Origin: Escherichia phage vB_Eco_mar004NP2
Sequence record: OR896837.1
Strand: one strand, 5' to 3'
Length of the DNA stretch: 64,000 nt
Shown here: one piece after another, positions 1 to 64,000 of the stretch
How positions within the stretch are numbered: the first letter of the stretch is position 1
How the letters are laid out: each line of letters opens with the position of its first letter
Notes under the pieces: model-generated
Told to the model about the DNA's origin: nothing
Database searches by the model: none
Seen by the model: the letters and a program-made list of their open reading frames with translations, nothing else
Position numbers and translations under genes: made by a program

Positions 1-408
1 ATGATCGCCGATGGCCCATTTCATACCATCAGCTATTGGCTCTAACCAAGGCTCTAGCTTTTCCGCCAGATCACCAGGAAGCATACCAAGAGACTTACCT
101 AGAGGTTCATTAGGACGTACGAGAATCACTTGCTCAATATCTGAGTGAATGTCTACGAGTTCCTGAGCTGCAAGAACGGACGGAATAAAGGTTTTACCAG
201 TACCTGGCTCACCGATACCCACAGTCACTGTGTTGTTCTTGATCATATTGATATATGATTTTTGCTCGCGGTTTTTACCTACTAGGGATTTAGCAACTGG
301 GTTAGCGTAATCATTAGAAAAATTAGTCTGAATTACGTTATTCTCATATTTGTTGCCACGCTTTCTTGAACCATTGCGGTTCTCTCTTTTTTGACGTGCT
401 TTTCCCAT
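1..408 (-). CDS. phoH: PhoH-like ATPase, N-terminal 136 aa only (gene runs off the window start)
   Basis: Own minus-strand translation from ATG at 408-406: MGKARQKRENRNG...; Walker A GIGEPGTGKT and LGMLPGDLAEK motif. Absent from ORF track because truncated by window edge. Confidence 0.65.
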   Translation of the reverse strand, partial: MGKARQKRENRNGSRKRGNKYENNVIQTNFSNDYANPVAKSLVGKNREQKSYINMIKNNTVTVGIGEPGTGKTFIPSVLAAQELVDIHSDIEQVILVRPNEPLGKSLGMLPGDLAEKLEPWLEPIADGMKWAIGDH

Positions 409-702
409 AAATAACACTCCTATAGTGTACTTCGCTAACAGAGGATCAACAAAAAGATCTTGTTTATCAACTTACAAATATATTATACCAATATATACAG
501 TAAAAAGCAACTACAATTTTAAATAAGCCTATGATATTGCATTTAAATAAAAAATTTGCTTGCTTTTAACGTGAGATGTGTGATACTAGATAATCATTTT
601 ATATCGCGTGTACGAGTGCGTGATTATACAATTTTTAATAGAGATTGGCAAATAAAATTTTTTGACTCAGATCATGTTACAGAACTTTATAGTAAAATAT
701 TG

Positions 703-731
703 TTGACATCTGCCCTCGAATGAGTTATAAT
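703..731 (+). promoter_or_regulatory. sigma70-type promoter upstream of nrdD
   Basis: TTGACA 703-708, 17-nt spacer, TATAAT 726-731, about 30 nt before the nrdD SD/ATG. Confidence 0.45.
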
Positions 732-760
732 AGTAGTCTTAGTTATAGAAGGAGAGTATA

Positions 761-2635
761 ATGAATCGCAATGAAGAACTAAAGTATAAAGAAATGCAGG
801 CGTTAATTAGAAACTGCAAAGAGATTATCGAAGGGTCAGCAGATGAAGAGCTGCTGTTTAATAATGCCAATAAACCCTCAGAACGTTTCCCTACACAAAG
901 GGATATGCTTGCAGGTGAATTGAGTAAGTATCTGATTCTAGAAGAAATGCCAATTCAGATTCGAAATGCTCATATGATTGGGGATATTCATTTCCATGAT
1001 GCTGATTATGCTGCATTAGGCATGACTAACTGTTGCCTGGTAGCTCTGGAAGATATGTTGAAGAATGGTATGAAGGTTGGTAATGCTGAAATTAGCACTC
1101 CAAACTCTATCACTACTGCGGCGGCTATCACTGCTCAGATTATCACTCAAGTTAGCTCCCATCAGTATGGTGGTACTTCTGTAGATCGCCTTGATGAAGT
1201 ATTAGCACCTTATGTTCGTAAATCCTATGACAAAAATCATGCGTTTGCAAAACGTTGGACTAAGGATGAAGCCAAAGCATCCGTAATGGCTACGGAGATG
1301 ACTGAAAAAGAAGTCTATGACGCTTGTCAGGGTTTAGAATATGAAATCAATACCATGTTCAACTCTAATGGTCAGAGTCCGTTTATTACCTTTGGTTTTG
1401 GTCTAGGAACTTCTTGGGAAGCACGTCTAGTACAGAAAGCAATACTGAAAGTACGCATGGATGGTTTAGGTATCAATAAGCGTACAGCTATCTTCCCGAA
1501 ACTGGTATTTGTACTCCGTGATGGCGTTAACATGAAACCAGGAGATGTTAATTATGACATCAAGAAGTTAGCTATGAAATGTACTGCTGAACGTATGTAT
1601 CCAGATTATATCAGCTATGATAAGGTTGTGGAAGTTACTGGAGACTATAAAGTTTCTATGGGCTGCCGTTCATTCCTAGCTGCTACAGAAGATGGTGAAA
1701 CTGCCGGTCGTAATAACTTAGGTGTTGTTTCTGTAAACTTGCCTAGAATTGCTATCGAAGCTGAAGGAAATATTGACCTATTCTTTGATTTGCTTGAGCT
1801 ACGTGTGGATACAGCGTTAAAAGCATTGGAGTGGAGAGTTGATCGCTTAAAATACATCCAAGCTAAAGCTGCGCCCATCCTCTATATGTCAGGAGCCTTT
1901 GGACTGCGCTTGGAGCCTGATGAATATGTATTCGATCATTTCTATAACCGTGCTTCTGTATCTCTAGGGTATATTGGTTGCCATGAAATGCTACAGTTCA
2001 TGTTTGGCAAAGATGTAGACACAATGTCCGAGACCTGCATCAAGTTTGTTCAGCGTGTATTGCAGTACATGCGGGATAGAGTCGATCAGAAGAAGGAAGA
2101 AACTAAGTTAGGTTATAGCCTGTATGCTACACCATCAGAATCCCTATGTGACCGTTTTTGTCGTCTAGACCGCGAATATTTCCCGGAGCATGAAGATATT
2201 CTGTCTAAAGGATACTACACTAACTCGCACCACCTTGATGTAGAACGTAAGGTTGCTCCCAATGTGAAATTTGATTATGAATCTAACTTTACGCCTATTG
2301 CTTCTGGTGGGTGCATTTCCTATGTAGAACTACCAGATATGAAACGATTCCCAGATGCACTGGAATGGGTTATTAATTATGCTGCTAGTAAAGTTCATTA
2401 CTTCGGTATTAATACTCCAGTGGATTCTTGCGGTAAATGTGGATTCTTAGGTGAAACAGTAGCATCCGAAGATGGGTTTAAGTGCCCTATCTGTGGTAAT
2501 CATGATCCCGAAACTCTTGAAGTAACTCGCCGAGTTTGTGGGTATCTTGGAAATCCAGGTGCTCGTCCATTTAACCCTGGTAAACAGCACGAGGTTATGG
2601 GCAGGGTGAAACATCAGGATATTCGAGCTAAATAA
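761..2635 (+). CDS. nrdD: Anaerobic ribonucleoside-triphosphate reductase (class III RNR)
   Basis: 624 aa ORF; C-terminal glycyl-radical motif TRRVCGYLGNP and CGKCG...CPICG zinc ribbon; SD ggagag before ATG. Confidence 0.9.
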   Translation: MNRNEELKYKEMQALIRNCKEIIEGSADEELLFNNANKPSERFPTQRDMLAGELSKYLILEEMPIQIRNAHMIGDIHFHDADYAALGMTNCCLVALEDMLKNGMKVGNAEISTPNSITTAAAITAQIITQVSSHQYGGTSVDRLDEVLAPYVRKSYDKNHAFAKRWTKDEAKASVMATEMTEKEVYDACQGLEYEINTMFNSNGQSPFITFGFGLGTSWEARLVQKAILKVRMDGLGINKRTAIFPKLVFVLRDGVNMKPGDVNYDIKKLAMKCTAERMYPDYISYDKVVEVTGDYKVSMGCRSFLAATEDGETAGRNNLGVVSVNLPRIAIEAEGNIDLFFDLLELRVDTALKALEWRVDRLKYIQAKAAPILYMSGAFGLRLEPDEYVFDHFYNRASVSLGYIGCHEMLQFMFGKDVDTMSETCIKFVQRVLQYMRDRVDQKKEETKLGYSLYATPSESLCDRFCRLDREYFPEHEDILSKGYYTNSHHLDVERKVAPNVKFDYESNFTPIASGGCISYVELPDMKRFPDALEWVINYAASKVHYFGINTPVDSCGKCGFLGETVASEDGFKCPICGNHDPETLEVTRRVCGYLGNPGARPFNPGKQHEVMGRVKHQDIRAK

Positions 2636-2677
2636 GCTAATCAGCCGGGTTGCTAGTCGACCTGGCTTTTATTTTAT

Positions 2678-2706
2678 TTGCTTTCAGCCAAAAATTTATG
2701 TATAAT
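2678..2706 (+). promoter_or_regulatory. sigma70-type early promoter with conserved leader (ATAAATTTGAGAGGAG)
   Basis: TTGCTT 2678-2683, 17-nt spacer, TATAAT 2701-2706; leader tgatttataaatttgagaggag precedes ATG 2735. Confidence 0.5.
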
Positions 2707-2734
2707 TGATTTATAAATTTGAGAGGAGAAAGCT

Positions 2735-2947
2735 ATGAGAGTTCACAAGGTAGATAAAGAACGTATCTATTTTATTATGGATTCTGGGGCGTATGGTTCC
2801 ATTCTCCGTGGGGATATAGCTAAATTATGTTTAGTAAATACTTGGATGGACGAAGGGAAGATTGATCCTAGGGTGGGATTGTGCTTATCTGGGCCCGCCC
2901 TTTATATTGCTAGTGCAGAAATTGAAATGTTTGAGGAACAAGAATGA
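2735..2947 (+). CDS. Hypothetical protein (70 aa)
   Basis: ORF track; SD gagaggag upstream; first gene of a translationally coupled run. Confidence 0.5.
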   Translation: MRVHKVDKERIYFIMDSGAYGSILRGDIAKLCLVNTWMDEGKIDPRVGLCLSGPALYIASAEIEMFEEQE

Positions 2948-3147
2948 AGAACGTAAAACATCTTAAATATCGCTTAATTTACAACGGACGTATGGAAACA
3001 GAAGACCTGGCCCAGTTAGCTATTAATTCTAATGAGGTTACAGTGCGTGCGCTGGCAATTGAAAAGTTGCGTGCTTCTTATGAAAATCGTGTTATGGAAC
3101 TAGAGGAGAAACTTTATGGCATTCTCGAAGCCGATGCTACCAGATAA
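2944..3147 (+). CDS. Hypothetical protein (67 aa)
   Basis: ORF track; ATGA overlap with upstream stop; SD gagga 6 nt upstream. Confidence 0.5.
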   Translation: MKNVKHLKYRLIYNGRMETEDLAQLAINSNEVTVRALAIEKLRASYENRVMELEEKLYGILEADATR

Positions 3148-3337
3148 GGGTTTAAATGCCGCTTTGGAAAACGCATTAATGCAGCATTGGGAAACTGGCT
3201 ATAAGGATGGTGTTGAATCCTGCGCTAATATGCTAGAAGTTATTGCTAATACCTTAATGGAGAAAGGCAATAAAGAATTAGCTGAGCTATTAGACAGTAT
3301 TGGGCAAAACTTCAGAGAACAGGTGGAAAATGCGTAG
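3116..3337 (+). CDS. Hypothetical protein (73 aa)
   Basis: ORF track; ggag 8 nt upstream of ATG; overlaps neighbours by a few codons. Confidence 0.45.
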   Translation: MAFSKPMLPDKGLNAALENALMQHWETGYKDGVESCANMLEVIANTLMEKGNKELAELLDSIGQNFREQVENA

Positions 3338-4148
3338 ATTAATTATTATTAGCGGTGCGGGTTTGAGTGTTGAAAGTGGTGTACGAGCTTTTCGTACTGA
3401 TACTGCTAGTGGTAAAGCACTGTGGGATGATTATGATCTAGAAGAAGTATGTAATATTCATGCCTTTCGTAGTAATTTTTACCATAAAACCCATATGTTT
3501 TACAACAAACGTCGTGAAGAGCTAAAAACTGTTGAACCCAATCTTGCACATTTGCGTATTGGTGAATGGTATAAACAATATCCAGGTCAGGTAGTAAACT
3601 TGACTACCAACGTTGATGACCTTATTGAGCGTGCTGGCGTTCCACATAGTGACATTCTGCACATTCACGGATATTTAAAAGAGGTTATTGTAGCTGATAG
3701 CTACAATAGTAGCAATAAACGGATTATTGATGTAGGGTACAATTCTATTGATCCAGATGATTATAAATGGGTTAAACCTAATGTAATCTTCTTTGGGGAG
3801 CATGCTCCAGCGTATGCAGAAATGTACAATATTTTTGATGGTATTACCAGTCAAGATATGATCATTGTGGTTGGTTGCTCTAACCAAGTAATTAACTTCT
3901 ACTGGGAATTATTTCCTGTTCTTAATTTGACTGCTGCGAAACTTATGGTTGTTAACTACTATGATAGTGCCCTCGCAGCGGAACCGGGCTATCAAGGTAT
4001 GACTCGTAGTGAGATGTACCAGCTGGAAGAACGTGGTATCCCTTACTGGAGTAAAGGTGCGGTAGATGCTTTCAACGACCCTGATTTTATTGCTCGTGTA
4101 GAAGCCCATTTAGAGGGTAGACCTTATGTGTCGAGAAGCAAGAAATAA
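3330..4148 (+). CDS. Sir2-family (sirtuin-like) NAD-dependent enzyme
   Basis: Start taken at ATG 3330 (MRRLIIISGAG) preceded by aggtgga; Sir2 motifs GAGLSVESGVRAFR, TTNVDDLIERAG, HIHGYL, KPNVIFFGE, VVGCSNQV read in translation; no CxxC zinc ribbon seen. Confidence 0.65.
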   Translation: MRRLIIISGAGLSVESGVRAFRTDTASGKALWDDYDLEEVCNIHAFRSNFYHKTHMFYNKRREELKTVEPNLAHLRIGEWYKQYPGQVVNLTTNVDDLIERAGVPHSDILHIHGYLKEVIVADSYNSSNKRIIDVGYNSIDPDDYKWVKPNVIFFGEHAPAYAEMYNIFDGITSQDMIIVVGCSNQVINFYWELFPVLNLTAAKLMVVNYYDSALAAEPGYQGMTRSEMYQLEERGIPYWSKGAVDAFNDPDFIARVEAHLEGRPYVSRSKK

Positions 4149-4240
4149 TGAATGGGATATTTTTATAGCTTAGTCTGGCACTTGGTGTTATATATATGTT
4201 GATACGGTTGAGTATGATACGTTCTTAGAAAGGAACAAAA

Positions 4241-4747
4241 ATGGAAATAAGTAATACTCCAATTATTTTTCTAGACATTGATGGGGTGCTCAATTCGAGC
4301 ATCTCCCATCATCATGCACCTGATAATGAAAAGATTTTCTTTGGAAGTGACTGGGTTTTCAAACCGCTTCTCAAGGCTTTTCAGGATTTTATTCGTCCTT
4401 CTCCGATAATGATTGTTGGAGTATCCTCATGGTTCTCTGTTAGGAATGAGATGGAGAACGTTCAGATTATGACCGGATTAGGTCTTATCGATCGTTTTCT
4501 TGGTACAACTGATTTTACTGGGGGTGGGCTATCTAGAGGTAATTCTGTTCTCCGTTTCGTTGAAAAGCATAAGCTCAAACATTGGTGTGTGCTTGATGAT
4601 GCTGGTGCTACGATGTATCAGTATCCAACGGTTATAGTCAACGGTAGGACTGGGATAAATCTTCAAGATTTAAAAGCTGTTAGCTATATGCTAGAATTTA
4701 GCCCAGATATTGAAATGTGTAAATCCTTACAACAATTTAAGGTGTAA
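4241..4747 (+). CDS. HAD-superfamily hydrolase-like protein (possible nucleotidase/phosphatase)
   Basis: N-terminal FLDIDGVLN (DxDGxL HAD motif I); SD aggaac upstream. Confidence 0.55.
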   Translation: MEISNTPIIFLDIDGVLNSSISHHHAPDNEKIFFGSDWVFKPLLKAFQDFIRPSPIMIVGVSSWFSVRNEMENVQIMTGLGLIDRFLGTTDFTGGGLSRGNSVLRFVEKHKLKHWCVLDDAGATMYQYPTVIVNGRTGINLQDLKAVSYMLEFSPDIEMCKSLQQFKV

Positions 4748-4749
4748 AT

Positions 4750-5178
4750 ATGTTCAATAATGTATTCTCTAAAGAAGCTAACCCAATTTTGGTTAACTTT
4801 TGGCGTACTCTCCCAGCTAGCCTGTATAATGAGGCTATTAACTCTTTGAAAATATGGTGTGAGAATAACGAAATCTCCTTTGCTTTTAAGGATGATATTG
4901 ATGAGGCCCCCTGTATTGGTTTAATTGTGCAGGTAGAGGATGGTCTTGAAGAGATTGTGGGCTGGAAAGAGTTAGACGAAATGGGCTTAGTTTTTGCGTT
5001 AAACTATAAGCTGTTTATGCCTGCTAAGCATCGCCTAGTTGTTAACTATAAAACTAGTGAATCTCCTGGTTTTCAGGTTAATGAACGTTATGGTTGGTCT
5101 TACTCACCGGAAGAAGTGAATGAGGGGATTCAGAAACTTCGCCGTTTCGGGTATATGATCCCAGGTTTAACTGCTTAA
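4750..5178 (+). CDS. Hypothetical protein, paralog A of a tandem pair
   Basis: ORF track; shares a C-terminal block with the next ORF (EL-x-EMGLV-x-LN-x-LF-P...GY-x-IPGL). Confidence 0.55.
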   Translation: MFNNVFSKEANPILVNFWRTLPASLYNEAINSLKIWCENNEISFAFKDDIDEAPCIGLIVQVEDGLEEIVGWKELDEMGLVFALNYKLFMPAKHRLVVNYKTSESPGFQVNERYGWSYSPEEVNEGIQKLRRFGYMIPGLTA

Positions 5179-5187
5179 GGAGGCAGA

Positions 5188-5580
5188 ATGGAACAAGTAT
5201 ATTGGCGTCAGATTGATCCTAGTTTGGTGAAGCGTGCTGAGAAGCTGCTACAACGTTGGTTGGGGGTAAAGCAAGCCTCCTTCACTTTTCCAGAGCAGCA
5301 AATAGATGATCCCTGCACTGGCGTTTTCCTGTCTGGATATGCCGGGGAATGGGAGATGGACTGGAATGAATTGTCCTCTATGGGTTTAATTGTTTCCCTA
5401 AATTTCTCTTTGTTCCATCCACGTGGTTTTGCCATATGTCGTGTGCCTGATGACGGTTGTTCGCCCCATCTTTTACAGGTGAAAGATGATATTTGGGAGT
5501 ACACTCCAGATATTCTCAAAGAAGCTAAAGAACAATTAAACCGTGTTGGGATTTATGTTCCAGGCCTAAATGATGAATGA
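5188..5580 (+). CDS. Hypothetical protein, paralog B of a tandem pair
   Basis: ORF track; strong SD taaggagg; paralogous to 4750-5178. Confidence 0.55.
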   Translation: MEQVYWRQIDPSLVKRAEKLLQRWLGVKQASFTFPEQQIDDPCTGVFLSGYAGEWEMDWNELSSMGLIVSLNFSLFHPRGFAICRVPDDGCSPHLLQVKDDIWEYTPDILKEAKEQLNRVGIYVPGLNDE

Positions 5581-5671
5581 TTTTTACTAGCTGAACTCTG
5601 ATTACCGAGTCATTTTGGCTCGGTTTTCTCTGTACTCAAAGACACTGATAGCACCTTTGGGAAAAATTTAC

Positions 5672-5700
5672 TTGCACGGTGCTCAAAATCTTGATATAAT
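5672..5700 (+). promoter_or_regulatory. sigma70-type promoter reading into a ~0.45 kb region without a convincing ORF
   Basis: TTGCAC 5672-5677, 17-nt spacer, TATAAT 5695-5700, followed by the conserved leader-like atttatattgaattgagaga. Confidence 0.45.
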
Positions 5701-6199
5701 ATTTATATTGAATTGAGAGACATTAGTAAAAATTGATTTTGCTAATTTTTCTTGTTTACAATCCGCGATACGGAACAGTTAGGCTGCCCCATTAAGGGTT
5801 GTTTTAACTGTTACGTGTTAGTTTTTAAACAAATAGTTAATAGAATACTTAGCGATCTGCGTCCCGTAGGAACCCTGGTAAGGCCTCGAAGCAACCTAGA
5901 TAGAGGTGGTTGTGAAGTGAGACGGGAGGAGTGAAAAACTCCGAGACGTGATTCTGTAAGTTATATTGCATCTAGTATGAGCTAGTATATGAAGCATTAG
6001 GTGAGCAAATCTGGCTTAGCGGCCATCCTCAAGGATTTGTGCGGTATAGCAAAGCAGCAGCGCAGCGTGAAAGTGGAAGTTGCCACCCCACTTCAGTATT
6101 TGCGATTAATTTGTTGAGAAATTGACAGTAACAGTTGTTCTATTCTTTCTGAATAGTCCTAAAGAAAACTTATTTCATTTCCAACACAGGAGTATTGTT

Positions 6200-8989
6200 G
6201 TGTTTTCAATCCTACAAGGTCATGCAGGATTTCATCGCGATTTAGCCACAGGCAATTGGCGAGAAGTTAAAGCAGAAGATTATCTTTTTGCTAAAAGATT
6301 TTCCTCAAAGCATCCTGAAGGTAAACCAGCTTCAATGCCCTTCAAGTTTGATGTAATTGACGAAGTTGATCCTCAAACCCTAGTAGAAATGCTTCCTCTT
6401 ATGAGACGTTTAACGTCTGACCCTCATATCGTTGCGGTACGAGGTCGATGTCTTGCACCTAAAAATAATGTGCGGCGTAAGAATGGCAACTTTAATGTAT
6501 CTAACCCAAGTCATATAATTGCAATGGATGTGGATGGTATTGTAGATACAGGTGGTTGTAACAAGTTTGATCTTGTTGGCATGGCTCGACATATTATTAG
6601 AATGTTAAATAGTATTAGTGAGGATATGTTTCCTCTTGATGCAGGGTTTATCGCTCATGCATCGTCTTCGGCTGGGCTAAAACCAGGTATCCGAATGCAC
6701 TTAATACTAGAATCTAATGTTAAAGTAACTCAGGGTCAAATCAAATTCTTATTTACATCTATCAACGAAAGTAGTAGACAAAAGTATGGCTTTGATATTG
6801 CCGACTTAGCTTATTACTCTTCCGTACAGCTCCATTATTTTGCAGATCCGTTATTTACCGATGGTATAGTAGATCCGTTTAAAGAGGAGGGTGCTTCACG
6901 TCTGGTATTTGTTAAGGGTTCTAAAGTAAATTTACCCAATAATCTGGTTGACTATGAAACAACTAGAGGTGAGTTTAAAGAAGAGTTCTACTCTTTACTA
7001 GACCAAATTAAGGGTAAAAAAGCTGCCTCTGATAAAGTAGAAGAAACCATCAGCGAACTAGAAGAAGCTGAGGATGGAGTGTATCTACGTATTATTCCTA
7101 AACTCTATCACAGGGCTTTAGAGGATGGTGTTGATTTTGCATGGCTAGAAAAAGAAATCCGTCCAGCCTTATCAGAATATATTGCAACTAAAGATAATAG
7201 TCGTAATATTCAAGACTACTTTAATAATGGTCGTAAACAGGCTCTAAAAGCATTTGTTAATAATTCTAAACGTTATATACCGGATGTTTTAAAAGGTATT
7301 CCACTCAAAAAGCTAGAAACTAACTCTTTAGAGACTGATAACTTCTTGAAATTAAATACTGTGCCACCAGAAGGTTATATGACTTTTGTAAAAGCGAGTC
7401 TAGGTACAGGTAAAACTACAGCGGTTGTGCGTTGGTTAGATTCAGGAGTTATTAAAGGTAATTTCTTAGCAATTACCAATACTCGAGCACTGGTATCTTC
7501 CAATGCTAAGAAATTTAGTGCAGGACAATATGATAAGTCTGTAGATATGCTTAATTTTAAGCGTGGTGCTATTGACCGTATGTCCACAACTATTCACTCT
7601 TTGCATAAGTTCAAGAGTTTTATTGGTCAAATTGATGCAATCTTTATCGATGAATGTGATGCAGTAATGAACGACCTATTATTCGCCCCGGTTGTTAAAC
7701 AACGTCGTGAATGTATTCAGGTTCTTCGGGATATTCTTGCAACTGCAAAAATCATTATATTATCAGATGGTGATATTAGTGCAGAAACAATTGAAGCATA
7801 TGGTTCTTTGATCGAGTTTGATAAACCGGTTGCATTTTATAATCATCACCGTAAAATGCTGTCAAAAGCTCATGCTTATGAGTTTCCTGATGAATCCAGT
7901 ATTTGGGTTGCACTTCAGACTTCTCTAGAGATGGGTGAGAAATCTATTCTGGTATCTGATTGTGGCCCTGATGAGCTGAATGAGAAGGGTATGGCATTAC
8001 GTCGTAATACGGGTGCGTTAGTTAAGGAAATCCACTCAAATTCTACGTCTGATGTGGATATTAGACGTATTCTGGATTACACAACTAATGAGCTGATTGA
8101 TCAACAAATTGATTGCTTATTATGTAGTCCATCCGTAACGAGTGGAGTTGACTTCAACTATTTTGATAACGTATTCGTTATTACTAGAACCAGTAACCAA
8201 GCGCCAAACATGCGTTTTCAAGCAATCAGGCGCGACCGTGGTGCTCAGAATATCTATTATTTTATTGATAAATCTACGAGTGGATTCTCTGCAGGTTCTG
8301 AACAATATAATATTGATGAGGGCTGGCTGGAGTTAGCACAGCAATTATATGCACGTCGTAGAGAGCTGGAATCTAGAAATTATACTAGTACTTTACGTTA
8401 TTACTTGCTTGATCAGGGTGCAACTATTGATATTTTCAGCGAAAGCTGGGGAACTATTGAAGGTGCAGGGAAAGAATATATGGAAGAGCGAATCAAAGCT
8501 ATTCTACATTCAACTCCTGATTATTGTGCTCCACGTCATGCGGATGCGTATGAAGCTAAACTACTTCTTGTTCGCTATTATCATCTTGAGTCTATTAAAG
8601 ATGTAACAGTTGAGCATGTTGAACAATATATCAAGGATAAACCTAATGATCGAGCGGCATTCTTCCATAAAATGCACGAGATGTTTTGGGAAGATATTAA
8701 GAAGTGTTCAAACGTCACTATCAAACCATTCATAGAAGCTCTGAAAGGTAAGAAGAAGGACTTCTTCCTTAAAACAGGTCAGAGTGCTAACCCAAAATAT
8801 GCTAGAATGTATCTTGGTATGATGGGTATTGGTAAGGATATGAACACTGAAAATATTGTAGACTGGTACAGAACCTATTGTAAAATCGAGTGTATGCCAA
8901 TTCCTTATAAGTTTATGACTGATGAGGAGAAACATATGCATGATGAAGCAATGGCAGAGCTAGGTGCTAGAAATGACAGTGAAGAATAA
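6200..8989 (+). CDS. Large SF2 helicase-like protein (possibly replication-origin-binding / primase-helicase-like)
   Basis: ORF track 6122-8989 (TTG); start placed at GTG 6200 after aggag with 7-nt spacing (uncertain); Walker A SLGTGKTT, Walker B FIDECD; N-terminal IIAMDVDG acidic motif. Confidence 0.65.
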   Translation: MFSILQGHAGFHRDLATGNWREVKAEDYLFAKRFSSKHPEGKPASMPFKFDVIDEVDPQTLVEMLPLMRRLTSDPHIVAVRGRCLAPKNNVRRKNGNFNVSNPSHIIAMDVDGIVDTGGCNKFDLVGMARHIIRMLNSISEDMFPLDAGFIAHASSSAGLKPGIRMHLILESNVKVTQGQIKFLFTSINESSRQKYGFDIADLAYYSSVQLHYFADPLFTDGIVDPFKEEGASRLVFVKGSKVNLPNNLVDYETTRGEFKEEFYSLLDQIKGKKAASDKVEETISELEEAEDGVYLRIIPKLYHRALEDGVDFAWLEKEIRPALSEYIATKDNSRNIQDYFNNGRKQALKAFVNNSKRYIPDVLKGIPLKKLETNSLETDNFLKLNTVPPEGYMTFVKASLGTGKTTAVVRWLDSGVIKGNFLAITNTRALVSSNAKKFSAGQYDKSVDMLNFKRGAIDRMSTTIHSLHKFKSFIGQIDAIFIDECDAVMNDLLFAPVVKQRRECIQVLRDILATAKIIILSDGDISAETIEAYGSLIEFDKPVAFYNHHRKMLSKAHAYEFPDESSIWVALQTSLEMGEKSILVSDCGPDELNEKGMALRRNTGALVKEIHSNSTSDVDIRRILDYTTNELIDQQIDCLLCSPSVTSGVDFNYFDNVFVITRTSNQAPNMRFQAIRRDRGAQNIYYFIDKSTSGFSAGSEQYNIDEGWLELAQQLYARRRELESRNYTSTLRYYLLDQGATIDIFSESWGTIEGAGKEYMEERIKAILHSTPDYCAPRHADAYEAKLLLVRYYHLESIKDVTVEHVEQYIKDKPNDRAAFFHKMHEMFWEDIKKCSNVTIKPFIEALKGKKKDFFLKTGQSANPKYARMYLGMMGIGKDMNTENIVDWYRTYCKIECMPIPYKFMTDEEKHMHDEAMAELGARNDSEE

Positions 8990-9206
8990 AAAATGGGAAA
9001 CAAGGAAGTTCCCAGTAAAAGAGCGTAAAGTTCCTGTTTACGATACTTCGGAAAAGCTATGTAGGGTGGTTCCTGCTAGATTAGCTGGCATCCCTAACAT
9101 ATCCGAGTGGTTACTTAAACAACGGAAAACAAACGTGTCTCTTCGCATCGGCTTTGAATTAGATAAAGTCTATGCTGAACTTGCTTCTTTGCTCAAGGAA
9201 TCGTAA
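8973..9206 (+). CDS. Hypothetical small protein
   Basis: ORF track 8964-9206; ATG 8973 overlaps the end of the upstream gene; weak support. Confidence 0.3.
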   Translation: MTVKNKKWETRKFPVKERKVPVYDTSEKLCRVVPARLAGIPNISEWLLKQRKTNVSLRIGFELDKVYAELASLLKES

Positions 9207-9214
9207 AAATTTAT

Positions 9215-9243
9215 TTGCATAGTGCAAAAAATTTCTGTATAAT
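9215..9243 (+). promoter_or_regulatory. Strong T5-type (PN25-like) sigma70 promoter
   Basis: TTGCAT 9215-9220, 17-nt spacer, TATAAT 9238-9243, AT-rich upstream block, leader tagattcataaatttgagagaggag closely resembling the classic T5 PN25 promoter (from memory). Confidence 0.6.
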
Positions 9244-9274
9244 AGATTCATAAATTTGAGAGAGGAGTTTAAAT

Positions 9275-9979
9275 ATGGCTGGTTCTCGTAGAAAGAAACA
9301 TATCCATGAAATCCCGGATGAAGTCTTTAAAAAGGTTATAGAGCATCTGGAGAACGGTGGTACTAAGAAAGCAGCATGTGAAATGCTCGGCGTATCATCT
9401 AATCCAACTATGGAAAGAATGATTGAAGAATGGCAAGACCGCCAGATTCAAGTTGCCGAAATGAAGAAAAAGAAACGTGGCACACTCATTGAAGGCATTG
9501 AGTTAGCTAACGTTATTGAGCAGTATTTATCTGGTGATTCTTTTGAAGAAATTGCCGATCGTAATTACCGCTCTGTAGCAATGGTTAAATCTGTTCTGGA
9601 ACGATATGGTGCTCTACTTCGTTTGAACGATATTGTAGATCCATTGAATCCTCCAATTATTCCTGATGATGCTGTAGCAGAAGAATTTGCAGTTGGTGAG
9701 CTTGTTTGGGTTCCTGGATACCAGTGTATCGGTGAAATCAAAAAAGCAATGGATAATCCTGTTGGTTGTTACCGTGTATGGCTTCTATCGGAAGGCAAAC
9801 AACAGAACGTCCATTATATGAATTACGAGTTGGCCTCTGTTAAGCATCTAGAAAAGTTAGGGGTTGACGTAAAATCTCTAGGGTACAAGTGGACTCGTGA
9901 AGAAATTATTACGTTGATTAACGAAGCTGTTAAGGCCGCCCTGAAGCTTGATAAAGAAAAAGGAAAACGCCGTGAGTAA
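9275..9979 (+). CDS. Putative DNA-binding protein (N-terminal HTH-like)
   Basis: ORF track; strong SD gagaggag; N-terminal GGTKKAACEMLGVSSNPTMERMIEEW resembles an HTH. Confidence 0.55.
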   Translation: MAGSRRKKHIHEIPDEVFKKVIEHLENGGTKKAACEMLGVSSNPTMERMIEEWQDRQIQVAEMKKKKRGTLIEGIELANVIEQYLSGDSFEEIADRNYRSVAMVKSVLERYGALLRLNDIVDPLNPPIIPDDAVAEEFAVGELVWVPGYQCIGEIKKAMDNPVGCYRVWLLSEGKQQNVHYMNYELASVKHLEKLGVDVKSLGYKWTREEIITLINEAVKAALKLDKEKGKRRE

Positions 9980-10235
9980 GCTAACAGATTTGCTTAAAGA
10001 TGGAGATGTAAAATATCTCCAGCGGGATAGCTGGGGTAATTGGGACGCTCGTACTTATTACTCTACTATTATAAAAGTAGATGTTGATAATAATGATATT
10101 GTCGAGTTTACCTGGTGGCTCAATGAAGGTGGGTATACCAAGTTCGATATAAAAGACGCAACATGGAAAACCTCCTCCCTAACCCTAGAAGAAGCTCTGG
10201 CGGATGATTGGGAGATCGTTGAGCTAGATGTGTAG
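9972..10235 (+). CDS. Hypothetical protein
   Basis: ORF track 9948-10235 (TTG); GTG 9972 preceded by aaggaaaa is the preferred start; uncertain. Confidence 0.4.
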   Translation: MSKLTDLLKDGDVKYLQRDSWGNWDARTYYSTIIKVDVDNNDIVEFTWWLNEGGYTKFDIKDATWKTSSLTLEEALADDWEIVELDV

Positions 10236-10256
10236 CAATTACAGAAAAAATTTCAG

Positions 10257-10285
10257 TTGCTTAATCCTATAATTCTTGATATAAT
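10257..10285 (+). promoter_or_regulatory. sigma70-type early promoter
   Basis: TTGCTT 10257-10262, 17-nt spacer, TATAAT 10280-10285. Confidence 0.45.
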
Positions 10286-10342
10286 ATTCTCATAGTTTGA
10301 AAGAACTATTCTGTTTAATTATTAATTAAGGAAATATAAAAT

Positions 10343-10753
10343 ATGACTACTCCAACTCAGTGGACTGATGAACTGTTCGAAAAAATGTCTTCCGAATACG
10401 TTGCTCGTATGGAGCAATTCCCAGAGGATGAACGTCCGGGTGTTAGCATGGAAATTGTTAGCGAAATTGCCCAGGAAAATGGTGTAACTCCGAACGGTTT
10501 TCGTATGAAGCTAACTAAAGCAGGTGTGTATATCAAGAAAGCTGCTGGCTCTGCTTCTAAATCTAGCGCATCTACTGGAGAAAAAGCTTCTGGTGGTTCT
10601 CGTACTTCCAAAGCCCAAGCTCATGCCGATCTTCGTTCAGCATTCTCTGATGCTGGCTTAGCACCAGATTTTCTGGATGATGCAATTATCGACAAACTGA
10701 CCGGTAAAGCGGCTGCTCATCTGGCAGAAGCAATCCGAGCTATCACTAAGTAA
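10343..10753 (+). CDS. Hypothetical protein (136 aa)
   Basis: ORF track; SD aagga upstream; Ser/Ala-rich central linker. Confidence 0.55.
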   Translation: MTTPTQWTDELFEKMSSEYVARMEQFPEDERPGVSMEIVSEIAQENGVTPNGFRMKLTKAGVYIKKAAGSASKSSASTGEKASGGSRTSKAQAHADLRSAFSDAGLAPDFLDDAIIDKLTGKAAAHLAEAIRAITK

Positions 10754-10789
10754 TTTCTAGATAAATCCACCAACAAAAGGAACACAGTT

Positions 10790-11083
10790 ATGACCAAAGC
10801 TGAAATTATCGCACAATGTGAAAAATTTGGTGAGTTTTATCTTCATTACGAGAAACTTCGTCAGAAAGGAACCACGTACCTTCAGGGTACGATGGAATTT
10901 GATCCAGCCCAAGATAAATATCTGGCTGAGCGTATTAAACGTGAACGTATTCGTAAAGCGAAAGATGATGAGATCCTTGTCTTCTCTCGTACTAATGATA
11001 GCTTCCGTTTTATTCCTGTCGAGAAAGTCCGTCGTGTGACTAGCCTCCAATCAGAGTTAGATCGTGCTTCTCCAGTAGGCTGA
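10790..11083 (+). CDS. Hypothetical protein (97 aa)
   Basis: ORF track; SD aaagga upstream; followed by a terminator. Confidence 0.55.
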   Translation: MTKAEIIAQCEKFGEFYLHYEKLRQKGTTYLQGTMEFDPAQDKYLAERIKRERIRKAKDDEILVFSRTNDSFRFIPVEKVRRVTSLQSELDRASPVG

Positions 11084-11096
11084 TAAGAAACCAATT

Positions 11097-11117
11097 AGCC
11101 CCTATATGGGGCTTTTT
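11097..11117 (+). terminator. Rho-independent terminator
   Basis: Hairpin agcccc-tatat-ggggct followed by TTTT. Confidence 0.6.
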
Positions 11118-11136
11118 GTGTATTTGGGATATGTAA

Positions 11137-11445
11137 ATGAGCGAACAGGTAAATCAAAACTATGAAGGACACGTTGATGACCAGTCCATCATACTCTGGG
11201 AGAAGGAGGGAGAACAAGTAAGATTAACAGTATCTGAATTTCGTGGGAATCTATACATGGGTATTCGTTACTGGCTTCTTGATATTAATGATGAATGGTT
11301 TCCAACGAAATCTGGCTTCTCTTTTCCTTACACCCTAGAAACAACATCGCAGCTTTTCTATGCGTTTACACAGATTCTTAGCGAATCTGAGGTTTTACAT
11401 GAAGTACAGAAACGAGCTGAAGAACTCAAAGCCAAGAATGCCTAG
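11137..11445 (+). CDS. Hypothetical protein (102 aa)
   Basis: ORF track; weak SD. Confidence 0.45.
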   Translation: MSEQVNQNYEGHVDDQSIILWEKEGEQVRLTVSEFRGNLYMGIRYWLLDINDEWFPTKSGFSFPYTLETTSQLFYAFTQILSESEVLHEVQKRAEELKAKNA

Positions 11446-11472
11446 TTCTTGGCTTTTTCTTTATAAATGTAT

Positions 11473-11501
11473 TTGCTTTCAACTCAGTTTTGTTATATAA
11501 T
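11473..11501 (+). promoter_or_regulatory. sigma70-type early promoter upstream of ligase subunit A
   Basis: TTGCTT 11473-11478, 17-nt spacer, TATAAT 11496-11501, leader tatttatataaattaatgagag. Confidence 0.5.
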
Positions 11502-11532
11502 ATTTATATAAATTAATGAGAGATACAAATAA

Positions 11533-12504
11533 ATGACTAATGTAAAAGACTTTATTAAACGTTGCCAAGAAGCATATTACCAGGGAATGTCTTTAATCTC
11601 TGACGAAGAATATGATCGTCTGATTAAAAGATTTCCGTTAGAAGAAGAGATCGGGCCTAAGGGCGATATTCCACATCTGTATCGTATGTATTCTTTACAG
11701 AAAGTTTATTATAATCGTGGAGATAAACCTCCGTTTAACCCATTAGGTCAGGTAGAAACTGATAAGTTAGATGGTTGTGCGATTTCTCTGTTATATATTA
11801 ATGGCGAATTTGTTCAAGCATTAACTCGTGGTAATGGCATTCTAGGGAATGATGTCACAAGCAACGTAAGATTGCTGAACATCCCTAAAAAGATTTCCCA
11901 AAAAGTACCTACTCAAATCACTGGTGAAGTTCTAATTACAAAAGAAGTAGAAAATAAACGTAACTTTGCCTCTGGTGCTATTAACCTCAAGGATAGAGAT
12001 GATTTCGTACAACGTATCGGGGAAGGTGGTTTAATCTTCGTTGCATATGGTATCCAGTGTTCTGCTGAATCTGTAGGTATTACAGAAGCGTATTTAAAAG
12101 ATATGCTTTGGCTGGAGAATGAGAACTTCTTAACAGTTGTTAATGTGCGTTCCTTCTTTAAATGGATTCCGACGGACGGTAAAGTTGTTCGTATCAATGA
12201 CAATAACAAATTCTTCCGAGAAGGCTGGACTAATAAATTCCCTCGTGGAGCATTCGCTATTAAAGAGGATGAAGAAGGCGAAATTACAACTCTTACTAAA
12301 GTTGAATGGCAGGTAGGGGCTTCTGGTAAAGTAACTCCAGTTGGTTATTTTGAACCGGTAATTATTGATGATGCTACAATTGTTAAAGCGACTCTTAATA
12401 ACGTTGATTATATTAACTCTCTCGATCTAGAGATCGGTTGCCAGATTCGAGTGATTCGTGCTGGTGGTGTAATCCCGTGTATAGTAGAGCGAGTATACGA
12501 TTAA
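11533..12504 (+). CDS. NAD-dependent DNA ligase, adenylation-domain subunit (split ligase, part A)
   Basis: KxDG adenylation motif (ETDKLDGCAIS) and LigA-like N-terminus; ends before the Zn-finger/HhH/BRCT portion, which is encoded by the next gene. Confidence 0.8.
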   Translation: MTNVKDFIKRCQEAYYQGMSLISDEEYDRLIKRFPLEEEIGPKGDIPHLYRMYSLQKVYYNRGDKPPFNPLGQVETDKLDGCAISLLYINGEFVQALTRGNGILGNDVTSNVRLLNIPKKISQKVPTQITGEVLITKEVENKRNFASGAINLKDRDDFVQRIGEGGLIFVAYGIQCSAESVGITEAYLKDMLWLENENFLTVVNVRSFFKWIPTDGKVVRINDNNKFFREGWTNKFPRGAFAIKEDEEGEITTLTKVEWQVGASGKVTPVGYFEPVIIDDATIVKATLNNVDYINSLDLEIGCQIRVIRAGGVIPCIVERVYD

Positions 12505-12554
12505 TACATAACCCTTTGCTACCCATCTACCATATCGGAATTATAAAGTGGTTA

Positions 12555-12583
12555 TTGACATTTTCGCCGCTTAGGTATATACT
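12555..12583 (+). promoter_or_regulatory. sigma70-type promoter in the ligase A/B intergenic region
   Basis: TTGACA 12555-12560, 17-nt spacer, TATACT 12578-12583. Confidence 0.4.
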
Positions 12584-12647
12584 ATTATCATTCAGTTGAG
12601 GGATAGAAAGTTATGGCGAGGGTAAGCAAAGTTAGTTAAAATTGTAG

Positions 12648-12676
12648 TTGCTAAATGCTTAAATACTTGCTATAAT
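12648..12676 (+). promoter_or_regulatory. sigma70-type promoter immediately upstream of ligase subunit B
   Basis: TTGCTA 12648-12653, 17-nt spacer, TATAAT 12671-12676, leader atttatataaattgataaggaag. Confidence 0.45.
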
Positions 12677-12706
12677 ATTTATATAAATTGATAAGGAAGA
12701 AATTTG

Positions 12707-13486
12707 ATGAAAATCGAAATTCCAACACAATGTCCCTCTTGTGGTTCTAAGCTAGATCTTGTCAACGGACAATTATTCTGTCGGAATAAGTCCAACTGTC
12801 CAGCGCAATCAAGTAAGTTAATTGAGAACTTCTGTTCAAAAATGAAGTTAAAGGGCTTTGGCCCAAAAACTATTGAGAAGCTGGAGCTGACGAAGATTTC
12901 AGAACTATTTTACCTAACCGAAGAAGATTTGGTTAGAGCCGTGGGTAGCAAGGTTGCCGCTAAGTTAATTAGCGAATTAAATACTAAAGTTCGCGGAGAC
13001 ATTGACTTTGGTTCAGTTCTCGGTTCTTTAGGAATCCCTCTAATTGGAGAGGTTGCAGCAAAGAAATTATCCCAAAATTACACTAGCTTCCATGATGTGA
13101 AGGCTGACGGCAAGGCTGGAGAAAATTACAAAGCCTGGCTAAATTCCCCACAAGGCAAGGATGTTATCGAACTACCGTGGAAATTTTCAACTGGTATTAA
13201 GGGCACTAAAGCTGACGTCATCATTACAGATGAATTAGTTGCCCAGCCAAATGGAATCGCGGTATGTATTACCGGATCTTTGCAAGATTTTGCAAATCGA
13301 ACGGATGCAACAAACTATTTAGAAGGTCTAGGGTATACGGTTAAGAAATCCGTTACTAAAGACGTCAAATACCTAATCTGTGAGGATGAATCAAAACGTT
13401 CTTCCTCATCTTATAAGAAAGCCGAAACGAATGGGATAGAAATCCTGTCGATTAAAGAACTATTGGAGAAAAATAATAATGTCTAA
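12707..13486 (+). CDS. NAD-dependent DNA ligase, C-terminal subunit (Zn finger, HhH, BRCT; split ligase, part B)
   Basis: ORF track 12704 (TTG); ATG 12707 preferred; CPSCGSKL...CRNKSNC zinc finger then helix-hairpin-helix-like and BRCT-like C-terminus. Confidence 0.8.
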   Translation: MKIEIPTQCPSCGSKLDLVNGQLFCRNKSNCPAQSSKLIENFCSKMKLKGFGPKTIEKLELTKISELFYLTEEDLVRAVGSKVAAKLISELNTKVRGDIDFGSVLGSLGIPLIGEVAAKKLSQNYTSFHDVKADGKAGENYKAWLNSPQGKDVIELPWKFSTGIKGTKADVIITDELVAQPNGIAVCITGSLQDFANRTDATNYLEGLGYTVKKSVTKDVKYLICEDESKRSSSSYKKAETNGIEILSIKELLEKNNNV

Positions 13487-14246
13487 ACTGAACTGGAACG
13501 TAGAAGGTGTAACCGAGTCTCTGAAAGCAAAAGCCACTGCTCTGGGTGTTGCTGTAATCTCTCAAGAACAAGTAGCTGCTATCGCTGCTGAACTGGCTGC
13601 TGAAACTGGCAAAGACGTTACCGCTCGCTCTGTTGGCTCTAAGCTGCGTAAAGAAGGTTTTGAAGTACAAAAAGCTAACGAAGTACAGAAATCCCCGTGG
13701 ACTCCTGAGCAGGAAGCTGAACTGGTTGATTTCCTGAACGCTCATGCTGGTCAGTATACCTATGCTGAAATCGCTGCTGCTGTAGCTGGTGGTCAATTTG
13801 GTGCTAAGCAGGTACAGGGTAAGATCCTGAGTCTGGAAATGACCGCCTCTGTTAAACCAACTGAAAAAGCTGCTGCTGTTCGTTCCTTCACTCCTGATGA
13901 AGAAACCGATTTTGTTAATCAGGTTGTTGCTGGGGCTACTATTGAAGCTATCGCTGCTCACTTCGGTCGTAATATCAAGCAGATCCGTGGTAAAGCTCTG
14001 AGCCTGCTTCGTGAAGGTCGTATCGCTGCTATGCCGGTACAGGAAACTTCAAGTGCTAAAACTCGTGAAGATCTGTTAGAAGGTCTGGATCTGGCTAACA
14101 TGACTGTTGCTGAGATCGCTGAGAAAACTGGTAAATCTGAGCGCGGTGTTAAATCTATGCTGTCTCGTCGTGGTCTAGTTGCTAAGGACTATGATGGTGC
14201 TGCTAAGCGTGCTAAACTGGATGCAAAAGCTGCGGCTGCTGAATAA
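13479..14246 (+). CDS. Highly expressed protein with three internal ~50-aa repeats (function unknown, possibly DNA-binding)
   Basis: ORF track; strongly biased codon use (GCT/CTG/GGT/CGT); repeats built on TPEQEAELVDFL / TPDEETDFVNQV / TREDLLEGLDL; followed by a strong terminator. Confidence 0.6.
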   Translation: MSKLNWNVEGVTESLKAKATALGVAVISQEQVAAIAAELAAETGKDVTARSVGSKLRKEGFEVQKANEVQKSPWTPEQEAELVDFLNAHAGQYTYAEIAAAVAGGQFGAKQVQGKILSLEMTASVKPTEKAAAVRSFTPDEETDFVNQVVAGATIEAIAAHFGRNIKQIRGKALSLLREGRIAAMPVQETSSAKTREDLLEGLDLANMTVAEIAEKTGKSERGVKSMLSRRGLVAKDYDGAAKRAKLDAKAAAAE

Positions 14247-14263
14247 TCTGGTAAATTAAACCT

Positions 14264-14296
14264 AAGGGGAGGGGGCTATGCTCCTTCCCCTTTTTT
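14264..14296 (+). terminator. Rho-independent terminator
   Basis: 12-bp GC-rich stem (aaggggaggggg / ctccttcccctt) with 5-nt loop then TTTTTT. Confidence 0.65.
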
Positions 14297-14317
14297 GCAT
14301 TTAGAAGGCACGAAAGC

Positions 14318-15802
14318 GTGCAAAGGAGAATGACCTTGTTTAACGTGCAAGCTGTAGTGTTGAAGATGCTTCTTGCTTCTGAACAGAAGCAAATAGCATT
14401 GGAAACATTCTCAAAACTGCATAAAGATCATTTTAATGACGCTTTCTCCTCAATTTACCAAGCCGTCCAGAATTATTATAAAAAATATAACACAATGCCG
14501 TCCATTGACGCACTTATGCTTGAAGCTAATAGGAACGCCCGCCTTTCTCAAGCTCTAGTCGTCTTAGCTAACACTCAAATTCCAGAAGTGAGCATGGAAC
14601 AGGCACTTGAAGTCCTAGAGGCCGAATATACACAAGATTTATTCCTAAAGCTTCTAGAAACAGATGTGCTTCAAGATTTAACAATGCTGGATCAGGGAGA
14701 AATTCTCAACCGAGTTGCCTCCCTTCACTTAAAATTAGAAGAGAAAGTAACGAATACTGGAAAAGTATTCAACGCAGATAACATGCGTATTTTCCAGAGA
14801 GAAGAAGATACCAAACTGAACTTAATCGCTCTTGGTATTTGTAATGAGTTCGACGCTCAAATTGGTTTAGCTCGCACAGAAACGTTACTGCTTGGTGGTT
14901 GGCGTGGTACTGGTAAATCCATTATCTGTTCAAACATACAGGTTCAGCAATATTTGAATGGAGATATTGCTCCATACTTCTCAATTGAGATGAAAGAACA
15001 TGAAGTATTTAGACGTAATCTAGCCATGTTAGCTGGTGTATCAGCATTAGCAATGCGTAATAATACTCTAGAAGGTGCAGCTCTGTTGAGATTGGCCAGA
15101 ACTAGAGCTAGGATGTTCAACGGGGGTGAGGAGCTTTTCGATAACTTCGTTAAACAGTATACAATGGCTAAGATGAGTGATTTCTACGATATGGAGAGTA
15201 AGCTAATAGAAGGATATGAGCTACATACTCCTATGATTATTGTTTATGACCCTGAGCTGTCCATTACAACAGTTGACGTAGAATTAAATAAATTAGTTGC
15301 TAGATACGGAGATAAAGTTACAGTAGCTTTACTGGACTATATTAACCAAACCCGACTTCCAGACTCTAAAACCATTGATATGTATGACTGGAAAGAACAG
15401 ATGGTTGTCAGCTCGTCTTTCAAATCTATCTGCCAGAAACATAACGTGGCTGGTGTAGCTCCTTACCAGATTGATCAAGATGGTAGAACACGTATGTCAA
15501 AGGGGATTCTTGATTCCGCAGACATGGCTGCTAATCTTAATGCTGCAAAAGCTGATAATGGTCAAGGTGCTATTATGTTTGACTTCGTTAAGACCCGTTC
15601 TTCTGATAGCGTGAAGTTTATGCCTAAAATGAACTGGGAAACCCTGCGGATGGATAACACTATCAACCTAGCAATGGAAGATATATCTCAAATGGAAGCT
15701 GAGTTCGTTATCCCTATTGAGAAGGATAAGCCGGCTCAATCTAAACGTGCTAAGAAAGACAAAGCTGAAAATTCAACAGGTGAACAGGCCAGCGATATAT
15801 GA
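14318..15802 (+). CDS. DnaB-like replicative DNA helicase
   Basis: P-loop LLGGWRGTGKS and DnaB-like ALLDYINQ block; start GTG 14318 or ATG 14330 uncertain. Confidence 0.7.
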   Translation: MQRRMTLFNVQAVVLKMLLASEQKQIALETFSKLHKDHFNDAFSSIYQAVQNYYKKYNTMPSIDALMLEANRNARLSQALVVLANTQIPEVSMEQALEVLEAEYTQDLFLKLLETDVLQDLTMLDQGEILNRVASLHLKLEEKVTNTGKVFNADNMRIFQREEDTKLNLIALGICNEFDAQIGLARTETLLLGGWRGTGKSIICSNIQVQQYLNGDIAPYFSIEMKEHEVFRRNLAMLAGVSALAMRNNTLEGAALLRLARTRARMFNGGEELFDNFVKQYTMAKMSDFYDMESKLIEGYELHTPMIIVYDPELSITTVDVELNKLVARYGDKVTVALLDYINQTRLPDSKTIDMYDWKEQMVVSSSFKSICQKHNVAGVAPYQIDQDGRTRMSKGILDSADMAANLNAAKADNGQGAIMFDFVKTRSSDSVKFMPKMNWETLRMDNTINLAMEDISQMEAEFVIPIEKDKPAQSKRAKKDKAENSTGEQASDI

Positions 15803-16689
15803 GTAGAATAACAGAACTACTTGATCTGAAAGGCATTGAGTATAAAGACACAGGTGGGGACATCCTCATCTGTTGTCTCAATCCAGATCATGACGATAAA
15901 CATCCAAGTTTGCGTATTGATCCTGAAACAGGTATTATGCACTGCTTGAGTTGTGGCTTCGGTAAAGGTATACCGAGCATTTACCATTATTTTAATGAGA
16001 CTCAGTACCGACAGTCTCCAAGACTATCGCAGGTACGTAAAAAGATTTCAGAGATTAGGAATGGATCTACGAATCTTGCAATTCCTGAATCTGCTTACCT
16101 TTTCGAAGGTGATTTCCGAGGTATAAGTTCTAAGACCTTGAAGAAATATTTTGCTTTCCAACACCAAGCAGATTGGGAGGGCAGAATTGTATTCCCAATC
16201 ACAGATGCTGTTGGACGCAATATCCTATTTTTGGGTCGTTCTATAAACAGTTCTGCCCCTCCTAAATACTTAGTAAAACCAAAACAAGTTTCACCACCGA
16301 TTTTCCCTGTACGATATAATACTCCAGTTCTTATTCTAGTTGAAGGTATCTTTGATATGCTGAACCTAGAGGATAATGGTATAGACTATGCTTCTTGCTG
16401 CTTTGGTACACATCAGTTTACTTCGGATAACATTGCAGATAAGTTCAGTCCTTATATTATTGCTGGTGTAAAAGTTGTTGTTATCTTACTAGATAATGAT
16501 GCTTCTGGTAATAAAACTGCACAAGCATTGGCTAAGCTAATTCGTACAAAAACGCGTTTAACACCTGTAGTTGCTAACTTTCTCCTACCTGAAGGCAAAG
16601 ATCCAGGTGATTTAAACAAAGATGAAATTGATATGTTAGCAAAACGTATTGAAATTTTAGTTGCTGAATCGCTTAAAGATTTGGTATAA
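15799..16689 (+). CDS. DnaG-like DNA primase
   Basis: CHC2 zinc finger (CCLNPDHDDKHPSL...CLSCGFGKG), TOPRIM-like LVEGIFDMLNL and LLDNDASG; ATGA overlap with helicase stop. Confidence 0.8.
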   Translation: MSRITELLDLKGIEYKDTGGDILICCLNPDHDDKHPSLRIDPETGIMHCLSCGFGKGIPSIYHYFNETQYRQSPRLSQVRKKISEIRNGSTNLAIPESAYLFEGDFRGISSKTLKKYFAFQHQADWEGRIVFPITDAVGRNILFLGRSINSSAPPKYLVKPKQVSPPIFPVRYNTPVLILVEGIFDMLNLEDNGIDYASCCFGTHQFTSDNIADKFSPYIIAGVKVVVILLDNDASGNKTAQALAKLIRTKTRLTPVVANFLLPEGKDPGDLNKDEIDMLAKRIEILVAESLKDLV

Positions 16690-16715
16690 TAGTCCTAAAT
16701 AACTGAGGAGCTACT

Positions 16716-17045
16716 ATGGAATATGTATATATTTATGCGGATGTTCCAGTGTATGATAGTGTAACACACAAAGAGGTTAAACTAGAGCGGTTTACAACAC
16801 TGGAGTCCCTTAATAAACGAAAGAATTTCCATTTATTTGGTGATCCTAAATTACCTGCATCTTATATTTACTTTAAAGTAAAAGATACAGGTCAAGAGGT
16901 ATACCTAACATATGATTGGGCTGTTGTAGAAAATACTGAGCAATCTATGAAAGCGCTAGATGCTTTTCTGCGTATAGATGAAGAATTTCGGGTACTAGAA
17001 AAGCAGCGCAATGAAATGCGTAAATTACTTCACACCTATAAATAG
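16716..17045 (+). CDS. Hypothetical protein (109 aa)
   Basis: ORF track; SD gaggag upstream. Confidence 0.55.
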   Translation: MEYVYIYADVPVYDSVTHKEVKLERFTTLESLNKRKNFHLFGDPKLPASYIYFKVKDTGQEVYLTYDWAVVENTEQSMKALDAFLRIDEEFRVLEKQRNEMRKLLHTYK

Positions 17046-17048
17046 TAT

Positions 17049-17077
17049 TTGCTATTATCCCAATATTTTGATATAAT
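17049..17077 (+). promoter_or_regulatory. sigma70-type promoter upstream of DNA polymerase, followed by a leader hairpin
   Basis: TTGCTA 17049-17054, 17-nt spacer, TATAAT 17072-17077; 9-bp stem ttggtaagt (17081-17089) / acttaccaa (17117-17125) just upstream of the SD. Confidence 0.45.
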
Positions 17078-17138
17078 ATATTGGTAAGTTAGAGAAGAAA
17101 CACTGAAGTTATACTTACTTACCAAGAGGAGATTAAAT

Positions 17139-19706
17139 TTGAAAATCGCAGTAGTTGATAAAGCTCTAAATAACACTCGTTATGATAAACATTTCCAGCT
17201 ATACGGCGAGGAAGTTGATGTATTCCATATGTGTAACGAGAAGTTATCCGGTCGTTTGCTCAAAAAGCATATTACTATCGGGACTCCGGAAAACCCATTT
17301 GACCCGAATGATTATGATTTTGTTATACTGGTAGGTGCCGAGCCTTTCCTGTACTTTGCAGGTAAGAAAGGCATTGGTGACTATACTGGTAAACGTGTAG
17401 AGTATAATGGATATGCTAACTGGATTGCGAGTATCAGCCCCGCCCAGTTACACTTTAAGCCTGAAATGAAACCAGTTTTCGATGCAACAGTAGAGAATAT
17501 CCACGATATTATCAATGGTCGTGAGAAGATTGCAAAAGCTGGTGATTACCGTCCTATTACTGACCCTGACGAGGCGGAAGAATATATCAAGATGGTGTAT
17601 AATATGGTTATCGGACCTGTCGCATTCGACTCCGAAACCTCAGCACTATACTGTCGAGATGGTTATCTGCTTGGTGTTTCTATGTCTCACCAAGAGTATC
17701 AGGGTGTATATATCGATTCTGATTGTCTCACAGAGGTTGCAGTATATTATCTCCAGAAAATTCTGGATAGTGAAAACCACACTATTGTTTTTCACAACTT
17801 GAAGTTTGATATGCACTTTTATAAGTACCATCTGGGACTTACTTTTGATAAAGCACATAAAGAACGCAGGCTCCATGATACCATGTTGCAGCATTATGTT
17901 CTAGATGAGCGTCGTGGTACTCATGGCTTGAAATCTCTAGCAATGAAGTATACCGATATGGGCGACTATGACTTTGAACTAGATAAGTTCAAGGAGGATT
18001 ACTGCAAAGCACATAAAATCAAGAAAGAAGATTTCACCTATGATTTAATTCCGTTTGATATTATGTGGCCTTACGCTGCAAAAGATACCGATGCCACCAT
18101 ACGTTTGCACAACTTCTTCTTATCAAAAATTGAGAAGAATGAAAAACTTTGCAGTCTGTATTATGATGTCCTAATGCCTGGTTGTGTATTTCTCCAGCGT
18201 GTTGAGGATCGTGGTGTACCTATTTCTATTGATCGTTTAAAAGAAGCTCAGTACCAGTTAACCCATAATCTGAATAAGGCTCGTGAGAAACTGTATACTT
18301 ATCCAGAAGTCGTTCAGCTAGAAAAAGACCAGAACGAGGCGTTTAACCCAAACTCTGTTAAGCAACTGCGTGTTCTTCTGTTTGATTATGTTGGCTTAAC
18401 TCCAACAGGTAAATTGACGGATACTGGGGCAGACTCTACAGATGCAGAAGCTCTGAATGAACTGGCTACGCAGCATCCAATTGCTAAGACTCTACTAGAG
18501 ATTCGTAAGCTGACTAAGCTGATCTCTACTTATGTTGAGAAGATTCTTCTGAGTATTGATGCAGATGGTTGCATTCGTACTGGTTTCCATGAACATATGA
18601 CTACTTCTGGTCGTCTGAGTTCTTCTGGTAAACTGAACCTGCAACAGTTACCTCGTGATGAATCTATTATCAAGGGTTGTGTAGTAGCTCCTCCCGGGTA
18701 TCGTGTAATTGCATGGGACTTAACAACTGCGGAAGTTTATTATGCTGCTGTTCTATCTGGTGATAGAAATATGCAACAAGTATTTATCAACATGAGAAAT
18801 GAACCTGATAAATACCCTGACTTCCACTCTAACATCGCACACATGGTATTTAAACTCCAATGCGAGCCTCGTGATGTTAAAAAGTTATTCCCAGCTCTGC
18901 GTCAGGCTGCTAAAGCAATCACCTTTGGTATTCTGTATGGTTCTGGCCCGGCTAAAGTAGCTCATTCTGTTAACGAAGCTCTTCTGGAACAGGCTGCTAA
19001 GACAGGTGAACCGTTTGTAGAGTGTACTGTTGCGGATGCGAAGGACTATATCGAAACTTACTTCGGTCAGTTCCCGCAGCTTAAGCGTTGGATTGATAAG
19101 TGTCACGACCAGATCAAGAATCATGGATTTATCTATAGTCACTTTGGTCGTAAACGTCGTCTGCATAATATCCATTCCGAAGACCGTGGTGTTCAGGGTG
19201 AAGAAATCCGTTCTGGATTTAACGCAATCATTCAGTCTGCTTCTTCCGACAGTCTCCTTTTAGGTGCTGTAGATGCAGATAATGAGATCATTTCTCTTGG
19301 CCTAGAACAAGAGATGAAGATTGTTATGCTAGTTCATGACTCCGTAGTTGCTATTGTTCGTGAAGACTTGATCGACCAATACAATGAAATCCTGATTCGT
19401 AATATTCAGAAAGACCGTGGTATTAGTATTCCTGGCTGTCCGATTGGTATTGATTCAGATTCTGAAGCAGGAGGTTCTCGTGACTATTCTTGTGGTAAGA
19501 TGAAGAAACAGCACCCATCAATCGCTTGTATTGATGATGATGAATATACTCGTTATGTCAAGGGTGTATTACTTGATGCAGAGTTCGAGTATAAGAAACT
19601 AGCTGCAATGGATAAAGAGCATCCAGATCATAGCAAGTACAAGGATGATAAGTTTATTGCTATATGTAAAGATTTGGATAACGTGAGAAGGATTCTCGGT
19701 GCTTAA
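17139..19706 (+). CDS. Family A DNA polymerase with 3'-5' exonuclease domain (T5-type)
   Basis: 855 aa; exo motif FDSETSAL, pol motifs KAITFGILYGSG and VHDSVV; TTG start after SD gaggag; N-terminus and length match my recollection of T5 DNA polymerase. Confidence 0.95.
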   Translation: MKIAVVDKALNNTRYDKHFQLYGEEVDVFHMCNEKLSGRLLKKHITIGTPENPFDPNDYDFVILVGAEPFLYFAGKKGIGDYTGKRVEYNGYANWIASISPAQLHFKPEMKPVFDATVENIHDIINGREKIAKAGDYRPITDPDEAEEYIKMVYNMVIGPVAFDSETSALYCRDGYLLGVSMSHQEYQGVYIDSDCLTEVAVYYLQKILDSENHTIVFHNLKFDMHFYKYHLGLTFDKAHKERRLHDTMLQHYVLDERRGTHGLKSLAMKYTDMGDYDFELDKFKEDYCKAHKIKKEDFTYDLIPFDIMWPYAAKDTDATIRLHNFFLSKIEKNEKLCSLYYDVLMPGCVFLQRVEDRGVPISIDRLKEAQYQLTHNLNKAREKLYTYPEVVQLEKDQNEAFNPNSVKQLRVLLFDYVGLTPTGKLTDTGADSTDAEALNELATQHPIAKTLLEIRKLTKLISTYVEKILLSIDADGCIRTGFHEHMTTSGRLSSSGKLNLQQLPRDESIIKGCVVAPPGYRVIAWDLTTAEVYYAAVLSGDRNMQQVFINMRNEPDKYPDFHSNIAHMVFKLQCEPRDVKKLFPALRQAAKAITFGILYGSGPAKVAHSVNEALLEQAAKTGEPFVECTVADAKDYIETYFGQFPQLKRWIDKCHDQIKNHGFIYSHFGRKRRLHNIHSEDRGVQGEEIRSGFNAIIQSASSDSLLLGAVDADNEIISLGLEQEMKIVMLVHDSVVAIVREDLIDQYNEILIRNIQKDRGISIPGCPIGIDSDSEAGGSRDYSCGKMKKQHPSIACIDDDEYTRYVKGVLLDAEFEYKKLAAMDKEHPDHSKYKDDKFIAICKDLDNVRRILGA

Positions 19707-20196
19707 TTTCAAATTGCCCGTATATGCTTTACGGGCGTTTGTATCAATTGAGCAAGAAGGTGATTATTCCGTAATTACAACAAGATATAATAAATATGTG
19801 CTAGATAACAGGAAGTTGCCTGGCACGTTTTCTCAACGTAGACTTATTCTATTTGAGAAACGGAAAGAATTACCATACAAGCTCTACCCTATTAGAGGTA
19901 GAATATCAATGTTGTCTCAATTAGTTGGGTCAAAGCGTAGCCAATTTATAGATTCTGATGGAAATCTTATTAACTGGAAGAAAACTACGTTCTATGATGT
20001 TGTCACCTCTAAAGTTTTGCATTCAGCTAGAATTTATAATGGAAAATACCAATGCTATGTGGCTAAAGTTCCTTATCCATTTGTATTATCCTATGTTCCA
20101 GCTTATATAAGCTATATTCTGGTAAATAATAGCCCTGTTATTTATCAAGTCCATCAAGAGGAGCCTGAAATTCCTAGACTTAGAATAAAATTATGA
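19699..20196 (+). CDS. Hypothetical protein (165 aa)
   Basis: ORF track; GTG start overlapping the polymerase stop, gaagga upstream; coupled to the next gene (ATGA overlap). Confidence 0.5.
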   Translation: MLNFKLPVYALRAFVSIEQEGDYSVITTRYNKYVLDNRKLPGTFSQRRLILFEKRKELPYKLYPIRGRISMLSQLVGSKRSQFIDSDGNLINWKKTTFYDVVTSKVLHSARIYNGKYQCYVAKVPYPFVLSYVPAYISYILVNNSPVIYQVHQEEPEIPRLRIKL

Positions 20197-21545
20197 AGGT
20201 TGTTATATCTAATAAAGCCTATTTCAAGCCCGATGATGAACTTTGGGATTATTGTAGTAAGCAAACCACTTATCACATTGAGACAATGACTAGTAAATAC
20301 CCTATTATGTATAAGAATAGTGGTGTTGTTGCCAAAGAGATTAAGTGGATTCCTATTACGCGTCTGGACTTACTAGATGCTAAAGGAGTAAAATACGAAT
20401 TAGTCGATAAACGCACATTAGCTCCGGTAGATATACCAAAACCTAAGTTCAAGCTGCGTGAAGAAGACCAGCTCCCAATATATGAAGAGTGTGATGATAC
20501 CTGTATTATTAATGGTAAGCCTGGATTTGGCAAAACTATCCTAGCCCTTGCACTTGCGTATAAATTTGGCCAGAAAACTCTGGTAATTTGTACTAACACA
20601 TCTATTCGTGAGATGTGGGCAGCAGAAGTTCGTAAATGGTTTGGATTTGAGCCAGGTATTATAGGTTCTGGGAAATACAATATTGATCCACCAATTGTAG
20701 TCAGTAATATTCAAACAGTGAATAAACATGCGAATAATCTTTCTAAAGTATTCGGTACTGTTATAGTTGATGAAGTTCACCATTGTGTGGCTACAACTTT
20801 CATTAACTTCCTAGAAATATCATGTGCTCGCTATAAGATTGGGCTATCTGGAACATTAAAACGTAAAGATGGTCTACAAGTTATGCTCAAAGATTTCTTT
20901 GGATATAAGATCTTTAGCCCACCGGTTAATAATACTGTTGCACCTACAATCCACAGGTACTCCGTACCAGTTGAGTTGTCTGGAAACCAAAACGTACCGT
21001 GGGCATTACGTGCTAATGATGTGTATAATCATCCTGAATATCGAGAAACTATTATAAACCTAGCACATTTATATGTGAATATGGGACATAAAGTACTCAT
21101 TGTAAGTGATAGAACAGAGTTAATCCAAACAGTACTAGAAGCTCTTGCACAACGTGGTGTTACAACATATGAAATTATAGGGTCAACTCACTTGGATGAC
21201 CGATTAAAAATTCAGGAAGATATAGCAAAAGGTGGGCCTTGTGTACTTGCAGCAGCTCAAAGTATCTTCTCTGAAGGTATTTCCCTTAATGAGCTGTCTT
21301 GTTTAATAATGGGAAGCCTCATTAATAATGAATCTCTCATTGAACAGCTTGCAGGACGTGTTCAACGTATTGTCGATGGTAAACTCGACCCTATTGTTGT
21401 AGATCTAATTATGAAAGGTGGCACTGGACTAAGGCAGGCTTCTGGACGTATGGCAGTATATCATAACAATGGGTGGAAAACTATTACCATGACTCCTGAG
21501 AAAGCAGTTCAATTAGCTAAAATTGCATTTGGCAACAGCTCATAA
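20193..21545 (+). CDS. SF2 DNA helicase (DEAH-type)
   Basis: Walker A NGKPGFGKT, DEVHH box, helicase C-like region later. Confidence 0.8.
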   Translation: MKVVISNKAYFKPDDELWDYCSKQTTYHIETMTSKYPIMYKNSGVVAKEIKWIPITRLDLLDAKGVKYELVDKRTLAPVDIPKPKFKLREEDQLPIYEECDDTCIINGKPGFGKTILALALAYKFGQKTLVICTNTSIREMWAAEVRKWFGFEPGIIGSGKYNIDPPIVVSNIQTVNKHANNLSKVFGTVIVDEVHHCVATTFINFLEISCARYKIGLSGTLKRKDGLQVMLKDFFGYKIFSPPVNNTVAPTIHRYSVPVELSGNQNVPWALRANDVYNHPEYRETIINLAHLYVNMGHKVLIVSDRTELIQTVLEALAQRGVTTYEIIGSTHLDDRLKIQEDIAKGGPCVLAAAQSIFSEGISLNELSCLIMGSLINNESLIEQLAGRVQRIVDGKLDPIVVDLIMKGGTGLRQASGRMAVYHNNGWKTITMTPEKAVQLAKIAFGNSS

Positions 21546-21629
21546 ATGATGTATAATAATATACATAAATTTGAGAGAGAAAGTTTCGGATTGATAAGAA
21601 AGTCCGAAGCAGAAAAATAAAAATTTTAG

Positions 21630-21659
21630 TTGCTAAATTCTCTCGAAATCTAGTATAAT
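21630..21659 (+). promoter_or_regulatory. sigma70-type promoter (second of two promoter-like elements in this gap)
   Basis: TTGCTA 21630-21635, 18-nt spacer, TATAAT 21654-21659, leader atatacataaattcgaggag; a similar TATAAT plus leader sits at 21552-21590. Confidence 0.4.
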
Positions 21660-21766
21660 ATATACATAAATTCGAGGAGAAAACAAAAATTAAATTCTTC
21701 GATTATGAAAAGCTATACTTACTAGCTAGAGGAAATTCCGACCTAATTATTAAGTTATTCAAAAGA

Positions 21767-22051
21767 ATGCTCATAGAGCCTGATGCTCACCAATTATTGG
21801 TCGGTTCCTCATTCATTTTGAATGAGTCAACAATAGTTGATAATCCAAATAAATTGTCTAATAGACAACTGGCAGAATATCTAGGAATTTTAAGTCTACG
21901 AAATTATGCCGAATACAAGTTTACAAACGATCCTAGTTTGAACATACAATATGTTCCAGTATGGATACCACGTTTAGTAATCGACACTAACCCACTAATC
22001 GCAATTAACAAATCGAAATTAATCTTTAAAGAGGAAATAAAATATGGCTAA
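21767..22051 (+). CDS. Hypothetical protein (doubtful)
   Basis: ORF track only; no clear SD. Confidence 0.25.
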   Translation: MLIEPDAHQLLVGSSFILNESTIVDNPNKLSNRQLAEYLGILSLRNYAEYKFTNDPSLNIQYVPVWIPRLVIDTNPLIAINKSKLIFKEEIKYG

Positions 22052-22817
22052 GTCTTGGGGCGAAACTACTGGCGGTTCTAACGATAAAATCGAATTCCTG
22101 AAGTTCAACAACGGTATCACTCGTGTCCGTATCGTTTCTGGTGTTCTTCCACGTTATGTCTATTGGCTGACTAATAAAGAGGGTAACGTAGCTCCTTTTG
22201 AATGTCTCCGTTTTAACCGTGACAAAGAGAGCTTTGTTCGTGGTAAAGCTGATCCGGTTCATGAGATGGGCTTCTTCGAGAAAGAGCTGGATAAAGACGG
22301 TAATCGTGTTCCGCTGAAACCGAAGAAAAACTATATCGCTTTTGTTATCGACCGTTCTGATAACAAACTGAAAGTAATGGAAGTCAAGGCTACTATTCTG
22401 AAAGGCATCCAGTCTATCATGAAGCAGTTGAATCTGGCAACTCCGTTTGATATTGATATTTCTATCGAGAAAAAAGGTAAAGGTTTCGATACTGAGTATG
22501 ATGTACAGCAGATTGCTGCTATGCAGTTCCAGATTAAGCTGCAAGATCCTAACAGTGCAGAATCTAAGCAATATGCTGCAGATGTAGATCTGATCGGTGA
22601 AGCTATGTGTGATGAAGATGGCGACATCATTAAGTTCGAAAAAGTTCCTTCTCTGGAACAAACCTATCCGGTTCCTACCTATGAAGAGCAGAAAGAAGCA
22701 ATTCAAGCCTTCATGGAGGGTCGTGAGAATAAAGATGATGATGCCAAATCTGGTAATAGCAATGCAGGCTCCCAGAAAGGTATTGACACAGAAGCTGCAA
22801 GCGATCTGGACGACTAA
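22044..22817 (+). CDS. Putative single-stranded DNA-binding protein
   Basis: Strong SD aaagaggaaat; highly biased codon use; acidic C-terminal tail (DTEAASDLDD) typical of SSBs; assignment is inference. Confidence 0.5.
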   Translation: MAKSWGETTGGSNDKIEFLKFNNGITRVRIVSGVLPRYVYWLTNKEGNVAPFECLRFNRDKESFVRGKADPVHEMGFFEKELDKDGNRVPLKPKKNYIAFVIDRSDNKLKVMEVKATILKGIQSIMKQLNLATPFDIDISIEKKGKGFDTEYDVQQIAAMQFQIKLQDPNSAESKQYAADVDLIGEAMCDEDGDIIKFEKVPSLEQTYPVPTYEEQKEAIQAFMEGRENKDDDAKSGNSNAGSQKGIDTEAASDLDD

Positions 22818-22824
22818 TAAATAG

Positions 22825-22848
22825 AGGGGCTTCGGCCCCTTTCTTTTT
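22825..22848 (+). terminator. Rho-independent terminator
   Basis: aggggc-ttcg-gcccct hairpin followed by TTCTTTTT. Confidence 0.65.
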
Positions 22849-22853
22849 AACTT

Positions 22854-23831
22854 ATGAGAATATTATTTAGTGCTGATCATCATATTAAGCTGGGCCAAGA
22901 TAAGATACCCAAAGAATGGCAGAAGCGTCGCTTCCTGATGCTAGGAGAACGGTTAAATGATATATTCCATAATCATAACTGTGATTTGCATATTATTGGT
23001 GGTGATTTATTTGATCATTCCGACCCGTCGTCGGAAGAAGTAGAACTTCTAGAAAAATTTATGTCTAGGCTAGATCATATAGGAATGGTATTTACAGGTA
23101 ATCATGAATTAATAACTAAGACTATTTCATGCCTATATCATTATGCAGGAGTTATTAATAAAGTAACGAGTGGTAAGTGGGAAGTAATTACCAAACCATA
23201 TCGTTCCCCTGAATTTGATATTGTTCCATATGACGAAATCCATAAATCTAAGTGGAAACCTCCTGTATCAAAACTATGTTTCACGCATGTTCGTGGTGAA
23301 ATCCCTCCACATGTAAAACCAGAAATTGATCTAACTAAGTACAACTGTTATGATACTGTAATTGCTGGCGATTTACATTCTTATACTAATAGCCAGACTA
23401 TCGGATCTACTAGACTTCTCTACCCAGGATCTCCATTAACTACATCGTTCCATAGAGAACGCACAAAAGGTACAAATGGTTGCTTTATCATTGATACCGA
23501 CACATTAAAAGTAGAATGGATTGAACTAGGTGATTTACCACAACTGATTCGTAAAACAATCGGAGCAGGTGAAGAGATGGAACCTAGTGATTATGATCGT
23601 GTAGTCTATGAAGTTACTGGTGACGTTGTTCAATTAAAGTCTATTAAAGACTCTGATTTGTTAGATAAGAAGATTAACCATCGAGTTACTAAAGACGCTA
23701 AGTTAAATCTTGTTGATCTTGATATGTTAGGGGAACTTGAACTTTACTTCCGTGAAGTCGAGAAGCTGTCTCAAGGCGACATTGATAGAATCTTGGCTAG
23801 AGCTGCGAAATATGTCAAAGATTACAATTAA
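22854..23831 (+). CDS. SbcD/Mre11-like nuclease subunit
   Basis: Calcineurin-like phosphoesterase motifs: SADHH, GGDLFDH, FTGNHE. Confidence 0.8.
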   Translation: MRILFSADHHIKLGQDKIPKEWQKRRFLMLGERLNDIFHNHNCDLHIIGGDLFDHSDPSSEEVELLEKFMSRLDHIGMVFTGNHELITKTISCLYHYAGVINKVTSGKWEVITKPYRSPEFDIVPYDEIHKSKWKPPVSKLCFTHVRGEIPPHVKPEIDLTKYNCYDTVIAGDLHSYTNSQTIGSTRLLYPGSPLTTSFHRERTKGTNGCFIIDTDTLKVEWIELGDLPQLIRKTIGAGEEMEPSDYDRVVYEVTGDVVQLKSIKDSDLLDKKINHRVTKDAKLNLVDLDMLGELELYFREVEKLSQGDIDRILARAAKYVKDYN

Positions 23832-25650
23832 GACACTAAAATTTAGTAACGTTATGTCTTACGGTAGGGACATCGTAATTCATTTCGATAAGAATCCAGT
23901 TACTCAGTTAATCGGAGGAAACGGTCTAGGGAAGTCCACTATTGCTACTGTTATTGAGGAATTGTTTTATAGCAAGAACTCACGTGGTATCAAGAAGGAC
24001 GCCCTATTCTCTTGGGGTTCTCCGAAGAAAGAGTATGATATGCATGCTTACTTCTCGAAAGATGAAGATGAGTATGAATTGCATAAAGTAGTTAAATCAA
24101 CTGCTAAGGTTACACTGATTAAGAATGGAGAAGATATCAGTGGACACACAGCAACTCAAACGTACAAGATGATTGAAGAGATTATGGGTGGTGACTTCCA
24201 AACATTCACTAAACTAATCTATCAATCTGTTGGTTCCAATCTAGACTTCCTCAAAGCAACAGATGCAACACGTAAGGCTTTTCTTGTTAACTTGTTCAAT
24301 CAAGAACAGTATAAAGAAATGTCAGAAACTATTAAGGCTGACCGTAAAGAAATAGCAAATACCTTAAATAATTTGCAGGGCCAAATGGCTGTAATTACAA
24401 AAATCCTTAATGGAAAGAATAACTTGGGAACCTTACAAGAACCAGTCGAAGTACCAGAATTTGATGAAGAACCATTAGCACAAGAACTTACAGAATCGAA
24501 AATTAAGGCGGCATTAGCCAAGTCTCAAGAGGCTAATATTACTAAATTGCGTAATTTGGACAAAGCTGTACAAGTTGCCGAACAATCTTTCGAGCCTTTC
24601 AAAAATTTGCCTGCGCCCACCGACCAAAATGAAGAGATCTCGAGTGTTACGCGTGACCTAACGATTGTGACCTCACGTGCGGGCGAAGTCAAGAAACGTT
24701 ATCAGAAGTTCAAGCAAGAGGCTTCAAATACTGAATGTCCTACTTGTGGTACTCACCTGGATACAACTGCTGCTCAAAAAGCAATGGATATGGCTAGAAC
24801 AGAATATGATCCTCTGTTCAAAGAGAAGCAATCTCTTGAAACCAAGCTAGAACAGCTGAAGAAAGAACAACTTGAGTACACTACGTATATTAGAGCAAAG
24901 GATGCTTTGGATAAAGCAGTAGCAGCTAGAGACGAGTTCAAAAATTCAATGAGTGATGCTTCTTTTGAAGAACTCAATGTGCAAAACCTACAGGTGCAAA
25001 TACGACAATTAGAACAGGAAATTGCTGATGGACGTTCTAAGGTTGCAATTGCCAAAGAGCATAATGCAAATGTTGAATTAGCCAATGCAAAATATAAAGC
25101 GAAACTAGAACAGATTGAGAAAGCTGAGGCAGAAATGTCTGAGATTACTTCCAAACTGGATGAAGTATCAGAAGCTGTTGCTGATCTCGATATTCTGATC
25201 GCCGCATTGAAAAATCTGGTAGGGTATAAGCTAGAGCATAGTGTGAAAGTATTTGAAGAACTAATTAATAAATACCTTTCCATTATGACTGGTGGTAAGT
25301 TCGCACTTGGATTTGAACTTGATGAAACAAAATTACAAGTAGTAATCTTCAATGATGGAAACCGTACCAGTATGGAGAACTGCTCTACTGGTCAGCAAAG
25401 TCGAATCAACCTAGCAACTCTGTTAGCTATTCGAATGCTACTAACATCTATTAGTAAAGTTAATATTAATCTTCTATTCCTTGATGAAGTAATTAGCTTT
25501 ATTGATACGAAAGGACTTGACACCCTTGTTGAATTATTAAATGAGGAAGAAAGTCTAAACTCTATCATTGTTTCTCATGGGCATACGCATCCATTGGCCC
25601 ATAAGATTACTGTCAAAAAAGATGCAGAAGGATTTTCCTACTTAGAATAA
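23812..25650 (+). CDS. SbcC/Rad50-like ATPase subunit
   Basis: ATG 23812 (MSKITIK) preferred over ORF-track 23737; P-loop GNGLGKST, zinc-hook CPTCG within coiled coil, Walker B LLFLDEV. Confidence 0.8.
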   Translation: MSKITIKTLKFSNVMSYGRDIVIHFDKNPVTQLIGGNGLGKSTIATVIEELFYSKNSRGIKKDALFSWGSPKKEYDMHAYFSKDEDEYELHKVVKSTAKVTLIKNGEDISGHTATQTYKMIEEIMGGDFQTFTKLIYQSVGSNLDFLKATDATRKAFLVNLFNQEQYKEMSETIKADRKEIANTLNNLQGQMAVITKILNGKNNLGTLQEPVEVPEFDEEPLAQELTESKIKAALAKSQEANITKLRNLDKAVQVAEQSFEPFKNLPAPTDQNEEISSVTRDLTIVTSRAGEVKKRYQKFKQEASNTECPTCGTHLDTTAAQKAMDMARTEYDPLFKEKQSLETKLEQLKKEQLEYTTYIRAKDALDKAVAARDEFKNSMSDASFEELNVQNLQVQIRQLEQEIADGRSKVAIAKEHNANVELANAKYKAKLEQIEKAEAEMSEITSKLDEVSEAVADLDILIAALKNLVGYKLEHSVKVFEELINKYLSIMTGGKFALGFELDETKLQVVIFNDGNRTSMENCSTGQQSRINLATLLAIRMLLTSISKVNINLLFLDEVISFIDTKGLDTLVELLNEEESLNSIIVSHGHTHPLAHKITVKKDAEGFSYLE

Positions 25651-25653
25651 AAC

Positions 25654-26136
25654 ATGGCTGTAGATAGTAGAGAGAAAGGTAAACGTGGTGAATATCAGGT
25701 AAGAGATATTCTACGCGAGCGTACAGGTCTTGAGTGGGAACGTGTTCCTGGCTCTGGTGCTTTTGGCCAGAGCCACGGACTGAAAGGTGACATCTACCTT
25801 CCACCACAAAGCGGACACATTAGTAAATACTGCTTCGAAGTTAAGTGGTATAAAGATGATAATATATCAAGTAATTTATTTAATGTCGGTGAATCCACTC
25901 TAGAGAAGTGGTGGCAGCAATGCTCACGTGAAGGTGAGCAGATGAACTCCAAGTCTGCATTAATATTCAAAAAAGACAGAGGACAGTGGTTAATAGCTTT
26001 GGATAGCGCAGACCCGATGGTTGACAACTTAATGAGTCGTACCCATATGGTGTTAAATAAGAAAGACATGGAAATCGTAATTGGTTTATTTGAACCGTGG
26101 CTACATCATGCATCTGTTGAGGACTTAATTAAATAA
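25654..26136 (+). CDS. Putative PD-(D/E)xK-type nuclease
   Basis: GDIYLP ... CFEVKWYKD arrangement resembles a D...ExK active site; weak. Confidence 0.45.
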   Translation: MAVDSREKGKRGEYQVRDILRERTGLEWERVPGSGAFGQSHGLKGDIYLPPQSGHISKYCFEVKWYKDDNISSNLFNVGESTLEKWWQQCSREGEQMNSKSALIFKKDRGQWLIALDSADPMVDNLMSRTHMVLNKKDMEIVIGLFEPWLHHASVEDLIK

Positions 26137-27011
26137 TGAGTAAATCCTGGGGAAAATTTATTGAAGAAGAGGAAGCTGAAATGGCTTCCCGTCGTAACCT
26201 AATGATTGTTGATGGAACTAACTTAGGCTTCCGCTTCAAACATAACAATAGTAAAAAACCATTTGCCTCAAGTTATGTTTCCACTATTCAGTCTCTAGCA
26301 AAATCTTATTCTGCTAGAACTACAATAGTTTTAGGGGATAAAGGAAAGTCTGCATTCCGCCTAGAGCATCTTCCAGAGTATAAAGGGAATCGAGATGAGA
26401 AATACTCTCAGCGTACGGAAGAGGAAAAAGCGTTAGATGAGCAGTTTTTCGAGTATTTGAAAGATGCTTTCGAACTATGTGAAACTACATTCCCAACCTT
26501 CACTATTCGTGGTGTAGAAGCAGATGATATGGCAGCTTATATTGTTAAGCTGATTGGGCATCTATATGATCATGTTTGGCTAATTTCTACCGATGGTGAC
26601 TGGGATACTTTATTAACTGATAAAGTTTCTCGCTTCTCTTTTACAACACGTCGTGAATATCATCTTCGTGATATGTATGAGCACCATAATGTTGACGATG
26701 TAGAGCAGTTTATCTCTCTGAAAGCAATTATGGGTGATTTAGGGGATAATATCCGTGGTGTTGAAGGTATTGGGGCAAAACGCGGGTATAATATTATTCG
26801 TGAATTTGGTAACGTTCTGGATATTATTGATCAGCTTCCACTACCTGGAAAACAGAAATATATACAGAATTTAAATGCTTCGGAAGAATTGCTTTATCGA
26901 AACCTAATTTTAGTTGATTTACCTACCTACTGTGTGGACGCTATTGCTGCTGTAGGTCAAGATGTATTAGATAAGTTTACAAAAGATATTTTGGAGATTG
27001 CAGAACAATGA
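26136..27011 (+). CDS. D15: 5'-3' exonuclease / flap endonuclease (T5 D15 type)
   Basis: 291 aa; N-terminus and length match my recollection of T5 D15 exonuclease; FEN acidic clusters (DGTNL, EADD, DGDWD, GDLGDN). Confidence 0.95.
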   Translation: MSKSWGKFIEEEEAEMASRRNLMIVDGTNLGFRFKHNNSKKPFASSYVSTIQSLAKSYSARTTIVLGDKGKSAFRLEHLPEYKGNRDEKYSQRTEEEKALDEQFFEYLKDAFELCETTFPTFTIRGVEADDMAAYIVKLIGHLYDHVWLISTDGDWDTLLTDKVSRFSFTTRREYHLRDMYEHHNVDDVEQFISLKAIMGDLGDNIRGVEGIGAKRGYNIIREFGNVLDIIDQLPLPGKQKYIQNLNASEELLYRNLILVDLPTYCVDAIAAVGQDVLDKFTKDILEIAEQ

Positions 27012-27454
27012 TTAAAATTAAATTAACTCATCCAGATTGTATGCCTAAGATTGGTTCCGAAGATGCCGCAGGTATGGATCTGCGAGCATTCTTTGGTACA
27101 AACCCTGCTGCAGATTTACGTGCTATTGCGCCAGGCAAATCCCTAATGATTGACACCGGTGTCGCGGTAGAAATTCCGCGAGGTTGGTTCGGTTTGGTGG
27201 TTCCTCGTAGCTCTTTAGGTAAGCGCTATTTGATGATTGCAAACACCGCAGGGGTGATCGACTCAGACTATCGTGGTACTATTAAGATGAACCTCTATAA
27301 TTACGGTTCTGAAATGCAAACTCTGGAGAATTTCGAGAGACTTTGTCAGCTAGTGGTATTGCCACATTACTCAACTCATAATTTTGAAATCGTTGATGAG
27401 TTAGAAGAGACTGTACGTGGAGAAGGAGGATTTGGAAGTTCAGGAAGTAAGTAA
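27008..27454 (+). CDS. dut: dUTP diphosphatase (dUTPase)
   Basis: 148 aa; dUTPase motifs AAGMDLRA, PRSSLG, GVIDSDYRG. Confidence 0.9.
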   Translation: MIKIKLTHPDCMPKIGSEDAAGMDLRAFFGTNPAADLRAIAPGKSLMIDTGVAVEIPRGWFGLVVPRSSLGKRYLMIANTAGVIDSDYRGTIKMNLYNYGSEMQTLENFERLCQLVVLPHYSTHNFEIVDELEETVRGEGGFGSSGSK

Positions 27455-27478
27455 TCTACATATAAAATAAATAATAAA

Positions 27479-27513
27479 CCCCAGTGGATTTTGTCCACTG
27501 GGATTTTCTTTTA
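27479..27513. terminator. Bidirectional rho-independent terminator at the early/late boundary
   Basis: 9-bp stem cccagtgga / tccactggg with ttttg loop, T-runs on both strands, between convergent dut and tail-fibre genes. Confidence 0.65.
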
Positions 27514-28158
27514 TTGTGATACTAATTGTACCTTTAATTGCTCAAGCTCTTTCTCTAGATCTTCAATCCGTTTAATAAGATCTTGCACAACATGCATAGT
27601 GTCAAGAAGCATTGGAGTTGTATCTAATTCCTTTTGCTCCTGCTCTATTCCGTCATCATTATAAAATTTTCTAGTTTTTACATAAAGTGGTTCTATAGTC
27701 TCTACTTGCTGAGCAATAACCCCACGTCGGACACGAGATTTTTCATCGTTATTATATACAAAGGATTGGAATTCTAATCCTTTTAATACCTCGATGGACT
27801 TAGTTGCGTCTATAGCCTTAATATCATGCTTTAAGCGAGAATCAGATACAGCATTTAATTGCAAAGTATAGGTTGCTGAAGCACCTGGCCACCAAGAATA
27901 AAAATAAATACTATTATTATTCGGCTGAATTTTTAAACGCACACCAAATTTATTATCATCATCTCCCGCTACCTGCCAACAAGAATCTGCAAATGAGCCT
28001 AAGTCATTATGAATTAATCCAAAATGTGCAGATGTCTTATACCCTGCGGAAGAAGACTGGGAACCGCTCAATATACTATTAAAGTTAAATGTACTACCTA
28101 TATTGACCTCGTTCTGAGAAAGAGTACCTTGTACCCAGCCAGTCTGAGACCACGCCAT
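27511..28158 (-). CDS. Tail-fibre C-terminal segment with intramolecular-chaperone (S74-type) domain; likely 3' part of a frameshift-split fibre gene
   Basis: SDSRLKHDIKAI autocleavage-type motif then coiled-coil C-terminus; 17 open in-frame codons upstream of the ATG. Confidence 0.6.
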   Translation of the reverse strand: MAWSQTGWVQGTLSQNEVNIGSTFNFNSILSGSQSSSAGYKTSAHFGLIHNDLGSFADSCWQVAGDDDNKFGVRLKIQPNNNSIYFYSWWPGASATYTLQLNAVSDSRLKHDIKAIDATKSIEVLKGLEFQSFVYNNDEKSRVRRGVIAQQVETIEPLYVKTRKFYNDDGIEQEQKELDTTPMLLDTMHVVQDLIKRIEDLEKELEQLKVQLVSQ

Positions 28159-28177
28159 GCCAGTAACTAATCTAGCT

Positions 28178-28927
28178 TTAAAACGATCCGTTACAAAATC
28201 CCCATTTATCTACAAGCTGGGCGGAATTCGATTTACCGGTAGATTTATTGTCTATTAGTAGTTCAGTAGAGTAGGTGCCACCAATAGTAGCTTTAGCTCG
28301 TAGTGTACTTACAGCCTCACTACTAGTACCTACTTTATACTCAGATAGTACACTCCCGCCATAAACAGTAGTACCAGTATTAGGTTTGACAGCATCACCA
28401 CTAATAACACTCCACGAAGTCTTTGCAGCCACGAACCCACCAGAAGCACGGATTACCCAGACACCTATAAAGCTGTTTGGAATAATAGTACCTTTTATTC
28501 CATAACGCCCATAAACAGGGTCCGCTAAGTTTGCATCAAAACTAAATCCGTATTGGTTATCAGGATTAACTACGGCGAATGATTTAGATGCACCTCCAGG
28601 AGCGGCACCTAAGCCGTTTTCACCACCAATCGCCCCAATAAGACCAAATCTAGATGAATATCTATTAAGCGCTTCTTCATATGCACCAGCAATAGCGCCA
28701 GGAAAACTACCAGTAATATTGGGTGCTGCAGCTTCTGATATTGAACCAGCTTGACCAGCATCCCCCCCCCCCCCACCGTCACCACGAGCGAATAACCCTT
28801 TGATTGAATTTAGTTGCACACCATTACGATCTGGGACGCGGAAAGTAGTGGTACCATCTCCCGTAGAATATTTCCCACGTTGTCCTACATCTGCTAACCA
28901 AACTGAATCATCTATAGCTCCAACCAT
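28178..28927 (-). CDS. Tail-fibre middle segment with phage tail-collar-type domain and poly-Gly tract
   Basis: Frame is open a further 53 codons upstream of its first ATG with no start codon; the collar motif SDGQLLNRADWPELW lies upstream of the Met, TTFRVPDRNG downstream. Confidence 0.55.
   Translation of the reverse strand: MVGAIDDSVWLADVGQRGKYSTGDGTTTFRVPDRNGVQLNSIKGLFARGDGGGGGDAGQAGSISEAAAPNITGSFPGAIAGAYEEALNRYSSRFGLIGAIGGENGLGAAPGGASKSFAVVNPDNQYGFSFDANLADPVYGRYGIKGTIIPNSFIGVWVIRASGGFVAAKTSWSVISGDAVKPNTGTTVYGGSVLSEYKVGTSSEAVSTLRAKATIGGTYSTELLIDNKSTGKSNSAQLVDKWGFCNGSF
28762..28774. repeat. 13-nt C/G homopolymer inside the tail-fibre coding sequence
   Basis: Plus-strand C13 (G13 on coding strand) encoding GDGGGGGD in frame. 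Confidence 0.9.
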
Positions 28928-28986
28928 TTGTGCATACGCCCAAAGTTCAGGCCAGTCAGCCCTGTTAAGAAGCTGCCCATCAGAAA

Positions 28987-29283
28987 CTACCTCATAAGGT
29001 TGAATATACGCACGGCTATCTCGAAGATGAAAATCCCCACCCCGTAGTTCATAACACCATTCATTGTGGGTCCTACTGTGCCAGTATTAAGTTTGTTCTC
29101 CACCCAACGCTTAGTTGCGGCATCATAGTCACTAACAGGATCTCCAGCAAGAGGGGTAGATCCAATAGGACGCACATTTAGCCATGCTGCACGGTCTGCT
29201 AAGTCACTCAGGTTATTATTTTTATTAAGTGACTCATTTTTAAGTTTTGTAATATCCGTAGGAATTACTGTTTTAGTTACCAT
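28987..29283 (-). CDS. Tail-fibre N-terminal segment (frameshifted relative to the downstream collar-domain frame)
   Basis: Fibre-like N-terminus (DYDAATKRWVENKL); last ~15 residues look like out-of-frame read-through. Confidence 0.5.
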   Translation of the reverse strand: MVTKTVIPTDITKLKNESLNKNNNLSDLADRAAWLNVRPIGSTPLAGDPVSDYDAATKRWVENKLNTGTVGPTMNGVMNYGVGIFIFEIAVRIFNLMR

Positions 29284-29292
29284 TATAAAACC

Positions 29293-29571
29293 TTATGCCC
29301 ATACTCTAAGAGGCTGTTCTAGCTGAACTATAAAAGGCTCGAAGGATTCGTAAGTAAAGGATTCATCAAGAATCCTTACATTAATATAATACCCTTCATT
29401 ACGGATGCATCTAGGTTCCTCATCACCTAGCGGAGAGATTTCAGTATAAGTATATCCAATTTCGTCAAGCATTATTTGGTTTTGCAAATTTTCATTAGTA
29501 TCCCACTCTATTTTTAAGAGAAAATCTTTATATGCTGATTTATCCGTGAATTTTAGGATTATATCTCTCAT
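29293..29571 (-). CDS. Hypothetical protein between the two tail-fibre genes
   Basis: ORF track; ATGA overlap with upstream gene. Confidence 0.5.
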   Translation of the reverse strand: MRDIILKFTDKSAYKDFLLKIEWDTNENLQNQIMLDEIGYTYTEISPLGDEEPRCIRNEGYYINVRILDESFTYESFEPFIVQLEQPLRVWA

Positions 29572-31625
29572 ACATACTCCTTCATTTGTCTATCAGTTAG
29601 TTCCTTATGCCAGATTCTAAAGTTTCTAACGTGCCCGAAAAGATGACGTTCGCCCCTAGTTGTTTGTCCTCCAATCCTTATAGTAGCCGTTGATTGTATG
29701 TATCTCCATTCCGTTTTTGTTTCGCTTGATATTCTGGCATTACTTACACAGCAAGTATTGTAATCACTCTTTACTCTCATTCCCATGATCATCTTTTTTA
29801 GTTTTGCATTCTCGTAAACCCTTCTGTTTGATTTACCTATATCGCAATAAGGGAAACCATCATTATCGCCTTCGGCAGATCCGAAAGCAAGAATAATAGC
29901 CGCTTCGGTTTGATGACCTCTGGTATCAAAAACACGTGGCGCTGCACTTGGCGTTATACTCCAGTTTTTATGAGCTTCCACAAGTACTGTAAACGGCAAA
30001 TTGTAAAGGTTGTTTTTTATTGGTAATGTGACCATATCGCTTGCCCGTGTTACTGGAGTCTCTTCTGTAATAATAAACGATGAAGCGCACGCCCCGCCTT
30101 CAACTTGAGGGGTAGCTACCTGTAAGTACTCTCCACCAGAATAAGTGCCAGGTGAAACAGGTGGAGCAATTTGGATCTGAGAGCTAACCATATTATCAAT
30201 AGCTTCAGATTGATATGTAACCTCGAAATAAATCCATCCATTAGATTCTTTCTCCGCTCGGGCGGTTATTCTTGCAGCCCCTACTTCCGTTTTTCTAATG
30301 GACATATCTGTTATATTAAGATATGCATCTGCTAGATAAAAATATGCGGATCCGTCATATCTTTCAAATCTTATACGACATTGTATATTAGCACTATCGC
30401 TTTTTACACGACATGATGTTGTAACATACTTTTCAGTTCCGGTAACATCGACACCTCTTCCTCCTGAAATCGCAGCGATATTCATTGCCGTATTTGTCCC
30501 AATTTTTTCGTCCTTTATTTGAAACCGCCCATAAGTAAATCCAAACTCATCAACACCACTTTCTGTTATAGTTACACTTGTTGTAGCTTCCCACTTAGAT
30601 GGCGTAAGTGAGTTAAGATGATAGTTAGTTCTTTGCCCCTCAATGAGCAAACCATCCTTTTCAAATCTAGGTTCATTAATCCCCGCAACAGTTAATACAC
30701 CTGATTTATTAATATATGTCGCAGTTGATGCACGTGTAAAGCTAACAATCTTGTCACTGGGCAGTGTTATTTCCTCATCACCGACTGTTATTTTTTTTTT
30801 ATAGTCTGGCGCAAAGCCGGTGATCATATCTAGAGAATCGTTAAACGGTATCCATACATCTGGAAGAGGTTGAATGTCGGGGGTAGAATTAGCAGCAGCT
30901 TCTGATCTATCAGCCTCAGTTTTTGAACGATCGGCTTCAGTTTTAGCAGTATTAGCACTATTAGCAGCATTAGTAGCTTGTTTTCCTGCTTCAGTAGCAG
31001 AATTAGCAGCACTAGTTGCAGAATTAGCAGCTTGGTTTTTTAGCGTGGTAGTTTCTGTTATCGCGCTATTCTTAATGCCTTGTGTGTCTGTTTTTAACTG
31101 CGCAACATCTGCCTTTATAGCTGTTGTCTCTGTTACAGCACTGTTTTTAATGGCCTGAGTATCTGATTTTAGCTGCTCAACATCTGATTTTAAGCCTTGA
31201 ATAGTAGTTACTGACTGACTAGCTGAAGTTGCGGAACTAGCTGCGTTATTCTCACTAGCTTTGGCTTTAGTCTCACTAGCTTTGGCTTTAGTCTCACTAG
31301 CTTTTGCATTAGTCTCGGATACTTTAGCAGCGGATGCAGATGTTGCAGCTTGTCTAGCGAATGTTTCTGCTTCATCCCTAAAACCTTTAGAATTGGCAGC
31401 AGACGCAGCAGCATTAGTCTCACTAATTTTAGCGTTAGTTTCGCTAATTTTTGCAGCCGCAGCAGATTTAGCAGCAGCCTCTATAGAAGATACTAACTCA
31501 TTAGCAGTAATAGAGCTAATAGAATTTCCAAGAGTTACTGTGTATCTAGGAAATTTACTAGCAGTAGCTTTAGTATCATCAATATTTAATATTTGTTGTA
31601 CAATAATCTTAGTAGTTATTGCCAT
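29568..31625 (-). CDS. L-shaped tail fibre protein (T5 pb1-like N-terminus, Ala/Ser/Thr-rich repeat shaft, distinct C-terminal domain)
   Basis: N-terminus resembles T5 pb1 as remembered; repeat shaft SETNAKASETKAKASETKAKASE; 685 aa, far shorter than T5 pb1. Confidence 0.7.
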   Translation of the reverse strand: MAITTKIIVQQILNIDDTKATASKFPRYTVTLGNSISSITANELVSSIEAAAKSAAAAKISETNAKISETNAAASAANSKGFRDEAETFARQAATSASAAKVSETNAKASETKAKASETKAKASENNAASSATSASQSVTTIQGLKSDVEQLKSDTQAIKNSAVTETTAIKADVAQLKTDTQGIKNSAITETTTLKNQAANSATSAANSATEAGKQATNAANSANTAKTEADRSKTEADRSEAAANSTPDIQPLPDVWIPFNDSLDMITGFAPDYKKKITVGDEEITLPSDKIVSFTRASTATYINKSGVLTVAGINEPRFEKDGLLIEGQRTNYHLNSLTPSKWEATTSVTITESGVDEFGFTYGRFQIKDEKIGTNTAMNIAAISGGRGVDVTGTEKYVTTSCRVKSDSANIQCRIRFERYDGSAYFYLADAYLNITDMSIRKTEVGAARITARAEKESNGWIYFEVTYQSEAIDNMVSSQIQIAPPVSPGTYSGGEYLQVATPQVEGGACASSFIITEETPVTRASDMVTLPIKNNLYNLPFTVLVEAHKNWSITPSAAPRVFDTRGHQTEAAIILAFGSAEGDNDGFPYCDIGKSNRRVYENAKLKKMIMGMRVKSDYNTCCVSNARISSETKTEWRYIQSTATIRIGGQTTRGERHLFGHVRNFRIWHKELTDRQMKEYV
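31251..31313. repeat. Three tandem 21-bp repeats inside the tail-fibre gene
   Basis: ctcactagctttggctttagt x2 plus a degenerate third copy; encodes the KASETKA heptad-like repeats. Confidence 0.7.
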
Positions 31626-32047
31626 TATCTAGTTACCCCATCACTGATAAATACTTTACCCTCCATTATACGAAAAGAGCTAATAGCTGATCCTATGACA
31701 TCTCGTGTCATAATTATATCATAGTATCCTGCAAAACGTTGGCGAGGGTTATACTTATCTCTCTCTTTGGTAGCTTTTTCACCAATATTATCTACCGCCT
31801 CTACAGGTAAACTTATAGCTATAGCACCTTGAGCAGCATCAATAATTTTAGTAGTAAAAGATGCCAAAGTTTCCGCGTTCTCATCAAGCCCCGCCTTTAT
31901 AGTACCCCTTAGGGAATACCCTGTTAAGTTAACAGGGGTATTTGTAGGTGGATAAGTACTATCATCAACATCTAAGAATTGCATCATTAGACCATAAGGT
32001 ACTTTTTCATCTATTACTAAGTCTATAACTCTATTTTCAGTACTCAT
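31625..32047 (-). CDS. Tail collar protein (T5 p132-like by size and position)
   Basis: 140 aa, immediately upstream of the L-shaped fibre gene. Confidence 0.55.
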
Positions 32048-32053
32048 TATTTA

Positions 32054-34126
32054 TTACCTTATATGGATATACCCACTATTTAGGTCTATCTTCATCTTGT
32101 AGTATGCCTCAGGGTTTACCGATAATGCAGCATTCTTATCATAAATGATGTTAACACCGATCTGAGATAAGAAAGCATTTCCTGCTACAATTTTATCTGC
32201 CGTCACCGTCCCATTAACAATCATGTTTCCATGGAGAACCATTGCAGGGTTAACCCAACCAGACCCGTTCCATTGCCTTGTAAATGCTGATTGGGGGGCA
32301 TTACTATTAAATTCAGTTAATACATCGTATTTAACTGGTGGAGAACCGAAGTTACTTTGAAAGAAGGAATTAGCTTGTCCATCATCCCAACCACCTAAAC
32401 CTGCTATACCTACAGAATACATCCCAGGACCACGTTGTCCATCATGCCCTATAGTACCTTCAGTACCACTCCACTGAACTACATCCGACCAGCTAGTACC
32501 CTCTAATAACCTATTAGTAACTGGATCAAGCGTACCTGTAGTGGTATAGATATTTTGTGTCATATCTGTACGGTTAGGTGGAGTTTTTGACCAACCAGGA
32601 GGCGGATAATCTTGTTCTAGTGGTTTAGCAGGTAGAGATGTTGCTAACTTATAAACAAATACTGTTTGCTTACCTTGCATACCAGTACCCAGATCTACAT
32701 CGCCATTAGGAGTTCCAATAACTACTCCACTAGAAATACGTAGCACATCACCATCATAACGTATCCATTGTGTGGCGTTACCAATGTCTAGTTTAGCTTT
32801 GGCAGAAGTATTATCCATACCCATCCAAATACCGGAGTTATTATCACCCCAAGATTTACCTTGAGTGTAAATTGCTGGATTATCCTTACCAGATAAGTTA
32901 GTCATGATAAAGTTCGCAGCATTAATATCTCTAGTAATTACTTTACCATCAACGTTAACAACACGGTTTATAGGGTCAAAAGAAATAGGTGCTTTTCCTT
33001 CTTCATCTAGCAGACCAATGTTAATAGCACCAGTAGCTGCGTCGATTAAGAATGTCTGTCTCCAGATTTCTCCATCTTTCATGCTGCCCTTAATAAAGGC
33101 ATAGTTAACATCAATACCAGTCTCATTGACAAAGCTGTTGTCTAGAGGAGTATCTTCATTAAGTATAAACGTTACAGGAGCTGATTCTGCTATATCTTGC
33201 TTATTTGGTCCCCAGGCAATTGATGATACCTTAAAAGTATGCTCAACTTTCCATGGGAATGATATAATCGTTGCGGCTCTGGCAGCACCAACGTTTATCT
33301 TTTGAGCTTTAGCCCAGCCAGTCTTAGAATATTCTTCAGAGTTTATATAAGTAACCAGAAATTCACGGACATTAGCACCAGCACCACGTTCCCAGTCCCA
33401 CTCTATTCTAACATCATATCGTTCCTTACCGTCTGCGATTCGTGCAGCTTTAAAGTCAATGTTAGTAGGTGCAGTAGGTGGTACGAAATTATAAGCTACA
33501 GTGAAAACGCTAGGATATTCATAATAGCCAGATGAGTCAACTGTAACACCATCTGGCATAGTAACTTGACCAGATATTCTGATCTTATAGTTGCCAACAG
33601 GAACACCACCAAATTTGATAGTAGGTCCCAGTGCTCCTATGTAATATTTAACCCATTCACTATCTTCTGATGCAGTACTTTTTAATTCAATAGTGCAGTA
33701 ACTAGCCTCACCAGCAGTCTCTACAACAACTATTGGAGCACCAACACCAACGTCAACGGGTTCTGATTCAGATCTTGCTGCAGTAATTATTGGCTTTTCC
33801 TTTGTTCTAAAGTTAGTTTCATTAGAGAGGTTGATACCAATCTTAGCTTCTAGTAACTCTGAGTCAATAATTGAGTCATAGAAAGCCCCCTGAATCTCAT
33901 AGGAGGTAGAGGGGGTTAAATTATTAATCATTACGAAGAAAGTATCTATACCGGTGTAATCACGTCTATCTATACTTTCTCCTATTTTTAACCAAAAAGA
34001 TCTACCAATAACATCATAATCAGTATAAATGGAGTGCTGGACATAAGCCAAAGTATATCCAGTCATTATACTATTTAAGACCATTTTGGCTGGTGCATTA
34101 TTTGAAATCATTAAATGGATGCCCAC
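32054..34126 (-). CDS. Central straight-fibre / tail-tip protein (T5 pb4-like)
   Basis: 690 aa, position between pb3-like and collar genes. Confidence 0.65.
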   Translation of the reverse strand: MGIHLMISNNAPAKMVLNSIMTGYTLAYVQHSIYTDYDVIGRSFWLKIGESIDRRDYTGIDTFFVMINNLTPSTSYEIQGAFYDSIIDSELLEAKIGINLSNETNFRTKEKPIITAARSESEPVDVGVGAPIVVVETAGEASYCTIELKSTASEDSEWVKYYIGALGPTIKFGGVPVGNYKIRISGQVTMPDGVTVDSSGYYEYPSVFTVAYNFVPPTAPTNIDFKAARIADGKERYDVRIEWDWERGAGANVREFLVTYINSEEYSKTGWAKAQKINVGAARAATIISFPWKVEHTFKVSSIAWGPNKQDIAESAPVTFILNEDTPLDNSFVNETGIDVNYAFIKGSMKDGEIWRQTFLIDAATGAINIGLLDEEGKAPISFDPINRVVNVDGKVITRDINAANFIMTNLSGKDNPAIYTQGKSWGDNNSGIWMGMDNTSAKAKLDIGNATQWIRYDGDVLRISSGVVIGTPNGDVDLGTGMQGKQTVFVYKLATSLPAKPLEQDYPPPGWSKTPPNRTDMTQNIYTTTGTLDPVTNRLLEGTSWSDVVQWSGTEGTIGHDGQRGPGMYSVGIAGLGGWDDGQANSFFQSNFGSPPVKYDVLTEFNSNAPQSAFTRQWNGSGWVNPAMVLHGNMIVNGTVTADKIVAGNAFLSQIGVNIIYDKNAALSVNPEAYYKMKIDLNSGYIHIR

Positions 34127-36963
34127 TCCACAGACTGTTCTCCATCATCCCCTTCAGCCCTAATACGAAAATACAATTTTCTATTTATACCTAGAGCACC
34201 GCTGTTCTGGAGAGCAAAGTCTGCCTTATTATATGTTAATAAATAGTCATAAGTATACTGATTTTCAATACGTACACTTCTTAACATCCTATTTTGCGAA
34301 TCGTGTATTTCAAGTGTATAAAATATACTCTCTATTATATCTTCTTCAGGTATTTTATCCCAAGCTAGTTTTACATCTGGGCCAACAAACTCAGTTACAT
34401 CTCCAGAAGCAGTATTAGTTACCATAAAATTAGATACTACACTAAGGTTTTTAGCAGAGTTAAGTTCTATAGACAGAGTCACCGGGGAACTTCTTCTACC
34501 ATTAATATCTACTGCTCTTATCTCAAATATAGCCAGACCTGCTGGTTCCCCAATTATTTCTTGGATCATACGTTCGTTAGGATTGGTCTCTAACTGTTGT
34601 ACTATGTAAGGTTCGGCATGGCCTGAGTGCACAATAGAGTAATAAACTACATTATTGGTTAGACTCGGAAGCCAGGATAACTCACCATTTTTACCTATAG
34701 AACCAACTAAGCCATCAGGTGGCTTAGGAGTATACTTAAAATCTCTAGGAGGAAGAACGTTGTTACTAATATCTGGTATATCATTACCACTATTATCTAT
34801 TTGATCAGAGTTGATGAATACATCTTTTCCATACTCCTGTAGAGTAACATTTATCTTTCCTTCCCTAGAGTTTTCGACTTCATCTACTAAAAAGTACTTC
34901 TTATCCCATCCGTAACGGTCGTATGTAAATGCAATAGCATCATTAGGCTCAATACCAATGAATTGATATGGTAAAGAAAATGAGAGGGTTCTAGAATACC
35001 TAGATTTCTTAAGTTCTCTGTCTGCAAAACTTCTAGCAGTATAGTAGTTAGTTATATTTGCAAAAGATAATTGTAATTTTTTGTCTAGGTTCTTGTCCTG
35101 TTCCTTATACTTGGAGTTATAGAATGTAATGGAATTAGTTTTCCAGCTAAGGGCTGGATCTACGATAGATGCTTGAACTGAGTTGAATTTATTTCTACCA
35201 GTAGTATCTGATAGCTCCAAATCACCGTAAGTATCTAGAAAATTAATCTCTAATGGAGTATTAGAGTATTTTTCTACAGTAATCCTGTACTGGCCAGATA
35301 AGTTGTTAATAGCCCCACCGTAGGACTCTAATAAACCTTGCACATTTTTAAATACTGATTCAGATGTATCCAGAATAGTATTCATTTGTACTATTTGTCT
35401 ATTTTCTGCTAGTGGATCAGTCCACCCAACGTATCTCCAATATGGCTGCCAAGATACCTGATAGGATTCATCTATAATATCTAAAATAGCTGCTTCCTGT
35501 ATTAATTGCTGAAGAGGGAACTGATCAATGGTAATATTAGCACCGTATCTATCGGAGGTTAAGTAGTCAAGTGTTTGCCAAATACCATTTAAACTAGTAC
35601 TATTAGCAGTTACTCTACCATCAGAATGATAGACTTTTACTTTTTTACCTTGAATTTCAGCACTAACTTCAGGAATCTCAGTCCTATTTTCATTAATAGT
35701 GAAGCGCACCACTGCGTATGCAGTATCTAGTAGTTTATACCTAGCATCCCAGTACTCCGGTCCATTGCCATTCATATTCTGAAGGTAGAACCCACGTTCT
35801 TTCGCTATGTCTACTAATACTTCAGAAGCCGTTTGATCAGCTTTTCCATGATAAGTCCAAATCCTTATATCACCATTACCATCATTATACTTATATTCCT
35901 GACCATGCACAGAAGGACTACTAGAAGATATTCCTGATGCTATTCTTTGCATGGTGTCTCCTGCTACTTTTTTAACACCGAAACAGGTTCTAGCAGAGCT
36001 ATCATTAGAGTCCATACAAATCATAGGGTTATCCCCGAAGGAAAAGTCAAGAAAACCGTCTATCTCCCCTTCAGCAAAGGCGTATACTACATAAACTATA
36101 TTAGGATTGTGTAGTTCCGTATCCGCAAAAATAGGTATTCCTGGTATTTTCTGTACACCATAAACTACTGGTATATACTTAGCAGCAAGGTTAAAATCTA
36201 TATCTACTTCTTTAGTAACAGTCTCATAATACTTTTTAAGACTATAGCTTCTAGATAGGCCAAATAGCTTTTTCTTAGACTTTAGCTTGTATCTCTCTTC
36301 CTGTACCTGATATTTTGCTAAAATAGAGATACTTTTATTAGCATGAAAGAACCCATAATCTTCTTGGTACTCAAGTCTTTTAGCCCCGTTAGATGGAACT
36401 AATTGCCCTGCTACAACCTCAAGCCCTCTATGAGAAGCATCATCAGTAAATCTACCGTTAACCCTATCAAAGTCATAGAATTGGTTAGAACAATTCCAAG
36501 TAATTGTGGAGGTTCCAACCCCAGAAGTACTAATGTTGTCCTTAATACCCCCACCGGTAATTCTCCCTCTAAAGTATAATAAAGGGCCATTTGTGTCTGG
36601 GTCTACAGGTAAAATAGAACCATCCTCTGTAATAATTGCTTGGTGGATTGTTACTATTCTATCTAAAAAGGACACACCATTCTGCACTAATTTCAGTACT
36701 TCATCCTGCGCTGTACCCGTAATAGTAAAAGATAGACTGCCAATAGATAAATCTCTATTTTGTTTATGTGTGCTAATGGACTTAACCTTACCGGCCTGGT
36801 ACAAAATACCATTATATAGTACATCTCTAAAATAATCAGTTAAATAAATAAAAGCAGTACTAGTACCAGTAGAGCCAGGTAATTCTAGGGAAATTAGACT
36901 AGCAGTTTTTATTCTGCTATTATTTTTTAAGTAGTTTCTAGCACTATCTAGTATTTTCTTCAT
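34111..36963 (-). CDS. Baseplate hub protein (T5 pb3-like)
   Basis: 950 aa, downstream of the Dit-like gene. Confidence 0.65.
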   Translation of the reverse strand: MKKILDSARNYLKNNSRIKTASLISLELPGSTGTSTAFIYLTDYFRDVLYNGILYQAGKVKSISTHKQNRDLSIGSLSFTITGTAQDEVLKLVQNGVSFLDRIVTIHQAIITEDGSILPVDPDTNGPLLYFRGRITGGGIKDNISTSGVGTSTITWNCSNQFYDFDRVNGRFTDDASHRGLEVVAGQLVPSNGAKRLEYQEDYGFFHANKSISILAKYQVQEERYKLKSKKKLFGLSRSYSLKKYYETVTKEVDIDFNLAAKYIPVVYGVQKIPGIPIFADTELHNPNIVYVVYAFAEGEIDGFLDFSFGDNPMICMDSNDSSARTCFGVKKVAGDTMQRIASGISSSSPSVHGQEYKYNDGNGDIRIWTYHGKADQTASEVLVDIAKERGFYLQNMNGNGPEYWDARYKLLDTAYAVVRFTINENRTEIPEVSAEIQGKKVKVYHSDGRVTANSTSLNGIWQTLDYLTSDRYGANITIDQFPLQQLIQEAAILDIIDESYQVSWQPYWRYVGWTDPLAENRQIVQMNTILDTSESVFKNVQGLLESYGGAINNLSGQYRITVEKYSNTPLEINFLDTYGDLELSDTTGRNKFNSVQASIVDPALSWKTNSITFYNSKYKEQDKNLDKKLQLSFANITNYYTARSFADRELKKSRYSRTLSFSLPYQFIGIEPNDAIAFTYDRYGWDKKYFLVDEVENSREGKINVTLQEYGKDVFINSDQIDNSGNDIPDISNNVLPPRDFKYTPKPPDGLVGSIGKNGELSWLPSLTNNVVYYSIVHSGHAEPYIVQQLETNPNERMIQEIIGEPAGLAIFEIRAVDINGRRSSPVTLSIELNSAKNLSVVSNFMVTNTASGDVTEFVGPDVKLAWDKIPEEDIIESIFYTLEIHDSQNRMLRSVRIENQYTYDYLLTYNKADFALQNSGALGINRKLYFRIRAEGDDGEQSVEWASI

Positions 36964-37574
36964 AAACTTTCCCGTAAATTTAATGAGATGCCGGAATATG
37001 TTCCGTTATTATTTAATGTAGATCCGAAAGCATCACCATTCATGAGTTTTGTTCTAAATAGTATTCCGTTAAACACTGGTTTCTCAGCCCCAGTAGTAGT
37101 TATAAATAAATCAGGGTATAAGTTTATAGACCACGTATTGCCTGATTTATTGAATGATGTTATTTTATATACTTTTGGATGGTTAGATAGCTTAAATAGA
37201 TCCCCTGGTTTTGGAATACCTGTGAGAAGTCCTTTTGTATCCATAGTTATATTAGAACTCTTCTGTCCAGCAGGTATATTTACTAGGCTAGTATTACCTC
37301 TAACTCTAAAAGCTTCGTATTGTGGTAATATAACATCTATATAACCACCAGTACTTTTGTATTCTAGAATAAATGCATCTAGAACACTATATTCATCTGG
37401 AAATAATTCTGGATAAGAAATATTTATACCCCAGTATTGAGCAGATACCTTAACTTCGTTAACTTTACCATTTGGTAACTCATCACGAATTACTGGGTCA
37501 TTATCAATCAGGTTAACACTTTCGAATCCTAAGCCTGAAAGTTCTGGATTCGTGTATGGGTCTGGTAATCTCAT
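36960..37574 (-). CDS. Distal tail protein Dit (T5 pb9-like)
   Basis: 204 aa, immediately after the tape measure gene; strong SD aaagaggagaaattaact-ATG. Confidence 0.65.
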   Translation of the reverse strand: MRLPDPYTNPELSGLGFESVNLIDNDPVIRDELPNGKVNEVKVSAQYWGINISYPELFPDEYSVLDAFILEYKSTGGYIDVILPQYEAFRVRGNTSLVNIPAGQKSSNITMDTKGLLTGIPKPGDLFKLSNHPKVYKITSFNKSGNTWSINLYPDLFITTTGAEKPVFNGILFRTKLMNGDAFGSTLNNNGTYSGISLNLRESL

Positions 37575-37601
37575 AGTTAATTTCTCCTCTTTAATAACAA
37601 T

Positions 37602-37630
37602 ATTATAATAGTATTAGAAAATTTTATCAA
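37602..37630 (-). promoter_or_regulatory. sigma70-like promoter on the minus strand upstream of the Dit-like gene
   Basis: Minus strand TTGATA (plus 37625-37630), 17-nt spacer, TATAAT (plus 37602-37607). Confidence 0.35.
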
Positions 37631-37639
37631 GAAATTTTT

Positions 37640-37677
37640 ATTTTTCCATAAAGAAAAGGAGGACTTTGAGTCCTCCT
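37640..37677 (-). terminator. Rho-independent terminator after the tape measure gene
   Basis: 9-bp stem aggaggact / agtcctcct then a T-rich run on the minus strand. Confidence 0.5.
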
Positions 37678-37683
37678 CCAGTT

Positions 37684-40600
37684 TTAAGAATTTCCTAATG
37701 TTTTCAGACTAGTACCGTTCTCATTCAGAGCTAATTCCACTGCGTCTCTTAGAGCACTACTATTACTAGAAGCAAACTCTCTAAAACTTGCAGCATCCAT
37801 AGCACTAATATTCAGGATGATAGGTCTTCCTGAAGTTGAGTTAGATGAGGTTTTTAGCTCATCATTAGGCGTAGCTTTCATAGGAACCATAGGGGTAACT
37901 ACTTCTGTACCATGCTCACCCATTTGATAGCTAACCCCAGGGTACATATTACCACCTTCGGCACGCGGCACAAATGAATTAGCATTACCAATACCTTGAT
38001 CACCACGTACATAAGATAGTTCTCCAGCATTAGCAGACATAGATACATCAATGTTCTTCTGACGCTCTCCAAGAGTTAAATAACTAGTGGTATCAGCTCC
38101 AGAATCTGCAATACTTGACATACTAGAGGCAGAGGATGCCTGCGCTAATGCCAGAGCACCTGCTAATCCTGCCGCTACCATCAGAGGGATAGAGAACGGG
38201 TATGGTACAGCTGTTGCTGCCTGCATAACTGCTACTGCAGTTTGGATGATAATCCGCTTCTTAGCTGCATCTTGTTGAATCTTCAGCTTTTCAGCTTCTA
38301 GCTTCTTCAATTTAGCTTTAGATGCTTCTGATTTACCATCACGTTTCTGCTCCGCTGCGATAGCTGCATCAATAGCACTAACCTGTTGACTAGTACTATA
38401 CTGAATCATAGAAGATACAGTTTGCATGCCAGAAGCAATCAAGGAGGTAGTATCTAGGGATCCCTGAGAGAACTGAATCATAGCGTTAGTTAAGTTACCC
38501 ATACTTTGAGCCACAGCGGTTGCTTCAGAATTTAATTCAGATAGCTTAGAGATTGCTTGGTCATAAGAAGCCATTCTATTTTGCATATCAGCAAAATCTT
38601 TATCTTCTCCAGATAATCCCGTTGTAGGAGTGTACACAGCACCTACAGAGGATCCTACCTGTTGTTGCATTTGAGCATTACGTTGCGCCGTTAAAGCAGA
38701 CATTTGAGCCCTTGTCTTAGCTATTTCAGCATTCCAGCGCATTTGCTCGTTAGCATTACCTTTGGTAAGTTCCTTCATCTGAGTATAAAAATCTAACTGC
38801 ATTTCCATTTTTTGCATTTCCCCTGCCAGAGGGAACATGGAAGTTAGAGTATTTTCAAAGGCTTCTTGCCTTTTACTGGTCATTTCAGCTTGCTGATCCT
38901 GACGGAATTTCCATATTTCACGTTCAATTTGAGCTTGAGAACGTCTAGACTGTTCAGCCTCTTTCTGTTTATCAGCCTGTTTTGTATACCATTCGTACTT
39001 CTCTTTTTCAATGGTCAATTCAAGATTTAACTGTGCTAGACGATACTGAGTATCTGTCATAGTACGGTTATTTAAGAGAGCTATCTCACGATCTACGCCA
39101 AGAATTTTATCTGTGTAATCCTTGACCTTCTTCTGAGCTTCCATACCCTGATTAGTAAGTTTAAGTTTCTCCAGCTGAATTTTTTCAATTTCTTTCTCAA
39201 CAGCTTTATTTCCCTGGTTTGTTTGAAGAACACGGCGTAAAGCAGCTTCTTGCTCTTCTAACTGTTGGAGTTCTAAACGTCTACCAGCTTCCTGAGCCTT
39301 TTCCTTATCCTTAGTTTGATTATACACATCAGCTATTTTCTGTTGAACTGCTAACTGATTTTTAGTTTCATTACCAGTTAGTTTAACATACTCAGATAGA
39401 GCCTGAGATGCAGTTTTCATTTCAGACAGGGTGTTATAACCCAGGTTAAGGTTTTTAACATATTCATCGGCACTCTTACCGGTACCTAAGGATAGAGATT
39501 CTATATTTTTTATAGCATCTGCCAAAGTAGCACTAGTTTTAGCAGCAGTATCTGTATTCTGAGCAACGTTCTGTATATCATTAGCTAAGTCACTAGCCGT
39601 TTTCTTAGTCTGATTGTACGCTTTCTGCTGCTCAGTTAGTCCTTTTAATACAGTAGAGTTAAAATCGTATACAGCATCAGGATCAGTAGTATCTCTCTGT
39701 AGATTAATTTGCTTCTGAAACTCTGGACTAGCCTTTGCAGCAGCGGCACCAGCAGCTTGATACGCTGATTTCCAAGCATTGAGATTCTCTGTAGAATCCT
39801 CTACTTCCTTACCAAGTCTAGTTACTTGTAGACCCATAGCTGCAGTTTCTGCTACAAATTGCTTATTGGCCTCCGAAGCACCTGCTGCTACAAGACCAAC
39901 AGGAATACCTTCACCAACTTGACGTATAGCTAATTTTGTATAGAAATCTGCTTGTTCCATTCGTTTATCAAACTCAGATTTTAGCTTATTACGCTTATCA
40001 AGAGATTCCTTATACATATCTAGAGCTTTATTATAGCCTTCTTCAGAAGCAGCTAAACTTAAAGCAACAGCACCAACGTTGGTAGGGTCTATCTGTCTAT
40101 TAGTTTTTTCTTGGGCCCTAGCTGCTTCAGCAGATATAGAAGCCTGAGATGTATAAAATACTGTGTTGATAGCATCAATTACTGGCCCTAAATACTTAGC
40201 AGCAGCTTGTTGTATTTTTCTTAGTGCAGCATCTGCATTAGCAGCAAATTGCTCCCACGGAGTTGCACGTAGTACTTCATCTAGGTAGCCAAAACGCTTA
40301 GTAGATTCAGCAATTACCGCGTTAGCGTATGCTTGTTGCTTCTGGAAAGTGGTAAGACTATTAACATTATATGTTATACCTGTGTTTGCAGCATTTAACT
40401 GTTTAGCATAATCAGCGTATGCATCATTAAGACGGATGGTGACACCCAGCTCATCCAGAAGTTCGATTTCTTGTTTAGATACGCCCTTAATTACACGGTT
40501 AAGTGCATCAGTCATATCAATGCCAAGAACAGCAGCCGCACGACGAGCTACTAAACCAAATTTATTAAGTTGTTCGGCATCAAATCCATAAGCAGATGCT

Positions 40601-41367
40601 GAAGATGCCTGTCTCATTGCTTCCTCAAAAGAAATAGCATATCCAGCAGCTTCTTGTAGTGATCTAGCAAGGGTCTGAACAGGAGTACCTGTCTGAGTAC
40701 CTACTATAACACCAAATTTTTCTAGACGATTTAGCTGATCACCTAGTTTAAGTTGTTCAAATGCTGATTGCAAAACGAAGATGTTGGAAGCAAGAGCTGC
40801 GTACATAATAGGTAGACTACCACCGATCTTAGCCATTGCCGCAAAATCACGAGTTGCACCACGTGCTGAACCAGAAGTATTACCAATAGCTCTAGAAGCT
40901 CTACCAGCGGCACCAGCAGTATCATTAAAACCCCTAGCTGTGCCACCTAATGCTCTATTAGTATCATATAATCTATCCTGGACTTTTTCTGTTGCAGCTG
41001 CAACATCATTACCTATTGTTTTAACAGATCTAGAAACTCCATCGAATCCAATTTCTAGTTTATCTGTCACTTCAATAAGCTGGATAGCTAGGTAATCTAG
41101 TTTATCACCAATATCATTAATAGATTTGGTGATACCAGCCATACCCCTACTAGCTTGCATTTTAGTAAGACTTTTTGCTGCTCTGTCTGCTGCCCTCTCA
41201 ATGGAATAAAGAGTTCTGGGCATTTTACCTAACTGCTCATTTGTCAGTTCGGAAGCAGCAGCAGCATTTTCCAACGCATCAGATACGTTTTCAATAGACT
41301 TTGCAGTACGAGTTGCTCCCTTCTGTTTAACGTCTATTAGTAATTCTCGTATTAGCTTATCAGTCAT
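37684..41367 (-). CDS. Tail tape measure protein (T5 pb2-like)
   Basis: 1227 aa, long coiled-coil-rich protein with hydrophobic segment near the C-terminus. Confidence 0.85.
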   Translation of the reverse strand: MTDKLIRELLIDVKQKGATRTAKSIENVSDALENAAAASELTNEQLGKMPRTLYSIERAADRAAKSLTKMQASRGMAGITKSINDIGDKLDYLAIQLIEVTDKLEIGFDGVSRSVKTIGNDVAAATEKVQDRLYDTNRALGGTARGFNDTAGAAGRASRAIGNTSGSARGATRDFAAMAKIGGSLPIMYAALASNIFVLQSAFEQLKLGDQLNRLEKFGVIVGTQTGTPVQTLARSLQEAAGYAISFEEAMRQASSASAYGFDAEQLNKFGLVARRAAAVLGIDMTDALNRVIKGVSKQEIELLDELGVTIRLNDAYADYAKQLNAANTGITYNVNSLTTFQKQQAYANAVIAESTKRFGYLDEVLRATPWEQFAANADAALRKIQQAAAKYLGPVIDAINTVFYTSQASISAEAARAQEKTNRQIDPTNVGAVALSLAASEEGYNKALDMYKESLDKRNKLKSEFDKRMEQADFYTKLAIRQVGEGIPVGLVAAGASEANKQFVAETAAMGLQVTRLGKEVEDSTENLNAWKSAYQAAGAAAAKASPEFQKQINLQRDTTDPDAVYDFNSTVLKGLTEQQKAYNQTKKTASDLANDIQNVAQNTDTAAKTSATLADAIKNIESLSLGTGKSADEYVKNLNLGYNTLSEMKTASQALSEYVKLTGNETKNQLAVQQKIADVYNQTKDKEKAQEAGRRLELQQLEEQEAALRRVLQTNQGNKAVEKEIEKIQLEKLKLTNQGMEAQKKVKDYTDKILGVDREIALLNNRTMTDTQYRLAQLNLELTIEKEKYEWYTKQADKQKEAEQSRRSQAQIEREIWKFRQDQQAEMTSKRQEAFENTLTSMFPLAGEMQKMEMQLDFYTQMKELTKGNANEQMRWNAEIAKTRAQMSALTAQRNAQMQQQVGSSVGAVYTPTTGLSGEDKDFADMQNRMASYDQAISKLSELNSEATAVAQSMGNLTNAMIQFSQGSLDTTSLIASGMQTVSSMIQYSTSQQVSAIDAAIAAEQKRDGKSEASKAKLKKLEAEKLKIQQDAAKKRIIIQTAVAVMQAATAVPYPFSIPLMVAAGLAGALALAQASSASSMSSIADSGADTTSYLTLGERQKNIDVSMSANAGELSYVRGDQGIGNANSFVPRAEGGNMYPGVSYQMGEHGTEVVTPMVPMKATPNDELKTSSNSTSGRPIILNISAMDAASFREFASSNSSALRDAVELALNENGTSLKTLGNS

Positions 41368-41380
41368 GTTTTATTTTTCC

Positions 41381-41415
41381 CAATAAAAAAGGCTCTGGGC
41401 AAATCACCCAGAGCC
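41381..41415 (-). terminator. Rho-independent terminator/attenuator immediately upstream of the tape measure gene
   Basis: Stem ggctctggg / cccagagcc then TTTTTTATT on the minus strand; shares the sequence TTTTTTATTGGGAAAAATAAA with the element at 46361-46388. Confidence 0.55.
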
Positions 41416-41450
41416 AAGCCTCATCGTGGAACGCCCATTGGAGGAAACTT

Positions 41451-41819
41451 TTACCGTGCACGAGATCTAGCATGTGGCTTAACGTTAGGAATCCTTCCGT
41501 TTTGCGGTTTATGCTTCTCAGCACGTTTACGTGCAGCATCTACAGCTTTAGCATCAAATATATTGATAATGTGTAGAACAAATTCTTTCTCTATAGGATC
41601 AGTAATCCCATAAATATCAAATAAAACACCTAGAGCAGCCTTATCTTTACCTATAAAGATAGGAAAGTCACCTGGTATGAAGCAGTCAATTAGACTGTTA
41701 TAAATATTCATACTAGTAGCCACAATAGGTGGAAAGTCTTCAAGTTCAACAGGCATGGCCTTAGGATCAGGCTCTATACCCATTGATTCACAAAGTATTA
41801 AATATTGTTGTTTAGTCAT
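41451..41819 (-). CDS. Hypothetical protein (possible tail assembly chaperone)
   Basis: Position between tail tube and tape measure genes; no motif evidence. Confidence 0.45.
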   Translation of the reverse strand: MTKQQYLILCESMGIEPDPKAMPVELEDFPPIVATSMNIYNSLIDCFIPGDFPIFIGKDKAALGVLFDIYGITDPIEKEFVLHIINIFDAKAVDAARKRAEKHKPQNGRIPNVKPHARSRAR

Positions 41820-41880
41820 TTTAGATGCTGAGCTTTTAATACACTTATCTGCAAAATCAGCAACAGCATCTAGGAGTTCT

Positions 41881-42300
41881 TTACGCTTTTGGGCTACGAA
41901 AAGTGTCTAAGTGGAACACTGTCTGGTTGATCCAAGAATCAAACGCAGCAGAGTTCTGCATGAGCATTACAGCATTATCGCGGCTAAAAGGAACTTCAGT
42001 AGCAGGATCAGCATCTGTTTCAATCAGCATCAGTTTTTCAACGTCACCTACAGTCAAACCGGTCCAACCTTTAATAGCTGCGTCAACGAAGGCTTCAATG
42101 AACTTATCATCATCCTGTACCTGAATCAAAGTACCATTAACCCATTCATCGCGTTTAGCAGAAGAAATAACACGTTTAGAGGTAGCACGAGACATATAGT
42201 TAAGTTCTAATTTAAAGTTCGGCATACCTGGGTAGGAAAGAGTAATAGTACGAGTATCAAGAGTAATATCTTTTAAATTAATCATTTTTAATTTCTCCAA
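41881..42300 (-). CDS. Hypothetical protein (possible tail assembly chaperone)
   Basis: Position only. Confidence 0.45.
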   Translation of the reverse strand: MEKLKMINLKDITLDTRTITLSYPGMPNFKLELNYMSRATSKRVISSAKRDEWVNGTLIQVQDDDKFIEAFVDAAIKGWTGLTVGDVEKLMLIETDADPATEVPFSRDNAVMLMQNSAAFDSWINQTVFHLDTFRSPKA

Positions 42301-43180
42301 AGAAATCTATTCTCACTGGGTCTGAAGAAGCAGTAGGTATAATATCCCACTCAACTCTATACACATCTGAGAAATCTAGGCGTTTTGTAATACGTGCTGA
42401 AGGAAAATCTATAGAAATATTATTATTTCTTATATTTAAAGGTACATCTGTCTCCGGTTCGATATTGTAAACCATATCTCCTGCAAAACGTTTTAAGTAA
42501 TATAGAGAAATGGTTGCCGAAGCATTCATTTCAGTTACATAGGCTCTTTTATTATTATAAATTTTATTTATATCAAAAACACTCTTATCCTCTCTCCAAG
42601 AGCACTGCTGCTGGAAAGATAAAGAGGCAGAAATAAGACCGGGTAAGATGCTGCCATTAGTAGAAGCTATTACTGGGCTGTAAGACATTACTTCACCCTG
42701 TATAATAGAAGCTGCTTCTCTATAGGTAGATACTTCTGAGAATTTCCCAGACTCAATACCAACATTAAGAATTGGTATGTTCTTATCTAAAGAAAAATCT
42801 ACCGTAGATACATAACAGTTTTCAAAATATACACAGTTATTATCTTTATTTACTATATAGATATTGAACATAATAGGTTCAATATTACTACTATATAGTG
42901 GGAGTAAGAAAGTATTACCTTTTCTATCAAAACCTAACCATTCAAAGAAGTTAGCTTCAGTAAGAGTATTACTGAAATTTACTGCTAGAGAGATAGAAGA
43001 GGGGGTTTGAGCATTTATAATAGAGTCTGCATAGTTAGTTCTATGATGAACAGTCCTACGAAGAGTCTTGAATTCCTCGTAGGAAGTCTGTATATCATAG
43101 TTTGATAGGGCATCAAAATGAAATGCCCTACCATCATACTCAACTATAACTTTTGACTCTCTCATTAGAGAGTAGTACAT
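42278..43180 (-). CDS. Tail protein (possibly collar p140-like)
   Basis: 300 aa directly downstream of the tail tube gene; assignment by position. Confidence 0.45.
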   Translation of the reverse strand: MYYSLMRESKVIVEYDGRAFHFDALSNYDIQTSYEEFKTLRRTVHHRTNYADSIINAQTPSSISLAVNFSNTLTEANFFEWLGFDRKGNTFLLPLYSSNIEPIMFNIYIVNKDNNCVYFENCYVSTVDFSLDKNIPILNVGIESGKFSEVSTYREAASIIQGEVMSYSPVIASTNGSILPGLISASLSFQQQCSWREDKSVFDINKIYNNKRAYVTEMNASATISLYYLKRFAGDMVYNIEPETDVPLNIRNNNISIDFPSARITKRLDFSDVYRVEWDIIPTASSDPVRIDFFGEIKND

Positions 43181-43184
43181 TTAA

Positions 43185-44555
43185 TTAGCCACCAGAACCG
43201 TCTTTAGCTACAGCTTTCACAGTAACTTCTCCAGTCTTAGTAGTATCCGCAGTTAATAGACCAGATTCTGGATCAATTGTAGCTGCATCACCGCTAGAAA
43301 TAGACCAAGTTACAGCACTATTAGTAGCATCTGACGGAGTTACTTCAACAGACATCTGTAGAGTATTGCTATTCTCCACTGAAGTGACATTACCAGCTGA
43401 TTTAACTGTGATTGATTCAACTAGTTTTGGTGGAGTTTTAGCGCCATCTCCTGTAGCAATCAGATTAGCCACAGTGGTTTTAGTATACTTGTTAGAAAAA
43501 CCAAGATAACCTTCATCACCAGTATCCAGATCTGTAGGGATAGCTTTAAACTCTACTGAAGTACCAAGTACATCAACAGTCTCAATATTAGGAATATTAA
43601 CATGCGCCTGTTTAGCAACTAACACAGCTGCCGGACGTTCATCATCATATTCACCACCAAGGATAAGTGCAACTTCAAACTTGTTAACTACCTTAAGAGT
43701 TTTAATTAGATCTTTATATAGCTCCATAGATCCTAGAGCTTTATCATTAAGGTAAGCTGTCAGAGAACCAGTTAGTTCAAACGCACCAGTAAATGAACCG
43801 ATCGGAATATTTACACGGGACATAATATTGGGGGTTAGGTACGTAATATTGTTATTAATGGTGAAAGTACCTCCAGTAATAGGGATATCATATGCCTTAT
43901 CAGAATCCATATCCTTAATTTTCAGGATAGTCAATTTGTTCTTGATATAAGAACTCTGAATAGTCATATAAGTTTCATCATCAACACCTACAGTATCAGG
44001 ATCAAATGGTTGCTCATCCAAAGGAATAAGCTGGTTACCATTACCTGACCAAGTTACACGACCAATATCCTCAATATCAACGTTAACTTCTGCCTGGTTG
44101 ATCTGGCAAGAGTCGATGTAACTCCATGCTTTGTCAGTCAGGATGTAGATATGCAGCATTGCCAGTTCGTGGTACGCGTTATCTTTAAAGTTAACCATAA
44201 AATTGGTTTCGTTATTATGTGCTCCTGTATCACCTTTTAGGTTAAGAGCTTTACCGCTAGAAATAGCATGCCATAACATATAGTCAGGGACAATCTGTTT
44301 GTTAGTAGTTTTATCTATATATGGCAGGATATAAGTAGAGAAACTCCACTCAGCCGCGTTTAAAGAGTCATTAAAACGTTTAGAACCACGAGTTGGACGC
44401 GGACCAGCTTCATTAACAGTAATATCTGTTAAGTTACTGTCCTGACCCCAAGAAATATCATCCTGAACTAGAATCTCTTGCGTGTTGGTCTTATTATGAC
44501 CAGTCTTAACCGTAGACACGAAGATTCGAGTATTACGTAATAGTTGTAAAGACAT
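43185..44555 (-). CDS. Major tail tube protein (T5 pb6-like) with C-terminal Ig-like domain
   Basis: 456 aa; C-terminal Ig-like block (NSAVTWSISSGDAATIDPESGLLTA). Confidence 0.8.
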   Translation of the reverse strand: MSLQLLRNTRIFVSTVKTGHNKTNTQEILVQDDISWGQDSNLTDITVNEAGPRPTRGSKRFNDSLNAAEWSFSTYILPYIDKTTNKQIVPDYMLWHAISSGKALNLKGDTGAHNNETNFMVNFKDNAYHELAMLHIYILTDKAWSYIDSCQINQAEVNVDIEDIGRVTWSGNGNQLIPLDEQPFDPDTVGVDDETYMTIQSSYIKNKLTILKIKDMDSDKAYDIPITGGTFTINNNITYLTPNIMSRVNIPIGSFTGAFELTGSLTAYLNDKALGSMELYKDLIKTLKVVNKFEVALILGGEYDDERPAAVLVAKQAHVNIPNIETVDVLGTSVEFKAIPTDLDTGDEGYLGFSNKYTKTTVANLIATGDGAKTPPKLVESITVKSAGNVTSVENSNTLQMSVEVTPSDATNSAVTWSISSGDAATIDPESGLLTADTTKTGEVTVKAVAKDGSGG

Positions 44556-44581
44556 TTAATTATTTTCTCCTAATCTGTAAC

Positions 44582-45067
44582 TTATCTGCGAAGTGACCTA
44601 CGTGGAGGCTGATACCTCACTGTTACATTTATTTCTGCTAAACCATATGGGGCCAGTAGACCCTCATCTGTACTAACTGATGTAATGATCATATCAGTTG
44701 CCTCACATGGGAAGGTCGATCCATTAGGTTTACTAACAGTATATTCTAAATTTCCACCTGTGTCAATAACGGTTTTTATATCCACTACGAGTTTTTCAAG
44801 TTGCTCTTGAATGTCTGTTTTCTCTTTATCATACACCAGGATTGGAAGTTCTAAAAACATCCACTGTTGGCCTGAAGGAAGATACTGCCCAGTTTCAGTT
44901 CCGATATGAACTGCCACATAAGGAAACTCTCGTATTTCCTCAAATTTATAAGTTTGACGAGAAACGTTTCCATATAGGTTATTAAAATATTCGTCAGGTT
45001 GAGAACCGTCCAACTGTTTAGATATACGGTCAACCAGAGCTTGTGCAATACTTGTTCTATGGTCCAT
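44582..45067 (-). CDS. Tail terminator-like protein
   Basis: 161 aa immediately upstream of the tail tube gene. Confidence 0.5.
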   Translation of the reverse strand: MDHRTSIAQALVDRISKQLDGSQPDEYFNNLYGNVSRQTYKFEEIREFPYVAVHIGTETGQYLPSGQQWMFLELPILVYDKEKTDIQEQLEKLVVDIKTVIDTGGNLEYTVSKPNGSTFPCEATDMIITSVSTDEGLLAPYGLAEINVTVRYQPPRRSLRR

Positions 45068-45070
45068 TTA

Positions 45071-45838
45071 TTAGGTTCCTTGATTAACCTTGATTTTATA
45101 TCTAGAGTGAATCAGGTCTCTTGCAGCTTTTGCTATAGCCTCACCAATAAGTTTTTGTGGATTTCTAGCGCCAGGATAAGGTCTTAGAGATAATCTTCTA
45201 TACGTAGATACTGCAGGGTTGAATACAGAATATGGACGAGTCATATAATTATATGTTACGTTCAATTCAGGAGAGCCTTTACTAGTCTCTGCATCTCTAA
45301 GTATAACATCCTTAATTTTCAGAGAATTTGCAAAGCGACCGGTTCTAAATTTTAATGGCGCTCCTGTCTTTTTCATATCCTTTATTAAGTACTCTTTAGC
45401 AACTATCTCTAATATAACCTTCATATTGCTATTTGATACAAAACGTCCGGAAGCACCTGTTATTGCACCTGAGTATCCATCCTCTACGTCTCTAGGATCC
45501 CCAAAGTTTACCTGTACTCTGCCTGTAGAACGTTTTTTACCTACAGCAGATTTTTTACCAGCGGTTGCTTGTATTAAATTCTCTAAAGCACCTAAATCTC
45601 CCGAAAGATCTAAACTAGAGGATACAGCTTTTAGTATAGAGGCTGTTCTAACATCAAGAAGATCTTGGGATACAGGCTTTGAAAACTTAAAAGATACTTG
45701 AGCAACAGTACCATCTCTGGTAGGATCTTTTAGCCCTGTTTCAACAGAGTATACAACAGTATTCTTATTATTTTCAGATCGTCCTGCAGTATCTAGCTGC
45801 TCTTTAATAATTTGTTTAGCTAGATCGGAAAGAGACAT
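45071..45838 (-). CDS. Head-tail connector / neck protein
   Basis: Position between capsid and tail genes. Confidence 0.45.
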   Translation of the reverse strand: MSLSDLAKQIIKEQLDTAGRSENNKNTVVYSVETGLKDPTRDGTVAQVSFKFSKPVSQDLLDVRTASILKAVSSSLDLSGDLGALENLIQATAGKKSAVGKKRSTGRVQVNFGDPRDVEDGYSGAITGASGRFVSNSNMKVILEIVAKEYLIKDMKKTGAPLKFRTGRFANSLKIKDVILRDAETSKGSPELNVTYNYMTRPYSVFNPAVSTYRRLSLRPYPGARNPQKLIGEAIAKAARDLIHSRYKIKVNQGT

Positions 45839-46350
45839 TATACTCTCCTATATACTTCAATAATAGTACGAATATGCTCTGGAATACCAGACTTAGTGCT
45901 ATTGAAGGTTACTGTTTCACCACCAATTGTTTTAGCTTGGCGATAATCTTGTTTGTGCCAATGATCTACTAACATACATGCTGCAAGTTTGAGATCTTCA
46001 GGTATTGGATTGAATCCACCTTGTGTATATGCTACATCCATATAACCTTCTGGAGGATTAAATTTGAGAAGGATAATACCGTCAGAGTATAGCCTATACT
46101 GCTCTGGGTCAATCTCATTATCGTTAATCGTCACTTTAGTTACGGAGGTAGCAGATGGTGAGCTCAGAAAATATTTCCTACGTGTAGGTTTTGTATTGAT
46201 TAACTGGTCTACCGCATCAGCGTCATCCATGCCTAGAAGGCTTGTGATCAGCGCATTGGCAGCAGTAATCATCATTTCTACACCAGATTCTAATTCAGGT
46301 CGTTTTAAACCACCATATAATCTATAATCTTCGTCTGTGATGATTTGCAT
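45838..46350 (-). CDS. Head completion / adaptor protein
   Basis: Position; ATG overlap with downstream gene. Confidence 0.45.
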   Translation of the reverse strand: MQIITDEDYRLYGGLKRPELESGVEMMITAANALITSLLGMDDADAVDQLINTKPTRRKYFLSSPSATSVTKVTINDNEIDPEQYRLYSDGIILLKFNPPEGYMDVAYTQGGFNPIPEDLKLAACMLVDHWHKQDYRQAKTIGGETVTFNSTKSGIPEHIRTIIEVYRRV

Positions 46351-46360
46351 TTATTTTTCC

Positions 46361-46388
46361 CAATAAAAAAGGAGAGCCGAAGCTCTCC
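46361..46388 (-). terminator. Rho-independent terminator after the major capsid gene
   Basis: Stem ggagagc / gctctcc with cgaa loop then TTTTTTATT on the minus strand. Confidence 0.6.
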
Positions 46389-46409
46389 TTATCGGCTGAA
46401 AAGCCTGTA

Positions 46410-47786
46410 TTAAGATGCAGCGTAAGCACCAGATACAACGCCGTTTTTGAAGTAACGTTGCAGGTTAACACGCTGAGTAACGTAGTACGCATCACGCTGT
46501 TTACCAGCTTGGCGCTCACGTTCAACAGTAACAGCACGCTGACGCGGCATTACGAAGTTATCTTTATAAACAATAACTGCGAACTCTTTACCTACTGCTT
46601 TATCTGGGAAGTATTCAGAAACTACAACCGGAAGACCATAGATACGACCAACCTGACCTTGCAGTTTAACAGCATCGTTACCAACCTGTGCAACATCCTG
46701 CCATTCTTCGTCTTCCAGCAGATCGTAGTAAGCATCCATAGATACTATCAGTACCAGTTTGCTCAGTTTCAGACCATGACGACCCAGTTTACGACGCAGT
46801 TTAGAGATAGTTTTAGCAGTTACCAGAACAGTACCATCAGCTTTAGCTTCAGTAGTAACTTTAGCTTTATCATCTTCAGCCAGTTTCAACAGACCTTTCG
46901 GCTTACCAGTACCATCACCAGTCATAAAAGCTTCTTCGATAGAAACAGCATGTGCTTCAATCAGACGCTTACGCAGCAGCGGCAGCAGGGAGAAGATTGC
47001 ATCTTCTTCAGTTTCATCAGTAATGAAGGACTTAGCAGCCAGTTTGTAGGTTTTAAAACTAATTTCAGTCAGAGTACCTTGAACTTCGTTACCAACAGTA
47101 TCATCAGTACCGTAGGAACCAGCATCTACCCAAGTAGCTTTTCCAGCTTCAGGCTCAACCAGCATAGTAAGAATTTTGCTGGACATTGGCAGTTCATCGA
47201 ACAGTGCACCAACTACTAACTCTTTCTGCAGGTCACGAAGGATACGGGTAGAGAAAATAGTTTCGTAGTTTTCACTGAAAACCTGTACAGAGGAAGAAGT
47301 ATTAACAGCGTTAATGTGGGCTTTACCATGTTCAGTTTCAAATACGTCCTTCTCCATCATATAAGACAGGAGAACTAGTTTTTCAACTTCATCTTCAAAA
47401 GCTTCCTGAGTACCATACAGTGCTTTAGCTACGCTATCACCGACGAAGGAACGACCTTCACGAGCTGCTAGCAGAGATTTAATTTCATCCTGAAGACCAA
47501 CAATGGTTTCCTGCTGCTTTTCTACAGTCTGTGCGAACAGTTCTGCGCTCTTCTTAGATTTTTCATCCAGAGACTTAACCAGTTCCAGAGCTTGTTCCAG
47601 TTTCTGACGATCTTCGCCAACTGCTTTAGAAACCAGGTCATTCATACGAGCCAGTTCTTTTTCTTCCTGCTCTTTACGCATACGTTCAGCTTCCTGGGCT
47701 TTCTGAGCAGCGGTCAGACCTTCCAGAGATTTAGCCAGATCACCCAGACCAAGTTCTTCTTTCAGCTTATTAATATCAATAGTCAT
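46410..47786 (-). CDS. Major capsid protein precursor (HK97 fold, T5 pb8-like)
   Basis: 458 aa with long coiled-coil N-terminal delta-like domain; strong SD; followed by a terminator. Confidence 0.85.
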   Translation of the reverse strand: MTIDINKLKEELGLGDLAKSLEGLTAAQKAQEAERMRKEQEEKELARMNDLVSKAVGEDRQKLEQALELVKSLDEKSKKSAELFAQTVEKQQETIVGLQDEIKSLLAAREGRSFVGDSVAKALYGTQEAFEDEVEKLVLLSYMMEKDVFETEHGKAHINAVNTSSSVQVFSENYETIFSTRILRDLQKELVVGALFDELPMSSKILTMLVEPEAGKATWVDAGSYGTDDTVGNEVQGTLTEISFKTYKLAAKSFITDETEEDAIFSLLPLLRKRLIEAHAVSIEEAFMTGDGTGKPKGLLKLAEDDKAKVTTEAKADGTVLVTAKTISKLRRKLGRHGLKLSKLVLIVSMDAYYDLLEDEEWQDVAQVGNDAVKLQGQVGRIYGLPVVVSEYFPDKAVGKEFAVIVYKDNFVMPRQRAVTVERERQAGKQRDAYYVTQRVNLQRYFKNGVVSGAYAAS

Positions 47787-47803
47787 TTTTAAATAATTCT
47801 CCG

Positions 47804-48436
47804 TTATTCTTTAACGTAGCCTAAAGCTATCGCAAGTTTTTCTAGTTCAGAAAGATTACGTTCTTGAGCTGGGACAGCTTTAGAACTTATTGCAGTAAAA
47901 GATTTACGCCATTCAGTATAATCATGACCATTCATGCTCTTAGCGAGATTGAATGTTGAGTCCTGATTACAAGGTACAGAAACTACCGAAACTTCGTATA
48001 GTTCTAAATCTTTAATAATAAATATATCAGTAGCTTCATCCCACTCTGCATCTAGGCAGTGGAATCCGATACTAAAAGTTTTCAGTACACCGTTTTTAAT
48101 TAGTGAAAAGATAGCCGGGTCAGAACTTTCATAGATCTCGCATTCGATTTCGAGACCCATTTCAGTGGGGTTAAGATCAATACACTTACCGATTGGACGA
48201 CGATGATCGTGTCCGAAAAGAATAATCGGGTTTTTCATGTAGTTAGTAAGTGCATTAGATGTTTTCCATGCAGAAGCAGGAATTACATCACCAGCGCGAT
48301 CTTTACTAATTGTATTAGCGAATCCACGTATTTTTACAACACCCTCTTTGGATTCGCTATCAATAGATTTAATATAAGCATCTAAATGAACCGGTGCTGA
48401 TTTTAACTTGTTATAGTCAATAGCAGCTTGTGTCAT
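47804..48436 (-). CDS. Prohead maturation protease (T5 pb11-like)
   Basis: 210 aa, between decoration and capsid genes; size matches T5 pb11 from memory. Confidence 0.75.
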   Translation of the reverse strand: MTQAAIDYNKLKSAPVHLDAYIKSIDSESKEGVVKIRGFANTISKDRAGDVIPASAWKTSNALTNYMKNPIILFGHDHRRPIGKCIDLNPTEMGLEIECEIYESSDPAIFSLIKNGVLKTFSIGFHCLDAEWDEATDIFIIKDLELYEVSVVSVPCNQDSTFNLAKSMNGHDYTEWRKSFTAISSKAVPAQERNLSELEKLAIALGYVKE

Positions 48437-48439
48437 TTA

Positions 48440-48922
48440 TTAGCCTCCAGAAACAGTAGGATTAACTGTTACAGCACATGCAGTAGAATCCTTACTTACT
48501 TGCTTACTATCTGTTACAGTTACTTTATAAGAGCCGGCATCCTTAGCTGCTGTAGGCTTAGTATAGGTAGCTCCTGAAGCACCAGGAATAGGAGAACCAT
48601 CTTTAGTCCATGCATAAGTATATGGACCAGTACCCCCAGTTGCAGTAACAGAAAGTGTTAATGCTGCTCCCTCTTCAACTGACATGCTCGCAATTAAATC
48701 TTTAGAAAGAGTTAATGGTGGAGCCGGAGGAATTGCTTTACCATAAGCCTCTACAAATTTCTTCCATACTTTACGATTAGTATGCGCAGATGAAAGCCCT
48801 AGTTCTCTACGCAGAAAAGCATAGCTAGGAACATATTTATGCGCAGCAACCGTAGCAAAGAAGATATGAGATTCTGGCAGTTTTTCACCAAAAATGGTCC
48901 TCAGACCACTATAATCAATCAT
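48440..48922 (-). CDS. Capsid decoration protein with Ig-like domain (T5 pb10-like)
   Basis: C-terminal Ig-like segment LTLSVTATGGTGPYTYAWTKDGSPIPGASGATY. Confidence 0.65.
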   Translation of the reverse strand: MIDYSGLRTIFGEKLPESHIFFATVAAHKYVPSYAFLRRELGLSSAHTNRKVWKKFVEAYGKAIPPAPPLTLSKDLIASMSVEEGAALTLSVTATGGTGPYTYAWTKDGSPIPGASGATYTKPTAAKDAGSYKVTVTDSKQVSKDSTACAVTVNPTVSGG

Positions 48923-48924
48923 TC

Positions 48925-50136
48925 TTAATCTCCCTCGGTGGAACTCTTGGGTCTACCACCTTCTTGACCAGATACACCTGTTGCAGAACCAGCGACGTTA
49001 GCAGGAATACGGATCTTATTCATCTGCTCATCATCTAAAGGTTCAAGGTTCAGCTCTGAACGAGCTTCGTTACCGGTTATAATACCATTATTAACCAATG
49101 AGGTTAAATGTTTAGCCTCTGCTTCTTTATCTGGTGTTAATGCTGCGACTTCCTTAGTATTCGGAGTGATCTTATAACCAAAAAAGAAAGTAAGAGAACT
49201 AGTCAGTTTGCTCAGCATAGGAATGACAGTCATATAATAGAACAGTTCGATGTTTGGTCGAATGTTCGCATTATTACCCCCACCAAGCAACACTTGCGGA
49301 ACACCAAAGGCTAGACAGATAGATTTATTAAATCCTTCAATGTCTTCCTTAAAGTCTAGATCTTTAAAGGAGGATATTTGGGAGTACGGTTTAGCTTTCA
49401 TACCACCATCTAGAATCAGGACAGAAGACTGACCAGTACTAGGATTATAATCGAGTTGTAATTCTTCTTGTTTACGCTCACGCAATTTCTTGTTCAGGAT
49501 TTCATCCGTCTCAAGAATAAGACCAATCACGGTTCCGTTATCTAGGAATTTCTCTTTAAAGTTAAGCATCTTAGAACGCTTTTCAAGAGAATCAATAACA
49601 GTAGCAACACGAGATTGTCCAGAAATTTGAGAATTTGTGCCACACACGTAACTGTTATCCTTTATGAAGATAATCTCATCTACGCGATAGTCTATCTGAT
49701 TATTAAATGTAAATTTTTTGATAAACTTATTGGCATCTGCCTCGACCTGCATAAGAGCAGCCGGGACATGGTAAAGCGATGTGCCATCCCAATAGATGTA
49801 TGCACAACCTTCAAAAAGTAGGTCAGTGACTACAAGTCTACGGAATGTGCTTATATCCATGAATGGATTAGGTCGTACATTTAAGAGAGTGTCTAGAGTC
49901 TTTGTTTTGACGCCATTAGCGTACGTAACAATATTATATTTATCTCCGACAGTATAAGAACACTCCGCCGCACTATCTATAACCATATTGGCAGTTCGAT
50001 TGAGAATCTCAATCTTGCTATAGGCTTGTCCAGTGGTAAAAGGCTTACGGTTAGTGCGATGACTAACTGGTTCCATGTCTCTTATAATACGTTGACCCGG
50101 ATTTAGCTTTTCAGTAATCCAGCTTTTAAAACCCAT
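48925..50136 (-). CDS. Portal protein (T5 pb7-like)
   Basis: 403 aa, upstream of the protease/capsid genes; size matches T5 portal from memory. Confidence 0.8.
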   Translation of the reverse strand: MGFKSWITEKLNPGQRIIRDMEPVSHRTNRKPFTTGQAYSKIEILNRTANMVIDSAAECSYTVGDKYNIVTYANGVKTKTLDTLLNVRPNPFMDISTFRRLVVTDLLFEGCAYIYWDGTSLYHVPAALMQVEADANKFIKKFTFNNQIDYRVDEIIFIKDNSYVCGTNSQISGQSRVATVIDSLEKRSKMLNFKEKFLDNGTVIGLILETDEILNKKLRERKQEELQLDYNPSTGQSSVLILDGGMKAKPYSQISSFKDLDFKEDIEGFNKSICLAFGVPQVLLGGGNNANIRPNIELFYYMTVIPMLSKLTSSLTFFFGYKITPNTKEVAALTPDKEAEAKHLTSLVNNGIITGNEARSELNLEPLDDEQMNKIRIPANVAGSATGVSGQEGGRPKSSTEGD

Positions 50137-50588
50137 TATAAGAACCTTGCGAATCCTGATTTTGTTTCAGTCTTGACTTGTGTCTTTTCTTGAGGATTCT
50201 GTAATTTGTCTTTCTGCTTTTGAACCCACGCTTTTTGCTTATTAGCAGAAAATAAAGGAGGTTCTTTTGTGTAAACCTTATGTAATAATTGGTGATGGTG
50301 CTGGCACAATGTTACCACGTCCCTAACTAACTCATGCTCATATTTCTTGTAGAATGCTTCCCTATTTGAAAGGACGATATTCTCATCAGTGAAATCCAGC
50401 TGGAGTTCTTTAGCAAATTTTTTTATTAGCTGAGATATAGTATGATAATGGTGAAGTTCTAGGTCTTCACTACTACCACATATAGCACAGCAACCATCCT
50501 TACTATACCTAGATTTTATACCATCCCTCATTATGGAAATGGCATCACGTTTGTACTTAGTATTAGTGGCCATAATCCTCCAATCCAA
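50136..50588 (-). CDS. HNH endonuclease (free-standing, homing-type)
   Basis: CCAICGSSEDLELHHYH ... CQHHHQLLH: HNH signature with zinc-binding Cys pairs. Confidence 0.7.
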   Translation of the reverse strand: MDWRIMATNTKYKRDAISIMRDGIKSRYSKDGCCAICGSSEDLELHHYHTISQLIKKFAKELQLDFTDENIVLSNREAFYKKYEHELVRDVVTLCQHHHQLLHKVYTKEPPLFSANKQKAWVQKQKDKLQNPQEKTQVKTETKSGFARFL

Positions 50589-51237
50589 AGCTACTTAGAA
50601 AGATTACTATATCCTCAGGAGCAACATTAAAAAATTCCGTGCTTCCTGTAAAATTAGAAAACCCACAGTTTTTATTATAATATTCTCTGTGAACTTCCTT
50701 TTCTAAATCTAAAGCAGTCTCTCTATCTGGCAGATGATACATGGTGAACAAGTATAGGTCAGAAAATCCAGATTCTCTTTTAACTTCATTCAGCCGTTTC
50801 TCAGGGTATAAGCTTATGCCTACTTTAGTACCACTAGAGGAGGACATGATATAGAGGAATCCGCCATTCTCCCACTTAAGAGAACAATAAGGACATCTCT
50901 TACCTTGAGTCAATCCATCTAAGGTAATTAAACAGTCATGCCCATTATTGCAGCGTAGATGTAGTTTTGTTTTAGCATTAGTATAGCTGCTTAACAGAGT
51001 ATACCCTATATTAGATATTCTGTTATTAACTTCATCTAACGATATTGTATTATTGGAGCAGTGTGGACAACCTCTCCCCATATGGAGTATAGAATGTGGT
51101 GTTGCTTCCCAAACATGTGCTCTCTGGCATTTAAATACTGTTTTTGTACGTTGGTTTACATACTCACCGACAATTTGGATTCCACGATCAGCTAATCTAA
51201 TATTTATATCTTTTATTGTTAGCTTTTGTCGACCCAT
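50563..51237 (-). CDS. Putative zinc-finger endonuclease (homing-endonuclease-like, possible GIY-YIG-type C-terminal half)
   Basis: Two CPxC pairs; C-terminal GGFLYIM...GTKVGIS...R...E block reminiscent of GIY-YIG; weak. Confidence 0.45.
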   Translation of the reverse strand: MGRQKLTIKDINIRLADRGIQIVGEYVNQRTKTVFKCQRAHVWEATPHSILHMGRGCPHCSNNTISLDEVNNRISNIGYTLLSSYTNAKTKLHLRCNNGHDCLITLDGLTQGKRCPYCSLKWENGGFLYIMSSSSGTKVGISLYPEKRLNEVKRESGFSDLYLFTMYHLPDRETALDLEKEVHREYYNKNCGFSNFTGSTEFFNVAPEDIVIFLSSFGLEDYGH

Positions 51238-51408
51238 AGAATCTCCTACACCCCATGTAGAGCATTAATTTTTCTTGTTTACGTTCTATTATGGGAGAAG
51301 TTCTCCCGATCAATGAATATAGTATACATAATCGTATCGAATTTGTAAAGGGGATTTTAAAATGCAGGAATGGGATACCAACTGAGTAGTATCCCTTCCT
51401 ATACTTAT

Positions 51409-52725
51409 TTATTTACCACGGGAAATAGAGTAAATTCCATAGCGCAGTGCATCACAAAGGTGAGAGTTAGCATCATGACGTGGTTTTTCACGTGATAATT
51501 TTTCTTCACCTTCTTGGAAATCCCATTTATAGTTCTGCAACGCATGGATTAATGAGGAACATGAAACATCTACAATAATCTTGCCTTGTTGGAATAGCGC
51601 TTGCAAGCATGCTAGGCCATCTAGGACAGATTTTTTAGCAGGGGCTGATGCAATTTCATGTTCATAAGCTAAGTCCTGGCGGAACTGAGCTGCCGCGGAG
51701 TCAACAAAAATACGATCAACTTTATAACGATCTATACAGTGCTGAATGTAAGCAGCATGCTGAGCTGTAGTTTTCTCCGCCTGCTGATACTCTTCTAATA
51801 CATAGTAAGTATCCGTATCGTAATGATACTTAATAGTAAGAACTGCTGTAGGATCACGATAACCAACGTCGATACCAAGCAACGTTTCGAATGCTTCATC
51901 ATCTTTAAAGAAATGACGCATACCCTTAAGGTCTTTAACATGGTCAATAGCATTGAAAGTATCAAAAATCTGACCTTCAAATACAGAGAAGTCAGCTTCA
52001 TATTCCTGGCGGAAGTAGTTTTTACTAACCGTACGACGTGCTTCTTCTATATCATTCAGGTCAGCACGAGGGTTATCACGATATGTACCATGAATAGATA
52101 CCCAGTTAGGCAACGTATCATCAAATCCGTAGGCGTAAAACTCTTTAAACCAGTTACCTCCACGAGGTGTGGAAATAAATAGAGCCTTAGAATTAGGTTT
52201 ATCTAGAGTAGGACGCAGCTGAACCCTGAAGGCATCACCACCCACATCGGAAATTGCCGCCTCGTCAAAGATGATAAAATCATATGAACGTCCAACCGCG
52301 GAGTCAGCCTGAGCAGCGGAAGCTAGTTTAAACAGAGAACCATTAGCTAACTCAATTTCCTTATCTTTAGCGTTCTCACGTTCAGTTTGTAGGCCATATT
52401 TTTTAATAAGACCACGAATCTGAGACCATCCGATGTTGGCCAGTGAATAGTTAGGAGCAACTACTAACACCTTCACATTAGGTTCCAGCAATTTTAGGAA
52501 CCCAAGAGTATATGCGATGAAGGATTTACCTACACGGCGTGATACACACGCCGTTACAAAACGATGTCTAGGATCCTCTAGAGCATTAATAATCGCTATT
52601 TGAGGACCATTAGGTGTAATACCTTCTTGTGCTAGTATTCCCGAAACAGGTAGACGAAAGAAACGTTTATCTATTCCGAAATCAATAACATCTACTGTAT
52701 TAACGTAAGGTCTTGATACTTCCAT
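51409..52725 (-). CDS. Terminase large subunit
   Basis: 438 aa; ATPase Walker A (ACVSRRVGKS) and nuclease half. Confidence 0.85.
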   Translation of the reverse strand: MEVSRPYVNTVDVIDFGIDKRFFRLPVSGILAQEGITPNGPQIAIINALEDPRHRFVTACVSRRVGKSFIAYTLGFLKLLEPNVKVLVVAPNYSLANIGWSQIRGLIKKYGLQTERENAKDKEIELANGSLFKLASAAQADSAVGRSYDFIIFDEAAISDVGGDAFRVQLRPTLDKPNSKALFISTPRGGNWFKEFYAYGFDDTLPNWVSIHGTYRDNPRADLNDIEEARRTVSKNYFRQEYEADFSVFEGQIFDTFNAIDHVKDLKGMRHFFKDDEAFETLLGIDVGYRDPTAVLTIKYHYDTDTYYVLEEYQQAEKTTAQHAAYIQHCIDRYKVDRIFVDSAAAQFRQDLAYEHEIASAPAKKSVLDGLACLQALFQQGKIIVDVSCSSLIHALQNYKWDFQEGEEKLSREKPRHDANSHLCDALRYGIYSISRGK

Positions 52726-53207
52726 TACTTCTTACCTCCAGTAGCTAGGGAAGTAATTAAGTCCATGTAGTTTTGATCCCCAGCTCCAGCAATAATATTA
52801 TTCTGGATGTTGGTCTGGTTAGCTGGAGTACGGGCTGCTGCCTTCACTTTCTCCAGTTCTACCATCATTTTCATTTCTTCCATTTTCATTTTATGTGCTT
52901 TCCAGAGAATATCCATAATATCTTGGTCAGAACCCATGCCAGTTTCTTCTAGTTCCTCTAGTTTACGCTTGATAACTTCATCCAGAACACCAAATAAACG
53001 ATCTCTGTTACGGAAACCACTCTCCATAAAAATATCATTTAAGTAGTTCTTAACTTCACTACGATTCATAATATCTCGAAAAGCAATTTCGGACATCCCA
53101 AGACTACGTGCGGCAGAAGGCACATCGCTGCCACACTGTAAATATGCTTCAATTACATCCATCCCTTCAGGGGACATAAGATCTGGTACTAATACATCAT
53201 TTGCCAT
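52725..53207 (-). CDS. Terminase small subunit (putative)
   Basis: 160 aa with N-terminal HTH-like segment, immediately upstream of the large subunit with overlapping stop/start. Confidence 0.55.
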
Positions 53208-53217
53208 ATTTCCTCCT

Positions 53218-54975
53218 TTAGGTAAGGCGTTGAACTGTTACTCTTAATCTCGGTAGGAAAACTGCACTACCTAAACTTACGTGCATAACTACCCCTAACT
53301 CTACATTTCCATTCCCCAGATTTTTAGCAGTATATATAAAACTATTTCTACTTAGGGCATTGTTAGGTGTGTACCTAAAAGCAGATGTAGTATGAAAAGG
53401 TACTAAATACCCTACTGGTAATGTTAAAATCTGGTGGAATATTGCATCTCCATTACTATAGCTATATGCTCTTCTTCCTTGCACTTGAAACACACCGTTA
53501 TTCCATGTATTAGCAGGAACACCTGCACAGTTAAGGTTACCTGATATAACTTCAGTGGTAAGAATTACTGTAGCATTGCCACCCGGTATACCTAGCCCAA
53601 TAGTTGATAAACCAACGTATCTATCCCCTGTTCCCGGGTAGCTGGGAGTAATATCATCCCCCATGTAAGAGCTACCTACATTTCCACCAAAAAGTCGTAA
53701 TGGAACTGCTGATGGTCCCCAAACAACCCCGTGTTCATTACCGATAGTATTATCCCTAGAGTTTACATACCATTGCTTACCCGCTCCGAATTTGTAAATG
53801 CTAATTTGGGATTTAGCTCCACCATAGTCTACAGGAGACCATAATCCTCCATTACTAGACCCTACAAGTTCACACCTTGCCGTGGTATCCCCAAAAACCC
53901 CGGTATACGCTGCGTTATTTCCTATATACTCCATATCAGGACGGTAACCTAGGTTACCAAAAGCATTCTGATTTATAAATTTATACCCGGTATTAGGGAG
54001 ACTTACCCCTTTAATTATGAAATTAGAAGGAGATATAAGAATATCAGAACCAGTAAAGGGGTTGCCTGAAATACTCATTCCACCATTAGAGTACCTTAAA
54101 TTAAGAACATACCAAATAACCTTAGTAGGGGTTATATTATACCAATCCTGTAGTATTGTAGAGTCACCCGACTGGTTAGCTAAATTAGTAGTAGATCCCC
54201 TACAAACAAATCTGTTCCCACCGTCGTGGTACATAGTATTTACATTACCTGGGAGCCCTTGTCTAACCCCACCGTATCCACGTATATTAGAGTTGCAAAC
54301 ATAAAACCAATCATGCCCTCTATGTGCTGCTCCTAGAGGCGACATCCATCCAGGATCCCAATAGTACGGGTTATTCCCATCTACAGGTACTGTGCTACTA
54401 TTAGTAGGAAAACCTAATTGTGCAAAGGCTTCTGCAACAGTAACACCTACAGGAGCTCCCGCACCAGGCCTAACTATCCCATGGTAGGTACTATGTAACG
54501 TAGTACCACCTGTACCACTCCTAGAGATAGATTCTTCGTGCCATATCGATGGGTTATAATTATAAGTTCCAGATGCTAGACTATTACCAAATGCAAATCC
54601 ACTGGTTTGAGAAACACTAGCAAAAGATCTAAAGGGGTCTGCTTGAGTGGCAACTATAGTTTGACCAACTTTACTCTGAGTACCATTAAGAAAAGCTCTG
54701 TGAGTACCATTAATCTCAATAGCAGTTAGTATAACTCTACCAGGATCATTAGATTTAATATTTACTATATCAGGAGGCATCTGACATACGAAAAACCCAT
54801 TCCCGGCATCACCTAATCCTGCCTCATAAGTACCCTCAACTAGAACAAATGGCATATCACTATGAAAAATACTATTATTACTTGGACTATAGTGACGATT
54901 AATGTCACCCCCAGATTCAGTATTTAAAGATAGTACGGTCTTACCATCGCTATACTTTCCAGCGAAAAAACCCAT
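53218..54975 (-). CDS. Receptor-binding tail protein (T5 pb5/Oad-like)
   Basis: 585 aa, divergent from the adjacent lipoprotein gene as oad/llp are in T5. Confidence 0.6.
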
Positions 54976-55000
54976 ATAATCTCCTATTATAAAAATGTAT

Positions 55001-55029
55001 TTGCTTTCATCCCTCTATTTTGCTATAAT
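55001..55029 (+). promoter_or_regulatory. sigma70-type promoter for the llp-like gene
   Basis: TTGCTT 55001-55006, 17-nt spacer, TATAAT 55024-55029, conserved leader aattcataaattagaaatggagag. Confidence 0.5.
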
Positions 55030-55060
55030 AAATTCATAAATTAGAAATGGAGAGATAAAT

Positions 55061-55327
55061 ATGAAAAAGTTTGTAATTGCACTAGTTGCCACAGTTATAT
55101 TATCTGGTTGTGTACCTGCTCCCAAACCATTTTGTACGGGATTTGTAAAATCTTTTGGTGGTGCGGGAGAAGAATATTACGGTCTCAAGGTTCAAAAAGT
55201 TCGTATTAAGGGAGATCGCTTTCCAGTAGTACAGCTCCGTACTAAATTTGGGTGGTGGGATCTCAGTCAGTTTGACCTTAAATATGGTGATTGTAAATTT
55301 AAACTAGAGCAATCTAATTACCTGTAA
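55061..55327 (+). CDS. llp: Lipoprotein, Llp-like (receptor-blocking superinfection-exclusion protein)
   Basis: Signal peptide with lipobox ILSGC; 88 aa; divergent from the receptor-binding protein gene. Confidence 0.65.
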   Translation: MKKFVIALVATVILSGCVPAPKPFCTGFVKSFGGAGEEYYGLKVQKVRIKGDRFPVVQLRTKFGWWDLSQFDLKYGDCKFKLEQSNYL

Positions 55328-55494
55328 TTAGTATAAAACAAAAAGACATCCAAGTAAACTAAATTTTTTATTTCTTGGATGGTATATTGGCAGAAACCAC
55401 TATGTAAGAAAAGTAGAAGTCCTTCTAGGAGTCCACAAGCACGGTTGGTTATGCACATATTTTAAAATATCACATTTATGGGAGCACGAAAGAT

Positions 55495-55623
55495 ATGTCA
55501 AACAAAAGAAATAATAGACGCGGAGAGGTGTATGAGAGTTGGATAAATAGTTTTGGGTTCGGAACTCTCCTATTCTTTATTTTCGTAGGTTTTTGGTTAG
55601 CAGCTATGGCGGGGTGGATTTAA
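55495..55623 (+). CDS. Small membrane protein (42 aa), first of four overlapping tiny genes
   Basis: Own translation MSNKRNNRRGEVYESWINSFGFGTLLFFIFVGFWLAAMAGWI; ggag 10 nt upstream; below ORF-track size cut-off. Confidence 0.3.
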   Translation: MSNKRNNRRGEVYESWINSFGFGTLLFFIFVGFWLAAMAGWI

Positions 55624-55730
55624 TGGAATGGGTAATTATTGCACTATTAGGGATTGTGATTATTGGGCAATGTATTTTAGATAATCACTTAGCTAGAATT
55701 GAAACTTTATTGCTGGAGAAACGTAAATGA
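55623..55730 (+). CDS. Small membrane protein (35 aa)
   Basis: Own translation MEWVIIALLGIVIIGQCILDNHLARIETLLLEKRK; TAATG overlap with upstream stop. Confidence 0.25.
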   Translation: MEWVIIALLGIVIIGQCILDNHLARIETLLLEKRK

Positions 55731-55921
55731 TGGAAGTGGCAGCTACATTAATAGTAATATTAATCTGGGCAATTTTCATTGTTTCTTATACCGCGTATGT
55801 TCGCCTAAAAACTCTAGAGGCCCAGGTAAAGCAGCAACAATTTGCACTAGAAAAATTAGTAGAGCTTCAACGCTGTGATAGTACCCGTATTCTGCAAATT
55901 GAGAGGGAATTAGATGTTTAG
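55727..55921 (+). CDS. Small single-pass membrane protein (64 aa)
   Basis: ORF track; N-terminal TM helix then coiled-coil-like tail; ATGA overlap with upstream gene. Confidence 0.45.
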   Translation: MMEVAATLIVILIWAIFIVSYTAYVRLKTLEAQVKQQQFALEKLVELQRCDSTRILQIERELDV

Positions 55922-56159
55922 TATTGTAATTGCTTTTATTATCGGGATACTCGCGGGAGTTTTCGGGACGACTGCGGCAATCAATAAGCATCGTAAATAT
56001 ATTGCGGGAGTGACGCGGGAGATTGCGGAAAGGGAGCGGAAGTTTGACGAGAAACGTGCGGAGTTTGAGCGGGAGTGGTCGGATGGATCTCGGGCGTCGC
56101 GGAAGAGATTCCGTGAGTTCAGACCAGAATACAGGTTTGATGACCCTTCTATGCGCTAA
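55914..56159 (+). CDS. Small single-pass membrane protein (81 aa) with Arg/Glu-rich tail
   Basis: ORF track; N-terminal TM helix; 3' end lies in the first copy of the 76-bp tandem repeat. Confidence 0.45.
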   Translation: MFSIVIAFIIGILAGVFGTTAAINKHRKYIAGVTREIAERERKFDEKRAEFEREWSDGSRASRKRFREFRPEYRFDDPSMR

Positions 56160-56264
56160 TTTGACTTTTGCCAATTTCTTTGGATTACGTGAGTTCAGAC
56201 CAGAATACAGGTTTGATGACCCTTCTATGCGCTAATTTGACTTTTGCCAATTTCTTTGGATTAC
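56113..56264. repeat. Perfect 76-bp tandem duplication (2 copies)
   Basis: 56113-56188 is identical to 56189-56264. Confidence 0.95.
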
Positions 56265-56336
56265 GTACGCGTGGGTGTGTCCAGTGGCCCCCCAGATGAG
56301 AATGAGTCTCATTACCGCCCGGTACTTAGCAGGCTA

Positions 56337-56373
56337 ATAGTCACGGCATGGTATCATTACACACCGTGACTAT
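56337..56373. terminator. Hairpin between convergent genes (possible terminator)
   Basis: 10-bp stem atagtcacgg / ccgtgactat with 17-nt loop; flanking U-tract weak. Confidence 0.3.
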
Positions 56374-56387
56374 TTCAACTTTAATTG

Positions 56388-57122
56388 TTAGGCAACTTTT
56401 AATTTCTCAATATATTGTTGAGGACTGCAACTATATTCTGCGCGTTCTTCCTCGGTCATACCTTCCCAGCATAATTTTAAACGGTCAGCTAGGAATTGAT
56501 AATCATTATCATCGTCGAGAGATTCATCAATAAAGGTTTCACCTATCAATGCCACGCCGATTGATAGAATATCATTAACGGCTTGTGCGTCCAGCGTTTT
56601 AAATCCGTATGACGCTGCCGCTGATAGCACGCCTTTATGATCATCAATCATTGTAAAATCAGCGTTAGGATATAACTGTTTAAATAATTCAAAATAATAA
56701 GATTTATATACTGCGTCTTTGCTGTGGTATATTTCGCTAACCTTATCAGCTTTAAAATATTTGTGTAGTGTATCGCGGGAAAATACGCGGATATTACTAT
56801 TACCACGACCGCGCAACCCTTGTTTACGCAAGAAATAATAGTCCGACTTACTCATCAGTCGAGCGGTGCAAATAATGTTTAAAGTATTTGCGTCATTCAT
56901 GCACTGGCGCATATATTCAACCAATGGCAATAAAGTATCTTGCATTATTAAATGGTGTTTACACGCTTCATTTTTATACTTATTTAAATCTAAATTGCCC
57001 TCGCTATCAAAGCAGGGTGCTATACGATGGAAAGAATTAATGATAGTGCCGTCTAAATCCCAAATCATGACGCGGGAAATATGCGGGAAGCTGCGGGAAA
57101 GATTCATGATAGCTTTATTCAT
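56388..57122 (-). CDS. dmp: HAD-family 5'-deoxyribonucleotidase (T5 Dmp-like)
   Basis: 244 aa; HAD motif I WDLDGTI near N-terminus; sits in a pre-early-type module with A1/A2-like genes. Confidence 0.7.
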   Translation of the reverse strand: MNKAIMNLSRSFPHISRVMIWDLDGTIINSFHRIAPCFDSEGNLDLNKYKNEACKHHLIMQDTLLPLVEYMRQCMNDANTLNIICTARLMSKSDYYFLRKQGLRGRGNSNIRVFSRDTLHKYFKADKVSEIYHSKDAVYKSYYFELFKQLYPNADFTMIDDHKGVLSAAASYGFKTLDAQAVNDILSIGVALIGETFIDESLDDDNDYQFLADRLKLCWEGMTEEERAEYSCSPQQYIEKLKVA

Positions 57123-57201
57123 TTGTTACGTTCTCCATTTAAGGGATTAGATTAATTCAGCATTACCCGCTATTTATAAGCGGGTAATAATAAATTAACT
57201 A

Positions 57202-57594
57202 TTAAAGACCATAAGCCAACGCATCGGCGATAAAACTAACATCCTCACCTGATACATGGGAACGAATCCCCGCACAAGTATATACTTTTGCAGAAATCAA
57301 TTGATCATCAAGGCAAGCGGGGCAAGGCGCGACAACTGCAAAGGCTAGACCGGATTTTACTGCGTCGATGATAATCGTTTCTTGTTTCGCCGTGTCAACA
57401 TAAACGCCTTTTGCTTTAATATGGCTAGTTAGTTTGCCTTGCATATATGCAAATGTTGTAACCTGCAAAGCGTCATTGAAATCTAGCAATTCATCAATAA
57501 CGTGCCCCGCCTCGACGTGGTAACGCTCACCATTAGAATAAACCAGAACAATTGAGGATTGAGCGCGGTCAAATGGAATATTTTGCTTTTTCAT
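57202..57594 (-). CDS. Hypothetical pre-early-module protein (130 aa)
   Basis: ORF track; PCPAC motif; conserved leader upstream. Confidence 0.5.
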   Translation of the reverse strand: MKKQNIPFDRAQSSIVLVYSNGERYHVEAGHVIDELLDFNDALQVTTFAYMQGKLTSHIKAKGVYVDTAKQETIIIDAVKSGLAFAVVAPCPACLDDQLISAKVYTCAGIRSHVSGEDVSFIADALAYGL

Positions 57595-57632
57595 GTTTAT
57601 AAAACTCCAATTAGTTTAATAATGGATTTAAT

Positions 57633-57890
57633 TTATTTGATAATAATCTGCATCTGGTACGGTGTTAATTCACCGTTTACGGGTAAATTATTATCGCTTA
57701 GCCACTCATAAAAAGCACCATCATCGTCAAAGGGTACAATATCATTATCACTATAATCGACCGTAATAATCCCATCAGTATTAGTTTTGGCGGCTAGAAT
57801 AGGCCCGAAGCTGTAAACTTTATCGGATTCCATTTCATCCGGTGAAATAAATGCTTTTTCGTCTAGCGTTTTGGGTAATGTAACTTTCAT
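57633..57890 (-). CDS. Small acidic protein (85 aa; candidate DNA-mimic / host-takeover factor)
   Basis: 16 Asp/Glu versus 6 Lys and no Arg by my count; location in the pre-early-type module. Confidence 0.5.
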   Translation of the reverse strand: MKVTLPKTLDEKAFISPDEMESDKVYSFGPILAAKTNTDGIITVDYSDNDIVPFDDDGAFYEWLSDNNLPVNGELTPYQMQIIIK

Positions 57891-57946
57891 TCTAATTTAG
57901 CTCCTGTAATAGCGGCTATATTTCAAGCCGCTAGGGGATTAATTAT

Positions 57947-59611
57947 TTACGCAAAGAATTTACCGTTTTTAAAGTCAATCAAAGTGCGCTGACCGTTTGC
58001 ATAGGTAATTAAATGCGTTTGCGTCCAGCTTGACGCGCCAACGTTGTAACCCATGTCCAGACTACCAGCTACGCCAGCGGTATACACGCCGCCATAAATG
58101 CTGGCGGTGTGAGTGTGTCCGGTGTTTAATTTGCCCAATTTCTTAAATTGTTTAGGATTGCCACGGCTGCCGTTAATGCCGTTGTGACCGTGTACGCCGC
58201 ATTCAATGCCTACAATCTTGAAAGATTGGTCAGTAGTTAGAAAAATGGCGTTAAACTCACAACCTGCAACCTTGCGCAGCGCATAATCTAGCACGTTGAA
58301 AGTATCGTCTTTTTCTGCAATAGCTCCATAAATCGCGGCATTTAGGCGGTGATATAGTTCCGCGTTTGCTGGATCGTCTTTAATGTTAGCATTACGATCA
58401 TCAAGCCAACGGGATAGCGCCAAATCGTGATTAGATTCAACAATGATTGTTTGCGAGAAATCACGTTCCATTGATTCCAGCACGCGCCCCGTATCGATAA
58501 GATCATCTAATACCTTATCACGTCCGGCGGCGTATTGTTTTGCTAGGAATACACCGGATGCGCGGTTGTGATGGTTGCGTGATGTAAAATCATGCACGTC
58601 ATGGATAAACTGATATTTAGGCTTGAGAATATCAAGCAAGCTATTTTCGCCAGCCCATGACGCAACGGCACAATCATCATCTAGTTTTTCTGCGTGAATA
58701 TCGCCGTATTGCAAGCCTAAAACATGCCCCGATGTCTCATAGCATCCGGCAGGAGTAGCGCACACATTCAGATCATAAAATACCCCGCTTTCGTCCATCG
58801 TTTCGAGCTGGCGTACAAAAAATTCCCCGTCCTCGTCGAACTCGACAATTAGCGCACCGAAGTTATGCAGCGCCTCGGCCTTTTGTCCTGCTTTCTGCTG
58901 AATGTAGTTTTTGAGCGTTGCCGTTCCGGTTGAGTACATACGGCGCACTACTTCACCTTTTAAAGCTGGCACGCTTTCAGCGGTAATTTTAGCGTGACCA
59001 ATTGCCAGACCTTCCAGATTAAGCGCCGTTGCAGTTTCAGCGAATCCAGAAAGCGGATAATCTGCGGTTGGCAAAACGTTAATTTCAGCCATGAAAGCAA
59101 AACGGCGGTTATTTAAAAACACGTTTTTATTGCAGATATATTTGTCAAATGCGGAATCATATTTTATTCCTTCTGCACCCTCGCCATTTTGAAAACCGTT
59201 TTTGTTATAAATAAACTTGCTAACCAGCAAATCAGCGCCGATATATTTAGCAAATTGCTCCAATGAGGCTAAAAAGTTTTTATGCGGGAAAGTATTATTC
59301 TGAATCGACGTAATAATAAAGCGTTTACCCTGCTTTACTTCCCATTGCTCAACCGTGCTAGAAACAATCCCCGCCGCTTCTGGACGCTCATCGTTTTTAA
59401 TGGCTTTTGCTACTTTCGCCGCTTTCGGTTTAGCTGGTTTATTTGCTTCCAACCAGTCGCAGATAGCGGTCGAGTGTTTTGTTGTATCGTAGACCGCTTT
59501 TGATATATCGTCGCAGACCTCCAGTTTAGTAGCGCGCAGACGTTTACCATAGAAATTAAAGTCAGCGGCCATTTTCAGGATAACGGTTTGTTTTTCTGTG
59601 GAAATAATCAT
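57947..59611 (-). CDS. A1: A1-like pre-early protein (metallophosphoesterase-type nuclease-like)
   Basis: 554 aa; calcineurin-like motifs GDIHAEKLDD, VESNHD, GHTHTA; size close to T5 A1 from memory. Confidence 0.7.
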   Translation of the reverse strand: MIISTEKQTVILKMAADFNFYGKRLRATKLEVCDDISKAVYDTTKHSTAICDWLEANKPAKPKAAKVAKAIKNDERPEAAGIVSSTVEQWEVKQGKRFIITSIQNNTFPHKNFLASLEQFAKYIGADLLVSKFIYNKNGFQNGEGAEGIKYDSAFDKYICNKNVFLNNRRFAFMAEINVLPTADYPLSGFAETATALNLEGLAIGHAKITAESVPALKGEVVRRMYSTGTATLKNYIQQKAGQKAEALHNFGALIVEFDEDGEFFVRQLETMDESGVFYDLNVCATPAGCYETSGHVLGLQYGDIHAEKLDDDCAVASWAGENSLLDILKPKYQFIHDVHDFTSRNHHNRASGVFLAKQYAAGRDKVLDDLIDTGRVLESMERDFSQTIIVESNHDLALSRWLDDRNANIKDDPANAELYHRLNAAIYGAIAEKDDTFNVLDYALRKVAGCEFNAIFLTTDQSFKIVGIECGVHGHNGINGSRGNPKQFKKLGKLNTGHTHTASIYGGVYTAGVAGSLDMGYNVGASSWTQTHLITYANGQRTLIDFKNGKFFA

Positions 59612-59708
59612 ATTAATAAAACTCCATTAAAGGGATTAAAAAACGTTTGTTATTGGCAAATATTGCCAAATATAACGCCTTGAATAATAGGCGTTATAAT
59701 TTGCAACA

Positions 59709-59906
59709 TTAATTTAAAGGCATAAGGCTAGAACTAACACCACAAGCAATGGCGGCAATAAAACAAATCAGACCTAAACGCTTTGCCAATTTAGACTTAC
59801 GTTTAAAATAATATGAGTCTAAATCATTTTGAAAATAAGCGAATAATAACGAGGCCGCCATAATAAATAAGCCTAGAATTAACGATTCAGTGGGGTAAAA
59901 GATCAT
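59709..59906 (-). CDS. Small two-TM membrane protein
   Basis: ORF track; two hydrophobic helices separated by a basic loop (KRKSKLAKR). Confidence 0.45.
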   Translation of the reverse strand: MIFYPTESLILGLFIMAASLLFAYFQNDLDSYYFKRKSKLAKRLGLICFIAAIACGVSSSLMPLN

Positions 59907-59962
59907 TTTAAAACTCCAGTCAAAGAGAAATTATAGTGGGGAATATTCCCCGCTAATTAAAT

Positions 59963-60370
59963 TTATTCACCTGCGGCCTGTTTTACTTCATCGGCAACGC
60001 CTAACAGTTGCGCTACGGCGTCCAGCGTTTCAAGTTTTGCACTTTCCAGACTTGCCAGACCGTCGGCGTCTTTAATAATGCCGGAATCAATAGCATGTTT
60101 AGCGATAACGCGTACATAGTGAGCTTTGCGGATTGAGCTACCGCCGCCAACTTTGCGAGGCTTATCGCTTTTCTGATACGCTTTTGCGCTGGTCAATTTT
60201 GATCGAACAGACACGGGAGAAGACGCGCCCACTGCTTTTGCAATCTCTTTTAAACCGTCGCTATTTGCGAAATCTAAACCGTTTTCATTAATTAACTGCT
60301 GGTACATAGAAACAGCTTTTTGAGTGTTTTCTTCATTCCAAGCAAATTTTGCGGTTTTAACGTTAGTCAT
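59963..60370 (-). CDS. A2: A2-like pre-early DNA-binding protein (tentative)
   Basis: 135 aa following the A1-like gene; size and position only. Confidence 0.45.
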   Translation of the reverse strand: MTNVKTAKFAWNEENTQKAVSMYQQLINENGLDFANSDGLKEIAKAVGASSPVSVRSKLTSAKAYQKSDKPRKVGGGSSIRKAHYVRVIAKHAIDSGIIKDADGLASLESAKLETLDAVAQLLGVADEVKQAAGE

Positions 60371-60466
60371 GGTAAAAACTCCTATTAGTTTAATTTAAGG
60401 GATAAGATTAACATAATGTTAATCGTTATATCCCCCGAACTACTGGGGGATATAAAAGTAACACTA

Positions 60467-60718
60467 TTACGCTACAGCTTCCCATTTTTCGTTACGCTGT
60501 ACAACCTTTACAACGTCGCCGGATTTAACGCGAACGCTAAAAACGGTTTTGCCGTTGTTACTACGTTCATTTTCAGCGTATACCGCGTCGATTGTATCAA
60601 ACGGCATAAGCGCCGCACCTTTAATACGTTCGGCTTTTCCGGTTAGTTCATCCGTTTTAGTAACGAAAGGAATAAAAACGGATTGACCAATTTTAGGCGC
60701 GGTAATAACGTTTTGCAT
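60467..60718 (-). CDS. Hypothetical protein (83 aa)
   Basis: ORF track; conserved leader upstream. Confidence 0.45.
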   Translation of the reverse strand: MQNVITAPKIGQSVFIPFVTKTDELTGKAERIKGAALMPFDTIDAVYAENERSNNGKTVFSVRVKSGDVVKVVQRNEKWEAVA

Positions 60719-60754
60719 AGTATAAACTCCAAGTTATTTAGGGGATTGTTCCGC

Positions 60755-60781
60755 ATTACCTGCTAGAAAGTAGCAGGTAAT
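60755..60781. repeat. Perfect 11-bp-arm palindrome with 5-nt centre
   Basis: attacctgcta-gaaag-tagcaggtaat, about 35 nt upstream of the 60718 start codon. Confidence 0.8.
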
Positions 60782-60917
60782 AAGCAACAATCCGCTCACC
60801 GCTATAATCAATTTAAGGAACTCCACGCAGGCTGCTATATCCCAGTTAGGGGGCAGGATGATTTATGGGGAATCACCTAACCGTCAAATTGTATCAAGTT
60901 ATCGCTCTCATCGAACT

Positions 60918-61206
60918 GGGTACATCTTAAAGCCTATCGGCTAGGGTGTCAAACTGTTTTTTGCAGTTTTTTATGATTTTCTTTCAGGTCGATCATAATA
61001 TTACGCCAGATCATTTCTAAACCCTGCTGGCGGCCTTTCTTGTACTGAGCAAATCGGTATTTTACGGATTGCTGGGCTATTGTCAACAATTTTTTAGTAG
61101 TACCATCTAATTTTTTAGCTGGTTTACCAGTGATCAATAAAGTTTGTTTCATATCTGCGATTCCTTATAATATAAGTTTACCGCCGATAGACTTTAAGAT
61201 GTACCC
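60918..61206. repeat. 24-bp inverted repeat pair (23/24 match) bracketing a small basic-protein gene
   Basis: gggtacatcttaaagcctatcggc (60918-60941) versus reverse complement of gccgatagactttaagatgtaccc (61183-61206). Confidence 0.85.
60949..61152 (-). CDS. Small basic protein (67 aa, Lys-rich)
   Basis: ORF track; 16 Lys/Arg versus 4 Asp/Glu by my count; SD aagga 9 nt upstream; enclosed by the inverted repeats. Confidence 0.45.
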   Translation of the reverse strand: MKQTLLITGKPAKKLDGTTKKLLTIAQQSVKYRFAQYKKGRQQGLEMIWRNIMIDLKENHKKLQKTV

Positions 61207-61575
61207 AATTTTTAAAGAGCGCGGCGGTAAACTTCCCGCCGTGTAGTTCGTCATTGCCGCCCTACGAGATAAATAATAGCAAATAGTAAAAATGGCGCAA
61301 CCTTATTTTTGTAAAGAAACGTAAAGACAAAATGCCACCGGACACCGTGCGGCGACCTGGGCGCGGCGCACTAAAATTAAAGGAAACGGGCGCGCGAATA
61401 CCATAAAACCCAGCAGGTTGGCAAGTAATTTTTTCATTTATATTTGCCTTGCCCTACTTGACAAAAACTAAAAAGCTCGTGGTAGCGATAAACGAGGGTA
61501 GGCAATGCAATGGCATGGCTAAAAACTTCATCGCGTTATAGGGCGTTTTAGGCGCATTCTAGCCTTGTTGATAAC

Positions 61576-62017
61576 TTATCCCCAAAAGCAAAAATGAAAT
61601 TTTCCTAGTTATCCACTTGACTTTTATTTTCCAGTGGATAACTACTTATTTTATGAAATAAATTAATTGACTTTTATTTGTTAGTATGCATCGGAAAGAT
61701 AGCAGACTAATAGTTGCTAGGATGATAATCATGCTGGTGGATTGTAATAGCCGGAACTGTTAGCAGACTATTAATCACGGAAAATCTCATTAGCCAACTA
61801 ACTATTTCATGATATATAATATACTTATAAATTAATGAGAAATAATAATTATAAGAAATCGTAACCGATAGAAATAATAACTATAAGAAACTATCGTCCT
61901 AAGTGAGAACCACTATCGTTTAAGTTATCCACAAGTTTATTAACAGCACAAAATGATTTGACACGATAGGCGACGATATAAGGACTTATCCACAGACTTA
62001 TCCACATGTTATCCTAC
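61576..62017. promoter_or_regulatory. DnaA-box cluster in a 1.1-kb non-coding region (origin / injection-stop-like region)
   Basis: TTATCCACA-type boxes at 61609-61617 (+), 61633-61641 (-, palindromic pair with 15-bp spacer), 61925-61933, 61986-61994, 61998-62006, plus weaker 61576-61584 and 62009-62017. Confidence 0.6.
61839..61890. repeat. Two 20-bp direct repeats (iteron-like)
   Basis: gaaataataattataagaaa (61839-61858) and gaaataataactataagaaa (61871-61890), 19/20 identical. Confidence 0.8.
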
Positions 62018-62298
62018 TGTATAAATATACAGGGTAAAAAGGTAGTGTTAACAACTGCAATCAATTTTAGGCGGCCTAAAACGCTTTCTAACGAGCTAAA
62101 TGCGGTGGGGTAATATTAAAGTGAAGCCTTCACCCGTCGCCCTGGTGGCTTCACCGTGTTTTGCTCTTTACTGTACCGCTGCGCGGTTAGCATAAAACTA
62201 GGCGCTAGGCAAGGAAAATAAAAAGGTAAAATAATATTTGCCTATGCTAGAAAATTGCCTTTATCATTCACTCACCGATTAACGAGGGAGGCCAACAA

Positions 62299-63060
62299 AT
62301 GAGGCTATATAAACCAGGTAACGCAACCGTCTTAAAAGGTGCGCTGCGTAACCTGCTGGACGGTAGCAGAACAACCAGCATTAAACATTTTATTAACAAG
62401 GCTGAAACTATTCACCAAAACTTTTTTGGTGATTTCGATGCCTATGATATGAATAGTTTTCTACCGTTATATAAACAAGGGGCAACGCTTGTTTTATATA
62501 ATCAAGATTATCAATTGCTCACTAGTCGAGGGCCGGATACTGATTTCATAATCGTAAAAGGTAGCACAGTAAAAGCCTATGATACTGGGGCAGGCTTAGA
62601 AGTTTTTTCAATAGAAAATTATGAAGCCAACCCCAATGATCTTTATGATATTGAAAATTTTCTTGATTCATTTTGGCGTTATTTATCAGTTGGCTGGAAT
62701 CGGTCGGATTGTGACGGGTATCGTTTCGCGGCTGTAATGGCCTTTGATGATAACGGTAATTTTTTGTTACCGTCGGAAGTGTACCCTTATGTATATGAGG
62801 GGGATATTGAAAGCGCGGGCTTTTCTTTCTGGAAGGAGGAAGATCAGCCTATTGACAACACGGAAAAACATGCTGTAAATTCTAACACTCAAAGCGTTAA
62901 CACTCAAACTACTGAAAACAAAGGAAATAATACCATGACCAAGATCGCTAATATCGTTGCCGCTAATAAATCCGCTGTTGTAAATGCTGCAAAACTGGAA
63001 GCTGGCAAAATTGCATTGACTCAAATCACGAAAGTAGCGGCTAAAAACCGCCGTTTATGA
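62299..63060 (+). CDS. Hypothetical protein (253 aa)
   Basis: ORF track; SD gggagg upstream. Confidence 0.55.
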   Translation: MRLYKPGNATVLKGALRNLLDGSRTTSIKHFINKAETIHQNFFGDFDAYDMNSFLPLYKQGATLVLYNQDYQLLTSRGPDTDFIIVKGSTVKAYDTGAGLEVFSIENYEANPNDLYDIENFLDSFWRYLSVGWNRSDCDGYRFAAVMAFDDNGNFLLPSEVYPYVYEGDIESAGFSFWKEEDQPIDNTEKHAVNSNTQSVNTQTTENKGNNTMTKIANIVAANKSAVVNAAKLEAGKIALTQITKVAAKNRRL

Positions 63061-63290
63061 TTAAAGGTTATATTGATACGCCGATTGGTCGGGTAGTTAT
63101 TGCTAACCTGCTGAGCGTAGCGGTTGACCAGTACGCCCCGAATAACCAGAAAGCGAAAGCGGTAGCAGGCGCAGCTATGGAAGCGGCAATGCTAGAAATG
63201 GTGCAAAGTTTTAACATCGCTGAAATGATTGATGAAATGGTGAAAGGTATCGATATTTCTACTTTTACCACTAGCACCGAAAGCGAGTAA
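63057..63290 (+). CDS. Hypothetical protein (77 aa)
   Basis: ORF track; ATGA overlap with upstream gene. Confidence 0.45.
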   Translation: MIKGYIDTPIGRVVIANLLSVAVDQYAPNNQKAKAVAGAAMEAAMLEMVQSFNIAEMIDEMVKGIDISTFTTSTESE

Positions 63291-63355
63291 TAATATTTAG
63301 TGGGGATTGTTTCCCCGCTTTACTATTCCCTTATTAATTAATAGGAGGCTAATAA

Positions 63356-63850
63356 ATGGCTGAGGAAAAATATGGGTTTTCGCTAGGGGAAGTGAGCAAG
63401 GCTAAACATGATATGATCATTTTGGTCGATTGTCATACTGGCTATTGCGGTGAAGGGAATACTGAGGAATATTTTGTTCCTGCTGGTACGGATCTCGACG
63501 CTTTCGCTCATGAAATGGCTGTTGATAATGCTTCTCGTTTTGGTAGCGATGGCTATGAAGATGAGGAAACGGGCGAATGGTATGAGAATGATAATGTATA
63601 TGCAAGCCTTTATCATTATCAATTAAGTAAATCCGGCACATATGTAAACGGCGGCGATCCTATTAATTCCGTCATGAAATTAATTATTAAATATGGTGGC
63701 GCTGAAATAATCGGAAATAAAGCGGTAATATACGCAAACCGACTAAAACAGCTTGTTTATATCCCTGATAGTACCCGATGGGATGAATACGCTGTTTTGC
63801 ATGACGAATTGAAACGATGTTTCAATATTGAAACATTACAAGTAGTTTAA
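63356..63850 (+). CDS. Hypothetical protein (164 aa)
   Basis: ORF track; strong SD taggagg; followed by a terminator-like hairpin. Confidence 0.55.
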   Translation: MAEEKYGFSLGEVSKAKHDMIILVDCHTGYCGEGNTEEYFVPAGTDLDAFAHEMAVDNASRFGSDGYEDEETGEWYENDNVYASLYHYQLSKSGTYVNGGDPINSVMKLIIKYGGAEIIGNKAVIYANRLKQLVYIPDSTRWDEYAVLHDELKRCFNIETLQVV

Positions 63851-63863
63851 TGTAAAGTTTTGT

Positions 63864-63892
63864 AAAGGTCGCCATAATTGGTGGCCTTTTTT
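63864..63892 (+). terminator. Rho-independent terminator (stem includes G-U pairs)
   Basis: aaaggtcgcc / ggtggccttt stem followed by TTTTTT. Confidence 0.45.
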
Positions 63893-63956
63893 GTTATAAT
63901 GCCTTTACACCGTTTAAGGACGGTTGAAAATTTTCCCAAAAATTTGGAGGCTTAAA

Positions 63957-64000
63957 ATGGTTGCTTATTCTTCTGCTAGTCATCTGTTTACCGCGCAAGG
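63957..64000 (+). CDS. Hypothetical protein, N-terminal fragment (continues beyond window end)
   Basis: ATG 63957 preceded by ggagg at 6-nt spacing; only 14 codons in window. Confidence 0.35.
   Translation, partial: MVAYSSASHLFTAQ

Follow-up and report, generated by a model that had tools for sequence, protein, structure and literature searches.

A zinc-less sirtuin encoded in an accessory operon of a T5-like phage and its predicted role as an NAD+-dependent enzyme

Results

A sirtuin gene in a co-directional accessory gene run

The window, that is the 64,000-nucleotide stretch of phage DNA analysed here (record OR896837.1), contains on its plus strand a Sir2/sirtuin gene (3330..4148), the orthologue of T5.102, as identified by Pfam SIR2, a match to CobB, an AF2 model and existing annotations. 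The region shares 99.6% nucleotide identity with vB_Eco_mar004NP2, a Tequintavirus, and the Demerecviridae orthologues, such as HOV62_gp011 of vB_Eco_mar004NP2 and the protein of phage SP15 (96.7% identical to the window sirtuin), represent the same gene; a further homologue on a T5-like contig shares 94% protein identity. The open reading frame starts with ATG and encodes a product of 272 aa. An alternative in-frame TTG at 3300 would extend the sirtuin by 10 residues, but the ATG is favoured, as the homologues and the RefSeq coding sequences (819 nt, NC_048205 and T5) use it; AGGTGG precedes this start codon. Homologues of the sirtuin are found in approximately 1000 phage records, and the NC_048205 and T5 records label the orthologue Sir2, with the label of T5.102 reading "Sir2 (NAD-dependent deacetylase)".

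The upstream boundary of the operon is marked by a terminator-like hairpin after nrdD (2643..2667, plus strand), which has a 10-bp stem, 6 of its pairs being GC, with a T-run behind it; the corresponding position in T5 carries an annotated terminator. A candidate sigma-70 promoter (TTGCTT-17 nt-TATAAT; 2678..2706, plus strand), recognized by reading the sequence, has its counterpart in the promoter annotated in T5 between the nrdD terminator and T5.100; a consensus scan did not flag it, because its -35 element is weak. Small ORFs on the plus strand precede the sirtuin gene, namely one of 70 aa, the first of the run (2735..2947; no Pfam match; phrog_20147, function unknown), one of 67 aa (2944..3147; phrog_5236, function unknown), which is kept upstream of Sir2 in the Tequintavirus-type T5-like loci L001, L004-L026 and L042-L045, and one of 73 aa (3116..3337; phrog_5827), the stop codon of which overlaps the sirtuin ATG (ATGCGTAG).

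Downstream, on the same strand, follow a gene for a HAD-family phosphatase of the HAD_SAK_2 type, the T5.105 orthologue (4241..4747; Pfam PF18143, E 6.7e-20), with a DxD nucleophile motif within FLDIDGVLN, and the DUF7415 paralogues a (T5.106; 4750..5178; Pfam PF24187, E 2.6e-35) and b (T5.107; 5188..5580), a tandem pair with 31% mutual identity (E 2e-19) for which a confident structure model, with no solved fold relative, provides no functional clue. The downstream boundary of the operon is a second terminator-like hairpin (5604..5624, plus strand), with a T5 terminator at the equivalent place. The HAD-like hydrolase and the tandem paralogues had been described in the original prediction as sharing a co-directional run with the sirtuin, and all these genes do lie on the plus strand between the two hairpins. 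In the T5 annotation the accessory gene run is bracketed by a promoter and a terminator, and its presumed 'early' timing is taken by analogy from the T5 genetic map. T5 carries its sirtuin gene at the same position, between nrdD and a D5-like helicase, with the same downstream HAD and DUF7415 genes, and differs only by two extra small ORFs (T5.103, T5.104) between Sir2 and HAD. The HAD gene is located directly 3' of Sir2 in 28 of 31 T5-like IMG/VR loci; in some RefSeq records it is mislabelled 'Sir2'.

Family assignment by sequence and fold

The Pfam SIR2 profile (PF02146) matches the sirtuin with an E of 2.7e-25 and 89.8 bits (cutoff 24) over profile positions 1-178 of 180, PHROG 2162 with an E of 3.7e-121 and, upon sequence comparison, E. 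coli CobB (1s5p) with an E of 1.3e-17, with CobB-type deacylases as the best sequence matches in PDB and NCBIfam. The AF2 model (pLDDT 90.9) displays the two-domain sirtuin fold, a Rossmann domain combined with a helical and beta small domain, upon Foldseek comparison. The top Foldseek match in PDB is CobB (E 1e-17, TM 0.84, normalised to the target) and the other leading matches include Sir2Af1 and SIRT5, all lysine deacylases, a nearest-structure result that is partly a sampling effect, as PDB holds mostly deacylases. By sequence and model, the closest relatives of the sirtuin thus appear to be the class III deacylases CobB, Sir2Af1 and SIRT5 and not the defence NADases. Domain fusions, looked for in 10 longer relatives, were limited to a further SIR2 domain or to WG or RHS repeats, with nothing found in the others, and gave no functional clue.

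With CobB, SIRT5 and Sir2Af1 the window sirtuin shares the Rossmann domain, the helical module and the three-stranded small module, besides the catalytic residues (His, Asn and Asp), the FGE motif and the pair of Tyr and Arg for the acyl carboxylate. On the other hand, identity to these proteins is just 20-26%, the zinc cysteines are missing, the second knuckle is deleted, TQNID is changed to TTNVD and GTS to GCS, a DxGY motif specific to the clade is present, and the C-terminal region is longer. A CobB orthologue was rejected on the scores of the NCBIfam models NF001753 (100.7 bits versus a cutoff of 243) and NF040867 (CobB; 90.1 bits versus a cutoff of 320), and with scores that far under the cutoffs function is not simply transferable from CobB.

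The defence Sir2 NADases (ThsA, DSR1/2, SIR2-HerA and SIR2-APAZ, of the Pfam SIR2_2 type) have the Rossmann core, NAD+ as substrate and the lack of zinc in common with the window sirtuin. Those proteins are, however, host defence effectors and not phage genes, and lack the whole beta module (PMC12700824), whereas the window sirtuin is a single-domain phage protein that retains the beta module and has lost only the ligands. Assignment to this type was rejected, as no PADLOC match was obtained (E<=0.01) and the fold is nearest to deacylases; no defence Sir2 NADase was among the top fold matches.

NAD+-binding and catalytic residues are invariant

All four Sir2 signatures quoted in the original prediction were found in the product, i.e. 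GAGLSVESGVRAFR (residues 9-22), TTNVDDLIERAG (92-103), HIHGYL (111-116) and KPNVIFFGE (149-157). Their conservation was assessed in an alignment of 73 homologues, which are 54-96% identical to the window sirtuin. In the NAD-binding GAGLS...SGVRAFR motif (residues 9-22; 3354..3395, plus strand), G9, A10, G11, S13, S16, G17, F21 and R22 are invariant, consistent with an intact NAD+ pocket. The TTNVD motif (3603..3617, plus strand; canonical TQN[IV]D) has T93, N94, V95 and D96 invariant; the replacement of the canonical Gln by Thr is a clade-wide variant, which retains N94 and D96 and is found preferentially in proteins that have lost their zinc site (Fisher p 1e-11). The catalytic His113 (HIHG; 3666..3668, plus strand), the predicted general base, is invariant and aligns with the His of CobB HMHG, and in the FGE substrate-cleft motif (residues 155-157; 3792..3800, plus strand) the residues F154, F155 and E157 are invariant. 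The catalytic His and Asn, on which the original prediction had made its case depend, are therefore kept on alignment, with H113, N94 and D96 intact. W32, PNxxH, H113-G114, K149-P150, D176, G182/S184 and N209 are further invariants, and altogether 45 positions, all catalytic ones included, are invariant down to 54% identity and across two phage families. Such invariance of canonical residues across 73 homologues indicates purifying selection on catalysis.

Equally invariant in this alignment is Y58-x-x-R61 (3501..3512, plus strand), the class III anion-binding pair, which aligns with CobB FYNARR. The counterparts of Y58 and R61 are Y92 and R95 in CobB and Y102 and R105 in SIRT5, where the Tyr/Arg pair binds the acyl carboxylate and recognizes acidic acyl groups. 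The pair is a fixed feature of the sirtuin's close family and is kept as Y/R in 110 of 149 more distant representatives.

A zinc-ribbon module without its ligands

The absence of a CxxC...CxxC zinc module, the central observation of the original prediction, holds, as the product has only two Cys (C41 and C183), neither of them in the small domain. The stretch aligned to the zinc cysteines of CobB reads VIVADSYNSSNKRIIDVGYNSIDPDDYKW. It belongs to the small beta module (residues 114-149; 3669..3776, plus strand), a remnant of the zinc ribbon devoid of Cys with a clade-specific D-V-G-Y motif, in which no Cys column occurs among 121 close homologues. Three strands are predicted for the module (114-122, 131-134 and 147-152; pLDDT >90 in the AF2 model). 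In the alignment with zinc-bearing relatives, V-A-D-S occupies the place of the first CxxC and a deletion has removed the second knuckle, and as nearby relatives with CxxC...CxxC keep the same IGY motif, the module has been retained and only the ligands have been lost. Alignment and model together suggest that the fold of the zinc ribbon has persisted in the absence of its ligands, and the zinc-less state is probably a derived trait that arose within the phage sirtuin radiation. Zinc-less forms make up approximately 40% of the 150 nearest 50%-identity clusters and consequently represent a stable condition, as opposed to recent damage.

Zinc-less phage sirtuins were already described in 2016 (PMC5107563). 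The Vibrio 'schizoT4-like' phages phi-Grn1, phi-St2 and KVP40 encode homologous sirtuins (phi-Grn1: 35.5% identity, E 9e-39) which, according to Skliros et al. (2016), lack the zinc ligand and keep the catalytic His and the acetyl-lysine tunnel; T5 is listed there among the carriers of the gene (PMC5107563). They differ from the window sirtuin in belonging to another phage family and in their NAD salvage gene context, and a different role, activation of acetyl-CoA synthetase, was proposed for them (PMC5107563).

Genome content and related loci

A gene for an NAD-dependent DNA ligase lies at 11533-13486. No homologues of Rnl1-type RNA ligase, cREC, kinase or NADAR were detected by tblastn (E<=1) in the window and L068 (rest of the genome). 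NAD salvage genes were equally not found in the window and the rest of the genome. No tRNA genes occur within the window; a tRNA cluster is located elsewhere in the genome.

In rV5/Mydo-like phages, a 60%-identical orthologue is part of a tight run consisting of Metallophos, T4-type RNA ligase 1, cREC, P-loop kinase, one small gene, Sir2 and DNA ligase, and the rV5-like orthologue is found near Nampt/NAPRT, PRPP synthetase and NADAR genes. One distant relative (L062) adjoins an Rnl1-type ligase and a distant relative adjoins Nampt, while Pfam analysis of the neighbours in lineages outside T5/rV5 identified Rnl1, Nampt and Nuc_deoxyri_tr2 in some and DUF7275 or a C5 DNA methylase in others. Judged from gene order, the linkage to RNA repair recurs without being universal. 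Within the T5-like phages, DT57C possesses only a 90-aa 'defective' sirtuin remnant, and the copies of phiR2-01, KPN4 and Eps7 are truncated or split; the gene, degraded in some viable T5-like phages, is dispensable.

Discussion

The gene product is very probably an active NAD+-using sirtuin, as suggested by the fold and by the conservation of the NAD+ site and of the catalytic residues across phage lineages. By its nearest matches in sequence and structure it may be classified as a sirtuin of the CobB/SIRT5 (class III-like) type that is competent for catalysis and independent of zinc. The substrate most likely among those considered, though this assignment is tentative, is acyl-lysine of host or phage proteins, which would make the enzyme a lysine deacylase, with the 2'-phosphate of RNA ranked second. 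The protein, produced from the accessory operon of a T5-like phage, would bind NAD+ and subsequently release nicotinamide as in the standard sirtuin mechanism, upon which ADP-ribose would be transferred to an oxygen nucleophile of the substrate, with H113 probably activating the ribose 2'-OH. The beta module, normally the zinc holder, would be stabilised by its own packing. As a deacetylase or, considering the invariant Tyr58/Arg61 anion pocket, as a desuccinylase-/demalonylase-type deacylase, the enzyme may reset host acylation soon after infection. A literature search retrieved no activity data for any phage sirtuin, and none of the searches found experimental work on T5.102/T5.105 or on a link between sirtuins and Tpt1.

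Several observations count against a deacylase. Canonical sirtuins have been reported to need the zinc module in order to deacetylate (PMC12700824), TQNID has Thr in place of its Gln and the CobB scores are below cutoff; furthermore, the neighbourhoods in at least three phage lineages suggest RNA end-processing and not protein modification.

In 2022, an analysis with SP15 as example described how this sirtuin is paired with a "Swiss-army-knife" HAD phosphatase and proposed a Tpt1-like role in RNA repair (PMC9503650, section 3.7.3). According to this proposal of Iyer, Burroughs, Anantharaman and Aravind, which for the window sirtuin we consider doubtful, NAD+ would be used as by Tpt1/KptA to remove an RNA 2'-phosphate, for example from a tRNA cleaved by a host anticodon nuclease that needs no metal, while the adjacent HAD_SAK would take off terminal phosphates or act on the ADP-ribose cyclic phosphate that is formed. 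The window sirtuin belongs to the same family as their phage 'RNA-repair' sirtuin clade (PMC9503650), with 96.7% identity to the SP15 prototype, a HAD_SAK_2 neighbour and orthologues in Rnl1/cREC/kinase operons. Its locus represents their type 3 neighbourhood (sirtuin and Swiss-army-knife HAD), and their type 2 neighbourhood (Rnl1, cREC, kinase and Metallophos) was recovered here for the 60%-identical orthologues. The function of that clade is, however, a prediction, and the window genome lacks an RNA ligase beside the sirtuin-HAD pair.

In favour of such a role, the direct neighbour of the sirtuin gene is a HAD_SAK_2 protein, a family defined from predicted RNA-repair proteins, which follows Sir2 in the great majority of T5-like loci, the rV5/Mydo-like orthologue is embedded in a run of RNA ligase, cREC and kinase genes, and the relative in L062 adjoins an Rnl1-type ligase. 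The two-step chemistry of Tpt1 parallels sirtuin chemistry, and the invariant Tyr/Arg pair could hold a phosphate rather than a carboxylate. The likeness to Tpt1/KptA, i.e. NAD+-dependent removal of an RNA 2'-phosphate via an ADP-ribosylated intermediate, would nevertheless be a functional one, as fold and sequence are unrelated to the sirtuin and give no basis for membership. Support for the role is contextual throughout, and to our knowledge a sirtuin acting on RNA has not been described. The members of the close family are all acidic (median pI 5.2, range 4.6-6.1), unlike typical RNA-binding enzymes, and with Rnl1-type ligase, cREC, kinase and NADAR missing from the genome, a repair pathway would rely on host enzymes. 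Moreover, three T5-like loci lack the HAD gene, several other lineages lack an RNA-repair neighbour, HAD_SAK_2 occurs without a sirtuin in a T4-like phage, and features of lysine-tunnel enzymes, FGE and hydrophobic residues, are conserved. That zinc-less sirtuin and HAD together constitute a nucleic-acid enzyme, which removes 2'-phosphates from anticodon-nuclease-damaged RNA driven by NAD+ and re-uses the Tyr/Arg pocket for phosphate, is accordingly regarded as unlikely.

Less probable still is a mono-ADP-ribosyltransferase that attaches ADP-ribose from NAD+ to a host protein or other macromolecule in the course of host takeover, with an outcome like that of SirTM or of T4 Alt/Mod. The intact NAD+ site would allow such a reaction, the altered TQNID and the degenerate small domain could shift its outcome, and some sirtuins act as ADP-ribosyltransferases (PMC9503650). 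Unlike in SirTM systems, though, no Macro domain is found in the operon, where the neighbours are HAD_SAK_2, DUF7415 and small ORFs; SirTM structures are absent from the top fold matches, and the class III acyl pocket is conserved.

The original prediction had also considered that the protein could consume NAD+ and thereby bear on NAD-depleting host defences, a suggestion that found no support. An anti-defence factor that depletes NAD+ or destroys NAD-derived immune signals would fit a predicted NAD+-binding enzyme in an accessory early region, and genes for Nampt/NAPRT, PRPP synthetase and NADAR near the rV5-like orthologue, like Nampt adjoining a distant relative, also count in its favour. 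These salvage neighbours fit recycling of sirtuin-released nicotinamide equally well, however, and the phage itself has no NAD salvage genes. As none of the PADLOC models of defence NADase Sir2 matched, the fold is nearest to deacylases, and uncontrolled NAD+ depletion would be self-harming to a phage that encodes an NAD-dependent DNA ligase, this role is very improbable.

That the gene is what is left of a captured cellular sirtuin in decay, no longer functional and with zinc loss as the first step, is hardly credible in spite of its dispensability and of the remnant, truncated or split copies in DT57C, phiR2-01, KPN4 and Eps7, given the 45 invariant positions, all catalytic ones included, that hold across two phage families and down to 54% identity, the confident AF2 model and the share of zinc-less forms among the nearest clusters.

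The gene itself is not new, as it is the long-annotated Sir2 of T5-like phages, labelled as such in the reference record of T5 and in those of hundreds of related phages. The novelty implied by the original prediction does not stand, since zinc-less phage sirtuins (PMC5107563) and the sirtuin-HAD neighbourhood (PMC9503650) had been published as well; the observation of a zinc-less Sir2 gene, although correct, adds nothing to existing annotation and published comparative genomics. The idea of an RNA enzyme has equally been published as a prediction (PMC9503650), such that only its demonstration would be new. Additions of the present analysis are the invariance of the class III Tyr/Arg pair in the close family, the predicted retention of the zinc-ribbon fold without ligands, the probable origin of zinc loss within the phage radiation, the apparent proximity to class III deacylases and not to defence NADases, the degradation of the gene in some viable T5-like phages, and the presence of an NAD-dependent DNA ligase without an Rnl1-type RNA ligase.

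Homologues reside in approximately 1000 phage genome records, including the model phage T5. With T5 being genetically tractable and natural null alleles (DT57C) being available, the question of the substrate is directly testable. If the enzyme is an RNA 2'-phosphotransferase analogue, sirtuin chemistry would be extended to nucleic acids, in what would be the first sirtuin with a demonstrated action on RNA, and phages would have both a further branch of RNA repair directed against anticodon nucleases and a new means of counter-defence. If it is a lysine deacylase, lytic phages would rewrite the acyl-proteome of the host early in infection, and a canonical sirtuin would be able to function without structural zinc.

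Sirtuin gene and operon

The ORF at 3330-4148 (+) is correctly annotated as a zinc-less sirtuin. It corresponds exactly to the 819-nt CDS HOV62_gp011, 'Sir2 (NAD-dependent deacetylase)', and its T5 orthologue T5.102 carries the same name with an InterPro-based note. The window, with a G+C content of about 39%, shows a T5-like gene order of nrdD, D5-type helicase, split NAD-dependent ligase and replication genes followed by structural genes, while region 2700-5600, which matches 446 phage records, is 99.6% identical to the Tequintavirus Escherichia phage vB_Eco_mar004NP2. The start codon ATG at 3330, with AGGTGG just 5', overlaps the stop codon of the preceding 73-aa ORF; a TTG start at 3300, which would give a longer ORF, is used by neither annotations nor homologues.

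Terminator-like hairpins at 2643-2667 and 5604-5624 mark the operon boundaries, and a plausible promoter, TTGCTT-17-TATAAT, is recognizable in the sequence at 2678-2706; the equivalent positions in T5 have an annotated promoter and terminator. Three small ORFs, Sir2, a HAD_SAK_2 family phosphatase (4241-4747, +; E 6.7e-20, DxD motif present) and two DUF7415 paralogues with 31% identity to each other constitute the operon, in agreement with the HAD-like hydrolase and tandem paralogue pair of the original prediction. The HAD_SAK_2 gene is itself labelled 'Sir2 (NAD-dependent deacetylase)' in RefSeq (T5.105, HOV62_gp010 and others), a propagated annotation error which likely arose from deletion remnants in which Sir2 and HAD are fused, the 'defective Sir2' of phage DT57C being an example. 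The Sir2-labelled PHROG 18062 (92 residues) is similar to the HAD protein over its C-terminal half (E 1.7e-56) and, only weakly, to Sir2 residues 169-216.

Sirtuin fold and loss of the zinc cysteines

All four NAD-binding motifs quoted originally are found in the protein, which matches Pfam SIR2 (E 2.7e-25), PHROG 2162 (E 3.7e-121) and E. coli CobB (1s5p; E 1.3e-17). The best NCBIfam matches are CobB-type models, scoring well under curated cutoffs (100.7 versus 243 bits), and the protein is therefore CobB-like without being a CobB orthologue. In an alignment of 73 homologues, 54-96% identical to the window protein, 45 positions are invariant, among them all those canonical for sirtuins (G9, A10, G11, S13; S16, G17, F21, R22; W32; P70, N71, H74; N94, D96; H113, G114; K149, P150; F154, F155, E157; D176; G182, S184; N209). 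The catalytic His and Asn, whose loss was initially named as a refuting finding, are thus in place, H113 and N94 being retained throughout. The AlphaFold2 model built from this alignment (pLDDT 90.9, pTM 0.88) finds as its top PDB fold matches CobB (E 1e-17, target-normalised TM 0.84), Sir2Af1 and SIRT5, lysine deacylases all three, with no defence-type Sir2 among these top matches, and PADLOC models gave zero matches to the protein.

The proposed absence of the CxxC...CxxC zinc site is borne out, as the only two cysteines, C41 and C183, are located outside the small domain, the zinc-cysteine stretch of CobB (VRCSQSG...KCHCCQF) aligns with a Cys-free stretch and a zinc-type cysteine column is absent from all 121 close homologues. 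C41 (3450-3452) occurs in 99% of the close family and C183 (3876-3878), which substitutes for the Thr of canonical GTS, in 88%. The beta module that would hold the zinc is nevertheless still predicted, its three strands (114-122, 131-134 and 147-152) at pLDDT >90, in contrast to defence sirtuins and FAM118 proteins, from which the whole small beta module is missing (PMC12700824).

When 1.84 billion representative proteins were searched exhaustively with phmmer, 3064 relatives were retrieved at E<=0.001. Among the best 150 of these, the nearest clusters have in common TTNVD, the lack of cysteines and a D-x-G-Y motif, and beyond about E 1e-38 relatives mostly combine TQN(I/V)D with CxxC...CxxC while keeping the IGY motif. 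Association of Gln with zinc and of Thr with its absence is pronounced in this set (72 Q/Zn, 34 T/no-Zn, 16 Q/no-Zn, 8 T/Zn; Fisher p 1e-11). V-A-D-S of Sir2 is the aligned counterpart of the first CxxC, the second knuckle being deleted. Judged from this pattern among relatives, zinc loss is a derived and common state in the radiation of small phage-type sirtuins, and as such not peculiar to the window Sir2. A perfect 10-bp inverted repeat at 3686-3708, TATTGTAGCT-ATC-AGCTACAATA, terminator-like on the minus strand, sits exactly at the would-be first zinc knuckle codons (VIVADSYN), which is probably chance.

Proposed deacylase or RNA-repair function

Based on the protein itself, its sequence and fold features, the window Sir2 is tentatively read as a predicted lysine deacylase, the foremost among the functions considered. 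Its nearest sequence and fold relatives are deacylases, the FGE motif and tunnel residues are kept, and the class III Tyr/Arg pair, Y58 and R61, aligned with the CobB FYNARR motif, is invariant in the 73 homologues. Succinyl- or malonyl-lysine is bound through its carboxylate by the corresponding pair of CobB and SIRT5. Homologous Sir2/CobB proteins of Vibrio phages, 35.5% identical to the window Sir2 in the case of phi-Grn1, have been modelled; the zinc ligand is absent, KVP40 included, catalytic His and acetyl-lysine tunnel are conserved, and T5 is named among Sir2-carrying phages (Skliros et al., 2016; PMC5107563).

Gene neighbourhoods have led to another proposal, namely that phage sirtuins, most viral ones forming a distinct clade, are KptA/Tpt1-like and strip 2'-phosphates from RNA (Iyer, Burroughs, Anantharaman and Aravind, 2022; PMC9503650). 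Of the three neighbourhood types described there, one is that of V5/Mydo, reproduced here with IMG/VR loci, and another that of 'Escherichia phage SP15', in which a Swiss-army-knife HAD phosphatase accompanies a sirtuin 96.7% identical to the window's. Upon tblastn comparison of 59 IMG/VR loci, rV5/Mydo-like phages encode orthologues of about 50-63% identity in the run Metallophos, T4-type RNA ligase 1, cREC, P-loop kinase, one small gene, Sir2 and ATP-dependent DNA ligase. Upstream of this run are genes for NAPRT/Nampt and PRPP synthetase, downstream NADAR, and genes for consuming and for rebuilding NAD are therefore grouped together in these phages. Two Klebsiella phage KpS8-like loci (L002/L003) show the arrangement within some 6 kb to each side of Sir2, NAPRT/Nampt-family and PRPP synthetase genes flanking the operon on one side and a NADAR gene on the other. 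More distant relatives adjoin an Rnl1-type ligase, Nampt or a Nuc_deoxyri_tr2 protein, others having no informative neighbour. Two unrelated distant sirtuin relatives, one from a jumbo-phage contig of 279 kb and one from a small phage-like contig, each have a Nuc_deoxyri_tr2 (PF15891) protein as neighbour (L060, 8713-9198; L064, 3859-4380), which makes it a second recurring sirtuin partner besides RNA-repair genes.

RNA-repair neighbourhoods recur in at least three lineages, and a Tpt1-like function of the window Sir2 is placed second among the readings, as less likely than deacylation. Against it, the close family is acidic throughout (median pI 5.2), homologues of the Rnl1-type ligase, cREC, kinase and NADAR were not found anywhere in the genome, and HAD and sirtuin are paired neither in all cases nor exclusively; among T5-like loci, HAD directly follows Sir2 in 28/31 and is missing in 3/31. 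NAPRT/Nampt and PRPP synthetase genes were likewise not detected by homologue search of the T5-like genome.

ADP-ribosyltransferase activity is considered improbable. Even less to be expected is the NAD+ consumption initially envisaged, as NADase or anti-defence factor, from a protein with no similarity to defence NADases, in a phage that lacks detectable NAD salvage genes and possesses its own NAD-dependent DNA ligase. This ligase is split into two genes about 200 nt apart, 11533-12504 (+) with adenylation and OB domains and 12704-13486 (+) with HhH and BRCT domains. That the window Sir2, with its canonical positions invariant across homologues, is a dead remnant is hardly credible.

Dispensability and probable allele exchange

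The viable phage DT57C carries a 90-aa 'defective' remnant fusing Sir2 and HAD pieces (NC_027356, 46493-46765), and, judged from target lengths of BFVD matches, Sir2 copies are apparently truncated or split in phiR2-01 (Yersinia, 216 aa), KPN4 (Klebsiella, 189 + 95 aa) and Eps7 (71 aa). In four Epseptimavirus-like loci (L042-L045), Sir2 is just 52-53% identical to the window's beside a HAD of 89-90%, with NrdD 98% identical in three (L043-L045). In one of these, the T5-like IMG/VR contig L043 (Sir2 52%, HAD 89% protein identity), nucleotide identity is about 35-75% over 2686-4240, comprising the small ORFs and Sir2, sharply bounded by flanks of 85-95% (nrdD; beyond 5650). Two forms of nrdD, about 60% and about 100% identical, occur among these T5-like loci. 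The Sir2 gene is therefore accessory, and the divergent alleles beside a conserved HAD suggest their replacement as a cassette among Markadamsvirinae.

The Sir2 gene, its missing zinc and its HAD partnership were all previously known, and a literature search found no experimental work on any phage sirtuin. The remaining interest of the phage Sir2 is the question of its substrate, already raised in the literature, and the allele of DT57C, together with the apparently truncated or split ones of phiR2-01, KPN4 and Eps7, would serve as natural loss-of-function, ready-made null mutants.

Follow-up and report, generated by a model that had tools for sequence, protein, structure and literature searches.

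The stretch between an early promoter and the gene for the replication origin binding protein (OBP) of Escherichia phage vB_Eco_mar004NP2 (OR896837.1) very probably encodes a conserved, structured, non-coding RNA on the + strand. Within the window, the whole 64,000-nt stretch of DNA that was analysed, this RNA is modelled as a single architecture of about 430 nt that comprises a pseudoknot and at least 12 helices. At least 8 Demerecviridae lineages share this architecture although their helix sequences are unrelated, and sequence comparison across the family indicates that the fold is kept through compensatory change. A non-coding RNA or a long regulatory leader had been suggested in the initial annotation, and this is borne out by the lack of a conserved ORF, a promoter in every lineage, the absence of a terminator, and + strand structure with covariation. 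The proposed check of conservation in relatives likewise turned out positively, as the gap before OBP is kept in 529 phage records and its structure is kept across lineages. For about 70 years T5 has served as a model phage; the gap has so far been annotated as "promoter" plus empty space or as holding spurious hypothetical proteins; no description of an RNA before the T5-family OBP was found in the literature searched. The RNA is absent from Rfam and, among structured RNAs known from virulent coliphages, would be one of the largest.

The upstream operon ends at an intrinsic terminator located by terminator scan at 5604..5631 on the + strand (stem ACCGAGTC...GGCTCGGT followed by a T-run), and T5 and phage Lindwurm carry an annotated terminator at the matching place. 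It is followed by a T5 early-class sigma-70 promoter at 5661..5700 (+), consisting of an A-tract (5661-5669), a -35 box TTGCAC (5672-5677), a 17-nt spacer, a -10 box TATAAT (5695-5700) and the discriminator ATTTAT; a promoter is annotated at the homologous site of T5. The boxes and spacer had been described as a consensus promoter, and they are indeed present as the phage's own promoter class, but "consensus" is too strong a word, for the -35 box matches TTGACA at 3 of 6 positions and a generic sigma-70 scan of the window does not list the site. Exact matches to TTGC-N19-TATAAT number 10 in the window; allowing up to one mismatch gives 24, where 11.0 +/- 3.2 are expected and none of 100 shuffles reaches 24. 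The P_N25 homolog at 9215 has an A-rich upstream tract, a TATAATATT discriminator and a TTGAGAGA leader motif at +9, all of which are also found at the 5672-5700 promoter; a shared leader motif had been reported earlier. T5 early promoters carry an ATATT discriminator (PMC7472727), and judged by the early-class features (TTGC -35, 17-nt spacer, TATAAT, A-rich -43 tract, ATATT discriminator and GAGAG leader motif) the 5672-5700 promoter belongs to this class. Transcription is predicted to start at the A at 5707 (+), by a spacing rule of 7 nt past the -10 box. A promoter of the T5 early form precedes the element in all 60 loci examined and lies 0.5-0.8 kb upstream of OBP in every lineage. Since the terminator scan of the window gave nothing between promoter and OBP (5700-6200), the promoter is predicted to read through about 490 nt into the OBP / D2 helicase gene at GTG 6200.

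The + strand RNA folds with z = -3.8 against 100 dinucleotide shuffles. What had been seen as several short hairpins is better described as one architecture of about 430 nt, with a 39-bp long-range helix, a core of about 250 nt and a pseudoknot. At its 5' terminus the MFE fold places a 16-bp hairpin, P0 (5715..5753, +; GAGAGACAUUAGUAAAA / UUUUGCUAAUUUUUCUU), in which the SD-like GAGAGA leader motif is sequestered. Motif 1, GAUACGGAACAGUUAGGCUGCCCCAU (5767..5792, +), is near-invariant across genera in the alignments. The long-range helix P2 pairs a 5' arm at 5805..5849 with a 3' arm at 6095..6137 (both +); it comprises 39 bp with 7 G.U pairs at -33 kcal/mol, and its duplex z-score is -5.4 against shuffles. 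P2 encloses a multi-helix core domain of 248 nt (5850..6094, +), as given by the RNAalifold consensus and pair counts. The core helices on the + strand are P3 (5857-5862/6060-6065), P4 (5863-5867/5922-5926), P5 (5891-5896/5908-5913), P6 (5928-5942), P7 (5960-5967/6043-6050), P7b (5969-5976/5996-6003), P8 (6005-6012/6032-6040) and P9 (6071-6093), and the junction GAGACGUGAUU lies at 5943-5953 (+). A hairpin aagtgg...ccactt had been placed at 6066-6088; it exists, but its true place is 6071-6076 / 6088-6093, about 5 nt further 3'. The P8 loop holds motif 2, GGCUUAGCGGCC (6013..6024, +), which has one exact copy in the window; the element and motif 1 likewise have no second copy there. A pseudoknot is predicted between the GGCUGC-CCA part of motif 1 as 5' partner and the universal GCUUAGCGGC loop of motif 2 as 3' partner; alternatively, motif 2 could form a 4-bp mini-hairpin with a UAGC loop. 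The CUUAGCGG of motif 2 was found in 8 of 8 lineages. Abutting P2, the MFE fold shows a hairpin P10, CUAUUC-UUUCU-GAAUAG (6140..6156, +), which is not followed by a U-run and is absent from the terminator list. An inverted repeat, 5770-5781 / 5805-5816, could pair motif 1 with the base of P2; this pairing was rejected as a conserved switch because it is confined to the T5 group and is not seen in DU_PP_V or My1. A complementarity of P6 to the first OBP codons was judged to be chance.

The fold recurs in relatives whose sequences are unrelated helix by helix. P0 has a counterpart of 16-21 bp, with differing sequence at the same place, in 7 of 8 lineages folded, and Proteus phage Stubb (L046) carries a different, compound 5' hairpin instead. 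P2 is present in 10 lineage representatives with unrelated sequences, where it spans 22-46 bp and includes 3-11 G.U pairs. As a duplex it scores z = -4.3 to -7.3 in 7 of 9 cases, and two lineages are weak (z about -1). Nearly all P2 substitutions within a type exchange G.U with A-U or G.U with G-C. The + strand MFE was 13-50 kcal/mol lower than that of the - strand in 14 of 14 sequences folded. Close relatives carry one of two strongly different, equal-sized cores, type A and type B, and covariation of the core was measured on 13 type A sequences from 6 lineages. Pairing at the 57 consensus pairs reaches 92.5 %, compared with 78 % for shuffled and about 40 % for slid controls. Of these pairs, 40 show double changes; shuffles give 17.7 +/- 2.7 (0 of 500 reach 40) and slid controls 8-17. 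Trained on type A sequences alone, a covariance model detects the type B elements of T5 and Eps7 at the homologous place; the MAFFT/RNAalifold alignment of type B plus Providencia sequences was poor, and the claims are limited to the other alignments. When the 5' region is searched for the best partner of motif 2, motif 1 comes out in 9 of 12 sequences, and compensating differences between the two motifs are found in Sugarland-like Kpn, L067 and KEY phages. Direct reading of the sequences gives a P10 equivalent of 5-7 bp with differing sequence in most lineages (My1 is ambiguous), and the MFE fold shows it in some lineages only. Core size is steady at 244-256 nt.

The gene that follows, OBP (6200..8989, +; GTG start), encodes a T5.108 homolog of 929 aa with a Pfam Herpes_ori_bp match at residues 394-533 and membership of PHROG 3712, and herpesvirus UL9 structures match it. 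It probably corresponds to the D2 helicase that Wong et al. 2013 investigated (PMC3632103). Residues 1-390 found no match in Pfam, in phmmer against the PDB or in a PDB profile search, and a large protein search gave only 2 partial matches. A weak hairpin, AACACAG / UUGUGUU (6183..6204, +), covers the initiation region: the SD AGGAG (6188-6192) sits at the stem-loop boundary with AG paired and GAG in the loop, and GUG 6200 is in the stem. The base opposite the first base of the start codon shifts with the start codon in several lineages (C:G, U:A, A:U, U.G); non-AUG starts occur (GUG here, UUG in Erwinia phage KEY). Synteny of the element with OBP is strict in every lineage examined, distant Vibrio phages included. 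Identity to T5 is lowest in two segments, the core (33-59 %) and the N-terminal half of OBP (63-96 %); the flanks are at 84-100 %. The core type matches the OBP N-terminal allele in 47 of 47 loci, including two with a linker of the other type, and Vibrio relatives show the same mosaic pattern; plain physical linkage may account for the association.

A mechanism was proposed, tentatively and at a little under an even chance, in which the RNA is a cis-acting leader of the initiator mRNA that is processed by RNase III and sets initiator dosage. The strong early promoter would yield a transcript whose 5' end is shielded by P0, and the leader would fold co-transcriptionally into a compact body locked by the pseudoknot. 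Host RNase III, an enzyme that cleaves rRNA processing stems and the T7 and lambda leaders, would cut P2 and detach the folded core. P2 was named as its candidate substrate from helix length alone, as it forms near-perfect dsRNA of 22-46 bp in every lineage; RNase III substrates have about 20 bp or more of near-continuous dsRNA, and the P2 of the window has 39 bp. After cleavage the OBP mRNA would start at P10, and OBP would be made at a low, set level from its weak start inside the small hairpin. The core would be a probable protein-binding platform, with the OBP N-terminal half as best candidate partner and a resulting feedback on initiator dosage. This partner was chosen because it and the core are the most diverged segments relative to T5 and are perfectly co-inherited.

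Known RNase III processing stems (rRNA stalks, T7 early-mRNA sites, lambda N and pnp leaders) share with this leader a long-range or local duplex of at least 20 bp in a primary transcript, made by sequences on either side of a folded RNA, and a location upstream of a gene whose expression depends on processing, which is predicted here. They differ in that a new fold of about 250 nt, not rRNA, is enclosed here, whereas known phage sites are simple hairpins of about 60 nt. The T4 gene 32 pseudoknot and gene 43 operator are likewise RNA structures in the leader of a replication-protein mRNA and exert autogenous dosage control, but they measure 30-40 nt, and here OBP binding is suggested by co-divergence only. 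Several observations sit less easily with a cis-acting leader. Known leaders under RNase III control are far simpler than a pseudoknotted fold of 12 or more helices. Providencia and Proteus phages have the element 110-250 nt further from the start codon. Proteus phages have in addition a consensus TTGACA-18-TATAAT promoter immediately before OBP, so OBP expression there need not pass through the leader. P2 is weak in two lineages, and the predicted occlusion of SD and start codon is modest and differs between lineages. An attenuator or riboswitch expression platform was rejected, as there is no terminator at 5700-6200, the distance from fold to SD ranges from about 45 to about 290 nt between lineages, and core sequence differs between close relatives.

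An origin-associated RNA appears unlikely. In its favour, the element lies directly upstream of the only UL9-like origin-binding helicase gene. According to Davison (bioRxiv 10.1101/866236, citing 1970s electron microscopy), the origins of T5 map close to the middle of the molecule, and the T5 counterpart of the element lies at 59.0-59.5 kb of 121.75 kb, or 48.5 % of the genome. The element would then mark the primary replication origin or form part of one, its transcript activating the origin, forming an R-loop, priming DNA synthesis or loading the adjacent OBP helicase, as in ColE1 RNA II, the T4 oriF/oriG transcripts and herpesvirus oriLyt RNAs. The exchangeable core would set origin specificity to suit the N-terminal domain of OBP; together with the N-terminal half of OBP it does co-diverge as a module, like the ori and initiator of lambdoid phages, with the same mosaic in Vibrio relatives. 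The second promoter of Proteus phages, which uncouples the RNA from OBP expression, and the G-richness of the RNA (GC skew +0.26 to +0.5 over 5850-6000) also fit. However, the electron-microscopy mapping is coarse and the entire replication gene cluster lies near the centre, and a search turned up no iterons nor, outside the P2 arms, a classical AT-rich unwinding element. Moreover, G.U pairs, + strand bias and a pseudoknot are constraints on a folded RNA, not on duplex DNA, and a simple R-loop primer does not require them. A ColE1-type primer forms a persistent RNA:DNA hybrid processed by RNase H at the origin, and such a reading draws support here only from the position near the mapped origins. 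Like this RNA, ColE1 RNA II and the T4 transcripts are made from a promoter, untranslated, folded, several hundred nt long and linked to replication, here through the neighbouring initiator gene and the origin-bearing region; but the present transcript runs on into a protein gene, and whereas ColE1 RNA II has the antisense partner RNA I, no antisense regulator is evident here and no - strand promoter-like site was found within 5700-6200. A repeat search of the element returned short two-copy repeats only, the P2 arms being AT-rich. By count only, motifs of the CUUAG type recur, and Proteus phage Stubb has GCCUUAG(N)CGG 3 times.

A free-standing RNA acting in trans is likewise improbable. RNase III would cut P2 and free a core of about 300 nt by rRNA-like excision, to serve elsewhere as an RNP scaffold, ribozyme, decoy or anti-defence RNA, the OBP site merely lending a strong early promoter. 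The enclosing stem does resemble rRNA processing stalks, and the constant core size, the conserved loops and junctions, the pseudoknot, the variable distance to the start codon and the separate OBP promoter of Proteus phages are all consistent with such a product. Against it, strict synteny with OBP is unneeded for a function unrelated to OBP, wholesale core swaps between close relatives (33-59 % identity) are unusual for a ribozyme or an RNA with a conserved host target, and neither host sequence similarity nor a second copy in the window was found. GOLLD, ROOL, HEARO, OLE and raiA are comparable in size, in complexity (a pseudoknot and over 10 helices), in being phage-borne, and in having been found by conservation alone with function unknown at discovery; no Rfam model matches the T5-family RNA, which unlike them keeps strict synteny with a single gene and forms part of its 5' leader.

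More doubtful still is a model in which the RNA is an integral part of T5-family replication initiation, the folded core and the N-terminal half of the OBP/D2 helicase forming a specific RNP that directs or primes origin firing at its own locus. If true, the two core types, being interchangeable, would act as modules of origin/initiator specificity (incompatibility), and an RNA-dependent initiator system of this kind is undescribed for any phage. The element in any case offers a handle on how T5 initiates and doses replication, as it lies before a UL9-like helicase gene, in the region of the mapped origins, with core types co-inherited with the initiator N-terminal half, and types A and B provide a natural variant pair for swaps.

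It is very improbable that the element acts at the DNA level only, its inverted repeats forming single-stranded or cruciform DNA, such as primase or helicase entry hairpins of an origin, with the RNA irrelevant. With DNA energy parameters both strands do beat shuffles (z = -3.9 and -3.2), and the adjoining helicase may have a primase-like N-terminus. But the P2 arms as DNA are only 79 % complementary because 3-11 pairs per lineage are G.U, it is only on the + strand that substitutions keep G.U, A-U or G-C pairing, the + strand consistently folds more stably than the - strand, and the fold begins within about 10 nt of the predicted start of the conserved promoter in most lineages.

That annotation has missed one or more small proteins, either the 60-aa TTG ORF or the 2-5 hypothetical proteins annotated here in some GenBank records, is scarcely credible. 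The longest mechanical ORF (60 aa, 5752..5934, +) has a TTG start and no SD, as had been noted, although it is not the only one, since ORFs of 38-40 aa also exist in the stretch and mechanical ORFs of the gap span 30-60 aa overall. It was judged spurious: it is cut to 50 aa in close relatives, its T5 counterpart ends after 21 codons by direct reading of the sequence, and a Pfam search with it gave no match. The counterpart stretch of phage Eps7 has no + strand ORF of at least 30 aa. All three codon positions of motif 1 are invariant, and the frame in which it is read differs between lineages, Pectobacterium phage DU_PP_V being one that uses another frame. A conserved ORF, which the initial annotation had set against its own proposal, was looked for across lineages and core types and was not found, none being common to different lineages or to both core types within the genus. 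A protein-coding gene was thus rejected, with ORFs not shared in frame, no SD and no Pfam match. In practice, the element provides phage annotation with a new covariance model and does away with false gene calls in hundreds of GenBank records.

Searches against known RNA families gave no match. ARAGORN found 0 tRNA or tmRNA genes in the whole window, in keeping with the earlier failure to recognise a tRNA cloverleaf. The covariance-model scan proposed at that time, for tRNA, group I introns and riboswitches, was run and matched none of these classes: Rfam 15 at gathering thresholds gave no match in the window (group I/II introns, riboswitches, RNase P, 6S, GOLLD, ROOL, HEARO and others), and at E up to 10 only snoRNA-type noise of at most 16 bits in 5550-6260. 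Eight homologous loci gave no consistent Rfam match, and 4 Vibrio loci none. With an E cutoff of 10, blastn of the leader found no match in 5,426 E. coli genomes, and the RNA is therefore not a host-RNA mimic at the sequence level. In IMG/VR the pattern CTTAGCGG-N45-75-GTTGCCA proved too unspecific; beyond known T5-like contigs its matches look like chance, and the best of 78 pattern loci searched with model R1 had E = 0.77. Motifs 1 and 2 are reminiscent of the P4 / 3' region of RNase P (ACAGAAC..GGCU, GGCUUAUCGGUC), a resemblance that was dropped as no Rfam score backs it. Retron msr-msd shares a promoter, a structured RNA closed by flanking inverted repeats and a nucleic-acid enzyme gene, but a retron was rejected here, as there is no adjacent reverse transcriptase, the downstream protein matching only Herpes_ori_bp and PHROG 3712, and the UAGC motif is found in the loop of an internal hairpin rather than next to the closing stem. 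The conserved UUAGCG presumably resembles the region around the branching G in retron Ec86, which provides a lead.

The gap in front of the gene for the replication origin binding protein (OBP) carries a promoter-driven RNA fold, non-coding, conserved and pseudoknotted, with which the transcript of the initiator helicase begins. The window derives from a T5-like phage. Over the query region, identity is 100 % with Salmonella phage vB_SalS-SIA3lw and ~97 % with many Tequintavirus genomes; 529 phage records match altogether. Upstream, the gap is bounded by a DUF7415 gene (5188-5580), and an intrinsic terminator located by terminator scan at 5604-5624 ends the upstream operon. Downstream, it is bounded by the OBP gene, which runs from a GTG at 6200 to 8989 and encodes 929 aa annotated as 'replication origin binding protein'. 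The same gap in T5 (NC_005859) holds three annotations only: a terminator at 58952-58976, a promoter at 58999-59073, and then T5.108 from 59545. OBP belongs to PHROG 3712, its residues 394-533 match Pfam Herpes_ori_bp, and herpesvirus UL9 proteins are its closest solved structures; its size and the placement of its domain make it the probable 'D2' bipolar helicase described by Wong et al. 2013 (PMC3632103). The DUF7415 gene and the gene at 4750-5178 are adjacent paralogs with two DUF7415 repeats in each.

The promoter TTGCAC-17-TATAAT reported in the initial annotation is present at 5672-5700 on the + strand, as found by sequence inspection and a class-wide pattern count. Its description there as a consensus promoter is too strong: TTGCAC matches TTGACA at only 3/6 positions, and for this reason a generic sigma-70 scan omits the site. 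It is nonetheless typical of the phage's own promoter class. The pattern TTGC-N19-TATAAT has 10 exact sites within the window, all with an A-rich upstream tract and a TATAAT-ATT discriminator; with at most one mismatch it occurs 24 times against 11.0 +/- 3.2 expected, a number reached in 0/100 shuffles. According to Klimuk et al. (PMC7472727), early promoters are marked by ATATT. At +9, the motif TTGAGAGA is shared with a promoter at 2678 and with the homolog of the classic T5 promoter P_N25 (9215-9243, TTGCAT-17-TATAAT, leader AAATTTGAGAGAGGAG); at these two it is the SD of the gene directly after, whereas at the leader promoter no start codon follows. A P_N26-like site was also seen at 10257. 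The terminator scan of the window placed no terminator between the leader promoter and OBP. Conservation in relatives, proposed earlier as a check, was borne out by position: in a survey of 60 collected loci (52 distinct sequences), the OBP start is preceded at 0.5-0.8 kb by a TTG(C/A)-N18-20-TA(T/G)AAT promoter in 60/60. Four phages, AKFV33, Shivani, bobsandoy and Kenya-K16, carry an HNH homing-endonuclease gene between the upstream gene and the RNA (1016-1468 in both L003 and L004, 660-968 in L007 and 1141-1593 in L009, equivalent to ~5640-5670 of the window). This insertion carries a different promoter, and the leader is unaltered from GAGAGACATTAG onward.

ORFs of at least 30 aa were listed in 13 representative leaders and compared all against all. 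The TTG ORF of the initial annotation exists and has 60 aa; it is shortened to 50 aa in close relatives and, by direct sequence reading, meets a stop after 21 codons in T5, and the Eps7 leader has no + strand ORF in this listing. Cross-lineage ORF similarity is confined to an invariant stretch (motif 1), whose frame differs between lineages and whose third positions are without variation. A coding gene in the gap is rejected on these grounds, no conserved ORF being found among the 13 leaders. A 12-nt direct repeat, TGTTTACAATCC / TGTTTTCAATCC, lies at 5753-5764 and 6201-6212, and therefore the spurious TTG start mimics the OBP coding start; the repeat is not kept outside the T5 group. GenBank PP554579, PP735124, MW006478 and others annotate 2-5 'hypothetical proteins' at the homologous gap, some on the minus strand, which are probably false gene calls; one such record calls the flanking genes 'tail tube protein' and 'DNA primase C'.

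A ~0.6 kb non-coding gap before OBP is also present in Klebsiella Sugarlandvirus, Pectobacterium phage My1 and Providencia phage PSTCR5, and the element was further found in Pectobacterium phage DU_PP_V, Erwinia phage KEY with a related metagenome contig, and Proteus phage Stubb. Folded one by one, the lineages adopt the same architecture despite unrelated sequences. It opens with hairpin P0 (5715-5753, + strand), which has 16-21 bp and begins no more than ~10 nt from the predicted transcription start in most lineages; Stubb has a different, compound 5' hairpin. The long-range helix P2 spans 318-352 nt across lineages, and in the window pairs 5805-5849 with 6095-6137 on the + strand (39 bp, 7 G.U pairs, -33 kcal/mol); ten representatives have 22-46 bp with 3-11 G.U pairs. 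Against dinucleotide shuffles of its 3' arm, the duplex is an outlier in 7/9 lineages (z -4.3 to -7.3) and weak in the Klebsiella Sugarland-like lineage (Kpn) and L067 (z about -1). Immediately after P0, at window ~5753, some leaders carry an optional insertion of 88-98 nt flanked by the 8-nt direct repeat TTTTTCTT (~1140-1240 in Gostya9, L010; also L022, L036 and L045). Since it occurs in single copy in each of 51 phage records and with both core types, it is an indel module of the leader and not a multicopy mobile element.

The length of the core inside P2 ranges from 244 to 256 nt over all type A lineages, the window having 248 nt; T5 and Eps7 share exactly this length of 248 nt, and Providencia has 252 nt. 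RNAalifold on an alignment of 13 type A cores from 6 lineages gave 57 pairs in 12 helices, with compensatory double changes in 40 pairs against 17.7 +/- 2.7 in shuffles (0/500 reach 40) and 8-17 with slid partners. Core cells are paired at 92.5 % versus 78.1 +/- 0.9 % for column shuffles and 38-49 % for slid partners, a fraction inflated by deriving the structure from this very alignment; the distance from the slid-partner values is not accounted for by this effect. P3, for example, reads CUGCGU/GCGCAG in the window, CUGUGU/GCACAG in T5, CUACAU/GUGUAG in L009 and CUAGAA/UUCUAG in Kpn, and P4 changes from CCCGU/ACGGG to CCCAU/AUGGG in Gostya9. The hairpin aagtgg...ccactt noticed earlier is real and corresponds to P9, but lies at 6071-6076 / 6088-6093 and not at 6066-6088; its pairs AAGUGG/CCACUU become AUAUGA/UCAUAU in T5 and GAGG/CCUC in Kpn.

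Two sequence islands outlast all divergence: motif 1, GAUACGGAACAGUUAGGCUGCCCCAU (5767-5792), outside P2, and motif 2, GCUUAGCGGC (6013-6024), in the loop of hairpin P8. CUUAGCGG is found in 8/8 lineages, Proteus and Providencia among them. When the 5' region (nt 41-135) was offered, motif 1 was the best partner of motif 2 in 9/12 sequences, and differences compensate between sequences: GGCUGC..CCA with UGG..GCGGCC in the window, GGCCG..GCAC with GUGC..CGGCU in L067, GGCCGC..CAC with GUG..GCGGC in KEY, and GCUGCUA with UAGCGGC in Kpn. With motif 2 enclosed by P2, P3 and P7, the pairing amounts to a pseudoknot, which would fasten the 5' domain to the core. A rival local fold of motif 2, a 4-bp mini-hairpin with a UAGC loop, covaries too by sequence reading (GGCU/GGCC, GACU/GGUC, GCCU/GGGU).

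In all 14 sequences folded, the MFE of the + strand is 13-50 kcal/mol below that of the - strand and the P2 duplex is far stronger on the + strand; the window fold scores z = -3.8 for the + strand, against -2.3 for the - strand. As DNA, the P2 arms are only 79 % complementary. With DNA energy parameters both strands still fold better than shuffles, so that energy alone is compatible with single-stranded DNA. Variable P2 pairs within each type are nearly all G.U<->A-U or G.U<->G-C, and the outer 10 bp form a series of G-C (window), G.U (T5) and A-U (Eps7). Action as a + strand transcript rather than as DNA is indicated by these G.U exchanges, by the fixed promoter and by the start of the fold at the transcript 5' end, in keeping with the non-coding RNA or regulatory leader first proposed.

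In Tequintavirus and Epseptimavirus the core has two forms, type A (the window, Gostya9, Kenya-K16 and others) and type B (T5, AKFV33, Shivani, Eps7 and others). Identity of the window to T5 is 84-100 % in the flanks and 100 % at 5700-5799, versus 33-59 % at 5800-6099. A covariance model of the type A 3' subdomain only (P8, motif 2, P9), searched over 784 kb, recovers the corresponding site in T5 and Eps7 (22 and 17 bits, E = 0.02-0.23) and nothing else in the window or 78 unrelated pattern loci; the two types are thus variants of one family. Core type is associated with the OBP N-terminal allele in 47/47 loci, including Shivani and L039, both with a 62-nt linker of the other type, which fits co-adaptation but also simple linkage. 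The OBP N-terminal ~390 aa is the more diverged half between window and T5 (N-terminal half 63-96 % identity, C-terminal part 92-100 %). This region (6200-7369) has IIAMDVDG and GIRMH motifs resembling the archaeo-eukaryotic primase DxD and sxH motifs; it found no match in Pfam, PDB or profile searches and two partial matches only among 5.8 billion proteins.

About 20 bp of dsRNA is enough for E. coli RNase III, examples being the rRNA stalks and the leaders of T7 and lambda. The P2 duplex is predicted to be of this cleavable kind; a cut there would free the core, and the remaining OBP mRNA would begin with P10, a hairpin at 6140-6156 that abuts the P2 3' arm without a U-run; by sequence reading, similar 5-7 bp hairpins adjoin that arm in most lineages. 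OBP starts are frequently non-AUG, and the start region forms a small hairpin AACA(N)...(N)UGUU, with the start codon in the stem and the SD largely within the loop. In several lineages, the base facing position one of the start codon changes with that codon (C:G for GUG, U:A for AUG in Kpn, A:U for UUG in L067 and KEY, U.G in Eps7); predicted occlusion is moderate and varies. Cleavage and a weak, partly occluded start codon could restrain initiator synthesis despite the very strong promoter, and the core may add feedback, possibly via the OBP N-terminal half. We tentatively favor this cis-acting leader. Its main rivals, an RNA associated with the origin and a released RNA that acts in trans, are each rather improbable. 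In its presumed working the element most resembles RNase III-processed structured leaders, and in its position an origin transcript. An RNA-dependent initiator module, a minority reading, would be categorically new if true. A riboswitch is unlikely, as the core sequence is not kept between close relatives and the distance to the SD varies. The covariance scan for known classes returned no Rfam 15 family in the window or relatives, no tRNA was detected, as noted initially, the leader has no similarity to the host genome, and the searchable literature contained no description of the RNA. The element is a large structured leader or non-coding RNA belonging to no defined family.

The distance from fold to start is 110-250 nt longer in Providencia and Proteus, and ~35 nt upstream of the OBP SD Proteus phages bear a further promoter, of the consensus form TTGACA-18-TATAAT. 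Stubb and PM135 (L046/L047) show an additional structured segment in the last ~290 nt before OBP, with three GCCUUAG(N)CGG copies, one inside a partial P8-module duplicate. Two further stretches of the window are without an ORF of at least 75 aa, 55328-55775 (448 nt) and 60719-62298 (1580 nt), the latter folding equally well on both strands. Vibrio T5-like phages present a picture similar in layout, a promoter followed by a 0.6-1.1 kb ORF-poor leader before OBP that folds better on the + strand (L014 1186-1872, L054 1276-1925, L053 830-1935). These leaders have no Rfam match and share their own motif GUGACUAACC, with ends conserved and the middle swapped, and the 56-aa gp73 annotated in phage River4 falls within one of them.

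Follow-up and report, generated by a model that had tools for sequence, protein, structure and literature searches.

Two private frameshifts in T5-like phage CPL00229 divide its distal lateral tail-fibre gene into three open reading frames

In the T5-like phage CPL00229, the gene for the distal part of the lateral tail fibre, a putatively T-shaped protein with dual receptor-binding domains, is broken into three open reading frames (ORFs) by two single-nucleotide changes that are private to this isolate. The gene, recognized by homology, occupies positions 27511..29283 on the minus strand of the window, the whole 64,000-nt stretch of DNA that we analysed. Its frame breaks probably represent a genuine loss-of-function allele that arose by ordinary mutation, a reading that we rank first, with a sequencing or assembly artefact second; we infer that the indels are real mutations rather than read errors. 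ORF 1 (98 aa, 28987..29283, minus strand) begins with 84 native N-terminal residues and then runs out of frame for 14 more before its stop; ORF 2 (249 aa, 28178..28927, minus strand) covers the collar/Gp12-like receptor-binding domain 1 and the next conserved stretch; and ORF 3 (215 aa, 27511..28158, minus strand) contains ~104 residues of the mature fibre tip (T5-like receptor-binding domain 2) and a C-terminal intramolecular chaperone. ORF 1 and ORF 3 share a frame, from which that of ORF 2 differs.

Two upstream partners of the same fibre are encoded on the minus strand, a 92-aa ORF (29293-29571) and the 685-aa proximal fibre gene (29568-31625); a comparison of the distal and proximal fibre proteins for domain duplication found no repeats common to both. 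On the other side, a bidirectional intrinsic terminator (27476..27506), shared with the convergent dUTPase gene, is the sole terminator-like site in the scanned region 27400-29700. The DNA of the distal gene is 99.2-99.4% identical to that of phages SPLA5b, mar004NP2, KS_S14 and PMBT29. Sequence comparison identifies mar004NP2 orf135 and IrisVonRoten gp24 as its orthologs and shows homology with the distal half of DT57C LtfA; amino acids 14-582 of the intact distal-fibre protein align to residues 526-1072 of chain d in PDB 8HQZ with an E value of 6e-135.

In close relatives the ORF is intact, and the disrupting changes are derived. The annotated relatives with an in-frame polyG tract (SPLA5b, mar004NP2, PMBT29 and JLBYU40) each have a single coding sequence of 589-590 aa, and a 91-aa peptide spanning the downstream break (junction 2) is read without a change of frame in every one of the 70 phage records with a homolog, at identities from 100% down to ~41%. 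Both results bear out the proposal of the initial annotation that the collar ORF and the chaperone ORF are parts of one gene, and they answer its question of whether homologs encode tip and chaperone as one polypeptide. By contrast, only two sources contain the exact 98-, 249- and 215-aa products: the GenBank entry for CPL00229 (locus tags CPL00229_CDS..., proteins WWD13551-3) and the Logan assembly of sequencing run SRR27112525. A related-locus search of genome contigs gave no match.

For the junctions themselves, the comparison set comprised SPLA5b, mar004NP2, KS_S14, PMBT29, JLBYU40 and an IMG/VR contig, with an ENA gut contig added for junction 1 only. At junction 1 (29030..29038, minus strand), GGGGATTTT contains a run of four G residues (29035-29038) where all seven relatives have five; this private 1-nt deletion causes a -1 frame change and lies 830 nt upstream of junction 2. 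At junction 2 (28205-28207, minus strand), CPL00229 has AAA where the six relatives have AA, a private 1-nt insertion that changes GATAATGG to GATAAATGG, shifts the frame by +1 and places TAA 28180-28178 in frame. The break is where the initial annotation had put it, and the spacing described there is also found in the sequence: ORF 2 ends at TAA 28180-28178, ORF 3 starts in the +1 frame at ATG 28158-28156, and the gap between them is 19 nt, or the 22 nt of the earlier description when counted from the first base of the stop. The frame of ORF 3 is open for exactly 17 codons 5' of its ATG (ATA 28209 to GGC 28159), again as described, and is closed by TAG 28212-28210. The remedy that had been suggested, removal of a G, is arithmetically sufficient to fuse the frames, but the relatives differ from CPL00229 by the extra A at 28205-28207 and not in the G-run. 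The coordinates given for the sequence from which the G was to be removed (28197-28205) need correction as well, as TGGGGATTTT occupies 28195-28204 and the extra A falls one base 5' of this 10-mer. Likewise, the predicted fusion peptide LVDKW-DFVTDRF does not correspond to the ancestral one, which reads ...LVDNGDFVTDRF... across the junction and not ...LVDKW-DFV....

ORF 3 carries a Peptidase_S74/intramolecular chaperone core (Pfam PF13884; 27688..27846, minus strand), which matches residues 105-157 of the 215-aa product with an E value of 1.1e-12 and a score of 48.5 bits against a cut-off of 22. The core begins at SDSRLKHDIK (27846-27817), the predicted autocleavage site, in which S105, D106 and K110 are invariant in 13 homologs, and it aligns to the C-terminus of DT57C LtfA and to PDB 6F45. 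The description of the 215-aa ORF as a chaperone therefore holds for this domain but not for its first ~104 residues, which belong to the mature fibre tip. A protein-database search with the 215-aa ORF yielded only 12 proteins, most of them truncated, and did not recover the cluster to which the query itself belongs. An AF2 monomer model of the ORF (13-sequence alignment) had a pLDDT of 54.6 and is uninformative because the fibre is an obligate trimer; a Foldseek search of this model against the PDB gave no match with E <0.08. S74 chaperones act in cis on the polypeptide to which they are fused, as in endosialidase and T5 pb1. Fusion of chaperone to fibre is found in every relative but not in the window, where the frame break precedes the domain by 104 codons (cis action of these chaperones is summarised in PMC4728585).

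Could the three frames nonetheless yield functional products? We find it scarcely credible that the 215-aa ORF forms a true cistron of its own for a chaperone or tip protein that acts in trans. It has an ATG start only 19 nt past the upstream stop, and some database proteins with an S74 domain are just 184-371 aa long, but the short proteins that we examined end at contig or record ends or at a nonsense codon. There is no Shine-Dalgarno (SD) sequence or promoter-like site before ATG 28158, no independent, SD-preceded gene at the equivalent methionine was found among homologs, and this methionine is an internal, conserved residue (…MAWS[QE]TG…) of the longer proteins. Moreover, a product starting there would begin with mature-tip residues, which precede the SDSRLK cleavage motif. 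Programmed or leaky recoding, with a -1 shift at G_GGG in junction 1 and a +1 shift at a 'shifty stop' in junction 2, UUU_UAA_A (28182-28177), would instead produce full-length fibre from all three frames, and it has some appealing features: if tRNA-Gly slipped by -1 on GTG_GGG_A, the result would be precisely the ancestral peptide (…GVGDF…), the 249-aa ORF closes with TTT TAA A, where tRNA-Phe could re-pair in the +1 frame on UUU in the manner of prfB and enter the 215-aa frame, and the outer two ORFs are in register with one another. We nevertheless regard recoding as very improbable, and comparison with relatives has already largely refuted it. Conservation of the two-frame layout is a defining property of programmed frameshifts. 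No homolog needs a shift, given the continuity of junction 2 in all 70 records and the G5 run at junction 1 in all seven relatives; the layout is absent from homologs and therefore not conserved, and the alleles are private to one isolate. On direct reading, UUU_UAA is without an SD-like stimulator 3-6 nt upstream and no X_XXY_YYZ heptamer is present. In addition, hardly any product could be expected from two independent events that are each of low efficiency, and the +1 product would replace NGDFVTDRF by KWGFCNGSF within a conserved stretch. For recoding, the locus implies nothing new. The initial annotation had also pointed to a 9-mer shared by the two junctions. GGGGATTTT is indeed present at both: it occurs three times in the window (minus strand 28195-28203 and 29030-29038, and plus strand at 51350), compared with 0.54 expected, a count of three being reached in 1 of 100 shuffles. 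Repair of junction 1 requires an added base and repair of junction 2 a removed one. Because these shifts are opposite in sign, and because both copies encode Gly-Asp-Phe in frame in relatives (the copy at 28195..28203, minus strand, specifying G-D-F of ...VDNGDFVTD... in the gene frame), the 9-mer is not a common slippery or recoding site.

An artefact of sequencing or assembly seems to us unlikely, though far less so than recoding. The phage itself would then carry G5 and AA in an undamaged gene, and base-calling, Tadpole read correction or polishing would have introduced the indels. Such an origin is consistent with the location of every private indel in a short repeat or homopolymer and with two further 1-nt homopolymer differences in the window, at 63048 and 14296; G-rich sequence is, moreover, hard for two-colour Illumina chemistry. 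Against it, Illumina consensus indels at G5 or A2 are very rare, and only about six of the ~264 homopolymers of at least 5 bases in the window differ from relatives, with a concentration in one locus. The CPL00229 reads are reported as Illumina NovaSeq 2x150 data, assembled with Shovill at a coverage of at least 20x (PMC10893117), and the same pipeline gave an intact 583-aa ortholog in the sister phage Baret (CPL00220). A different assembler also gives an identical sequence: the Logan assembly of SRR27112525, a run whose platform we take from the source paper, is 100% identical to the window over the whole distal gene, including G4, G13 and AAA, although any processing of the reads before deposition would make the two assemblies less than fully independent, and an error would be inherited by Logan if those reads were already corrected. 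Nor is the assembly full of errors in general: only three truly coding-breaking 1-nt indels occur in the 64 kb, two of them in the distal fibre gene, and this 1.77-kb gene has four indels and zero substitutions, far above background (our own Poisson estimate is ~1e-3 or lower). Genuine mutation, the reading that we prefer, has its own difficulties. An AA pair that gains a third A to become AAA is no typical hot spot for slippage, which counts against it. Within one 4-kb locus there are two frameshifts and three in-frame slippage changes and no substitutions. This clustering exceeds what simple relaxed selection predicts, as one inactivating event would satisfy selection.

One way to account for the cluster is that the lateral-fibre locus in this group of T5-like coliphages holds contingency tracts that switch or tune fibre expression by slippage, the candidates being the polyG tract of the distal gene and a run of A in the proximal one. 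The five private events, including two frameshifts next to GGGGATTTT copies, would then reflect locally slippage-prone or templated mutation and not independent random events. We consider this improbable, but the clustered slippage changes and the variable polyG tract are the only part of the locus that we think worth pursuing. The tract consists of 13 G residues (28762..28774, minus strand; C13 on the plus strand) and is in frame (7+6). Among near-identical genes it is 6, 7, 8, 10 or 13 G long, lengths of 7, 10 and 13 being in frame and lengths of 6 and 8 out of frame, with the G8 allele (P0012) deduced only from the start of the protein; scans of viral and metagenome sequences added only G7 alleles. 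The proximal fibre gene carries a private expansion from A7 to A10 (30791-30800). PolyG tracts act by slippage in Campylobacter phages.

Together, the two private frameshifts turn a normally single 589-aa ORF into three, and translation should stop after 98 codons. Because the downstream ORFs are without a ribosome-binding site, the receptor-binding domains and the cis-acting C-terminal chaperone should both go unmade, and the lateral fibres of the virion would be missing their distal part, which binds O-antigen. Such a loss would be tolerated, and possibly favoured, on E. coli BW25113, a rough K-12 strain, because CPL00229 was isolated and grown on this host, where T5-like phages can infect through the central receptor-binding protein without lateral fibres. 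We infer that the phage makes no fibre and that the changes have survived on account of its rough host. There is precedent for such loss: lateral tail fibres (LTFs) are not needed on rough strains and are often lost there, and during growth on rough C600, LTF function disappeared spontaneously in ~30% of DT571/2 clones (PMC4728585). On a clinical E. coli strain, CPL00229 reportedly gave a lysis zone but no plaques and no suppression of growth, a phenotype that has many other possible causes.

Among known systems, a close counterpart is Gp24 of phage IrisVonRoten (Bas32; bioRxiv 10.1101/2024.09.12.612763), a 'T-shaped' distal fibre with a Gp12-like RBD1, a T5-like RBD2 and an intramolecular chaperone. 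We adopt these domain names for Gp24-type fibres from the BASEL paper, and pairwise alignment supports full-length homology of the intact allele to Gp24 across RBD1, RBD2 and chaperone. The order of the locus is also the same, with an assembly protein, proximal fibre, small ORF, distal fibre and convergent dut. The intact mar004NP2 allele is identical to Gp24 over amino acids 271-589 except for one substitution (K/R) and over amino acids 1-130 except for three; junction 2 lies within the part conserved between them. Residues ~131-270, the variable part of RBD1, differ, so receptor specificity probably differs from that of Gp24. IrisVonRoten has an intact, single 574-aa ORF without a polyG tract, whereas the copy in the window is broken twice. 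In DT57C LtfA (PMC4728585; PMC10713586; PDB 8HQZ), residues 526-1072 are homologous and end in the same autocleavable pfam13884 C-terminus, but there this region and the tail-attachment part make up a single protein of 1076 aa. For the branched LtfA/LtfB fibres of DT57C and DT571/2, function is often lost on rough K-12 hosts, and LTF-defective mutants of these phages, like CPL00229, give a lysis zone without plaques on O-antigen hosts (PMC4728585); the one sequenced spontaneous DT57C mutant has a 3-bp in-frame deletion and not frameshifts.

Phage lambda offers a parallel to the genetic change. Lambda PaPa reportedly lacks side tail fibres through a 1-nt deletion in stf, as Hendrix and Duda are said to have found in 1992. 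As in CPL00229, a single-base frameshift splits the side-fibre gene into adjacent ORFs, and lambda PaPa was kept on rough K-12, where the fibre is dispensable, being needed across O-antigen (Ur-lambda and PaPa are discussed in the BASEL paper). Lambda belongs to another phage family and its fibre is unrelated, whereas CPL00229 has two frameshifts and an intramolecular chaperone. Overlapping adjacent frames in a tail gene also recall the lambda G/GT arrangement, but that layout is conserved across phages and includes a slippery heptamer, whereas the layout in CPL00229 is private to one isolate. With K1F endosialidase and T5 pb1, the window shares PF13884, the SD-x-R-x-K motif, a C-terminal coiled-coil helix and, in intact homologs, the cis arrangement; it differs in that a frameshift cuts the domain off from most of the fibre, so that neither expression nor activity of the chaperone is expected.

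More broadly, the three 'tail fiber protein' entries WWD13551-3 are pieces of a single gene, which the annotation should mark as disrupted. CPL00229 comes from a therapeutic phage library, and a broken O-antigen-binding fibre would explain lysis from without and the failure to propagate on a clinical strain. Isolation on rough K-12 can fix fibre-less variants, and host-range data obtained with isolates of this kind may for this reason understate wild-type potential.

Two further candidates were considered and rejected. Nanopore homopolymer errors, suspected from the CPL locus tags, are ruled out by the source paper, which states Illumina NovaSeq. A T5 to T6 change at 14296 had at first suggested a frameshifted essential helicase and with it a poor assembly. 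It does not interrupt coding sequence, because its place is the T-tail of an intrinsic terminator (14264-14292), in whose loop the annotated helicase ATG of the relatives falls. As to other copies of the distal gene, Baret uses different codons at the motifs and gives no direct motif control. Further broken alleles exist: KS_S14 has a G6 tract, P0012 implies G8, and a Logan contig carries a Trp-to-stop change.

The distal fibre gene of this T5-like phage (Tequintavirus) is probably an ordinary disrupted gene of known kind, without a new recoding signal or gene arrangement; the frame break noted near 28205 comes from a 1-nt insertion in a tail-fibre gene that is normally a single ORF. The lateral tail-fibre genes adjoin a convergent dUTPase gene. 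Along the minus strand lie a 140-aa ORF (31625-32047) at the position of the annotated lateral tail fibre assembly protein of phage IrisVonRoten, the 685-aa proximal fibre gene (29568-31625), a 92-aa ORF (29293-29571) between the proximal fibre and ORF 1, and the three pieces of the distal fibre gene: ORF 1 (98 aa, 28987-29283), ORF 2 (249 aa, 28178-28927; stop TAA at 28180-28178) and ORF 3 (215 aa, 27511-28158; ATG at 28158). The only terminator-like site of the scanned region is 3′ of ORF 3, the last ORF, and neither a Shine-Dalgarno (SD) motif nor a promoter-like site above background precedes the ATG at 28158. The proximal fibre, 685 aa here, has 796 aa in SPLA5b, mar004NP2, PMBT29 and IrisVonRoten and 557 aa in KS_S14, the variation being confined to an Ala/Ser/Lys-rich repeat region near the N-terminus.

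Over 1.84 kb, the region shares 99.2-99.4% identity with Salmonella phages SPLA5b and PMBT29 and Escherichia phages vB_Eco_mar004NP2 and KS_S14, and 96.9% with JLBYU40; SPLA5b, mar004NP2, PMBT29 and JLBYU40 each have one annotated CDS of 589-590 codons. Called from the alignment, the whole-window indel lists and a motif census, the differences from relatives within the gene number four. Two are in frame: a private contraction of (GCA)3 to (GCA)2 at about 29190, which turns DRAAAW into DRAAW near the N-terminus, and a polyG expansion at 28762-28774 (minus strand) from G7 in most relatives to G13. The others are the loss of 1 nt at junction 1, between ORFs 1 and 2 (29035-29038, G5 to G4), and the gain of 1 nt at junction 2, between ORFs 2 and 3 (28205-28207, GATAATGG in relatives and GATAAATGG here). 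Because these indels are of opposite sign, ORF 1 and ORF 3 are in a common frame and the middle piece alone is displaced. The 9-mer GGGGATTTT occurs on the minus strand at 28195-28203 and 29030-29038; in relatives the two copies are 828 nt apart and both encode Gly-Asp-Phe in the gene's frame.

The initial annotation proposed that ORF 2 and ORF 3 were once one polypeptide, and the single-ORF relatives support this idea, as do all 70 records that match a 91-aa peptide spanning junction 2, used as a tblastn query against 50,697 phage records. In every one the peptide is in a single frame, at identities from 100% to about 41%, with other phage groups among them. The ORF 2 stop, the ORF 3 ATG and the shared 9-mer are present as described, and exactly 17 open codons precede the ATG, bounded on their upstream side by TAG 28212-28210. 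The superfluous base, taken to be a G, is by comparison with relatives an A one base 5′ of the G-run, and the ancestral peptide is ...AQLVDNGDFVTDRFKARLVTGMAWSQ... rather than the suggested fusion ...LVDKW-DFV.... The 10-mer near junction 2 exists, 1-2 nt away from its proposed position. An independent, SD-preceded gene starting at the ORF 3 Met, which would have argued against fusion, was looked for in homologs and not found; there, this Met is conserved and lies inside the protein (…MAWS[QE]TG…). A search of a large protein collection gave some short proteins with a Peptidase_S74 (S74) intramolecular chaperone, and none of those examined on long contigs is an independent gene. That of phage SR02 is cut by the record end, another runs off the contig start, and one from Logan SRR30025142 is an ortholog with a Trp-to-stop codon.

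Residues 14-582 of the intact protein align with one chain of the DT57C LtfA structure (PDB 8HQZ_d residues 526-1072, E 6e-135). Gp24 of IrisVonRoten is a ‘T-shaped’ distal fibre with a Gp12-like receptor-binding domain (RBD1), a T5-like RBD2 and a C-terminal chaperone (BASEL extension paper, bioRxiv 10.1101/2024.09.12.612763). The intact allele is identical to Gp24 except for three substitutions in residues 1-130 and one (K/R) in residues 271-589, whereas residues about 131-270, the variable part of RBD1, are divergent. Junction 1 falls at codon 84, where the fibre enters the collar/RBD1 region. Junction 2, at codon 374, is in the conserved part, with about 104 residues between it and the predicted cleavage motif farther downstream, and ORF 3 would therefore comprise part of the mature tip together with the chaperone. 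Its S74 domain (residues 105-157, beginning SDSRLKHDIK) bears out its description as an ORF that carries the chaperone domain; it is not a free-standing chaperone, since a substantial mature-tip part is also there.

Ribosomal recoding across the junctions would offer another way to join the ORFs. At junction 1, slipping by −1 on G_GGG would restore the native peptide, and UUU_UAA_A at the 3′ end of ORF 2 would allow a prfB-like +1 slip into the ORF 3 frame. However, the two-frame layout occurs in one isolate only and in no homolog, neither a heptameric slippery site nor an SD-like stimulator at proper spacing is present, and two low-efficiency events in series would leave negligible product, making this explanation highly improbable. 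The indels could also be technical artefacts. CPL00229, a Tequintavirus from the Citizen Phage Library, was isolated with E. coli BW25113 as host and sequenced from Illumina NovaSeq reads (2x150), with Tadpole correction and Shovill assembly at 20x or more (PMC10893117); the proteins of the window (WWD13551-3, WWD13555, WWD13601) have CPL00229_CDS locus tags in a 98,746-bp GenBank record. An independent Logan assembly of run SRR27112525 has the same 98/249/215 arrangement and matches the window at 100% identity across the entire gene and at each of the locus's five private sites, and the ortholog in sister phage Baret (CPL00220), from a common pipeline, is intact at 583 aa.

Single-base indels, listed for the whole window against two relatives, are few. 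Besides those of junctions 1 and 2 (29038 and 28207), there is a private loss in an A-run at 63048 (AAAAAAGCG in relatives, AAAAACCG here), which splits a 330-aa DUF7566-family gene into 253 and 77 aa (ORFs 62299-63060 and 63057-63290) and whose 253-aa product is found in the Logan data too; a non-coding change from T5 to T6 in the T-tail of a terminator at 14296; and intergenic indels at 21559 and 10250. About six of the 264 homopolymers of 5 or more bases differ from relatives. Homopolymer errors are not widespread in the assembly, and its indels are concentrated in the fibre locus. Given this low load and this concentration, we consider the frame-breaking indels probably real mutations and an artefactual origin unlikely.

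Real mutation of a lateral fibre is plausible from what is known of its function. T5-like lateral fibres, which bind O-antigen, are not needed for infection of rough strains (bioRxiv 10.1101/2024.09.12.612763, among others). About 30% of DT571/2 clones from growth on rough C600 had spontaneously lost lateral tail-fibre function, and the lateral tail-fibre mutants of that study cause spot growth inhibition on O-antigen hosts and form no plaques (Golomidova et al., PMC4728585). BW25113 is rough; on clinical strain BPRG 1486, CPL00229 gave a lysis zone without plaques or growth suppression, and Baret propagated (PMC10893117). The distal fibre gene is independently broken in other assemblies: in KS_S14 (G6, split annotation), in the split gene of protein P0012, whose start implies G8, and in a T5-like phage on Logan SRR30025142 contig L013, where an in-frame stop (1329-1331) replaces the conserved Trp of ...GVWVIRASGGF... 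and splits the ortholog into 266 and 256 aa. Among textbook cases, laboratory lambda with its stf frameshift is the nearest parallel.

Within 4 kb, the fibre genes carry five private repeat-slippage changes (A7 to A10, (GCA)3 to (GCA)2, G5 to G4, G7 to G13 and AA to AAA), with zero substitutions in the distal fibre gene relative to mar004NP2; in the adjoining 12 kb the ratio is one indel to twelve substitutions. The window's two longest homopolymers, of 13 and 10 bases, both belong to this locus. The A10 run (30791-30800, proximal fibre gene; A7 in five relatives) is a private expansion that keeps the frame, lengthens the protein by one Lys (DYKKKIT versus GYKKIT) and is reproduced in the Logan assembly. 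Both frameshifts lie 0-2 nt 5′ of the GGGGATTTT copies (post-hoc estimate P about 0.01), and the change of G5 to G4 makes copy 1 match the 10-mer TGGGGATTTT of copy 2. Selection does not fully explain this clustering, because a single inactivating hit would satisfy it. Relaxed selection on hypermutable repeats is a possible cause, as is mutagenic recombination-associated synthesis at a mosaic locus; directed slippage, or a contingency tract, is a doubtful explanation of the cluster as a whole. The polyG tract itself, inside ORF 2 where the variable RBD1 segment has its boundary, is a possible contingency tract. Its length varies between 6 and 13 in genes that are nearly identical: G6 in KS_S14, G7 in mar004NP2, PMBT29, an IMG/VR contig and an ENA gut contig, G8 in P0012 (deduced from the protein), G10 in SPLA5b and G13 here. 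JLBYU40 has GGGGGAG at this site, and IrisVonRoten lacks the tract. This variable tract is the sole lead from our work on junction 2 that merits further study.

Elsewhere, patches at 38000-42000 and 14000-16000 are highly divergent from relatives that are otherwise ~99.5% identical (identity is about 94% across 38.9-43.2 kb, and the 14-16 kb bin has 32-39 substitutions), and this sequence mosaicism suggests recombinational exchange. The terminator with the T5-to-T6 difference in its T-tail is a strong intrinsic one (stem 14264-14292), and the relatives' annotated ATG for a DnaB-like helicase (14279) sits in its loop. The 507-aa helicase annotation is probably over-extended, the real start likely being GTG 14318 or ATG 14330. 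At about 51099 (68460 in its own record), mar004NP2 is missing a C present in both the window and SPLA5b, and its endonuclease gene, 675 nt long in SPLA5b, is thereby split and annotated as two CDSs. At about 4197, between two Sir2-like genes, an intergenic (AT)n repeat falls 10 nt short of its length in SPLA5b.
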